From contig JAFSWK010000058.1 of assembly GCA_017444505.1 (NCBI GenBank), forward strand, positions 1 to 39,962: a stretch of 39,962 nt of DNA. Reading direction: 5' to 3'. The position numbers were made by a program, and so were the translations under genes. Source of the DNA: Rhodocyclaceae bacterium (lineage in GTDB: Bacteria > Pseudomonadota > Gammaproteobacteria > Burkholderiales > Rhodocyclaceae). Below, piece after piece: positions 1-39,962 of the stretch (its first letter is position 1; each line of letters starts with the position of its first letter). The notes beneath the pieces were generated by a model. It saw only the letters and a list, made by a program, of their open reading frames with translations. It did not search any database and had not been told where the DNA came from.

Positions 1-105
1 CAATGTCCGGACGGTATTGCGGATGCGATAGATTTTCTTGTGGAAAATCAGTCGACTGCGGGGGGCGTTGTTGGCGAGGTGGACGGCGCGGTCATCTGAG
101 GGCAT
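1..105 (-). CDS. Possible 5' end of an unidentified gene running off the left edge (MPSDDRAVHLANNAPRSRLIFHKKIYRIRNTVRTL...)
   Basis: The ATG (cat at 103-105) is the first start after the in-frame nif3 stop. The frame stays open to position 1 and third codon positions are mostly G/C. There is no Shine-Dalgarno sequence and I recognise no family. Confidence 0.2.
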   Translation of the reverse strand, partial: MPSDDRAVHLANNAPRSRLIFHKKIYRIRNTVRTL

Positions 106-126
106 GGAAAGGGCGAAGCGGGCGGG

Positions 127-894
127 TTAGACGGGGTTGTCGACATCCAGAAATTCCACGGCGATGCCGTAGTGCTGGCGGAGGTGTTCGCCCAGGGCGC
201 GGATGCCGTCGCGTTCGGTGGCGTGGTGGCCGCAGGCGAGGAAGGCCACGCCCGATTCGCGGGCAAGATGGGTGCAGGGTTCGGAAATTTCGCCGGTGAT
301 GAAGGCGTCCGCACCGGCGTCGATGGCGGCTTCAAACCAGCCTTGCGCGCCGCCGCTGCACCAGGCCAGCGTGCGGATGGTGCGCGCTTCGTCGCCAATG
401 ACCAGCGGTTCGCGCCCGTAGCTTTGCGCCAGTTGGTGCGCCAGCGCGTCCAGACGGATGGGCGCGGGCGCTTCCCCCAGCCAGCCGAGGTCTTCGTCTC
501 CAAAATGCCCACGGGGCTGCCAGCCGAAACGCTGCGCGATTTGCGCGTTGTTGCCGCATTCGGGGTGGGCGTCCAGCGGCAGGTGATAGGCCAGCAGGCT
601 GATGTCGTTGCGAATCAGCGTGCCGAGGCGACGGCGGCGAAGGCCGGTGATGCGCGGGCTTTCGTTGCGCCAGAAATAGCCGTGATGCACCAGCACGGCG
701 TCAAAATTGTGCGCCACGGCATAATCCAGCAAGGCTTGGCAGGCGGTCACGCCGGTGAGCAGGCGGGTGACGTGGGGTCTGCCTTCCACTTGCAGGCCGT
801 TTGGGCAATAATCCTTAAAGCGGGCGGCTTCCAGATAGGTGTCCAGATGGTCGACGAGTTCGGTCAGCGCGATGGTGGGGGCGTTTCCGGTCAT
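127..894 (-). CDS. Nif3-family dinuclear metal centre protein (GTP cyclohydrolase I type 2 homolog, YbgI-like), 255 aa
   Basis: The C-terminal 255 aa of track ORF 127..2220 reads MTGNAPTIALTELVDHLD...CPNGLQVEG...VLVHHG...GHHATE, typical of Nif3/YbgI. The start codon was verified as cat at 892-894. The upstream 440 aa of the track ORF is R/A-rich and lies antisense to the protease gene. Confidence 0.85.
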   Translation of the reverse strand: MTGNAPTIALTELVDHLDTYLEAARFKDYCPNGLQVEGRPHVTRLLTGVTACQALLDYAVAHNFDAVLVHHGYFWRNESPRITGLRRRRLGTLIRNDISLLAYHLPLDAHPECGNNAQIAQRFGWQPRGHFGDEDLGWLGEAPAPIRLDALAHQLAQSYGREPLVIGDEARTIRTLAWCSGGAQGWFEAAIDAGADAFITGEISEPCTHLARESGVAFLACGHHATERDGIRALGEHLRQHYGIAVEFLDVDNPV

Positions 895-918
895 GATGGT
901 TTGCGTGCGGGAAAGTGA

Positions 919-2106
919 ATGAAACAGATTTGGCTCATTTTTGCACAGGCGGTGACGATTGTCGTCGCTGCCGTGTTTGCGGTCTCGGCGCTGAAGCCGC
1001 AGTGGCTGGGCGGCACGGTGGTGCGCGTGGCGCAGGAAGTGGTGCATCCGGCGGGCACGGGCGGCGGCAATACGCTGTCGTATGCCACGGCGGCGCAGCG
1101 GGCGCTGCCGGCGGTGGTGAGCATTGTGGTGACGCTCTCGCCCGAGGCGGTGCGCGAGCGCACGCCCAACCCGCTGCTGGAAGACCCGTTTTTGCGCCGT
1201 TTTTTTGAAGGGCTGCCCGATGCGGATACGCTGCCGCCCGAAGAGGAAGGAGAGGCCGATAGCGGCTTTGGTTCGGGCGTGATTGTGTCGGAAGATGGCT
1301 ATGTGCTGACCAACAACCACGTCATCGAAAACGGCGACGGCATCGAAGTGGGGCTGAACGACGGGCGCAGCTTTCCGGCGCGGCTGGTGGGTGCTGACCC
1401 GGAATCGGATGTGGCCGTGCTGAAAATCGACACGCGCGAGGCGTTGCCCGCGATGACCTTTGCGGGCAACGAAAGCCTGCGCATTGGCGACGTGGTGCTG
1501 GCCATCGGCAACCCTTTCGGCGTCGGCCAGACGGTGACGATGGGCATCGTCTCGGCACTGGGGCGCAGCGAGCTGGGGCTGAGTACGTTCGAGAACTACA
1601 TTCAGACCGATGCGGCCATCAATCCGGGCAATTCCGGCGGCGCGCTGGTCGATGGCGACGGCAATCTGGTCGGCATCAACACGGCGATTTTTTCGCGCAG
1701 CGGCGGCTCGCTGGGCATTGGCTTTGCCATTCCGGTGTCGCTGGTGCGGCATGTGATGGATGAAATCATCGCCCACGGCAGTGTTACACGCGGCTGGGTG
1801 GGCGTGGAAATTCAGGAATTGACGCCGGAGCTGGCCGAATCCTTCCGCGTGCAGGACAGGGAAGCGAAAACGCTGATTGCCGGTGTGCTGGCCGAAGGGC
1901 CGGCCTACAAGGCGGGCGTGGAACCGGGCGACATTCTGCTGTCCATCGACGGTCAGCCGATTGGCAGCCCGAAAGACATGCAAACCCGCGTGGCGGCCAT
2001 TCGCCCCGGCGATTCGGCAAAATTCACGTTTTTGCGCGACGGTCGCGAAGTGGCGATGAACATCGAAATCGCCCGCCGTCCGCTGCCCAAGGACATGCGC
2101 CGCTGA
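919..2106 (+). CDS. Periplasmic trypsin-like serine endoprotease with one PDZ domain (DegS/AlgW-like)
   Basis: It has an N-terminal membrane anchor (IWLIFAQAVTIVVAAVFAV). The catalytic triad contexts are LTNNHVI, SDVAVLKI and GNSGGAL. A single C-terminal PDZ-like segment is present (GVLAEGPAYKAGVEPGDILLSIDG). Confidence 0.85.
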   Translation: MKQIWLIFAQAVTIVVAAVFAVSALKPQWLGGTVVRVAQEVVHPAGTGGGNTLSYATAAQRALPAVVSIVVTLSPEAVRERTPNPLLEDPFLRRFFEGLPDADTLPPEEEGEADSGFGSGVIVSEDGYVLTNNHVIENGDGIEVGLNDGRSFPARLVGADPESDVAVLKIDTREALPAMTFAGNESLRIGDVVLAIGNPFGVGQTVTMGIVSALGRSELGLSTFENYIQTDAAINPGNSGGALVDGDGNLVGINTAIFSRSGGSLGIGFAIPVSLVRHVMDEIIAHGSVTRGWVGVEIQELTPELAESFRVQDREAKTLIAGVLAEGPAYKAGVEPGDILLSIDGQPIGSPKDMQTRVAAIRPGDSAKFTFLRDGREVAMNIEIARRPLPKDMRR

Positions 2107-2349
2107 TGTGCGCGCGCCGCTGCGGGCGGGGTTTCGGGCGGCAGCGGCGTGCAAGAGTCCCTCTGCTGCCTGTGGCGCGTGCAACACCCGTCGTAGCGCT
2201 CGTTTGCGCAGTTTCCACACTTGGCGGCGGTGCTGGCGTATACTTACCGCGCGTGCGCGAAAATTGTGCGACCGTCATCGCCGCGCTGCCGACAGGCTGA
2301 AAGGCAGCGCCAGTTTGCAGCATCTGACCCGTATCCCTGGAGAAGACGC

Positions 2350-3156
2350 ATGAATCAAGATGTGTGTGTAGCCGCCATTCAGATGGTTTCCAGCATGCAA
2401 GTGCAGGCCAATTGCGCCTGCGCGGAACAACTGGTGGCCAAGGCGGCGCAGGCGGGGGCGCAGATTGTGGCGTTGCCGGAGTATTTTCCGCTGATCGGGA
2501 TGCGCGAAGATGGCGCGCTGCAATATGCCGAAGCCGATGGCGAGGGGCCGTTGCAGGATTTTTTGCGTCAATTGGCCATTCGTCACCGCATCTGGCTGGC
2601 GGGCGGCACGGTGCCGTTGCGTGGTGATTCGTCTGGCAAGGTGCGCAACAGTTTGCTGGTGTTTAACCCGCAGGGCGAGCGTGTGCTGCGTTACGACAAG
2701 GTGCATCTGTTCAGCCTGGAACGCGGCAGCGAACGCTATGATGAATCGGCGGTGATGGAGCCGGGGCGCGATGTGTGTTCGTTTATGACGCCGTTTGGGC
2801 ACGTGGGCGTGGCGCTGTGTTATGACCTGCGTTTCCCCGAGCTGTTCCGCAAGTTTGCCGGCGTGGACATGATTGTTCTGCCGGCGGCGTTCACCTATGG
2901 CACCGGGCAGGCGCACTGGGAAGTCTTGCTGCGCGCGCGCGCCATCGAAAACCAGTGCTACCTCATCGCCAGCGCGCAGGGCGGGCGGCACGAAAGCGGG
3001 CGCAACACCTGGGGGCAAAGCATGATTGTCGACCCCTGGGGCGAAATTCTCGCGCAGCAGGCGCAGGGCGAGGGTGTGGTGATGGCCAAATGCTCTGTGC
3101 GGCGTTTGCAGCAGGTGCGCGCCATGCTGCCCGCGCTCAACCATCGGGTACTGTAA
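2350..3156 (+). CDS. Carbon-nitrogen hydrolase (nitrilase superfamily, Nit/YbeM-like amidase)
   Basis: The Glu-Lys-Cys triad contexts are ALPEYF, YDKVHLF and [10 protein letters not shown]. The start was moved to the ATG at 2350 ([12 protein letters not shown]), because the track extension from 2221 is R-rich. Confidence 0.8.
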
Positions 3157-3243
3157 AAAACGCCCCCGCAGAAGGCGACAGGAAACGGACAGGAAACGCG
3201 CGCTTTTCTCTTTTGACCCCGCTGTTGTATTGACCCCTTCACC

Positions 3244-4698
3244 ATGAATGCCCCCGCTACCGTTGCGGACGCGCTCACCATTGCCCGTCCGGTTTTGCTG
3301 ACTGCGCACGGACTGGATGATGCCGCGCTGGAGCAAACTTTCGCCCGCCTGACGGCGCACCGCCTCGATTACGCCGACCTCTATTTCCAGTACGCCGTGT
3401 ATGAAGGCTGGAGCCTGGAAGAAGGCATTGTGAAATCCGGCAGTTTCAGCATCGACCAAGGCGTGGGCGTGCGCGCCGTCTGTGGCGAAAAAACCGCCTT
3501 TGCCTACTCGGATGACATCAGCGCCGCCGCATTGCGTTCGGCGGCGGATACCACGCGGGCGATTGCTGGCGCGGGCGGTGAAGGCCGCGTTTGCGCCGCG
3601 CGTCCGTGCGCGGTGCCGGCGTTGTATACCGCCGAGAACCCGCTGCATCAGATGGACGCCACCGACAAGGTGCGCCTGCTGCACCGGCTGGAACAATTCG
3701 CCCGCGCCGAGGATGCGCGCGTGCTGGAAGTCATGGCCGGTCTTTCCTTGTCCTGGAATGTCGTGCTGATTGCGCGTCACGATGGGTACATGGCCGCAGA
3801 CGTGCGCCCGCTGGTGCGCGTATCCCTCACCGTCATTCTTACCGAAGGCGGGCGGCGCGAACAAGGTCACGCCGGCGGCGGCGGACGCTTTGCGCTGCAC
3901 CGTCTGGATGACGAATTGCTGCGCCAGCTGGCGCGCGAAGCGGTGCATCAGGCGCGCACCAATCTGGCTGCCGCGCCCGCACCGGCGGGGGAAATGACGG
4001 TGGTGCTCGGCCCGGGCTGGCCGGGCATTTTGCTGCACGAGGCCATCGGTCACGGGCTGGAAGGCGATTTCAACCGCCGTGGCACCTCGGCCTTTTCCGG
4101 GCGCATTGGTGAGCGCGTCGCCGCCGAGGGCGTCACCGTCGTCGATGACGGCACCTTGCCGGAGCGCCGTGGTTCGCTGAGCATGGATGACGAAGGCACG
4201 CCCACGCAGTGCACCATGCTGATTGAAAACGGCATTCTGGTCGGTTATCTGCAAGACGCGCTGAACGCGCGGCTGATGGGCACGGCGAGTACCGGCAACG
4301 GGCGGCGCGAATCGTTTGCGCATCTGCCCTATCCGCGCATGACCAATACCTACATGCTGGGCGGCAGTCATGCGCCGGAAGAAATCATCGGCTCGGTGCA
4401 AAAAGGGCTGTACGCGGCCAATTTCGGTGGCGGGCAGGTGGATATTACCTCGGGCAAGTTTGTCTTTTCTGCGTCCGAGGCGTATTTGATTGAAAACGGC
4501 AAAATCACCCATCCGGTCAAAGGCGCGACCCTGATTGGCAATGGCCCGGACGTGCTGACCCGCGTGCGCATGATTGGCAACGACATGGCGCTCGACCCCG
4601 GCATCGGCACCTGCGGCAAACAGGGGCAAAGCGTGCCGGTGGGCGTCGGCCAGCCGACCTTGCGCATCGACGGCCTGACGGTGGGCGGTACGGATTGA
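3244..4698 (+). CDS. tldD: Metalloprotease TldD
   Basis: The full-length 484 aa protein carries HEAIGHGLEGDFN and the C-terminal GTCGKQGQSVPVGVGQPTLRI motif typical of TldD/PmbA. Confidence 0.9.
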   Translation: MNAPATVADALTIARPVLLTAHGLDDAALEQTFARLTAHRLDYADLYFQYAVYEGWSLEEGIVKSGSFSIDQGVGVRAVCGEKTAFAYSDDISAAALRSAADTTRAIAGAGGEGRVCAARPCAVPALYTAENPLHQMDATDKVRLLHRLEQFARAEDARVLEVMAGLSLSWNVVLIARHDGYMAADVRPLVRVSLTVILTEGGRREQGHAGGGGRFALHRLDDELLRQLAREAVHQARTNLAAAPAPAGEMTVVLGPGWPGILLHEAIGHGLEGDFNRRGTSAFSGRIGERVAAEGVTVVDDGTLPERRGSLSMDDEGTPTQCTMLIENGILVGYLQDALNARLMGTASTGNGRRESFAHLPYPRMTNTYMLGGSHAPEEIIGSVQKGLYAANFGGGQVDITSGKFVFSASEAYLIENGKITHPVKGATLIGNGPDVLTRVRMIGNDMALDPGIGTCGKQGQSVPVGVGQPTLRIDGLTVGGTD

Positions 4699-4734
4699 GC
4701 GCGCCCGCGCGCGCGTTTGCAAGGAGACCCTGCG

Positions 4735-5262
4735 ATGAAAGCATCCGGCGCGTTGCGCGAGGAAATTTGCTATCCCTTCCTCTACGAGACTTCCTGGCTG
4801 TGCGATTACGAGGTTGCCACCGACGAGCTGTGCGGCCTGATTGGCGCAGCGCTGTCATTGCTGCCGCCCGAGATGGCGGACATCGCCGCCGACCTTGACC
4901 GCCTGCAACCGCTGGCCTTTCACCTCAACGGTTCGCTGCGCGGGCGGCTGGCGGTGGAGGAGGCCGATGTGGACTGGCTGCGCGCACGGCTGGAACAGTA
5001 TCGGGACGAGGTGCGCGATGGCCACGCCGGTTTCATCCTGCCGCGCGGCGAAATGCCCGTGCCGTACCTGTATCAAGGCACTTCGGCGGCGAAACGCGCC
5101 GTGCGCCTGATGGTGCGCATTGAGCAGGAAGGGCGGGAAATTCCGGACGTGTTGCCCCGCTTGTGCAATCTGATGGGCAATTTTTTCTTTGTGCTGGCGC
5201 GCGTCATCAACCGGCGGCGCGGCGTGGCGGAAATTCCCTTCGTCAGCAAAAGCTACGGCTGA
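4735..5262 (+). CDS. PduO-type cob(I)alamin adenosyltransferase-like protein (Cob_adeno_trans fold), atypical N-terminus
   Basis: PduO-type helical-bundle features are present: VATDELCGLIG, LQPLAFHLNGSL, FILPRG and a C-terminal LCNLMGNFFFVLARVINRR. The ATG at 4735 follows AAGGAGA (4721-4727). Confidence 0.55.
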   Translation: MKASGALREEICYPFLYETSWLCDYEVATDELCGLIGAALSLLPPEMADIAADLDRLQPLAFHLNGSLRGRLAVEEADVDWLRARLEQYRDEVRDGHAGFILPRGEMPVPYLYQGTSAAKRAVRLMVRIEQEGREIPDVLPRLCNLMGNFFFVLARVINRRRGVAEIPFVSKSYG

Positions 5263-5963
5263 GGCGGCCACGGCGGCGGGGCGCGCCAGTGCATCCGCCC
5301 GCTGGCAAGGTCGTATTCGGCCAGCGTACTCAATGCGCCGCCAATCTTTGCGGCTTCATAACGCAGCAATTTCAGCCGCCGCACGGTGAGCGCCAGCGGC
5401 GGCGCATCGTTCAGGCAGGCAAAGCGTTCGGCCACTTGCGCGCACGGCCAGGCGTCGGCATAGAGGCCGACGGTGACGTGCGGCACATAGGCGCCTTGCG
5501 GGTGCTGCGGGTTGTCCGTGTGCGTGTGCAGGCAGCGGTGCAGTGCGGCGAGCGTTTGAGCCTCGTCGCGCACGGTAAGGAACGGGGCGGCGGCGAAACT
5601 TTCCAGCGCGCCGATTTCGATGCGGAAAGCGCCCGGATTGCGCGCGCGTAGCGCGGCAAGCTGGGCGGCGATGTCTTGCGCGTCAAATTCATCGGGCGCG
5701 CCCGGCTGCGTTTGCGCCGGAAAACCGCACACCGCCAGCGTGATGTGCGGCTGGCGGCGGTAATTTTTCAGCAGCAAACCCGCCAGCGCACGGCGGGCGG
5801 TGCGCACACGCGCGCGCACTTCGGGGGTGTTCGCGTCAATGCCCCACAGTGCGTACTGCGCGCGCCCCTGCCGCCATTCGGGAAAATCGCGGCATTCATT
5901 GCGCAGCGTGTGGCCAGCGGCAAGAAACTGCTGGCGAAGACGGGCGGCAGACGGCAGGTTCAT
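5253..5963 (-). CDS. 2H phosphoesterase superfamily protein (2'-5' RNA ligase / cyclic phosphodiesterase-like), 236 aa
   Basis: Two HxT motifs sit about 85 aa apart (QPHITLAVCGF and VPHVTVGLYAD). The start was verified as cat at 5961-5963 (MNLPSAARL). The 5' part of track ORF 5253..6296 overlaps the upstream cyclase gene and was discarded. Confidence 0.6.
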   Translation of the reverse strand: MNLPSAARLRQQFLAAGHTLRNECRDFPEWRQGRAQYALWGIDANTPEVRARVRTARRALAGLLLKNYRRQPHITLAVCGFPAQTQPGAPDEFDAQDIAAQLAALRARNPGAFRIEIGALESFAAAPFLTVRDEAQTLAALHRCLHTHTDNPQHPQGAYVPHVTVGLYADAWPCAQVAERFACLNDAPPLALTVRRLKLLRYEAAKIGGALSTLAEYDLASGRMHWRAPPPWPPQP

Positions 5964-5983
5964 TGTGGCGCAGGGGGGCGCGC

Positions 5984-8416
5984 TCAGGCTTGTCCGGAGA
6001 TGGCCGGGCACAGACCGGAGACGGCTTGCGGCGCAGGCGCGCTTGCCGGGATTTCGGGACGGATGTGCACGCGGTTGCGCCCGGCGGTTTTGGCTTGATA
6101 GAGCTGGGCGTCGGCCTGCCGGATGAGGTCGTGGATGCTGGCCTGCTGTGCGTGGCCGGAAACCTCGCCCGAGACGATGCCGATGCTGGCGGTGACGCGC
6201 GCGTAGGGAGAGTGTTCGTGCGGAATGTTGAGCGCTTCGATGGCGGCACGAATGCGTTCGCCAAACAGGGCGGCTTGCTGATGCTCGCACTGGCACCAGA
6301 AGAGGATGAATTCTTCGCCGCCATAGCGGCCACAGAAATCGTAGGGACGCTGCCCGGCGTGGCGGTCAATGACCTTGCCGACGGTGGTGAGCACCGCATC
6401 GCCGGCGGCGTGGCCGTAGCGGTCGTTGTAGTGTTTGAACCAGTCGACGTCGAGCATGGCGATGGTGAGCCGGTGGGGCGCGGAGGCCAGCAGCGGGCGG
6501 ATGTTGGCAAGATAGTTTTCCAGCCCCTGACGGTTGGCCAGCCCGGTGAGCGCGTCTTGCTGGGCGAGGCTTTGGAGTTTTTCCTGCTTGAGGAAACTGT
6601 CCAGCCGCCGGTGGTCCTGAATGGCGCTCAGGGCTGCGCCCATGCAATTGACGAGGACAAACGAAATCAGCACGTGCGGCAGGTCGTCGGTGGGCAGGTA
6701 GATGGCGCGCGAACCGACATAGGTGAGCGTAATCGTCCAGTTGACCAGACTGGCCGCGCCCCAGTGCTGCGCGCCGACCATGTAGTTCAGGAAGATGATA
6801 ATCATCAGCAGTTCGTAAGGAATGTCGCCTTGGCGCTGGAAGGCAATCCAGGCGACATAGCAGACGATGATGCCGTAGGCGAGGGTAAACAGGGGCACCA
6901 GCCGCCAGGCGACGCGCAGCGCCCATTCATGGCGCGTCAGCTCCACGCCCAGACACAGCAGCGGGATGATGAAAAAGGCGTGGGCACCCGCCAGCAACAT
7001 GCCAGCGGGCGCAGAAGGCAACATGAGATTGGCGCTAATCAGCGTGAAATTGATAATCAGGGTGACCATCAACATGCTGAGCAGTTGCGGCTGCTCGATG
7101 AGGCCGCGCAGGCTGTCGAAGCGGGCGCGGTCTTCGCGGGTGACGGTGATTTCGCGCGGCGTGAGCGCGGCGATGTACGCGCCGGGTTCAAAGGGTTTGG
7201 CACCGGCAGGCGCTTCGCTGATTTTGCTGAGGCTGGGGTCGATTTCGTGCGTGCACACCAGATTGCGCCCGCTTTCCTTGGCCAGGTAGAGGGCGCGGTC
7301 AGCCTTGTCCAGCAGTTTGTGGCTGTCTTCGCCCGGCTCGGGCACGTGACGGGTGACGCCTACGCTGACGGTGACTTTGCCGTGGCTGCTCTTGGCGTGT
7401 TCAATTTCGGTGGCTTCGACGGCGCGGCGCAGCCCTTCGCCCAGCGTGCAGGCATCTTGCCGGGGGTTGAACCATACGGCGACAAACTCTTCGCCGCCAT
7501 AGCGGGCGACGTAGTCGGGCTTGGGCGTGGCCTGACGGGCGATGGTGCGCGCGACGGTGGCCAGCACGTTGTCGCCAGCGGCGTGGCCGTAGTGGTCGTT
7601 GTAGTGCTTGAAATGGTCGACATCAATCATCGCTATGGCCAGCGAGGCTTGTTCGCGCGTGGCCTGACGAATCAGGCGCGGCAGCAGGGCGCGCAAATCG
7701 CGGCGATTGGGCAGGCCGGTGAGCGGGTCGTGACGGCTTTGTTCCAGAAAGGTGTTGTTGATGAGAAAGTGATGGCGGGTGACGCGCTCCAGCGTGTGGC
7801 TGGAAAACAGGCTCGCCACCATGGCCAGCAGGATGTAGATGGTGTGCAGGCGGCACAAGGTGGCGTCGGCCTGCCAGAGCCATTCGGGCACGGCCAGCAG
7901 GATGGCAGCGAGCAAACACGGCCAGACGGCATAGCGCCACGGTATGCTGCCAATCAGCGGCGCAAAGAGGGTGAGCAGCAGCAAGAGCTGATAGGTGTGC
8001 AAAAAACCGTAATAGCCGGAAACCCACTGGCTGGAACTGAGTACGCAGACGCCCACCGTCATGCACAGCGTGGTGAGCATGGGCATCCGCGGGGTAAAGC
8101 GCGGCAAAAACGAGGCCGCCATCCAGCCCAGCCAGCAGAGGAAAAAGATTGGCACGCGGCTGATGATGGGCAGCGTGGGCGTGTGCGCGGGCAGATGGCG
8201 CAGGTCGGCCAGACAGAGGAAAAAGCTGGCGTACAGGGTGATGCCCAGCGCGTAGCGGGTCAGTTTGCGGTCGCGCTCGACGAGGTGAAGCAGGTACTGG
8301 TCTTCCAGCTCAGGATTTTTGAAACGCAAACTCCACCACGCCCCGGAGGCGGCAAGCCGGGAAGAACGGGCAGAAGGAAGGCGCCACTGCGTGGCGTCCG
8401 TGCTGGGGGTGTTCAT
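5984..8416 (-). CDS. Twin-module membrane diguanylate cyclase paralog A: 6 TM + GGDEF + 6 TM + GGDEF (810 aa)
   Basis: Two complete GGDEF domains are present. RYGGEEF is encoded at 7484-7498 and GRYGGEEF at 6308-6322. Each follows a DALTGL(P/A)NR box and DVDxFKxYNDxYGHAAGD. Each is also preceded by about six hydrophobic helices. The start was chosen at cat 8414-8416 (MNTPSTD..WSLRFKNPELED) by alignment with the paralogs. The track start at 8614 would overlap paralog B by 86 nt. Confidence 0.85.
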   Translation of the reverse strand: MNTPSTDATQWRLPSARSSRLAASGAWWSLRFKNPELEDQYLLHLVERDRKLTRYALGITLYASFFLCLADLRHLPAHTPTLPIISRVPIFFLCWLGWMAASFLPRFTPRMPMLTTLCMTVGVCVLSSSQWVSGYYGFLHTYQLLLLLTLFAPLIGSIPWRYAVWPCLLAAILLAVPEWLWQADATLCRLHTIYILLAMVASLFSSHTLERVTRHHFLINNTFLEQSRHDPLTGLPNRRDLRALLPRLIRQATREQASLAIAMIDVDHFKHYNDHYGHAAGDNVLATVARTIARQATPKPDYVARYGGEEFVAVWFNPRQDACTLGEGLRRAVEATEIEHAKSSHGKVTVSVGVTRHVPEPGEDSHKLLDKADRALYLAKESGRNLVCTHEIDPSLSKISEAPAGAKPFEPGAYIAALTPREITVTREDRARFDSLRGLIEQPQLLSMLMVTLIINFTLISANLMLPSAPAGMLLAGAHAFFIIPLLCLGVELTRHEWALRVAWRLVPLFTLAYGIIVCYVAWIAFQRQGDIPYELLMIIIFLNYMVGAQHWGAASLVNWTITLTYVGSRAIYLPTDDLPHVLISFVLVNCMGAALSAIQDHRRLDSFLKQEKLQSLAQQDALTGLANRQGLENYLANIRPLLASAPHRLTIAMLDVDWFKHYNDRYGHAAGDAVLTTVGKVIDRHAGQRPYDFCGRYGGEEFILFWCQCEHQQAALFGERIRAAIEALNIPHEHSPYARVTASIGIVSGEVSGHAQQASIHDLIRQADAQLYQAKTAGRNRVHIRPEIPASAPAPQAVSGLCPAISGQA

Positions 8417-8422
8417 TGCGCG

Positions 8423-8464
8423 ATGGTTGGGGAAAGGGCTGCCAGAGCGAAATGGTTGGGGAAA
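8423..8464. repeat. Exact 13-nt direct repeat ATGGTTGGGGAAA x2 (8423-8435 and 8452-8464) in the leader of paralog A
   Basis: Read directly from the sequence. The copies are 29 nt apart start to start. On the coding (minus) strand the repeat reads TTTCCCCAACCAT, and the proximal copy ends 6 nt before the ATG. Confidence 0.8.
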
Positions 8465-8501
8465 AACGGCACGGCAGGCTCGCGTAGACGAACCGTGTGA
8501 G

Positions 8502-8532
8502 ATTGTATCAGGGGGGGATGGAAGGCGGTCAA
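8502..8532 (-). promoter_or_regulatory. Candidate sigma70-type promoter for paralog A (-35 TTGACC, 19-nt spacer, -10 TACAAT on the minus strand)
   Basis: The reverse complement of 8527-8532 is TTGACC, which overlaps the stop codon of paralog B. The reverse complement of 8502-8507 is TACAAT. The spacer is long. This is a motif match only. Confidence 0.25.
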
Positions 8533-10874
8533 AAATCTGCCTGCGGCGTGCTGGCGTAGATGGCGATGCGGTCGCGCCCTTCGGCTTTGGCGCGGTAGAG
8601 GGCGCGGTCAGCATCGGTAATCAGCTGGGTGACGGCGGCCATGTCGGCCAGCGGCGCTTGCGTGCGGGCGTGGCCGACGCTGATGGTGAGCTGACCGGTG
8701 CGGCTCTGGCTGTGGGGGATGCGCAATGTGCGAATGGCCGCGCAGAGCTGTTCGCCCAGCGTGGCGAGGTCGGCTTGCGGGTGGGCGCGCCAGAGCAGCA
8801 AAAATTCTTCGCCGCCATAGCGCACGGCCAGCGCTTCGGGCTGCATGGCGTGCTGGCGCAGGGTGTGCGCGACGGCGGTCAGTACGCTGTCGCCAGCGGC
8901 GTGGCCGTAGTAGTCGTTATAGTCCTTGAAGTGGTCAATGTCGGCCATGGCGACGGTAAAGGCTTGCCCGCCACGAGCCAGCGCGGGCTGCAAGGCGGCG
9001 AGATGACGCTCCAGCCCGGTGCGGTTGGCCAGCCCGGTGAGCGAATCGTGCAGCGCCAGCGTTTGCAGGCGCTCTTTTTTGATGAAACTGTCGAGGGCGC
9101 GCAAATCCTGCACGCGCCCCACCAGCGTGCCGACAATGTTGACCAGAATGAAGGCGCTGGCCGTGCCGGTGAGCGAGTCGAAATAGGAAGAAGGGGCGTA
9201 GTGCAGGTAGAGAAAGACGTTGAGCGCCGAGAGCGACCAGGCCGCCAGCGCCGCAGCAATCCAGGATTGCCCGCCGACGATGTAAATCTGGTAGAGACTG
9301 ATGAGGATGATTTCATACGGCACGTAGCCGCCGCGCGATAGCGCGTAATAAAAGGCATAGCTGTAACACAGGCCGGGAACGAAGATGACGAAGGGCAGCA
9401 AATAGCGCGATTTGCGCAACGCCCAGTCTTGCCGGGAAAGATAGAGCGAAACCAGCAGCGAGGGGACGATGACGCTGAGAATCAGGGTAATAAACGGACG
9501 CGAGACTTCTTGCGCGAGGTTCAGGTGGCTGACTAGGGCGTTGCACAGATTGAGCAACAGACACAACAGCCCGGCGTGAAAAAGCTGGTGGCGCTCGTAG
9601 AGGCCGCGCTCGCGCGCGAAGCGGCGGCGCTCTTCATGGGGCAGTTGTTCGGCTCTGTCGACGAAGCTGGCGCGGGCAGATGGCTGCGCCGGACGACGGG
9701 CGGCAGGCCAGGTGACGGCGGCCAGTACGTCTTCCGGGCGGGTTTGCGCCGTGGGGGCAAGCCCGACGGCTCCGACGCTGATGCTGATTTTCCCTAGCGG
9801 GCTGAGTGCGTGCGGCAGCCCCAGACGCGATACGGCCTGACGCAGCCCTTCGCCCAGCGGCAGCGCCTGCGCGGTGTCGTGACGCCAGACGGCGACAAAT
9901 TCTTCACCGCCATAGCGGGCGACAAAATCGGGGCGCGGCCAGGCTTGCTGGCTGATGGCTTGGGCAATGGCGATGAGCACCGTGTCACCGGCGCTGTGGC
10001 CGTAGTGGTCGTTGTAGGCCTTGAAATAATCGACATCAAACATGGCCACGGCGATGTGCCCGTTGTCTTGCGCGCAGCGTTGCAGCAACTGGGGCAAGAG
10101 CTGGTCCAGCTCGCGGCGATTGGGAAGCCCGGTGAGCGCATCGCGCCGGCTTTGTTCCAGATAGCGGTTGTTGGTCAGAAAGTGCTGGCGCGAGTGGCGC
10201 TCAATGACAAAGCCGCCAAAAATGCCGGTGACCGCCGCCATGGCGAGAAAGCCAATATGCAGGTTGCGCAGGCCGAGGTCGGGCTGGTAGTGCCATTCGG
10301 GCGCGCCAATCATGGCGGCGGCCAGCAGCGTGCAGGGCGCGCCCAGCCGCCACGGCAAACAGCCGGCCAGACAGGCAAACAGCGGAATGACCAGCATGGG
10401 CTGATAGTGGCGAACGACGCCGTTTTCCCACGAAATGCACAGACTGAGGGAAAAACAGCCAATGCACAGCAGCACGCTGATGAAGACCAGCCACGTCTGG
10501 CCGGGGGTGATTTTGTGTTGCCAGCAGGCGTACAGACACAAGCCCCAGCAGGAGAGAAAAAGCGGCAGGCGCAGCGCCAGCGTGCCCAGCGCGGTGTCCG
10601 GCGGCAGGGTGTAAAAATCGGCTATGTACATCACCACAGCGGCAATCAGCGCGACGAGGGCGATGCTGCGCGAAAGCGGACGGTCGCGCTCGCGCATCTG
10701 GGCGATGAAGCTCGCTTCCAGCCCGGCATCCTTGAAGCGCAGCGACCAGAAGGCGTCGGCCTGCGGCGCAGCGCTGGCCGCAGGGAAAAGGGGCGACGAG
10801 GAATCGGCGGGGGCTTCAGGCATGGCGCGGGCAGACAGGCACGCGGGCGGCGTGCGGGGCACGAAAGGTGCCAT
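8529..10874 (-). CDS. Twin-module membrane diguanylate cyclase paralog B: 6 TM + GGDEF (C-terminally degenerate) + 6 TM + GGDEF (781 aa)
   Basis: ARYGGEEF is encoded at 9897-9911 and VRYGGEEF at 8802-8816. The N-terminal FWSLRFKDAGLEASF box is present. The start at cat 10872-10874 is preceded on the coding strand by GGAGCGAGGAAA. An alternative in-frame ATG lies at 10823. Confidence 0.85.
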   Translation of the reverse strand: MAPFVPRTPPACLSARAMPEAPADSSSPLFPAASAAPQADAFWSLRFKDAGLEASFIAQMRERDRPLSRSIALVALIAAVVMYIADFYTLPPDTALGTLALRLPLFLSCWGLCLYACWQHKITPGQTWLVFISVLLCIGCFSLSLCISWENGVVRHYQPMLVIPLFACLAGCLPWRLGAPCTLLAAAMIGAPEWHYQPDLGLRNLHIGFLAMAAVTGIFGGFVIERHSRQHFLTNNRYLEQSRRDALTGLPNRRELDQLLPQLLQRCAQDNGHIAVAMFDVDYFKAYNDHYGHSAGDTVLIAIAQAISQQAWPRPDFVARYGGEEFVAVWRHDTAQALPLGEGLRQAVSRLGLPHALSPLGKISISVGAVGLAPTAQTRPEDVLAAVTWPAARRPAQPSARASFVDRAEQLPHEERRRFARERGLYERHQLFHAGLLCLLLNLCNALVSHLNLAQEVSRPFITLILSVIVPSLLVSLYLSRQDWALRKSRYLLPFVIFVPGLCYSYAFYYALSRGGYVPYEIILISLYQIYIVGGQSWIAAALAAWSLSALNVFLYLHYAPSSYFDSLTGTASAFILVNIVGTLVGRVQDLRALDSFIKKERLQTLALHDSLTGLANRTGLERHLAALQPALARGGQAFTVAMADIDHFKDYNDYYGHAAGDSVLTAVAHTLRQHAMQPEALAVRYGGEEFLLLWRAHPQADLATLGEQLCAAIRTLRIPHSQSRTGQLTISVGHARTQAPLADMAAVTQLITDADRALYRAKAEGRDRIAIYASTPQADF

Positions 10875-10901
10875 TTTCCTCGCTCCGGGCAGGAAAAGAA
10901 A

Positions 10902-13370
10902 CTATTGCGTGTCGGCCTGGGGGGAATCGTCTTCGAGGCCTTGCCCGGCGTGCCAGAGGGCGTCGGCGGGCGGTTCCTGCGCGCCTTGCGGCAGCAGGTG
11001 TTCGCTTTGCAGTACCAGCCGGTTTCTGCCCGTGGCCTTGGCGCGATAGAGGGCGGTGTCGGCGCGGCGAATCATGCGGTCGAGGTTTTTCATGCTGTTG
11101 TCGGCAGAAATGGTGCCATGCGCGATGCCGATGCTGACCGTCACGCGCCCGTGGCGGCTTTTTTCGTGCGGGATGTTCAGGTCGCGCACGCCCTGACAGA
11201 CGCGCTCGCCCAGCGTGCGCGCGTCTTTTTCGCGGATGTGATACCAGATGAGAAGGAATTCCTCGCCGCCATAGCGGGCGGCAAAGTCATACGGGCGCTG
11301 GCGCTGTTCGGCAAGTTCCTGGCCGATGGCGGTGAGCACTGCGTCGCCGGCGGAGTGTAAGTAGTGGTCGTTGTAGTCCTTGAAATGGTCGATGTCGACC
11401 ATGGCCACGGCGACGATGCGCTCGGATTGATCGAGCAGCGGCAACAGGGTGCGGAAATAGTTTTCCAGCCCCTGACGGTTGGCCAGCCCGGTGAGGGTAT
11501 CCTGCGAGGCGATGTTTTCGAGTTTTTCGCTTTTCAGGAAGGTGTCCATCCCGCGCCGGTCCTGGCTCATGGCGACGAAGGCACCGAGGATGTTGAGGGT
11601 GACGAACGGGCCGGCCAGCCCGACGAGATCAATGCTGGTATATGCCGCCCAGATGATGATGCACATGAAGGTGAGCAGCCAGGCGGTGAGGGCGGCGCTG
11701 CGCCAGGATTGCCCGCCGATGACGTAGACCTGAAAGATGGTGAGCAGCATGATTTCGTAAGGCACCTTCTCAAAGGGAATGTCGATGCCGTGCGAAAAAG
11801 CGCTGTAAAAGCTGTAGCAGAAGGCGCTGCCGCAAATGATTACGACAGCAGGCACGATGAGACGGGCGTGTTTTTGCGCCCAGGGCTGGGGACACAGATA
11901 ACAGCCGATGAGCAAGGTGGGCACCACGATGATGGCCTGCATCATGATGGTGACGTGCGAGACAGAAGGAGTGAGGTTGAAAAAATTGACCAGCGCCAGC
12001 AAAAAGTGGACAAACACGTTGGCGATGGAAATCTGGCGCAGGGCGCGCCATTCGTAGAGGCCACGGATGCGGTTCCAGCGCTTGTGGTCATCGGCTGTGG
12101 CAGGAATCAGGCTGAGGAAGCCGATTTCCTTGTCGGCGGCGCGCGCCGCTTCGTCGGGCGGCATACCGTGCGCGGATTGCGTGGCGAGCAAGGCGGCCAT
12201 CGAGTCAATCTTCACGCAGTTGCGCCCGGAATTTTTGGCGCGGTAGAGGGCACGATCCGCCCCGGCCAGCAAGGCGGGCGCTTTGGTGCGGGCGGTGGGA
12301 TACTGGCTGGTGACGCCGACGCTGATGCTCACCATGCCGTGGCCGCTGCGCTCGTGCACAATGTTCGTTTCCTGCACCGCGCGGCGCAGCCCTTCGCCCA
12401 GCGTGGTGCCGTCGTGCGTGGGATTGAACCAGATGGCGGCAAATTCTTCGCCACCATAGCGGGCGACAAAATCGGGCGGATACTGGGCGTGACTGGAAAT
12501 GGCTTCGCCCACGGCGCTGAGCACACGGTCGCCAGCGGCGTGGCCGTAGTGGTCGTTGTAGTCCTTGAAGTGGTCGACATCAATCATCGCCACGGCAATG
12601 GCGACTCTTTCGCGCGCGGCCTGGCGCAGAATGCGCGGCAGGAAAAAATCCAGCTCGCGGCGATTCGGCAGCCCGGTGAGCGGGTCGCGCCGGCTTTGTT
12701 CCAGAAAATTGATGCCGACCAGAAAGTGCTGGCGCAACTGGCGCTCCCGGATATACCCCGCACAGAAGCTGAAAAACGCCGCGCACAGGATGTAGGCCAG
12801 ATGCAGGTTGCGCACGTTGGCGTCGGGCTGGTAGCACACTTCCAGCAAGGCCAGCGCCAGCGCCGAACCAAAGGTGACGACGGTGCAATAGCGCCAGGCC
12901 AAACAGCCAATGAAACACGACAACATCGGCACCAGCAACAAGATCTGGTAGGGGATGTAAATCTGATACAGCCAGCCGATCCACAACGGGGAAATCAGCG
13001 CCAGAGAGGCACCGAGGGCAAAACACATGAGGGCGGGCTGCGACCAGCGCGTGACTTCTTTCTGGTAGATGGCGCTCGTCCAGCCGAAGGCGCAGATGGA
13101 AAACAGCGGGATGCGCAGCAGCAGGGAAGTCCACGCCGCTTCGCTGGGCATGAGGCGAAAATCGGTGACGCTGAACAGCAAGACGGCCAGCAACGTGGTG
13201 ATGAGGATGTTGCGCGACCCCGTGCGGTCTTGCAGCATGATTTGGGTGATGAAGCGGCTCTCCAGCGCGGCGTCCTGAAAGCGCAGGCTGCGATGCTGGG
13301 GCGTGCGGGGGGCTGCCGTCCTGGGGAAGTTGGACGAAGGAGGGGATTGCGCTGCTTGTTGTTGGCTCAT
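10902..13370 (-). CDS. Twin-module membrane diguanylate cyclase paralog C: 6 TM + GGDEF + 6 TM + GGDEF (822 aa)
   Basis: ARYGGEEF is encoded at 12441-12455 and ARYGGEEF at 11266-11280. The N-terminal RSLRFQDAALESRF box is present, and the module order matches A and B. Confidence 0.85.
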   Translation of the reverse strand: MSQQQAAQSPPSSNFPRTAAPRTPQHRSLRFQDAALESRFITQIMLQDRTGSRNILITTLLAVLLFSVTDFRLMPSEAAWTSLLLRIPLFSICAFGWTSAIYQKEVTRWSQPALMCFALGASLALISPLWIGWLYQIYIPYQILLLVPMLSCFIGCLAWRYCTVVTFGSALALALLEVCYQPDANVRNLHLAYILCAAFFSFCAGYIRERQLRQHFLVGINFLEQSRRDPLTGLPNRRELDFFLPRILRQAARERVAIAVAMIDVDHFKDYNDHYGHAAGDRVLSAVGEAISSHAQYPPDFVARYGGEEFAAIWFNPTHDGTTLGEGLRRAVQETNIVHERSGHGMVSISVGVTSQYPTARTKAPALLAGADRALYRAKNSGRNCVKIDSMAALLATQSAHGMPPDEAARAADKEIGFLSLIPATADDHKRWNRIRGLYEWRALRQISIANVFVHFLLALVNFFNLTPSVSHVTIMMQAIIVVPTLLIGCYLCPQPWAQKHARLIVPAVVIICGSAFCYSFYSAFSHGIDIPFEKVPYEIMLLTIFQVYVIGGQSWRSAALTAWLLTFMCIIIWAAYTSIDLVGLAGPFVTLNILGAFVAMSQDRRGMDTFLKSEKLENIASQDTLTGLANRQGLENYFRTLLPLLDQSERIVAVAMVDIDHFKDYNDHYLHSAGDAVLTAIGQELAEQRQRPYDFAARYGGEEFLLIWYHIREKDARTLGERVCQGVRDLNIPHEKSRHGRVTVSIGIAHGTISADNSMKNLDRMIRRADTALYRAKATGRNRLVLQSEHLLPQGAQEPPADALWHAGQGLEDDSPQADTQ

Positions 13371-13432
13371 CGCACGTCAGTTTTTGGGAGGGGCAGGGCA
13401 GACGGCGTGGTGCGCTGCGCTGTCGGGTTTTT

Positions 13433-13459
13433 ATTGTATCCGGAAATTATTGGCCGCAA
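13433..13459 (-). promoter_or_regulatory. Candidate promoter upstream of paralog C (-35 TTGCGG, 15-nt spacer, -10 TACAAT on the minus strand)
   Basis: The reverse complement of 13454-13459 is TTGCGG and that of 13433-13438 is TACAAT. It lies just past the DUF502 stop codon. This is a motif match only. Confidence 0.25.
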
Positions 13460-14097
13460 GCAGGCTCTTCGACGGGCGGGGCGGGCGGCGCAGGCGGCGG
13501 CGCGTGGGGTTCGTGCAGGCCGGTAACGCCAGCGGTGAGCATGAAACGCATGGCTTCTTCCATGCCCATTTCCAGCGGTTCGACGCGCGAACGCGGCACC
13601 GAAAGCGCATAGCCGCCGACCATGTAACTCATCGGGAAATACACCAGCACATTGCCTTCGCCACCAAAGGGCGCGGCGATGGCGCGCAGGTCGTCGCGCG
13701 TGACCAGCCCGATGGCCTGCACGTCTTCGCCAAAACGCACGCAGACGACTTGCTGATAGGTTTTCTTTTTCATCGGCGAGAAGTAGTCCATGAAGTCGCG
13801 CAGCGCCGGGTAAATGAGCTTGACCAGCGGAATGCGGTAGAGCAGCCGCTCAATGCGCGAAAAGAGCATCTGCACCACGTAGGTGTGCATCAACATGCCG
13901 ACGATGAACAGCGCCCCCAGCGCCAGCACCACGCCCACGCCGGTGGGCAGGTGCATCCCTTCGGGCAGCACCGAGGCGAGCATCTCGCCCAGCCAGCGCT
14001 CGGCGCCAGCAATCGCCCAGTAGAGCAGGTAAAAGGTAAGCAGCACCGGAATGACGGTAATCAGGCCGGTGAGAATGTTGCGCGTGATGATGCCCAT
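13447..14097 (-). CDS. DUF502-family integral membrane protein
   Basis: The protein starts MGIITRNILTGLITVIPVLLTFYLLYW, has a second TM segment, and then RIPLVKLIYPALRD...VCVRF...GLVT, as in DUF502 proteins. The start was verified as cat at 14095-14097. Confidence 0.7.
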   Translation of the reverse strand: MGIITRNILTGLITVIPVLLTFYLLYWAIAGAERWLGEMLASVLPEGMHLPTGVGVVLALGALFIVGMLMHTYVVQMLFSRIERLLYRIPLVKLIYPALRDFMDYFSPMKKKTYQQVVCVRFGEDVQAIGLVTRDDLRAIAAPFGGEGNVLVYFPMSYMVGGYALSVPRSRVEPLEMGMEEAMRFMLTAGVTGLHEPHAPPPAPPAPPVEEPACGQ

Positions 14098-14261
14098 AAC
14101 AAACTGTGCAAAAAGCGGAAGTAAATCCGCATGGTAATCGCATCGGCCATTTCGTGCATGATTTTTCTGCGTGACGCGAACAGACACAATCCGCGCCGTG
14201 CATTGGTTAGAATAAGGCGCCGCGCCCGGCGGCTGTCTTCGCCTTTCAGGAGTGTTCCCGC

Positions 14262-15200
14262 ATGACTTTGACCGACCTTCGCTATCTGGTCGCGCTGGCC
14301 CGTGAATGCCATTTCGGGCGTGCCGCCGAAGCCTGCCACGTCAGCCAGCCGACGCTGTCCGTGGCCATCAAGAAGCTGGAAGACGAACTGGGCGTGCCAC
14401 TGTTTGAACGCGGCGCGAGCGAAGTGCGCATCACCACGGCAGGTGCCATGGTGGTCGAACAGGCCGCGCGCGTGCTGGCCGATGCGGCGCGCATCCCCGA
14501 ACTGGCGCAAAGCGGGCGCGACCCGCTGCTGGGGCCGCTGCGCGTGGGTGTCATCTACACCATCGGCCCCTATCTGCTGCCCAAGCTGATTCCGCTGGTG
14601 CATGAGCGCGCGCCCAACATGCCGCTGATTATCCAGGAAAACTACACGACCAATCTGGTCGCCGCGCTCAAACAGGGCGAGCTGGATGTGCTGATTTTGT
14701 CTTTGCCGCTGGATGAATCCGGCGTCGTCACCCAGCCGGTCTATGATGAACCGTTCCGCGTGCTCTTGCCCGCCCAGCATGAGTGGACGCGGCAGAAAGC
14801 CATCGACCCGCTGGCGCTGGTGAAGGAACACATGCTGCTGCTGGGCGTGGGCAACTGCTTCCGCGACCAAGTGCTGCAAGCCTGCCCGCCGTTGCAGAAC
14901 AACAGCGCCCTGCAACGCACCTTTGAGGGCAGTTCGCTGGAAACCATCCGCCACATGGTGGCCACCGGGCTGGGCATTACCGTGCTGCCGAGCACGGCTG
15001 CCGACAACCTGCCCGAGCATAACCCGCTGGTGGCGGTGCGTCCGTTTACCGGCCAGTCGCCTTCGCGGCGCATCGTGCTGGCCTGGCGGGTCACCTATCC
15101 GCGCGGCGGTGCCATCGACGTTTTGCGCCAGGCCATTTTCGATACCGACTTGCCCGGTGTGCAATTCGTGGGCGCGAAACCGCCGCAATCGCAGGCATAG
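14262..15200 (+). CDS. oxyR: LysR-family hydrogen peroxide sensor and regulator OxyR
   Basis: It has an N-terminal LysR helix-turn-helix ([28 protein letters not shown]). The redox cysteine pair has E. coli-like spacing ([12 protein letters not shown], Cys-x8-Cys as in C199/C208). dps lies immediately downstream. The ATG follows CAGGAG. Confidence 0.85.
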
Positions 15201-15211
15201 CTTTTCCCAAC

Positions 15212-15240
15212 TGGACGCGCGAAAAAGCCAGTCCTATCAT
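15212..15240 (+). promoter_or_regulatory. Candidate dps promoter (-35 TGGACG, 17-nt spacer, -10 TATCAT)
   Basis: This is a motif match in the 122-nt oxyR-dps spacer. An OxyR operator would be expected nearby, but I could not identify one confidently. Confidence 0.25.
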
Positions 15241-15322
15241 AATTTCCACTTTCCGCCCGCTGCGGCGGAAACGCTACAAGACCTGTCCCTGCACGGGGCA
15301 AACATACACGGAGGAAAACATC

Positions 15323-15793
15323 ATGAAAATCGACATCGGCATCAGCCAGAAAGACCGCAAAGCCATCGCCGCCGGGCTGTCCCGCCTGCTGGCGGATAGC
15401 TATACGCTGTATCTGACCACGCACAATTTTCACTGGAACGTCACCGGCCCGATGTTCAACACGCTGCATTTGATGTTTGAGACGCAGTACAACGAACTGG
15501 CGCTGGCCGTCGACCTGATTGCCGAGCGCATCCGCGCGCTGGGCGCGCCCGCACCGGGCACGTACAGCGAATTTACCAAGCTGGCGTCCTTGAAAGAGCC
15601 GCCCGCCGGCTTGAGCGCCGAAGAGATGATTCGCCACCTCGTCATCGGGCAGGAGACCGTGGTGAAAACCGCGCGCAGCATTTTCCCGCTGGCCGACCAG
15701 GCCAACGATGAGCCGACCGCCGATTTGCTCACCCAGCGGATGCAGCAACACGAAAAAACCGCCTGGATGCTGCGCAGCCTGCTGGAAAACTGA
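15323..15793 (+). CDS. dps: Dps (DNA-binding ferritin-like protein)
   Basis: The translation [37 protein letters not shown] is the typical Dps ferroxidase region. The ATG follows GGAGGA. Confidence 0.9.
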
Positions 15794-15834
15794 TGCCCTG
15801 AACGCTGCGCCCGCGCGCAAACACGGGCGCGCGC

Positions 15835-15878
15835 AAGAAAAACGGTGGTTCGCCTGCGATGGCGACCACCGATTTTTT
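15835..15878. terminator. Bidirectional rho-independent terminator between convergent dps and rppH
   Basis: An 11-bp stem with one bulged T pairs CGGTGGTTCGCC (15843-15854) with GGCGACCACCG (15861-15871) across a 6-nt loop. It is flanked by an A5 run (15838-15842) and a T6 run (15873-15878). Confidence 0.7.
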
Positions 15879-15900
15879 GTATGTACACAGCGCGCTGCGC

Positions 15901-16584
15901 TCAGGACGGGGTGACAAGCGTTGCGCACGCGGCCTCGGCGCGCTGCTGGCCGTCGTCACGAACTTCGCCTTGCGCAGGCGCGGCGTGTGTTGCTGGCGTT
16001 GCCATGGCGGCGGACGGGCGCGCAGCCATCGCTTCTTGCCGTTGCTGCAAGGCGGCCAGTCCGTCCGGCGTGTTCAACAGTCCGTAGGATTCGGGCAGAC
16101 GCGGTGCCTTGCGGCGGAAAAGCCGCTGCGACAGCTCGTGCAAGGCGAGCTGATAGACATCACGCTTGAATTCAATCACGGCATCCAGCGGTACCCAGTA
16201 CTGGCACCAACGCCAGGCATCAAATTCCGGATGGCTGCTGGCGCGCAGGGAAATGTCCGTGTCGCGCCCTACCAGGCGCAGCAGAAACCAGATTTGTTTC
16301 TGCCCGCGGTAGGTGCTGCGCCACTCACGTTTAATCCAGTGGCGAGGGACGTTGTAACGCAACCAGCTTCGCGTGCGACCGAGAATTTTGACGTGCTCAG
16401 GTTGCAGCCCGATTTCTTCGTTCAGCTCACGATACATGGCATCGCGCGGGGATTCCCCGTATTTGATGCCACCTTGCGGGAACTGCCACGAATGCTCACG
16501 GATACGCTTGCCCCAAAAAACCTCATTGCGCGCGTTGACCAGAATGATGCCGACGTTAGGCCGATAGCCTTCACGGTCGAGCAT
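15901..16584 (-). CDS. rppH: RNA pyrophosphohydrolase RppH (Nudix)
   Basis: It starts [17 protein letters not shown] and has the Nudix box [23 protein letters not shown]. The start was verified as cat at 16582-16584. The C-terminal ~60 aa are Ala/Pro/Gln-rich. Confidence 0.85.
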
Positions 16585-16668
16585 GTTCAATCCTGAAAAT
16601 AAACAATGGCGCGATTTTTTCACAATTGCCGTACTTTGCCTAGCCTGCGTCCGGCTGGACGCGGGCAG

Positions 16669-16708
16669 AAAAAAACGCGAAACACGCCGGTGGGCGGTTT
16701 CGCGTTTT
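16669..16708 (-). terminator. Rho-independent terminator after ihfB
   Basis: A 12-bp stem with one bulge (16676-16704) has an A7 run at 16669-16675, which reads as a U7 tail on the minus strand. A second hairpin lies adjacent at about 16643-16665. Confidence 0.7.
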
Positions 16709-16732
16709 GTGGTTGGGCAGTGCGGTGCGGCG

Positions 16733-17023
16733 CTATTTTCTGGCCGATTGATCCACGCGCTCGCGCAGTTCCTTGCCCGCCTTGAAGTGCGGCACGTACT
16801 TGGCAGGGACTTCCACGCGCTCACCCGTCTTGGGATTGCGCCCGGTGCGCGCGGGGCGGTGATTCAGGCCAAAACTGCCAAAGCCGCGGATTTCAATCCG
16901 CTGGCCTTCGACGATGGATTGCGCCATCGTCTCCAGCATGGTCTTCACCGCCAGTTCGGCATCGCGCAGACCAAGCTGCGGGAAGCGTGCTGCCAGGCGT
17001 GTGATGAGTTCCGATCGGGTCAT
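16733..17023 (-). CDS. ihfB: Integration host factor subunit beta
   Basis: The 96 aa protein reads MTRSELI...[45 protein letters not shown]. It sits immediately downstream of rpsA, as in many proteobacteria. Confidence 0.9.
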
Positions 17024-17047
17024 ACAGTATCGAACCTCTTGTGCGGC

Positions 17048-18748
17048 TTATTGTTTCTGCTCTTCGAGCTTGGCCTTCAGCAGCGCGCCCAGATTGGTGG
17101 TGCCGCTGGCGCCAGCACTGTCGGCAGACAGGCGGTTCAGTGCCTCGGTTTGCTCGGCCTGGTCTTTGGCGCGGATGGAGAGGTTGATGGAGCGCGACTT
17201 GCGATCGACGTTGATAATCATCGCTTCGACGCTGTCGCCTTCCTTGAACAGGGAGGTGAGGTCTTCGACACGCTGCGCGGCAGCTTCGGAAGCACGCAAA
17301 TAGCCTTCGATTTCGTCGCTCAGCGCAATCACCGCACCTTTGGCATCCACGCTCTTCACCGTGCCCGTGACCACGCTGTTTTTCTCATGCGTGGCGATGT
17401 AGTTGGTGAAGGGGTCGCCATCGAGCTGCTTGATGCCCAGCGAGATGCGTTCGCGCTCGACATCAATGCCCAGCACCACGGCTTCGACTTCGTCGCCTTT
17501 CTTGAACTTGCGCACGGCCTCTTCGCCCGGCTCGTTCCAGGAAAGGTCAGAGAGGTGCACCAGACCGTCGATGCCGCCATCCAGACCGATGAAGACGCCA
17601 AAGTCGGTGATCGACTTGATGAGGCCGCGAACCTTGTCGCCTTTCTTGTGGTTCATGGCAAAGTCGTCCCACGGGTTGGAACGGCACTGCTTCATGCCCA
17701 GCGAGATGCGGCGGCGCTCTTCGTCGATTTCGAGAATCATGACCTCGACTTCGTCGTTCAGTTGCACCACTTTCGAGGGATGGATGTTTTTGTTCGTCCA
17801 GTCCATTTCGGAGACGTGCACCAGCCCTTCAATGCCTTGTTCGACTTCCACAAAGGCACCGTAGTCGGTGATGTTGGTGACGTGACCGAACAGGCGGGTG
17901 CCCTGCGGATAACGGCGGGAAATGCCGACCCACGGGTCTTCGCCAAGCTGTTTCAGCCCCAGCGAGACGCGCTGGCGTTCCTGGTCAAATTTGAGCACTT
18001 TGGCTTCGATTTCGTCGCCCACGGAGATGACTTCCGAGGGGTGACGCACGCGACGCCAGGCCAGATCGGTGATGTGCAGCAGACCATCAATGCCGCCGAG
18101 ATCGACAAAGGCGCCGTAGTCGGTGATGTTTTTGACCACACCTTTGACGACCAGCCCTTCTTGCAGGCTTTCCAGCAGCTTGCCACGCTCTTCGCCGGTG
18201 GTTTCTTCCAGCACGGCGCGGCGCGAGACGACGACGTTGTTGCGCTTGCGGTCGAGCTTGATGACCTTGAATTCAAATTCCTTGTCTTCGTAGGGCGTGG
18301 TGTCTTTGACCGGACGCATGTCGACGAGCGAGCCGGGCAGGAAGGCGCGGATGCCGTTGATCATGACGGTCAGGCCGCCCTTGACGCGACCGGAAACGTA
18401 GCCGGAAACAATGCTGGCTTCGTTGAGTGCTCTTTCCAGATCGTTCCAAGCCGAGATGCGCTTGGCCTTGTCGCGCGACAGGATGGTGTCGCCATAGCCG
18501 TTTTCCAGGCTTTCGATGGCGACTTCAACGAAATCGCCGACGGCAACTTCCAGTTCGCCACGGTCGTTGCGGAATTCGTCAATGGGAATGTAGCTTTCGG
18601 ATTTCAGCGCGGCATTGACGACGACGAAATTGTGGTGAATGGCGACAACTTCGGCGGTGATGACTTCGCCAGCACGCATTTGCAGGGCGATGCTTTCAGC
18701 GAAGAGGGCGGCAAAACTTTCGTTTTCGGGAGTGGTTTGGGAGGTCAT
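17048..18748 (-). CDS. rpsA: 30S ribosomal protein S1
   Basis: The 566 aa protein contains six S1 repeats (repeated G.V..I.DYGAFV.L.G.DGL.H.S). The start was verified as cat at 18746-18748 ([16 protein letters not shown]). Confidence 0.95.
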
Positions 18749-18855
18749 GGGAAAGGGTTGATCCTTGGCGAGCCGGGCGGAAACCGCATCGGGCGCGCCG
18801 CTTGGGTTAGGTTGAAAGAAAAATGACGCTGCCCTGGCCTGCCTTGCAGCAGGCA

Positions 18856-20820
18856 TCAGACAGACGCCGCCTGGATTGCCCGAAGAACAGTTTGCACCGC
18901 AGTGTCGATATCCATTTCGGTGGTATCGATCAGTTGTGCATCGGGCCAGTGTTTCAGCGGGGCATGGGCGCGGGCGGCATCTTGTGCATCCCGCGCGGCG
19001 ATTTCCCGCCGAAGACTGTCAATATTAGCATGAAAACCCATGGCTTGCGCTTGGCGAGTGCGCCGTTGGGCGCGCGCTTCGACGCTGGCGGTGAGAAAAA
19101 ATTTGTGCGTCGCATCCGGAAAGATGACCGAACCCATGTCCCGACCTTCGGCGACCAGCCCGGGGGCGGTGCGGAAGTCGCGCTGGCGCTGGAAAAGCGC
19201 GCTGCGCACGCGAGCGTGCGCGCTGATTTGCGAGGCGAGCTGCGAGATGGTCTCGGCGCGGATGGCATCGGTCACATCGTCGTTTTCCAGCCACACCCGC
19301 CCTTGCGCAAAACGGGCGGGCAAGTCGCGGGCGATGCGGGCAAGCGTCTCTTCATCTTCCGGCGCAATTTGCTGGCGCTGGGCGGCGAGCGCCACGAGGC
19401 GATAGAGCGCACCGCTGTCCAGATGCGTGTAGCCCAGCGCTTGCGCGACGGCGGCGGCCACTGTGCCTTTGCCGGAAGCGGCGGGACCGTCGATGGCAAT
19501 GACCGGCACGGGGCGGCTGATGGCGGCAAAGGCGGTGAAGTATTCGGGGAAGGTTTTGTTCACGCAGGCCGGGTCGCGGATGGTGATGTCGACGCCGCCC
19601 AGCGTGGCGAGCGAAAAACACATTGCCATGCGGTGATCGTCATAGGTGTCGATGGCGGCGGCGCGCAGGCGCGCGGGCGGGGTGATGGTGAGCGCGTCGG
19701 CTTCTTCCTGCACCTGTGCGCCGAGTTTGCGCAGCTCTGTGCTCATTGCGGCCAGCCGGTCGGTTTCCTTGACGCGCCAGCTGGCGATGTTGCGCAACCG
19801 GCAAGGGCCGTCGGCAAACAGGGCGGCGACGGCCAGCGTCATGGCGGCATCGGGAATGTGGTTCAAATCCAGATCAAAGGCGCGCAGCCGAGCGTTTTCG
19901 GGCGGGCGGGCGAGGATGTGATGCGGGTGCACTTCAATGCGCGCGCCCATATTGGCGAGGGCTTCGGCAAAGCGCACGTCGCCCTGAATGCTGTCGGCAC
20001 CGACACCGTCGACACGTACTTCACCGCCGCCAATCGCACCGGCGGCGAGAAAGTACGAGGCAGACGATGCGTCGCCTTCGACATGCAGCACGCCCGGGCT
20101 GCGATAGCCGTGCGTGCCGGGCAGGAAGAAGGTGTTGTCTGCACGCGCTTCGATTGCCAGACCGAAACGGCGGGCAAGCGCGATGGTCAGATCAATGTAG
20201 GGGCGGGAAATCGTCTCGCCTTCCAGCGCCAGCGTGATGGGGCGGCGCAGCAGGGGCAGGGCGATGAGCAAGGCGCTGACGAACTGGCTGGAAACCGTGC
20301 CGCGCACGCGCACCTGCGTGGCACCATTGTCCTGATGCGGGGCGATAGTTAGCGGCGGATAACCTTCGTTGCCGGTGCAGCCAATCTGCGCGCCGAGGCT
20401 GCGCAGCGCGTCCAGCAGGTCGCCAATGGGACGTTCGTGCATCCGCGCGGTGCCGTGCAGGTGGTAGTGGCCACCGGCGAGGGCAAGCACGGCAGTGAGC
20501 GGTCGAAATGCAGTGCCGGCGTTGCCCAGAAACAGGTCGGCCTGACGCACGGGCAAGACGCCGCCGCAGCCGGTGATGACAATCGCGGGCGGCGCATCGG
20601 CCTGCGCGGGCAGCGTGCGGCAGTTGATGCCCAGCGCGGTGAGCGCTTCCATCATGCGCGCGGTGTCGTCCGAGGCCAGGCAGTTTTCGATGCGGGTTTC
20701 GCCTTCACTGAGCGCGGCCAGCAACAGCACGCGGTTGGAAATGCTTTTGGAACCCGGCAGACGCACGCGGCCTTCCACGCCCAGCAGCGGCGGCAGCAGC
20801 AAATCGGGCGAGGCGCTCAT
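18856..20820 (-). CDS. aroA: Fused 3-phosphoshikimate 1-carboxyvinyltransferase (AroA) and cytidylate kinase (Cmk), 654 aa
   Basis: The N-terminal part is EPSP synthase ([17 protein letters not shown]...KTFPEYF). It continues in frame with no stop into cytidylate kinase ([16 protein letters not shown]...LDSGALYR). The junction is at about 19500-19530. The start, cat at 20818-20820, overlaps the tyrA stop as ATGA. Confidence 0.85.
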
Positions 20821-21725
20821 CCTTCGCCCTCTTCCGGCGCGGCGTTCTGGGCTTGTTCGATTTGGGCAATCCAGTTGTTGCGCGCGTCGCGGGCGGTGGA
20901 AAAATGCTTGTGGAGCAAATCGCTTTTCCCGGCCAGCAGCAGCGAGCGCAGATAGGCCAGTTCGCTGAGGTATTGGTCCAGTTCGGCCAGCAGCGGCTGG
21001 CGGTTGGCGATGCAGATGTCGCGCCACATTTCGGGGTGGCTGCCGGCAATGCGGGTGAAGTCGCGGAAACCGCCGGCGGCGAAGGCGAAAAGCTGTTCGG
21101 CGTTGGCGCGTTTGGCCAGGTCGTGCACCAGCCCATAGGCGAGCAGGTGGGGCAGGTGGCTGACGGCGGCAAAAATGCGGTCGTGGTCTTGTGGGTGCAT
21201 TTCAACCACGCTGGCACCGCAGGCGCGCCACAGTTCGCTGACCAGGCGGGCGGTGGCGGTGCTGTTTTCGGGCAACGGCGTGAGCACGACGCGCCGCCCG
21301 TCGAAGAGATGGGCGTGGGCGGCATCCGGGCCGCTGTGTTCCGTACCGGCGATGGGGTGGGCGGGGATGGCGTGCGTGAGATGGTGCGGCAGGTGGCGGT
21401 AGATGGCTTCGACGACGTCGCCCTTGGTGCTGCCCGCGTCAGTGACGATGGTGGTGGGCGGAAGATGCGGCGCGATTTGTTCCAGCACCTTGCCGGTTTG
21501 CGCTACCGGACAGGCGAGCAGCACGAGGCTGGCACCTTCCAGCGCCTGCGGCCAGCTCTCAGGGGCTTCGTCGATGATGCCCAGCGCGATGGCGCGTTCC
21601 AGGGTTTCACGGCTGCGACCCATGCCGACAATCTGTTCGGCCAGTCCGCCCCGACGCAGCGCCAGGGCGAACGAGCCGCCAATCAGACCGACGCCGCAGA
21701 TGACGATTTTTTTGAAGGCTTTCAT
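20817..21725 (-). CDS. tyrA: Prephenate dehydrogenase
   Basis: It begins with a Rossmann-type motif, [23 protein letters not shown], and contains GSTK and HPIAGTE motifs. The start was verified as cat at 21723-21725. Confidence 0.85.
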
Positions 21726-21757
21726 GGTGCGGGAAAACAGGTGTGGAAAGAGGAAGG

Positions 21758-22858
21758 TCAGCGGTGCAGGGCGCGTTCCAGCGCGGCGATGCAGGCGGCG
21801 TTTTCCGCCTCGGTGCCGATGCTGATGCGCAACCACTCGGGCAGGCCATAGTTGGCAATTGGACGCACGATGACGCCCTGGCGCAGCAGCGCCGCATTGA
21901 CGGCGGCGGCGTCACCAACTTCAACCGTGAGGAAGTTGCCGCAAGACGGCATCCAGCGCAGCCCGAGGCGCGCAAAGGCTTGCGTGTATTGCGCCATGCC
22001 GCGACGGTTGAGTTCAGCGCTGGCGCGCAGAAAGGCTTCGTCGCCCAGCGCGGCTTCGGCGGCGGCCAGCGCGAGGGTGGAGACATTGAACGGCTGACGC
22101 ACGCGGTTCATCAAATCAACGACATCGGGCGCACCAATGCCGTAGCCGACGCGCAGCCCGGCCAGCCCGTAGGCCTTGGAAAAGGTGCGCAAGACCAGCA
22201 GGTGCGGGAAACGACTGAGCCAGCCGATGCTGTCATAGCGTTGTTCGTCGGCCAGATATTCGGTGTAGGCTTCGTCCAGAATGACCAGCACGTCGCGCGG
22301 CACGCGCTCAATGAATTGTTCCAGCGCCGCGCCGTGCAAAAACGTGCCGGTGGGGTTGTTCGGGTTGGCGAGGAAGACGATGCGCGTGTTCGCATCAATG
22401 GCGGCCAGCATGGCGTCCAGGTTGTGACCGTAGTCTTGGGCGGGGATGACGATGCCGGTGGCGCCCGCCGCTTGCGTGGCCAGCGCATAGACGGCGAAGG
22501 AATACTGCGAATAGACCGTTGCCGCGCCGGGGGTGAGGAAGGCGTCGGCAGCGATTTCCAGCAGGTCGTTCGAGCCGTTGCCCAGAATGAGGTTTTCCAT
22601 CTGCACGCCATAGCGTCGGCACAGCGCGGTTTTCAGCGCAAAACCGTTGCCGTCGGGATAACGGGCGCTGTCGGTGACGGTGCGGAAGATGGCTTCGCGC
22701 GCGGCCTCACTCATGCCCAGCGGGTTTTCGTTGGAAGCGAGCTTGATGATGGTGTCCGCAGACAGGCCTTGTTCGCGGGCGACTTCCTCAATGGGCCGCC
22801 CGGGCTGGTACGGCGAGATGGCACGGATGTGGGCAGGCGCGCGGTCGGCAATGGACAT
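21758..22858 (-). CDS. hisC: Histidinol-phosphate / aromatic aminotransferase (class II)
   Basis: It contains ISPYQPG, KLASNENPLG and a TFSKAYGLAGLRVGY lysine motif. It lies between pheA and tyrA, as in betaproteobacterial aromatic amino acid clusters. Confidence 0.85.
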   Translation of the reverse strand: MSIADRAPAHIRAISPYQPGRPIEEVAREQGLSADTIIKLASNENPLGMSEAAREAIFRTVTDSARYPDGNGFALKTALCRRYGVQMENLILGNGSNDLLEIAADAFLTPGAATVYSQYSFAVYALATQAAGATGIVIPAQDYGHNLDAMLAAIDANTRIVFLANPNNPTGTFLHGAALEQFIERVPRDVLVILDEAYTEYLADEQRYDSIGWLSRFPHLLVLRTFSKAYGLAGLRVGYGIGAPDVVDLMNRVRQPFNVSTLALAAAEAALGDEAFLRASAELNRRGMAQYTQAFARLGLRWMPSCGNFLTVEVGDAAAVNAALLRQGVIVRPIANYGLPEWLRISIGTEAENAACIAALERALHR

Positions 22859-22875
22859 GCTGCGGTTCCTTCGGG

Positions 22876-23949
22876 TTACATGGGCGGGATGGGATAGGAG
22901 CCGAGTACCTTGACGTATACGGAACGTTCGTTCAACGTGGTCAGCGCCCGACGGATGGCAGTGTCGGAATGGTGGCCTTCCACGTCGATGTAAAAGACGT
23001 ATTCCCATTGCGCGCCCTTGGCCGGGCGGGACTGGAATTTGGACATGTTGACGCCAAAGCGGGCGAGCGGTTCCAGCAGCTTGTGCACCGAGCCGGGGCG
23101 GTGCGGCGTGGAGCAGACCAGCGAGGTTTTGTCGTGCCCGGACGAGGCGACGTCGTGCGTGCCGATGACCAGAAAACGGGTGGTATTGTTGGTGTCGTCC
23201 TCAATATTGGCGGCCAGCGTGTTGAGTTCGTACAGATGGGCGCTGGCTTCGCCGGCGATGGCGCAGGCGGTGGGGTCTTCGGCGGCGAGACGGGCGGCTT
23301 CGGCGTTGCTGGCCACTGGCGTGCGCGCCAGTGCGGGCAGGTGGTTGGCCAGCCATTGCGAGCATTGCGCCAGCGATTGCGCGTGCGAATAGATGCGGGT
23401 GACATTCTCCAGACTTTCCGCGCGCGAGAGCAGTTGATGGTGGATGCGCAGACTGGTTTCGCCGCAGATTTTCAGCGGCGTTTCCAGCAGCAAATCCAGT
23501 GTGACGCCCACGGCACCTTCGGTGGAGTTTTCCACCGGCACCACGCCGTAATCGACCGTGCCCGCTTCTACCGCGCGGAATACCTCGCGGATGCTGGGCT
23601 GCGGCAAAAAGGTGGGGGCAGCGCCAAAATGCTGCATGGCCGCACTTTCGGAATAGGTGCCCGCCGGCCCCAGATAGGCGATGCGCAGCGGGCGCTCCAG
23701 CGCCAGACAGGCAGACATGATTTCACGGAAAATGTGGGCGACGGTGGCCGTGGGCAAAGGGCCGGGATTGCGGGTGGTGAGACTGCGCAATACCTGCGCT
23801 TCGCGCTCGGGACGGTACAGGTGCTGCCCGGCCTTGAGTTCGCCGATGCGCTGGGCGGCGCGCGCACGGGCGGCGAGATGCTCAAGAATTTTGCCGTCCA
23901 GAAGGTCAATCTCGGTGCGAAGCTGGAGGAGTTCTTCTTCGGGAGTCAT
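22876..23949 (-). CDS. pheA: Bifunctional chorismate mutase / prephenate dehydratase (P-protein)
   Basis: An N-terminal chorismate mutase helix (LRTEIDLLDGKILEHLAARA) is followed by a prephenate dehydratase core (IAYLGPAGTYSE, TRF) and a C-terminal ACT region (MSKFQSRP). Confidence 0.9.
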   Translation of the reverse strand: MTPEEELLQLRTEIDLLDGKILEHLAARARAAQRIGELKAGQHLYRPEREAQVLRSLTTRNPGPLPTATVAHIFREIMSACLALERPLRIAYLGPAGTYSESAAMQHFGAAPTFLPQPSIREVFRAVEAGTVDYGVVPVENSTEGAVGVTLDLLLETPLKICGETSLRIHHQLLSRAESLENVTRIYSHAQSLAQCSQWLANHLPALARTPVASNAEAARLAAEDPTACAIAGEASAHLYELNTLAANIEDDTNNTTRFLVIGTHDVASSGHDKTSLVCSTPHRPGSVHKLLEPLARFGVNMSKFQSRPAKGAQWEYVFYIDVEGHHSDTAIRRALTTLNERSVYVKVLGSYPIPPM

Positions 23950-23985
23950 AAGGGCAAAAACAAACGGTTGCAGGAAGAAAACGAA

Positions 23986-25080
23986 TCAGCCTTTGCGGCG
24001 GGCAAAGTCTTGCATGTAGTCGCACAACGCGCGGACGGCTTCCAGCGGCACGGCGTTGTAGAGCGAGGCGCGCATCCCGCCGACGCTTTTGTGACCTTTC
24101 AACTGCTGCAAGCCGCGCTCGGCTGCGCCAGCGAGAAATTCGGCGTCGAGACCGGCATCGTGCAGGAAAAACGGCACGTTCATGCGCGAACGGCAGGCGG
24201 CAGCGACCGTGTTGCGGTAAAAGCCGCCGCTCGCGTCGATGGTGTCATAGAGCAGTGCGGCCTTTTTCGCGTTTTGCGCGGCAATCGCCGGCAGCCCGCC
24301 TTGTTCGCGCAGCCAGCGCAGCACCAGCGCGGCAATGTGGATGGCGAAAGTGGGCGGGGTGTTGAGCATGGAATCATGCGCCGCTTGCGTGGCGTAATCG
24401 AGCAGCGGCGGCGTGATGGCGGCGGCGCGTCCGAGCAGGTCTTCGCGGATGAACAGAATCGTCAGCCCGGCGGGGCCGATGTTTTTCTGCGCACCGGCAT
24501 AGACCAGCCCGTAACGGCTGAAATCCATCGGGCGCGAAAGAATGTGCGAAGACATGTCCGCCACCAGCGGCACATCGCCGCATTCGGGCAGTTGCGCTTC
24601 GTCGAGCACTTCGATGCCGTGGATGGTCTCATTGCTGCACAGGTGAATGTAGCGCGCCTGCGGGTCAAGCTGCATGGCTTCGCGGGGCACGACGCCGCCG
24701 ACGGCTTCGCCCGCCAGACGCACTGTGCCGCCCAGTTGCGGCGCCAGGCGCGCGGCTTCGGTGTAGGCTTTTTTCGACCAGGTGCCGGTGACGAGATAGT
24801 CCGCACTGCCGCCGTCGAGCAGGTTCATGACAAGCTGCGAAAATTGCAGCGTCGCGCCGCCCTGCAAAAACAGGATTTTGTATTGCGCAGGCAAATCCGT
24901 GAGCGCGCGCAGGTCGGCTTCGGCCTCTGCAATGATGCGGGAGAACGCCGCACCGCGATGGCTCATTTCCAGCACGCCGCATCCGGCGCCTTGCCAGTCC
25001 GTCATTCCGGCGGCGGCGGCTTCCAGTACGGGCAGGGGCAGCGCGGCGGGGCCGGCGCTGAAGTTGAAAGCACGGTTCAT
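23986..25080 (-). CDS. serC: Phosphoserine aminotransferase
   Basis: It reads MNRAFNFSAGPAALP...EMSHRG...YAGAQKNIGPAGLT. The start was verified as cat at 25078-25080. Confidence 0.9.
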   Translation of the reverse strand: MNRAFNFSAGPAALPLPVLEAAAAGMTDWQGAGCGVLEMSHRGAAFSRIIAEAEADLRALTDLPAQYKILFLQGGATLQFSQLVMNLLDGGSADYLVTGTWSKKAYTEAARLAPQLGGTVRLAGEAVGGVVPREAMQLDPQARYIHLCSNETIHGIEVLDEAQLPECGDVPLVADMSSHILSRPMDFSRYGLVYAGAQKNIGPAGLTILFIREDLLGRAAAITPPLLDYATQAAHDSMLNTPPTFAIHIAALVLRWLREQGGLPAIAAQNAKKAALLYDTIDASGGFYRNTVAAACRSRMNVPFFLHDAGLDAEFLAGAAERGLQQLKGHKSVGGMRASLYNAVPLEAVRALCDYMQDFARRKG

Positions 25081-25109
25081 GGTGTGCGTTGGCGTGAAAG
25101 GGAAGGGCG

Positions 25110-27689
<2,580 letters not shown>

Positions 27690-27831
27690 GACTTCAGGAA
27701 ACAAACGGAAAAACTGCGTGAGAATACCACGGACCGGCGAATGCCCCCAAGATTGGCCGTTTGCGCGGAAATTTTGCGGGCTCGTCGTGCGGTGGCCTTT
27801 TCGCGCTTTGGGCGTTGTTATTACGTGCCTG

Positions 27832-27861
27832 TTGCAAAGCGGCAACAAAATGCGGGATAAT
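27832..27861 (+). promoter_or_regulatory. Candidate sigma70 promoter for the ompA-like gene (-35 TTGCAA, 18-nt spacer, -10 GATAAT)
   Basis: This is a motif match in the 312-nt gyrA/ompA divergent region. It implies a leader of about 135 nt. The -35 element lies within the inverted repeat TGTTGC-n6-GCAACA (27830-27847). Confidence 0.3.
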
Positions 27862-28001
27862 CCGGCTCATAAAGCGCGGTCCTGTTTGGCATTGCTACGC
27901 TAATCGTGCGATGGTTTCACCAAGCGGACTTTCCTAGCTGCAAAGCTTCAGGTCCAGCGGTTTCGTTTCAACTTTTGGAACTTCCCTACGACGAGGAAAA
28001 T

Positions 28002-28709
28002 ATGATCAAACACACCAAGAAACACCTGATGCTGCTGGCTTTTGCCGCGGCTGGCCTGTCTGCTTCTGCCGTCCAGGCTGCTGACGCCGTGACCGATATC
28101 GTCGTCAATCCTGCCGGCGAAATCCCCTATGTTATCGATGCCCGCAACGTGGTTGCCCGCAGCGACTTTGGTCTGTGCTGGCGCACTGGCTACTGGACGC
28201 CGGCTGCCGCCGAGCAAGCGCTGGCGAATGACCTGCCGGTCGGCTGCGCTTGCGACAGCGACGTAATCGAAGCTGCCAAGTGCGCTCCGGTTGCCGAAAC
28301 GCCTGCTGCGCCCCCGGCGGTTGCCCAGAAGATCAAACTCTCTGCCGACGCGCTGTTCGACTTCGACAAGGCTGTCCTGAAGCCCACCGGCAAACAGATG
28401 CTGGATGAGCTGGCGACCAAGCTGGATCAAATCAATCTGGAAGTGATTCTGGCTGTTGGCCACACCGACCGCATCGGTTCGGCTGCCTACAACCAGCGTC
28501 TGTCCGAGCGTCGCGCTGCCGCGGTCAAGACCTATCTGGCGAACAAGGGCGTGCCCAGCCAGGCGATCTACACCGAAGGCAAGGGCAAGACCCAGCCTGT
28601 CACCGGCGACAAGTGCAACGGCATCAAGAACCGCAAGGCTCTGATTTCCTGCCTGCAACCGGATCGTCGCGTCGAAATCGAAGTGATTGGCACCACCAAA
28701 GGCCAGTAA
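28002..28709 (+). CDS. OmpA-family peptidoglycan-associated outer membrane protein (RmpM-like)
   Basis: It has a signal peptide (MIKHTKKHLMLLAFAAAGLSASAVQA), an Ala/Pro linker and an OmpA_C domain (ALFDFDKAVL...GHTDRIGSAAYNQRLSERRA). The ATG follows GAGGAAAAT. Confidence 0.8.
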   Translation: MIKHTKKHLMLLAFAAAGLSASAVQAADAVTDIVVNPAGEIPYVIDARNVVARSDFGLCWRTGYWTPAAAEQALANDLPVGCACDSDVIEAAKCAPVAETPAAPPAVAQKIKLSADALFDFDKAVLKPTGKQMLDELATKLDQINLEVILAVGHTDRIGSAAYNQRLSERRAAAVKTYLANKGVPSQAIYTEGKGKTQPVTGDKCNGIKNRKALISCLQPDRRVEIEVIGTTKGQ

Positions 28710-28732
28710 TCATCACTCTCGGTGAAATGCAC

Positions 28733-28762
28733 AAAAGCCCTGCCTCGCGCAGGGCTTTTTTT
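28733..28762 (+). terminator. Rho-independent terminator after the ompA-like gene
   Basis: A 7-bp GC-rich stem pairs GCCCTGC (28737-28743) with GCAGGGC (28749-28755). A T7 run follows at 28756-28762. Confidence 0.75.
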
Positions 28763-28840
28763 GCCTGAGAGCCAGGAAAAGCGCTGCGGCGCGTGAACGG
28801 TAAAATGCGTCTTCACGAAACTCTTTGTTGCCTGTTAGCC

Positions 28841-29551
28841 ATGAGCGGACACAACCTGAACGCCGATTTTGCGGAAATCCAGAAATTCAGCGACCTGGCG
28901 CATCACTGGTGGGATGAGACTTCTGAATTCGCCCCGCTGCACCGCATCAACCCGCTGCGTCTGGACTGGATTGACCGCCATGCGCAGATTGCCGGCAAAA
29001 ATGTGCTGGATATTGGCTGCGGCGGCGGCATTTTGTCGGAGAGCATGGCGGTGCGCGGCGCGTATGTGACGGGCATCGACCTTTCCGAAGAGGCGCTGAC
29101 GGTCGCCCGTCTGCATCTGCTGGAGACGGGGCGCGAGGTTTCCTATCTACAAATCAGCGCGGAAGAACACGCGGCGGCGCGTCCTGCTTTTTACGACGTG
29201 GTCACCTGCATGGAAATGCTGGAGCACGTGCCCGATCCCGCCAGTATCGTGCGTTCGGCGGCCACGCTGGTCAAACCCGGCGGACAGGTGTTTTTTTCCA
29301 CGCTGAACCGCAACCGCAAGGCTTGGCTGTTTGCCATCATGGCTGCCGAGCGTATCCTGAAACTGCTGCCGCGCGGCACGCACGAGTATTCACGTTTTCT
29401 CAAACCTTCTGAACTGGCGCGTTTTTGCCGCGATGCCGGTTTGCAGGTGGAAGAAATCATCGGACTGACCTACAACCCGCTGACGCGCCTCTATGCGCTC
29501 TCTTCCGATACGGACGTGAATTACCTGATTCGCACGCGCCGCACGGCCTGA
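28841..29551 (+). CDS. ubiG: Ubiquinone biosynthesis O-methyltransferase UbiG
   Basis: It reads [33 protein letters not shown] and has the SAM motif [13 protein letters not shown]. The ATG at 28841 gives an E. coli-like N-terminus. Upstream in-frame starts exist at 28793 and 28805. Confidence 0.85.
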
Positions 29552-29566
29552 CTGGAGCGTCCGTCC

Positions 29567-30163
29567 ATGTTGACCACGGAAAGCATTCTTCTGCTCGTCT
29601 TTGTTCTCGCGCTGGTGGGCTATGGCCTGTTGATTTACAAGCGCCTCGTTTCGCTGCACAAGCACCTTCTGCACGCCTATGCGCTGATTGACCTGCATTT
29701 GCAGCGCCGTTATGGCCTGATTGCCAAAATTGTGGAAGCGGCGCAGCGCTGTCTGGCACAGGAACAGGAAATACCGGAAAACGTCATGGCTGCGCGCAAT
29801 CAGGCGCAGACGGCAGCGGGCATGGTGGCGATGAACCCTGTCGACAGCGGCGCGCTGGCTTTTCTGGCGGGTGCAGAGCATTTGCTGGAAGGGGCACTGG
29901 TGCAGCTTTTCGCGCGGCTGCAAGCCTCGCCGCAGTGGCAGGCGGACGAGCAGGCGATGCAGTTGTGCCAGAATCTGGTGAGCACGGGCGAGGGAATTCA
30001 CGTTGCGCAGCAGGCGTTTAACGACGCGGTGATACGCTACAACGCGCGCTGCGAATCTTTTCCGGATACGCTGGTGGCGGATCGTTTTGGCTTTGAAACG
30101 GCGAATTTGCTGGTCCTGGCGGATGCGGAAACCTGCGCTCCGGCGCAGGCAGAGGCGGCTTGA
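29567..30163 (+). CDS. lemA: LemA-family membrane protein
   Basis: An N-terminal TM helix is followed by YKRLVSL...IDLHLQRRYGLIAKIVE. The C-terminal AFNDAVIRYNARCESFPDTLVADRFGFE matches LemA signatures. Confidence 0.75.
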   Translation: MLTTESILLLVFVLALVGYGLLIYKRLVSLHKHLLHAYALIDLHLQRRYGLIAKIVEAAQRCLAQEQEIPENVMAARNQAQTAAGMVAMNPVDSGALAFLAGAEHLLEGALVQLFARLQASPQWQADEQAMQLCQNLVSTGEGIHVAQQAFNDAVIRYNARCESFPDTLVADRFGFETANLLVLADAETCAPAQAEAA

Positions 30164-30208
30164 TGGGTGGGCGCAGACGCGGAATGGCGGTTTGCGGAAG
30201 GAGAAACG

Positions 30209-30988
30209 ATGCTGCGCGAAGAGTGGCGCTTGTTCTGGCTGGCGGTGGTGTATTTCACGCGCTTGCCTGCGCCGCGTGCGCTGGCGCTGGGCGAGGTGCC
30301 GCCGGAACGGGCAATTCGCTATTTTCCGCTTGCCGGGGCGCTGGCGGCGTTGCCGGCGGCGGCGTTGCTGGCGCTGGCGGCGCAGTGCTGGTCACCGTGG
30401 ATTGCGGCGGTGCTGGCGATTGCGGCGCTGGCCTGGCTGACTGGCGCGCTGCACGAAGATGGGCTGGCCGATACGTTCGACGGCTTGGGCGGCGGACGGG
30501 ATGCCGCTTCGCGTCTGGCCATCATGCGCGATTCCCGCTTGGGCAGCTTCGGCGCGCTGGCTTTGGTGTTGACCTTGTTGCTGAAAGTGGCGGCGCTGGC
30601 GCAGTTGCTGGGGCTGGGCGCGGTGCGGGCGGCGCTGCTGTGGCTGGCAGTGCAGGCGGTTTCCCGCGCTTTGGCGGCGGCGCTGATGCTGGCCTTGCCG
30701 TATGCGCGTGAAGCGCAGGCGGCGGGCAAGGTGACGGTGCTGGCGCAGTCGTTGCGGCGTGCTGATGGCGGCTGTGCATTGATTGCGGGCGGTTTGTTCT
30801 GGGTGTTGCTGGCGGTATTGACCGAGCCGTGGCGGGCGCTTGCGGCGCTGGCGGTGTTGGCGGCGATGTATGCGGTTTGGGTGCGCGTGTTGCGTGCGCG
30901 TCTGGGCGGGTATACGGGCGACACACTCGGCGCCGTGCAGCAAGTGGCGGAACTGGCGTTGCTGCTGACGCTGGCGGCGGGGCGCTGA
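30209..30988 (+). CDS. cobS: Adenosylcobinamide-GDP ribazoletransferase (cobalamin synthase)
   Basis: The motifs YFTRLP, LTGALHEDGLADTFDG, IMRDSRLGSFGALAL and GGYTGDTLGA parallel E. coli CobS closely. The ATG follows GGAAGGAGA. An alternative GTG start lies at 30167. Confidence 0.85.
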   Translation: MLREEWRLFWLAVVYFTRLPAPRALALGEVPPERAIRYFPLAGALAALPAAALLALAAQCWSPWIAAVLAIAALAWLTGALHEDGLADTFDGLGGGRDAASRLAIMRDSRLGSFGALALVLTLLLKVAALAQLLGLGAVRAALLWLAVQAVSRALAAALMLALPYAREAQAAGKVTVLAQSLRRADGGCALIAGGLFWVLLAVLTEPWRALAALAVLAAMYAVWVRVLRARLGGYTGDTLGAVQQVAELALLLTLAAGR

Positions 30989-30989
30989 G

Positions 30990-31541
30990 ATGCAGGTGTA
31001 TCTAATCCGGCATCCACGCCCGCAGGTGGCGGCGGGCGTGTGCTACGGGCGCACGGATGTGCCGCTGGCCGAAGATGCGCAGGCGGCGGCGGCGCGGCTC
31101 AGGCCGCTGTTGCCGGAAGAATTTGTGCTCTATGCCAGTCCATTGCAGCGGGCGTGGCGGCTGGCCTGCGCGCTGGGTGAGCCGGTGGCCGATGCGCGCT
31201 TGCAGGAAATGGATTTTGGCGACTGGGAAATGCGCCACTACGACGAAATTGGCGCGGCGGCTTGGGCGCAGTGGGAGGCCGACCCGCTGCATTTTTGCCC
31301 GCCGGGCGGCGAATCGCTGGCGCAGCTGACGGCGCGGGTGATGGCGTGGTGGCAGCAAGTGCAGGCAAGCGGGGCGGAAAGCGTGGTCGTGGTGGCGCAT
31401 GGCGGGCCGTTACGCGCTTGGCTCGGCACACAGCTTAAAATTGTGTCAAAATATTGGCTTTCTCTGGATTTTGCGTGCGGCGCGTGCTCGCGCGTGGATG
31501 TATATGAATGGGGTGTTTCGCTGCGATGGATGAATCGTTGA
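30990..31541 (+). CDS. cobC: Alpha-ribazole phosphatase (histidine phosphatase family)
   Basis: It has the LIRH catalytic motif, EMDFGDWEMRHYDEI (compare E. coli CobC EMFFGDWEMRHH) and VVAHGG. It starts 1 nt after the cobS stop. Confidence 0.7.
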   Translation: MQVYLIRHPRPQVAAGVCYGRTDVPLAEDAQAAAARLRPLLPEEFVLYASPLQRAWRLACALGEPVADARLQEMDFGDWEMRHYDEIGAAAWAQWEADPLHFCPPGGESLAQLTARVMAWWQQVQASGAESVVVVAHGGPLRAWLGTQLKIVSKYWLSLDFACGACSRVDVYEWGVSLRWMNR

Positions 31542-32491
31542 AAACACAAAACGCAGAAGCGGCGCCCGTACTGTGGCTGGTGGCCGACGACCGTCCTGGT
31601 CACCGCAATCAATTGGCGGGTGTGGCCAACTGGATGCGCGAGCTGGCGGGCGTGCATTGCGAATGGCTGCCTGCGCCGACATCCCGTTTGCGGGCGATGC
31701 TGTGGCGTTTGCTGCGCCGTTTTCCGCCGGGCGAGGGCAAGCCCGCGCCGCACTGGATTCTGGTGGCGGGGGAGCGCACGCACTGGGCGGGCTTGGCGGC
31801 GCGGCGCGCGGCGGGCGGGCGTCTGATTGTGTTGATGCGTCCGTCGCTGCCGTATGGCTGGTTTGACCTGTGCTGTGTGCCGCAGCACGATGAACCGCCG
31901 ACGCGCCCCAATGTGCTGCCCACGCTGGGCGTGGCCAATGCCGTGCGGGCGCCTGTTGCGCGCAAGCCGGGCAGGGTGCTGATTTTGCTGGGCGGCCCGT
32001 CGCGCCATCATGGCTGGGATACGGCTGCGGTGACGGCGCAGGTGTGTGAAATTGTGCGTCGCACGCCGCATTTGCATTTCACCATTGCGGACTCGCGGCG
32101 CACGCCGCCGCAGGCCTTGAGCACAGTGTGCGCAGCGGCGAAAACCTGGGCCAGCGGCGGGCTGGAAGCCATGCCGGTGGATCAGGCGCCCAAGGGATGG
32201 CTGGTCGATACGCTGTCGCGCACGGCGACGGTGTGGGTGACGGCGGACAGCGTCTCCATGCTCTACGAAGCGGCCACGGCGGGGGCCGCGGTGGGCGTGC
32301 TTTCCGTGCCGATGCGCCGGCGCGGGCGCAAGCGTGCCTTGCGCGCGCAAGAACTGGCGACCGAAGTCGGCCTGGCGACCACGTTCGCGCGCTGGCGCAA
32401 GGCGCACAAACTGCCGCAGCCGGCCTTTCCGCTGCAAGAAGCGCAGCGCATTGCGCAGGCGCTGCTGATGCGTTTCCCCGACCGCGGCTGA
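31526..32491 (+). CDS. ELM1/GtrOC1-family putative glycosyltransferase (DUF1022)
   Basis: The motifs VLWLVADDRPGHRNQLAGVA, ILLGGPSRHHGW, DSRRTP and TADSVSMLYEA match the ELM1-family signature as I recall it. The start is ATG 31526 or ATG 31508, and either overlaps the cobC 3' end. Confidence 0.6.
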   Translation: MDESLKTQNAEAAPVLWLVADDRPGHRNQLAGVANWMRELAGVHCEWLPAPTSRLRAMLWRLLRRFPPGEGKPAPHWILVAGERTHWAGLAARRAAGGRLIVLMRPSLPYGWFDLCCVPQHDEPPTRPNVLPTLGVANAVRAPVARKPGRVLILLGGPSRHHGWDTAAVTAQVCEIVRRTPHLHFTIADSRRTPPQALSTVCAAAKTWASGGLEAMPVDQAPKGWLVDTLSRTATVWVTADSVSMLYEAATAGAAVGVLSVPMRRRGRKRALRAQELATEVGLATTFARWRKAHKLPQPAFPLQEAQRIAQALLMRFPDRG

Positions 32492-32519
32492 TGGGCGTGT
32501 GTTGCCCGCCTTTCACGGC

Positions 32520-33566
32520 ATGATTACGGTCAAACTGTTGAGCAGCCGTCCCGTCGACGAATGGCGGCGCTATTTTCCGCACGAAGACTGCGCCTGGGGC
32601 GCGTGCCGTGTTGTTTTTGCACGCGAGGCGCGTGATTATGACTGGCTGGTGGTCTATGACGACGTGCCGCCCGCCGCAGAGGGCGGGCGCGACGATGCCT
32701 GTGAAAGGCTCGCCTGCCCGCGCGCGCACACTGTGCTGGTCACCACTGAACCGGAATCCATCAAATGTTACGGACGGGCGTTTGCGGCGCAGTTTGGCCA
32801 TGTGCTTACCAGCCAGCCGCCCTGGGCGTTGCCGCATCCGCATCATCACTGGCAGCAGGCGGCCAATCACTGGTTTTACGGCAGCGCGCCCGATGCCTGT
32901 CTGGACTACGCGCAGATGCAGGCCGGCCCCGACCGGGCGTACAAGCGCGAACAGCTTTCTGTGGTGCATTCGCAAAAATGCCAGTGGCACACCCTGCACG
33001 CGCGGCGTTTTGCCTTTATTGAAACGGTGCGCCGTGCGCTGCCTGAGATGGCCGTTTATGGCCGTGGCTGGCAGCCGCTGGGCGACAAACGCGAGGCGCT
33101 GGCGCCGTTTCGCTATCACCTGGCGGTGGAAAACCACTTTGCGCCGCATCACATCACCGAAAAGCTCACCGATGCGTTTCTCGGGCGCTGTTTGCCGTTT
33201 TATGCCGGTGCGCCGAACGCGGCGGACTATTTCCCCGCAGACAGTTTCATCGCCATCGACCTCTACCGCCCGCACCAAGCGGTGGAAATCATCCGCGCGG
33301 CCATCGCCAGCGGGCAATGGGAAAAGCGGCGGGAGGCCATTGAAGCGGCGCGAGCGCGCGTGTTGCAGCACGAACATCTTTTTGCCGTGCTGGAACGCCT
33401 GATTCGCGCCGCAGCGCCGGGCGAAGAGGGCGGCGCGGGCGAAGCATTGTGGGGGCGGCACGCCTGGCGGCGGCGGCATCCTGTTGGCGCGTTGGCGCAC
33501 ATGGGCGAAAAGCTCTACGTGCGTGCGCGCTCGATGCTGGCGCGCGGCGCGAAGGCGTTGCGTTGA
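32520..33566 (+). CDS. GT10-like (alpha-1,3-fucosyltransferase-like) glycosyltransferase
   Basis: FRYHLAVENHFAPHHITEKLTDAFLGRCLPFYAGAPN resembles the GT10 motif (Y.F.LAFENS..DYVTEKL) seen in Helicobacter FutA and eukaryotic FucTs. The rest of the protein is not recognisable to me. Confidence 0.45.
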   Translation: MITVKLLSSRPVDEWRRYFPHEDCAWGACRVVFAREARDYDWLVVYDDVPPAAEGGRDDACERLACPRAHTVLVTTEPESIKCYGRAFAAQFGHVLTSQPPWALPHPHHHWQQAANHWFYGSAPDACLDYAQMQAGPDRAYKREQLSVVHSQKCQWHTLHARRFAFIETVRRALPEMAVYGRGWQPLGDKREALAPFRYHLAVENHFAPHHITEKLTDAFLGRCLPFYAGAPNAADYFPADSFIAIDLYRPHQAVEIIRAAIASGQWEKRREAIEAARARVLQHEHLFAVLERLIRAAAPGEEGGAGEALWGRHAWRRRHPVGALAHMGEKLYVRARSMLARGAKALR

Positions 33567-33637
33567 TGCAGCGCGCGTTTTTTGCTGCGCTGCGCTAAAA
33601 TCGGCGGCTGTTTCTTTTTTCGCTCAGGAGAGTTCCC

Positions 33638-34564
33638 ATGTCGATGTCTGACCGCGACGGTTTTATCTGGCAAGACGGCAAACTGGTGCCGTGGCGTGAG
33701 GCCACCACCCATGTGCTGACCCATTCCCTGCACTACGGCCTGGCTGTGTTTGAAGGGCTGCGTGCGTACAAGACCGACCGTGGGCCGGCGATTTTCCGCC
33801 TCAAGGAACATACCGACCGCCTCTTCAACTCGGCGCACATTTATCGCATGGAAATCCCCTTCGACCGCGAAACCCTGATGGCCGCGCAGTGCGAAGTGGT
33901 GCGTGCCAACCAGTTGAAATCGGGCTACATTCGTCCGATTGCCTTTTATGGTGCGGAAAAAATGGGTATCAGCACGCGCGGCGCGCGGGTGCATGTGGCG
34001 ATTGCCGCCTGGCCGTGGGATGCTTATCTGGGCGCGGAAGGGCTGGAAAAGGGCATTCGCGTGAAGACGGCCTCGTATGCCCGTCACCACATCAACGTCA
34101 CCATGGCGCGCGCCAAGTTTGCCGCCACTTACGCCAATTCCATTCTTGCCAATCTGGAAGCGACGGAAGATGGCTATGACGAAGCGCTGCTGCTGGATGT
34201 GGATGGTTTTGTCGCGGAAGGTTCGGGCGAAAACATTTTCATCGTCAAGGATGGCGTGATTTACGAGCCGGAGCTGACCTCCGCGCTGGTCGGCATCACC
34301 CGCGCCACCATCATCGCGCTGGCGCGCGAGCAGGGGCTGGAAGTGCGCTCCAAACGGCTGACGCGCGACGATATTTACATCGCCGACGAAGCCTTCTTCA
34401 CCGGCACGGCGGCGGAAATCACGCCGATTCGTGAGCTGGACCGCCGCGTCATCGGCAACGGTGGTCGCGGCCCGGTGACGGCGCGTTTGCAAGCGCGCTA
34501 TTTTGAAGTCGTCAATGGTCGTGTGCCGGAATACGCCGACTGGTTGAGCTACGTGAACGGCTGA
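33638..34564 (+). CDS. ilvE: Branched-chain amino acid aminotransferase
   Basis: The 308 aa protein reads HSLHYGLAVFEGLRAY...FRL.EH..RL and EGSGENIF..KDG, and has a C-terminal GTAAEITPI.E.D motif. The ATG follows CAGGAGAG. Confidence 0.9.
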   Translation: MSMSDRDGFIWQDGKLVPWREATTHVLTHSLHYGLAVFEGLRAYKTDRGPAIFRLKEHTDRLFNSAHIYRMEIPFDRETLMAAQCEVVRANQLKSGYIRPIAFYGAEKMGISTRGARVHVAIAAWPWDAYLGAEGLEKGIRVKTASYARHHINVTMARAKFAATYANSILANLEATEDGYDEALLLDVDGFVAEGSGENIFIVKDGVIYEPELTSALVGITRATIIALAREQGLEVRSKRLTRDDIYIADEAFFTGTAAEITPIRELDRRVIGNGGRGPVTARLQARYFEVVNGRVPEYADWLSYVNG

Positions 34565-34578
34565 ACGGAGGGGCGGTG

Positions 34579-34794
34579 ATGGTTACGCAAAACACCCGAT
34601 TCGGCACGCTGCGCATCGTGCGCGAGCAGGACTTGCCGCTGTTTTGCCCGCGGGAAAACGACCCGCTGTGGGCGCGTCACCCGCGCGTGTTCCTCAAGCC
34701 TGACAGCGAAGGCCGCGCCCGCTGCCCGTATTGCAGTATGCGCTATCAGATGGAAGACACGTTGCCAGACAAGCAGGACAAGGACAAACGCTAA
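34579..34794 (+). CDS. Small zinc-finger (zf-CHCC-like) protein
   Basis: A cysteine pair ...LFCP... and ...ARCPYCSMRY is present in a ~71 aa protein downstream of ilvE. The ATG at 34579 follows GGAGGGG, and a GTG lies at 34576. Confidence 0.5.
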   Translation: MVTQNTRFGTLRIVREQDLPLFCPRENDPLWARHPRVFLKPDSEGRARCPYCSMRYQMEDTLPDKQDKDKR

Positions 34795-34822
34795 AGGCGT
34801 GCGCGCGCCGCACACGCTGCAC

Positions 34823-34852
34823 AACGGCTGCCCGCACCGGCAGCCGTTTTTT
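34823..34852 (+). terminator. Rho-independent terminator between the zinc-finger gene and convergent murJ
   Basis: The stem pairs CGGCTGCC (34825-34832) with GGCAGCCG (34839-34846). A T6 run follows at 34847-34852. Confidence 0.65.
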
Positions 34853-36399
34853 CATGCCCGACGAAAATCCCGCAGGCGAAAGCCCAGTGCAAACAGCGCG
34901 GCGAAATAGACGCCGATACCGGCGGGCACCAGCCAGCACAGATGCAGCACCCGCTGGCGCGTGGCGGCGGCAAGCCAGGCATCGGTGTCGCCCGCGCCCC
35001 AGACGAGCACGGCGGCCAGCGCCAGCAGCGCCAGCGCGATGCGCAGCAAAAACACGCGCCAGCCCGTCTGCGGCGTGTAATCGCCGCGCCGCAGCAGGCC
35101 ACGGGCGAGCAAGGAAGCGTTGAGCAAGGAAGCCAGCCCGATGGACAGCGCCAGCCCCGCGTGCGCGGGCAGCCCCAGGCGCGGCAGGCCAAAGACGAAG
35201 AGCGCGTTCATCGCCTGTGTTGCGCACAGCGAAATGATGGCAAAGCGCGTGGGCGTGCGGATGTCTTGCCGGGCGTAAAAGCCGGGGGCGAGAATTTTCA
35301 CCGCAATCAGCCCCGGCAGGCCGAAGCTGTACGCAATCAGCGCCGCGTGGGTTTGCCGCACATCGTCGCCGCTGAAGGCGCCGTGCTGAAACAGCGTGCT
35401 CAACAGCGGCGTGCCCAGCAGCGCCAGCGCCAGCGCCGCCGGCAGCGTGAGCAGCAGCGCCAGACGCAAGCCGTGGTCGAGCAGGCGCGAAAAGCCGCTT
35501 TGGTCGCCGTCGGCGTGGCGTTTTGCCAGCCCGGGCAGCAAGATGGTGCCCAGCGCCGCGCCCAGCAGACCGGCGGGAAATTCCATCAGCCGGTCGGCGT
35601 AATACAGCCATGAGACACTGCCGCTTTGCAGGAACGAAGCGAACACGGTATTGATGACCAGCGAAATCTGCGCCACCGAAACCCCCAGCATTGCGGGCAG
35701 CATCAGCGTGGCGATGCGGCGCACGGCGGCGTCGGCAGGCGCAAAGTCAAAGCGCGGCAGCAGCCCCATTTTCACCAGCGGCCAGAATTGCACGACGAGT
35801 TGCAGCACGCCGCCGATAATCACCGCCCAGGCCAGCGCCCGCACGGGTTCATCGAAATACGGCGCGGCGAACAGCGACATGGCGATGAAGGCGATATTGA
35901 GCAGCGCGGGCGTGAAGGCGGGAATGGCAAAGCGGCTCCACGTATTGAGAATGCCGCCAGCCAGCGCCACCAGCGACATGAAGAAAATGTAGGGAAAGGT
36001 GATGCGGGTGAGCGAGACGGTAAGCGCGAATTTGTCGGCATCGGCGGCAAAGCCTGGCGCGGTCAGCCAGATGATGAAGGGCGTGAAAATCATGCCCAGA
36101 ATGGAAATGCCCAGCACCACCAGCCCCAGCAAGGTCGCCACGCGGCTAATCAGCGTGCGCGTTTCTTCTGGCGATTGCTGGCGCTGGTATTCGGCCAGAA
36201 TCGGCACGAACGCCTGCGAAAACGCGCCCTCGGCGAACATGCGGCGCAGCAGGTTGGGCAGGCGGAAGGCGACGAAAAAGGCATCGGTTGCCATGCCCGC
36301 GCCGAAACTGCGGGCGATGACCCAATCGCGCACGAAACCCAGCACGCGAGAGACCAGCGTCAAACTGCTGACTGTGCCCAGAGCACGCAAAAGATTCAT
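34852..36399 (-). CDS. murJ: Lipid II flippase MurJ (MviN)
   Basis: It begins MNLLRALGTVSSLTLVSRVLGFVRD..IARSFGAGMATDAFFVAFRLPNLLRRMFAEGAFSQAFVP and is a polytopic 515 aa protein. The start was verified as cat at 36397-36399. Confidence 0.9.
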   Translation of the reverse strand: MNLLRALGTVSSLTLVSRVLGFVRDWVIARSFGAGMATDAFFVAFRLPNLLRRMFAEGAFSQAFVPILAEYQRQQSPEETRTLISRVATLLGLVVLGISILGMIFTPFIIWLTAPGFAADADKFALTVSLTRITFPYIFFMSLVALAGGILNTWSRFAIPAFTPALLNIAFIAMSLFAAPYFDEPVRALAWAVIIGGVLQLVVQFWPLVKMGLLPRFDFAPADAAVRRIATLMLPAMLGVSVAQISLVINTVFASFLQSGSVSWLYYADRLMEFPAGLLGAALGTILLPGLAKRHADGDQSGFSRLLDHGLRLALLLTLPAALALALLGTPLLSTLFQHGAFSGDDVRQTHAALIAYSFGLPGLIAVKILAPGFYARQDIRTPTRFAIISLCATQAMNALFVFGLPRLGLPAHAGLALSIGLASLLNASLLARGLLRRGDYTPQTGWRVFLLRIALALLALAAVLVWGAGDTDAWLAAATRQRVLHLCWLVPAGIGVYFAALFALGFRLRDFRRA

Positions 36400-36515
36400 G
36401 GCAAGAGCGCCTTCCGAAGATGGTTTGCAGGGTTGGAAAAGGAAAGCGGCAATAATAAACCAGCGCACCCGTGCGGCGCGGCTGTGCTACATGCCACAGT
36501 GCGGCGCGAGGAAAT

Positions 36516-36544
36516 TTGCCCGCACGCGCTGGCGGGTCTAAGAT
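36516..36544 (+). promoter_or_regulatory. Candidate alaA promoter (-35 TTGCCC, 17-nt spacer, -10 TAAGAT)
   Basis: This is a motif match in the 177-nt murJ/alaA divergent spacer. Confidence 0.25.
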
Positions 36545-36576
36545 GCAGGGTTCGTTTTTTGTTTGGAGAACCTGTC

Positions 36577-37878
36577 ATGTCTGCCCGTCTGGTGCGCGAA
36601 ATCAAATCTCAGCCCGATGCCGTGCCCGCCGGTGCGCGTGCTTCGGCTGCGCGGACGGTGAAGAAATCCCGCAAGCTCGACCACGTCTGTTATGACATTC
36701 GCGGCCCCGTGCTGGAACGCGCCCGTCAACTGGAAGAAGACGGCCATCAAATCATCAAGCTGAACATCGGCAATCTGGCCACCTTCGGCTTTGACGCGCC
36801 GGAAGAAATCCAGCGCGACATGATTCGCAATCTGCCCGCCTCTGCCGGTTATTCCGATTCCAAGGGCATTTTTTCCGCGCGCAAGGCGGTGATGCACTAC
36901 ACGCAGGAAAAGCACATCAAAGGCGTGGATATTGAAGACATTTATCTGGGCAACGGCGTGTCTGAACTCATCGTAATGGCGATGAACGCGCTGCTCGATG
37001 CGGGCGACGAAGTGCTCGTCCCCGCGCCGGATTATCCGTTGTGGACGGCGGCGGTGAGTCTTTCGGGCGGCACGCCGGTGCATTATCTGTGCGACGAGAC
37101 GCGCGGCTGGCTGCCCGATATTGCCGACATGCGCGCCAAGATTACGCCCAACACGCGCGCCATCGTGGTCATCAACCCGAACAACCCCACCGGCGCGCTC
37201 TATCCCGATGAAACCCTGCTGGCCATCATCGCGCTGGCGCGTGAATTTGGCCTCATCATCTATTCGGACGAGGTCTATGACAAAGTGCTCTACGATGGCG
37301 CGCAGCACACCTCGATGGCGGCGCTTTCGGAAGACGTGCTCACCGTCATTTTCAACGGCCTGTCGAAAAATTACCGCTCCTGCGGCTATCGCGCGGGCTG
37401 GATGGTAGTCTGCGGCGACAAGCGCGGCGCGCAAGACTACATCGAAGGGCTGGACATGCTCTCGTCCATGCGGCTGTGCGCCAACGTGCCGGGGCAATAC
37501 GCCATCCAGACGGCGCTGGGCGGCTATCAGAGCATTCACGACCTGGTCGGCGAAGGCGGGCGGCTGCGCCGCCAGCGCGATCTGGCCTGGGAGCTGATTA
37601 CCAGCATTCCGGGCGTGAGCTGCGTGCGTCCGCAAGGCTCGTTGTACATGTTCCCGCGCCTTGACCCCGCCATCTATCCGATTCAGGACGACCAGCTCTT
37701 CATCACGCGCCTGCTGGAAGCCGAGCGCGTGCTGCTGGTGCAGGGCACGGGCTTTAACTGGGTCAAGCCGGATCACTTCCGGCTGGTCTTTTTGCCGCAC
37801 GAAGACGACCTGCGCGAAGCCATTGGCCGCATCGCCCGTTTTCTGGAAGGCTACCGCCGCGAGGCGGGCACGGCGTAA
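36577..37878 (+). CDS. alaA: Glutamate-pyruvate (alanine) aminotransferase AlaA-like
   Basis: It is collinear with E. coli AlaA as I recall it: KLDHVCYDIRGPV, LNIGN...FGFDAPEEI, YSDSKG, PAPDYPLWTAAVSLSGG, INPNNPTG, FNGLSKNYR and MRLCANVP. The ATG at 36577 is in frame with track ORF 35626..37878. The 5' part of that ORF is antisense to murJ. Confidence 0.85.
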   Translation: MSARLVREIKSQPDAVPAGARASAARTVKKSRKLDHVCYDIRGPVLERARQLEEDGHQIIKLNIGNLATFGFDAPEEIQRDMIRNLPASAGYSDSKGIFSARKAVMHYTQEKHIKGVDIEDIYLGNGVSELIVMAMNALLDAGDEVLVPAPDYPLWTAAVSLSGGTPVHYLCDETRGWLPDIADMRAKITPNTRAIVVINPNNPTGALYPDETLLAIIALAREFGLIIYSDEVYDKVLYDGAQHTSMAALSEDVLTVIFNGLSKNYRSCGYRAGWMVVCGDKRGAQDYIEGLDMLSSMRLCANVPGQYAIQTALGGYQSIHDLVGEGGRLRRQRDLAWELITSIPGVSCVRPQGSLYMFPRLDPAIYPIQDDQLFITRLLEAERVLLVQGTGFNWVKPDHFRLVFLPHEDDLREAIGRIARFLEGYRREAGTA

Positions 37879-37938
37879 GTTTTTCTTTTCACTCAACCCG
37901 AACTATTTGTTTCATTTGTTTATTTTTCTGTACTGACC

Positions 37939-39246
37939 ATGAAAGCAATCCAAGCAGCCCTGCTGGGCATCGGTACCGTCGGAGGCGGCACCTTTGAAGT
38001 TTTGAACCGCAACAGCGAAGAAATCACCCGCCGCGCCGGTCGCCCGATTCGCATCGTCACGGTGGCCGACCGCAATCTGGAACACGCCCGCAAAGTGGTG
38101 CGTGACCGTGCGCAGATTATTGACGATGCCTTCGCCGCCACCCAAGACCCGCAGATTGACATCGTCATCGAACTGATTGGCGGCACCACCGTGGCGCGTG
38201 ATTTGGTGCTCTCCGCCATTGAGCACGGCAAACACGTCGTGACCGCGAACAAGGCGCTGCTCGCCAAGCACGGCAACGAAATTTTCGCCGCCGCGCAAAA
38301 GAAAGGCGTGATGGTCGCCTTTGAAGCTGCCGTGGCCGGAGGCATTCCGGTCATCAAGGCGCTGCGCGAGGGCTTGTCTGCCAACCGCATCCAGTGGATT
38401 GCCGGGATTATCAACGGCACCACCAACTTCATCCTCACCGAAATGCGCAACAAGGGGCTGTCGTTTGCCGAGGCGCTGAAACAGGCGCAGGAACTCGGCT
38501 ACGCCGAAGCCGACCCGACCTTTGACATCGAAGGCGTCGATGCCGCGCACAAAGCCACCATCATGAGCGCCATCGCCTTCGGCGTGCCGATGCAGTTTGA
38601 GCGCGCGCACATTGAAGGCATTTCGCACCTGCAATCCATCGACATCACCTATGCCGAACAACTCGGCTACCGCATCAAGCTGCTGGGCATCACCAAAATG
38701 CGCGAACAAGGCATTGAACTGCGCGTGCATCCCACGCTGGTGGAAGCCGACCAGTTGCTGGCCAACGTTGAGGGTGCCATGAACGCCGTGCTGGTGCAGG
38801 CCGATGCGGTGGGCAAAACCCTCTACTACGGTGCCGGTGCGGGCGCGGAACCCACCGCCAGCGCGGTGATTGCCGACCTGGTCGATGTCACCCGCCTGCA
38901 CACTTCCGACCCTGAACACCGCGTGCCGCATCTCGCCTTCCAGCCCGAAGAAGTGCGCGAACTGCCGGTGCTGCCGATTGAAGAGACCGTCTCGTGCTAC
39001 TACCTGCGCCTGAGCGTCTCGGACGAGACTGGCGTGCTGGCGAATGTCGCCCGCATTCTGGCCGAGCAAGGCATTTCCATTCATGGCATCCGCCAGATTG
39101 CCGCCCCGGCGGGCGCGACGCGCACCGATGTCATCGTGCTCACGCACGAGACGGTAGAAAAACAGGTCAACACCGCGCTCGCCGCCATTGAAGCGTTGCC
39201 AGCGGTGCATGGCGCAGCCGTGCGCCTGCGCGTCGAACATCTGTAA
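37939..39246 (+). CDS. hom: Homoserine dehydrogenase
   Basis: It has the N-terminal NAD-binding motif LLGIGTVGGG, the NGTTNFIL and EADPTFDIEG motifs, and a C-terminal ACT-like region. Confidence 0.9.
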   Translation: MKAIQAALLGIGTVGGGTFEVLNRNSEEITRRAGRPIRIVTVADRNLEHARKVVRDRAQIIDDAFAATQDPQIDIVIELIGGTTVARDLVLSAIEHGKHVVTANKALLAKHGNEIFAAAQKKGVMVAFEAAVAGGIPVIKALREGLSANRIQWIAGIINGTTNFILTEMRNKGLSFAEALKQAQELGYAEADPTFDIEGVDAAHKATIMSAIAFGVPMQFERAHIEGISHLQSIDITYAEQLGYRIKLLGITKMREQGIELRVHPTLVEADQLLANVEGAMNAVLVQADAVGKTLYYGAGAGAEPTASAVIADLVDVTRLHTSDPEHRVPHLAFQPEEVRELPVLPIEETVSCYYLRLSVSDETGVLANVARILAEQGISIHGIRQIAAPAGATRTDVIVLTHETVEKQVNTALAAIEALPAVHGAAVRLRVEHL

Positions 39247-39278
39247 TCCGTATCACCTGCCTGCGAGAGGACATGCCC

Positions 39279-39962
39279 GTGCGTTATCTATCCACCCGAG
39301 GGGACGCTGCCCGCCCCGCCTTTTGCGACATCCTGCTCGGCGGGCTGGCGCCCGACGGCGGCCTGTACCTGCCCGAAACCTACCCGCAGATTGACGCGCA
39401 AACGCTCGATAGCTGGCGCACGCTGCCCTATCACGAACTGGCCTTTGAAGTGCTGCGCCGGCTGATTGACGACATTCCCGTCGACGACCTGCGCACGCTG
39501 TGCGCACGCACCTGGCGGCCTGAAGTCTATTGCCATGTGCGCGAAGGCTCGCGCGCGCAAGACATTACCCCCGTCACTTGGCTGGAACGCGGCAAACTGG
39601 CGCTGCTGGAACTGTCCAACGGCCCCACGCTCGCCTTCAAGGACATGGCCATGCAGTTCCTCGGCCACGTCTTTGAATACGAACTTGCCCGTCGTGGGCA
39701 AACGCTGAACATTCTCGGCGCTACCTCTGGCGACACCGGCTCTGCCGCCGAATACGCCCTGCGTGGCAAACGCGGCGTGCGCGTCTTCATGCTCTCGCCG
39801 CACGGCAAGATGAGCGCCTTTCAGCGCGCGCAAATGTATTCGCTCACCGACGAAAACATCTTCAACATCGCCATCACCGGCCTCTTCGACCAGGCGCAGG
39901 ACGTGGTCAAGACCGTCTCGGCAGACGCCAGCTTCAAGGCGCGCCACCGCATCGGCGCGGTC
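39279..39962 (+). CDS. thrC: Threonine synthase, 5' portion (truncated by the window end)
   Basis: Manual translation gives (M)RYLSTRGDAARPAFCDILLGGLAPDGGLYLPE...ELSNGPTLAFKDMAMQFLG...LGATSGDTGSAA, which includes the PLP-lysine FKD motif. The frame is open to the end of the window. GTG 39279 lies 7 nt after GAGAGGA. An alternative ATG lies at 39273. This ORF is not listed in the supplied track. Confidence 0.85.
   Translation, partial: MRYLSTRGDAARPAFCDILLGGLAPDGGLYLPETYPQIDAQTLDSWRTLPYHELAFEVLRRLIDDIPVDDLRTLCARTWRPEVYCHVREGSRAQDITPVTWLERGKLALLELSNGPTLAFKDMAMQFLGHVFEYELARRGQTLNILGATSGDTGSAAEYALRGKRGVRVFMLSPHGKMSAFQRAQMYSLTDENIFNIAITGLFDQAQDVVKTVSADASFKARHRIGAV

Follow-up and report, generated by a model that had tools for sequence, protein, structure and literature searches.

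The window considered here, a stretch of 39,962 nucleotides from a Rhodocyclaceae bacterium, contains four genes that run head to tail on the minus strand: A (10902..13370, 822 aa), B (8529..10874, 781 aa) and C (5984..8416, 810 aa), each an open reading frame for a predicted twin membrane diguanylate cyclase, and D (5253..5963, 236 aa), whose product carries the PF13563 domain of 2H phosphoesterases. The open reading frames bear out the original prediction in the positions of all four genes and in the gaps between them, 27, 112 and 20 nt. It was also right that A, B and C are paralogs, for they align over their full length with 39-41% amino-acid identity and have the same order of modules: an N-terminal LRF..LE box, about six transmembrane (TM) helices, a GGDEF domain, about six further TM helices and a second GGDEF domain. 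The near-identical DNA that was said to connect them, however, was overstated. The longest exact match is 39 nt, and similarity detected by blastn is confined to the parts encoding GGDEF domains (69-77% identity). With so little amino-acid identity and such short exact matches, the paralogs are old. The GC and GC3 contents of A through D match those of neighboring genes and give no hint of recent acquisition from a foreign source.

Two syntenic loci in relatives, L081 and L083, permit the genes to be matched by position. Gene A is the ortholog of the first gene of the array (64-67% identity to L081_1 and L083_1), gene B of the second (66-78% identity to L083_2 and L081_2), and gene C of the fourth, the last cyclase gene in the relatives (76-78% identity to L081_4 and L083_4). 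The third gene of the relatives is absent from this window.

Profile searches with Pfam find two GGDEF stretches in each of A (E 5e-83), B (2.5e-75) and C (4e-85), and no other Pfam family above threshold in any of the three. Those of A lie at about aa 223-385 (12216..12704, minus strand, as are all features given here) and, the best Pfam stretch, at aa 621-784 (11019..11510). In C they lie at aa 228-385 (7262..7735, the best stretch) and at about aa 620-783 (6068..6559), the latter with the inhibition-site motif RPYD. The best stretch in B is its second, aa 607-769 (8568..9056), while its first (9717..10160) is truncated at the C-terminal end, as judged by comparison with the near-identical strains L170 and L171 and with orthologs. 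The count of six GGDEF domains therefore stands, two per protein and all of them GGEEF, except that one of the six lacks its last helix. The residues of DxLTGLxNRR, DxDxFKxxND, GHxxGD and RYGGEEF are invariant in both domains across 24 family members. A, B and C are predicted to be diguanylate cyclases of the membrane whose catalytic motifs are intact, which supports the synthesis half of what was originally proposed. In gene A, where GGEEF occurs at aa 306 and 701, the RxxD site (RPYD) precedes only the second, and in gene B it accompanies neither domain. Feedback inhibition through RxxD would then be retained only in the second domains of A and C.

The damage to B is a 23-residue (69-nt) in-frame deletion, whose point lies at about 9717-9728. 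The lost segment is the last helix of the first GGDEF domain, with the motif ADxALYRAKxxGRD. L170 and L171, two strains with about 99% DNA identity to the window, lack the deletion: their B proteins are 804 aa long and contain LAAADHALYRAKEAGRDRVEDSN, absent from B here. B orthologs likewise keep the helix motif ADxALYRAKxxGR. With its first domain damaged, B may be weakened or inactive in this strain.

What sort of protein has two such domains in one chain? A, B and C each consist of two modules of the ImcA (PA1851) type, a known c-di-GMP-synthesizing module, joined head to tail. Every module is built of an amphipathic helix with the LRF..LE box, then six TM helices, a stalk helix and the GGDEF domain. 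By phmmer, residues 10-387 of C align with residues 27-408 of ImcA (E 6e-39), a region that spans the LRF box, the TM region and the GGDEF domain. [quoted passage not shown] The two have in common an N-terminal LRF..ELE box, followed by six TM helices and a GGDEF domain that carries GGEEF. They differ in that an ImcA chain has a single module and a twin cyclase chain two, which have diverged from each other, and in that the sequence match of the C-terminal half of the twin cyclase to ImcA starts only at the last TM helix. Furthermore, there is no gene in the window for a partner like IsmP, with its CHASE4 domain, and the twin cyclases here form an array with three or four paralogous members.

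Synthesis of c-di-GMP requires two GTP-loaded GGDEF domains. ImcA of Pseudomonas aeruginosa is an active cyclase that forms a homodimer through its 6TM domain (PMC10904736), and a fused twin chain would be a ready-made pseudo-dimer. I propose that one fused chain, with its 12 TM helices, contributes the two halves that the active enzyme needs, so that catalysis is probably intramolecular; the two membrane halves could gate the meeting of the two catalytic domains. The halves of each twin cyclase are homologous (32-40% identity), also through much of the TM part, and across the family N-terminal halves cluster with N-terminal halves and C-terminal with C-terminal. Of the 150 best representatives in the library, at least 72 are twin proteins in which both motifs are intact and a TM block separates them. 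In other lineages, each half finds its best match in the other half of its own chain, a sign that such fusions arose independently.

The same layout of the chain is found in the mammalian membrane adenylyl cyclases (6TM-C1-6TM-C2), where two six-helix bundles are each followed by a catalytic domain. Foldseek aligns AC5, AC8 and AC9 at full length with the twin cyclase, over 850-950 columns, in a superposition that is loose (rmsd 16-18 Å, TM-score 0.36-0.40). The evolutionary logic is alike, a homodimeric half-enzyme becoming a fused pseudo-heterodimer, and Rv1625c is the single-module bacterial counterpart of the mammalian enzymes. The catalytic domains, however, are of class III in the one case and GGDEF in the other. 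Adenylyl cyclases retain one active and one degenerate site, whereas c-di-GMP needs two active sites to be made, and here both are conserved.

Gene D encodes a 2H protein, as had been recognized from its motifs. It matches the 2_5_RNA_ligase2 profile (PF13563) with 79.4 bits (cut-off 27), and H73-x-T75 and H162-x-T164 are both invariant among 21 homologs. The best matches of its structure model (pLDDT 85) among solved structures are 1VDX, 1IUH and E. coli LigT (E 2e-6 to 5e-5). D has in common with 2H proteins of the LigT/ThpR type (E. coli LigT, 5LDO; Pyrococcus, 1VDX; Thermus, 1IUH) the two HxT motifs, PF13563 and its nearest structures. It differs from them in scoring below the ThpR equivalog cut-off (26.4 vs 65.7 bits), in being only 13-17% identical to the solved structures, and in adding to the LigT-like fold a conserved, family-specific N-terminal segment, RNxxRDFxEW..GR..Y.LW. 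Searches of PADLOC and PHROG gave no match of D to defense-system or phage families. Its substrates are most likely 2',3'-cyclic phosphates or 2'-5' linkages, whether in RNA ends or in nucleotides.

A self-contained module for synthesis and turnover was the working hypothesis of the original prediction. A survey of relatives argues against it. Among 80 species genomes, twin-GGDEF genes lie beside the 2H gene in one syntenic relative only, and the array is missing from 79 of the 80 species loci that have a relative of the 2H protein. Outside the genus-level clade, a GGDEF gene adjoins the 2H gene in 2 of 127 assessable loci, each time co-directional and just upstream (2/73 loci from genomes, 0/54 from metagenomes). 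About 0.3-0.7 such loci would be expected in the genome set of 73, and the observed two are slightly above that (P 0.04 to 0.16, according to the model used). The two juxtapositions, at loci L039 and L056, are independent, and their GGDEF genes are of unrelated architectures. No single neighboring family is common to more than 16 of the 80 2H loci, and the contexts differ in Thauera, Zoogloea and Polaromonas. D belongs to a stand-alone family that occurs widely among the Betaproteobacteria, in unrelated settings. Most likely it is only a neighbor of the cyclases and not a signal-degrading enzyme, and its place after gene C would be a local accident of genome arrangement. It is quite likely that the locus is a tandem array, specific to this clade, of three paralogous diguanylate cyclases of the inner membrane, with a functionally unrelated 2H gene appended.

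The array is probably not one operon, to judge from promoter-like elements ahead of A and C. Upstream of A, just past the stop codon of a DUF502 gene, is the -10-like element GATACAAT (13433..13440), which occurs only twice in the window, each time upstream of an array gene. TACAAT is found upstream of array genes in relatives as well, and at the same place ahead of A in L081 and L083. Upstream of C, the sequence reads as TTGACC (8527-8532), overlapping the stop codon of B, then a tract of seven C's (8511..8517), then an extended -10-like element, TGATACAAT (8502..8510). A strict consensus promoter scan did not call these elements. There would then be at least two promoters, giving the units A(-B) and C(-D). 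C and D are 20 nt apart with no terminator-like site found in the spacer, and in L081 and L083 the stop codon of the cyclase overlaps the start of the 2H gene. C and D are therefore probably co-transcribed in this clade.

The C7 tract is the sole G/C run of seven or more in the window. A C6 tract (5973..5978) lies in the spacer between C and D, 9 nt upstream of the D start codon, and tracts of C9, C13 and C16 are found in intergenic regions of the array in relatives. Poly-C tracts in Bordetella fim promoters are an example of phase variation by homopolymer tracts, and the tracts here resemble such a system in lying in promoter or 5' regions of individual array genes and in differing in length between near-identical strains (C9 vs C13, C6 vs C12). 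The C6 tract of the window, within GCGCG-C6, is replaced in L170 and L171 by GCG-C12 in a 24-nt spacer. The array differs from such a system in that the tracts of the window are short (C7 and C6), and lengths taken from metagenome assemblies may contain errors. Expression of C and of D may be modulated by the tract close to the start of each. The array evolves fast, as judged by its missing third gene, the deletion in B and the poly-C differences between strains.

There remains the matter of whether D might serve the cyclases after all. If D were a dedicated turnover enzyme, acting without metal as a 2H phosphodiesterase to open c-di-GMP or to break down pGpG, then its tight spacing to C would make sense, overlapping codons in relatives included. 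So would the window's want of EAL and HD-GYP domains, another claim that survived: Pfam scans of the other long ORFs in the 40 kb gave only housekeeping families, with no canonical c-di-GMP phosphodiesterase among them. The idea would need a precedent, and there is one in Acb1, the phage anti-CBASS 2H nuclease that degrades 3'-5' cyclic oligonucleotides without metal, the only 2H enzyme found that is reported to cleave cyclic dinucleotides (PMC9117128). Acb1 itself, however, leaves c-di-GMP uncleaved (PMC9117128). Moreover, the model of D is closer to LigT: among viral structures, generic LigT-like proteins come ahead of the Acb1 models, which reach only places 42 and 49 (E 5e-3 to 1e-2). The GGDEF genes upstream of the 2H family in two other lineages count in its favor, but adjacency is otherwise limited to the one clade. 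Three loci have a singleton twin-GGDEF gene and no 2H gene, and the invariant residues of the 2H family are kept beside genes for a chromate transporter, for a TonB receptor and thioredoxin, or for prfC. All told, a turnover role for D is quite improbable.

Somewhat less improbable, though still unlikely, is that D is co-regulated with cyclase C and acts on a substrate not shared with it, e.g. as a phosphodiesterase of RNA ends or 2',3'-cyclic nucleotides. The LigT-like fold fits this, as do the length-variable tract ahead of D and the closeness of C and D, which are a short distance apart or overlap in each of the four syntenic genomes and strains. The pair would then be a regulatory unit rather than one of synthesis and turnover. 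Elsewhere, however, the 2H family occurs alone or in unrelated operons, so the coupling would be recent and possibly without consequence. As for the twin proteins, it is hard to believe that they are mainly sensors of c-di-GMP or GTP, or scaffolds, with little cyclase activity, in the manner of degenerate GGDEF proteins. The partial loss of the first domain of B in this strain, the RxxD sites in A and C, and a third gene that must be dispensable, given its absence from this array, would all suit such a role. Nonetheless, the family keeps GGEEF and its other catalytic residues unchanged in both domains, the 72 twin representatives elsewhere also have two intact motifs, and ImcA, the closest characterized relative, is an active cyclase.

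Four open reading frames lie head to tail on the minus strand, as the original prediction described them: gene A (13370-10902, 822 aa), gene B (10874-8529, 781 aa), gene C (8416-5984, 810 aa), and gene D (5963-5253, 236 aa), separated by gaps of 27 nt (A-B), 112 nt (B-C), and 20 nt (C-D). The first three are indeed paralogs, aligning over their full length with 39-41% identity and sharing the SLRF..LE box at their N-termini. The stretches of near-identical DNA said to connect them did not materialize. Exact matches among them reach 39 nt at most, and blastn finds 69-77% identity, only in the parts encoding GGDEF domains, values that led to the rejection of recent gene conversion among the paralogs. 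A foreign origin of the array was also rejected, since the GC and GC3 of A through D are the same as those of the flanking genes.

Each of the three large proteins matches the GGDEF family PF00990 in two stretches, with scores of 277 bits (A), 252 bits (B), and 284 bits (C) against a curated cut-off of 23.8 bits. All three match TIGR00254 as well, and Pfam finds in them no domain besides GGDEF above threshold. The count of six GGDEF domains is thus right except that the first domain of B is incomplete, lacking the terminal ADxALYRAKxxGRD helix. GGEEF is present in all six domains, and amongst 24 family members it is invariant in both domains, along with the DxDxFK, ND, and GHxxGD motifs that bind metal and guanine. 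Such retention of catalytic residues is what one would expect if both domains are needed. The aspartate of GHxxGD marks guanine-specific GGDEF enzymes, and its presence in all six domains would rule out that they are hybrid, cGAMP-making enzymes. RxxD, which by analogy with PleD would be a feedback motif, is found only ahead of the second GGEEF, in A and C.

Each of A, B, and C is an internal duplication. The two halves are 32-40% identical, the similarity running through much of the membrane part, and each consists of an amphipathic N-terminal helix, about six transmembrane (TM) helices, a long stalk helix, and a GGDEF domain. A Pfam search with the membrane modules gives nothing, even at E = 10. 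There is a match, however, to ImcA (PA1851), a 6TM-GGDEF diguanylate cyclase of Pseudomonas aeruginosa: residues 10-387 of C align with residues 27-408 of ImcA (E 6e-39), through the LRF..ELE box, the TM region, and the GGDEF domain. [quoted passage not shown] The C-terminal half of C, itself a homolog of the N-terminal half, matches ImcA only from the last TM helix onward.

ImcA is an active cyclase, composed of a 6TM domain and a GGDEF domain, and two copies pair through their 6TM domains into a homodimer (PMC10904736). Synthesis of c-di-GMP requires that two GTP-loaded GGDEF domains join (PMC7825114). While ImcA carries one module per chain and is active as a homodimer, A, B, and C carry two modules per chain, and they are therefore a fused variant rather than orthologs of ImcA. 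Given the homodimer of ImcA and the need for two GTP-loaded GGDEF domains, the simplest reading would be to see each twin protein as an ImcA-like dimer whose two subunits are joined covalently. Control by an IsmP-like CHASE4 partner and by iron is a further mark of the ImcA type, and Pfam scans of the window's long ORFs turned up no CHASE4 protein.

The whole chain of C also aligns by Foldseek, over 850-950 columns in a loose fit (rmsd 16-18 A), with the 12-TM mammalian adenylyl cyclases AC5, AC8, and AC9, whose layout, 6TM-catalytic-6TM-catalytic, is the same as that of the twin cyclases. No description of fused, active GGDEF-GGDEF membrane proteins was found in the literature searched. If the twin proteins are fused dimers, then A, B, and C are natural single-chain diguanylate cyclases, whose two catalytic halves and two controlling membrane sensors are free to diverge independently. 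They would offer a clean system in which to learn how membrane domains gate the dimerization of GGDEF domains, and their history would closely parallel that of mammalian adenylyl cyclases, which evolved from homodimeric ancestors.

The window's own family is narrow, with full-length matches in about 22 clusters (at 90% identity), all of them metagenomic, and about seven representatives at 50% identity. To judge from the sequences, the twin design itself is not rare and recurs across many lineages: at least 72 of the best 150 representatives of 50% identity clusters are twin proteins, defined by a length of 650-950 residues and two intact GG[DE]EF motifs with a TM block between them, and another 46 of the 150 are single modules the size of ImcA. 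Examples of the twin design are P0143, P0145, P0146, P0147, P0172, and P0213-P0355. In twin proteins the LRF(P)..LE box is repeated ahead of each membrane block. Within the window's family, N-terminal halves match N-terminal halves and C-terminal halves match C-terminal halves, which suggests that a single fusion preceded the family's spread. Several other lineages differ: there the best match to one half of a protein is its other half, a sign of independent fusions. A fused dimer of this type would be an uncharacterized variant of an enzyme of known kind.

The array has changed amongst close relatives. In two syntenic sets of loci, L081/L001 (one species, a Rhodocyclaceae MAG) and L083, the order is dps-oxyR-DUF502-[four twin cyclases]-2H-PduO-tldD. 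Judged by position, the orthologs of A, B, and C are genes 1, 2, and 4 of these four-gene arrays, at 64-78% identity. Gene 3, a 56% identical paralog of gene 4, lies in the relatives between the orthologs of B and C (7463-9916 in L081, 10001-12436 in L083) and is absent from the window, where there is only the 112-nt spacer at 8417-8528. The incomplete domain of B is more local still. In L170 and L171, two strains with about 99% DNA identity to the window, B has 804 residues. The window's B lacks 23 of these, LAAADHALYRAKEAGRDRVEDSN, which form the last helix of the first GGDEF domain, owing to an in-frame deletion of 69 nt between two LAA repeats, at about 9717-9728 of the window (aa 383-386). 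The helix is kept in L170 and L171, in both orthologs, and in every other family member examined.

The array is probably not a single operon. The B-C gap contains the element TGATACAAT, which is found also upstream of A, and the sequence GATACAAT occurs just twice in the window, upstream of A (13433-13440) and upstream of C (8502-8509). The relatives have TACAAT elements at the same places. There is no terminator-like site in the A-B or C-D gaps, and in L081 and L083 the stop codon of the last cyclase overlaps the start of the 2H gene. These features suggest two transcription units, A-B and C-D. A strict scan for the sigma-70 consensus found no minus-strand promoter in the junctions, and the promoters are proposed from the repeated TACAAT elements only. 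The 76 nt that separate the DUF502 gene from gene A contain a GC-rich hairpin (13401-13424), which is followed by a run of T on the plus strand and preceded by a run of A on the minus strand. It could be a structure in the 5'-leader of the A transcript.

The intergenic regions also contain tracts of C that differ in length between strains. The only G/C run of seven or more in the window is a C7 tract (8511-8517) upstream of C, between TTGACC and TGATACAAT. The spacer between C and D contains a C6 tract (5973-5978), which is C12 in L170 (6437-6448) and L171 despite the identity of about 99%, a difference that may be an assembly error. Between relatives that are 98.7% identical, a tract 3 nt ahead of the start of gene 3 is C9 in L081 (7451-7459) and C13 in L001 (5012-5024), and L083 has tracts at 9985-9997 and, ahead of gene 4, at 12514-12529 (C16). 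Poly-C tracts are almost confined to the stretches between genes of the cyclase array. The C13 tract of L001 leaves an upstream ATG in frame with the gene's annotated start; in L081, with C9, the same upstream frame stops at a TGA that overlaps the start. The differences in length between close strains suggest slipped-strand variation, and the tracts may reflect slipped-strand control of individual genes of the array or else noise of assembly. My tentative proposal is that each twin protein is a pseudo-dimeric diguanylate cyclase in a single chain, the c-di-GMP counterpart of the 12-TM adenylyl cyclases, and that poly-C tracts switch these proteins individually. The idea is plausible, though I hold it with somewhat more doubt than conviction.

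At the end of the array is gene D, whose product proves to be a 2H protein as expected. It has two HxT motifs, H73-I-T75 and H162-V-T164, invariant in 21 homologs, and matches PF13563 (2'-5' RNA ligase, 2H superfamily) with 79.4 bits. Searching solved structures by sequence gives the 2H family just a marginal match, to YjcG (E 0.27), so a comparison of folds was used instead. The top solved-structure matches to the predicted model of D (pLDDT 85) are all 2H enzymes, the nearest being of the LigT/ThpR type (1VDX, 1IUH, and E. coli LigT). With 26.4 bits against TIGR02258, the ThpR equivalog, D falls below the cut-off of 65.7. By its predicted model, D is LigT-like in fold and not an ortholog of ThpR. 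It has no match in PADLOC (defense systems) or PHROG (phage), and a defense-system or phage origin was rejected for this reason.

Is D the enzyme that breaks down what the cyclases make? It has been suggested that the array constitutes a self-contained module for cyclic-nucleotide synthesis and turnover, and one can imagine that D was recruited within this clade as a metal-independent phosphodiesterase of c-di-GMP or pGpG, translationally coupled to the last cyclase, a third class of c-di-GMP hydrolase beside EAL and HD-GYP. The tight coupling of C and D in the syntenic clade speaks for this idea, but the adjacency of 2H gene and twin cyclases is seen only within that clade (L001/L081, L083, L170, and L171). 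The 2H family of D is widespread, found in Rhodocyclales, Burkholderiales, and a few other groups, and a survey of related genomes for twin-GGDEF genes next to a 2H gene found the pair in one of 80 species genomes, that of the syntenic relative. Outside the clade, a GGDEF gene that is co-directional and ends no more than 600 bp upstream of the 2H gene was found at two of the 127 assessable loci. Both are amongst the 73 genome loci, where 0.31-0.72 would be expected (P 0.04-0.16), a slight and non-significant excess in favor of a connection; none of the 54 assessable metagenome loci has such a gene. The two cases, L039 (7600-9852) in a Zoogloea MAG and L056 (6349-7929) in a Burkholderiales MAG, lie directly upstream of the 2H gene, but one encodes a Cache/PAS-GGDEF protein and the other a TM-GGDEF-hemerythrin protein, and neither is related to the twin cyclases. 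Conversely, none of three loci with a solitary twin cyclase has a 2H gene beside it.

The neighborhoods of the 2H gene are otherwise varied. It precedes chromate transporter genes in Thauera, lies between a TonB-dependent receptor and thioredoxin in Zoogloea, and lies between DUF1653 and prfC in Polaromonas. The most frequent family of neighbors occurs at 16 of 80 loci, and no conserved neighbor reveals what the 2H protein does. The structural evidence also tells against a c-di-GMP hydrolase, insofar as the predicted fold is nearest to LigT/ThpR. As for Acb1, the phage anti-CBASS nuclease that is a 2H enzyme, its models rank 42nd and 49th amongst the viral structures matched by D, and T4 Acb1, the known example of a 2H enzyme acting on cyclic dinucleotides, leaves c-di-GMP uncleaved (PMC9117128). 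These considerations, with the lack of PHROG and PADLOC matches, led to the rejection of D as an Acb1-type nuclease. It is very improbable, then, that D is a c-di-GMP or pGpG hydrolase, and I rank single-chain pseudo-dimeric cyclases with poly-C switching as the more probable proposal. The label of second-messenger machinery holds for the cyclases, the proposed module of synthesis plus turnover is unsupported, and position alone is no ground for annotating a 2H gene as a c-di-GMP phosphodiesterase. Most likely the array is a fast-evolving, clade-specific set of fused-dimer ImcA-type cyclases, followed by a LigT-like 2H gene that is unrelated to them. With its loss of gene 3, strain-specific deletion in B, and varying poly-C lengths, it provides a small example of the diversification of a c-di-GMP network within a genus.

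The 3' end of D overlaps convergently by 10 nt (5253-5262) the 3' end of a plus-strand gene (4717-5262) for a PduO-type cob(I)alamin adenosyltransferase. In Pseudothauera (L049), 4.8 kb separate the 2H gene from a PduO homolog, and genes resembling those for cobalamin uptake lie in between. A link of the 2H gene to cobalamin uptake or PduO was considered and rejected, as it is absent as a general pattern at other loci.

Pfam scans agree with the original prediction that the window lacks EAL and HD-GYP domains: there are none in A through D and none in the other long ORFs. No riboswitches, other RNA elements, or tRNAs were found in the window. The families that Pfam finds in the other long ORFs are all housekeeping ones, including rpsA, aroA-cmk, tyrA, hisC, pheA, serC, gyrA, and cobS. 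One of these ORFs (18856-21027, minus strand) encodes 723 residues with the domains of both EPSP synthase (AroA) and cytidylate kinase (Cmk) and appears to be a fused bifunctional gene.
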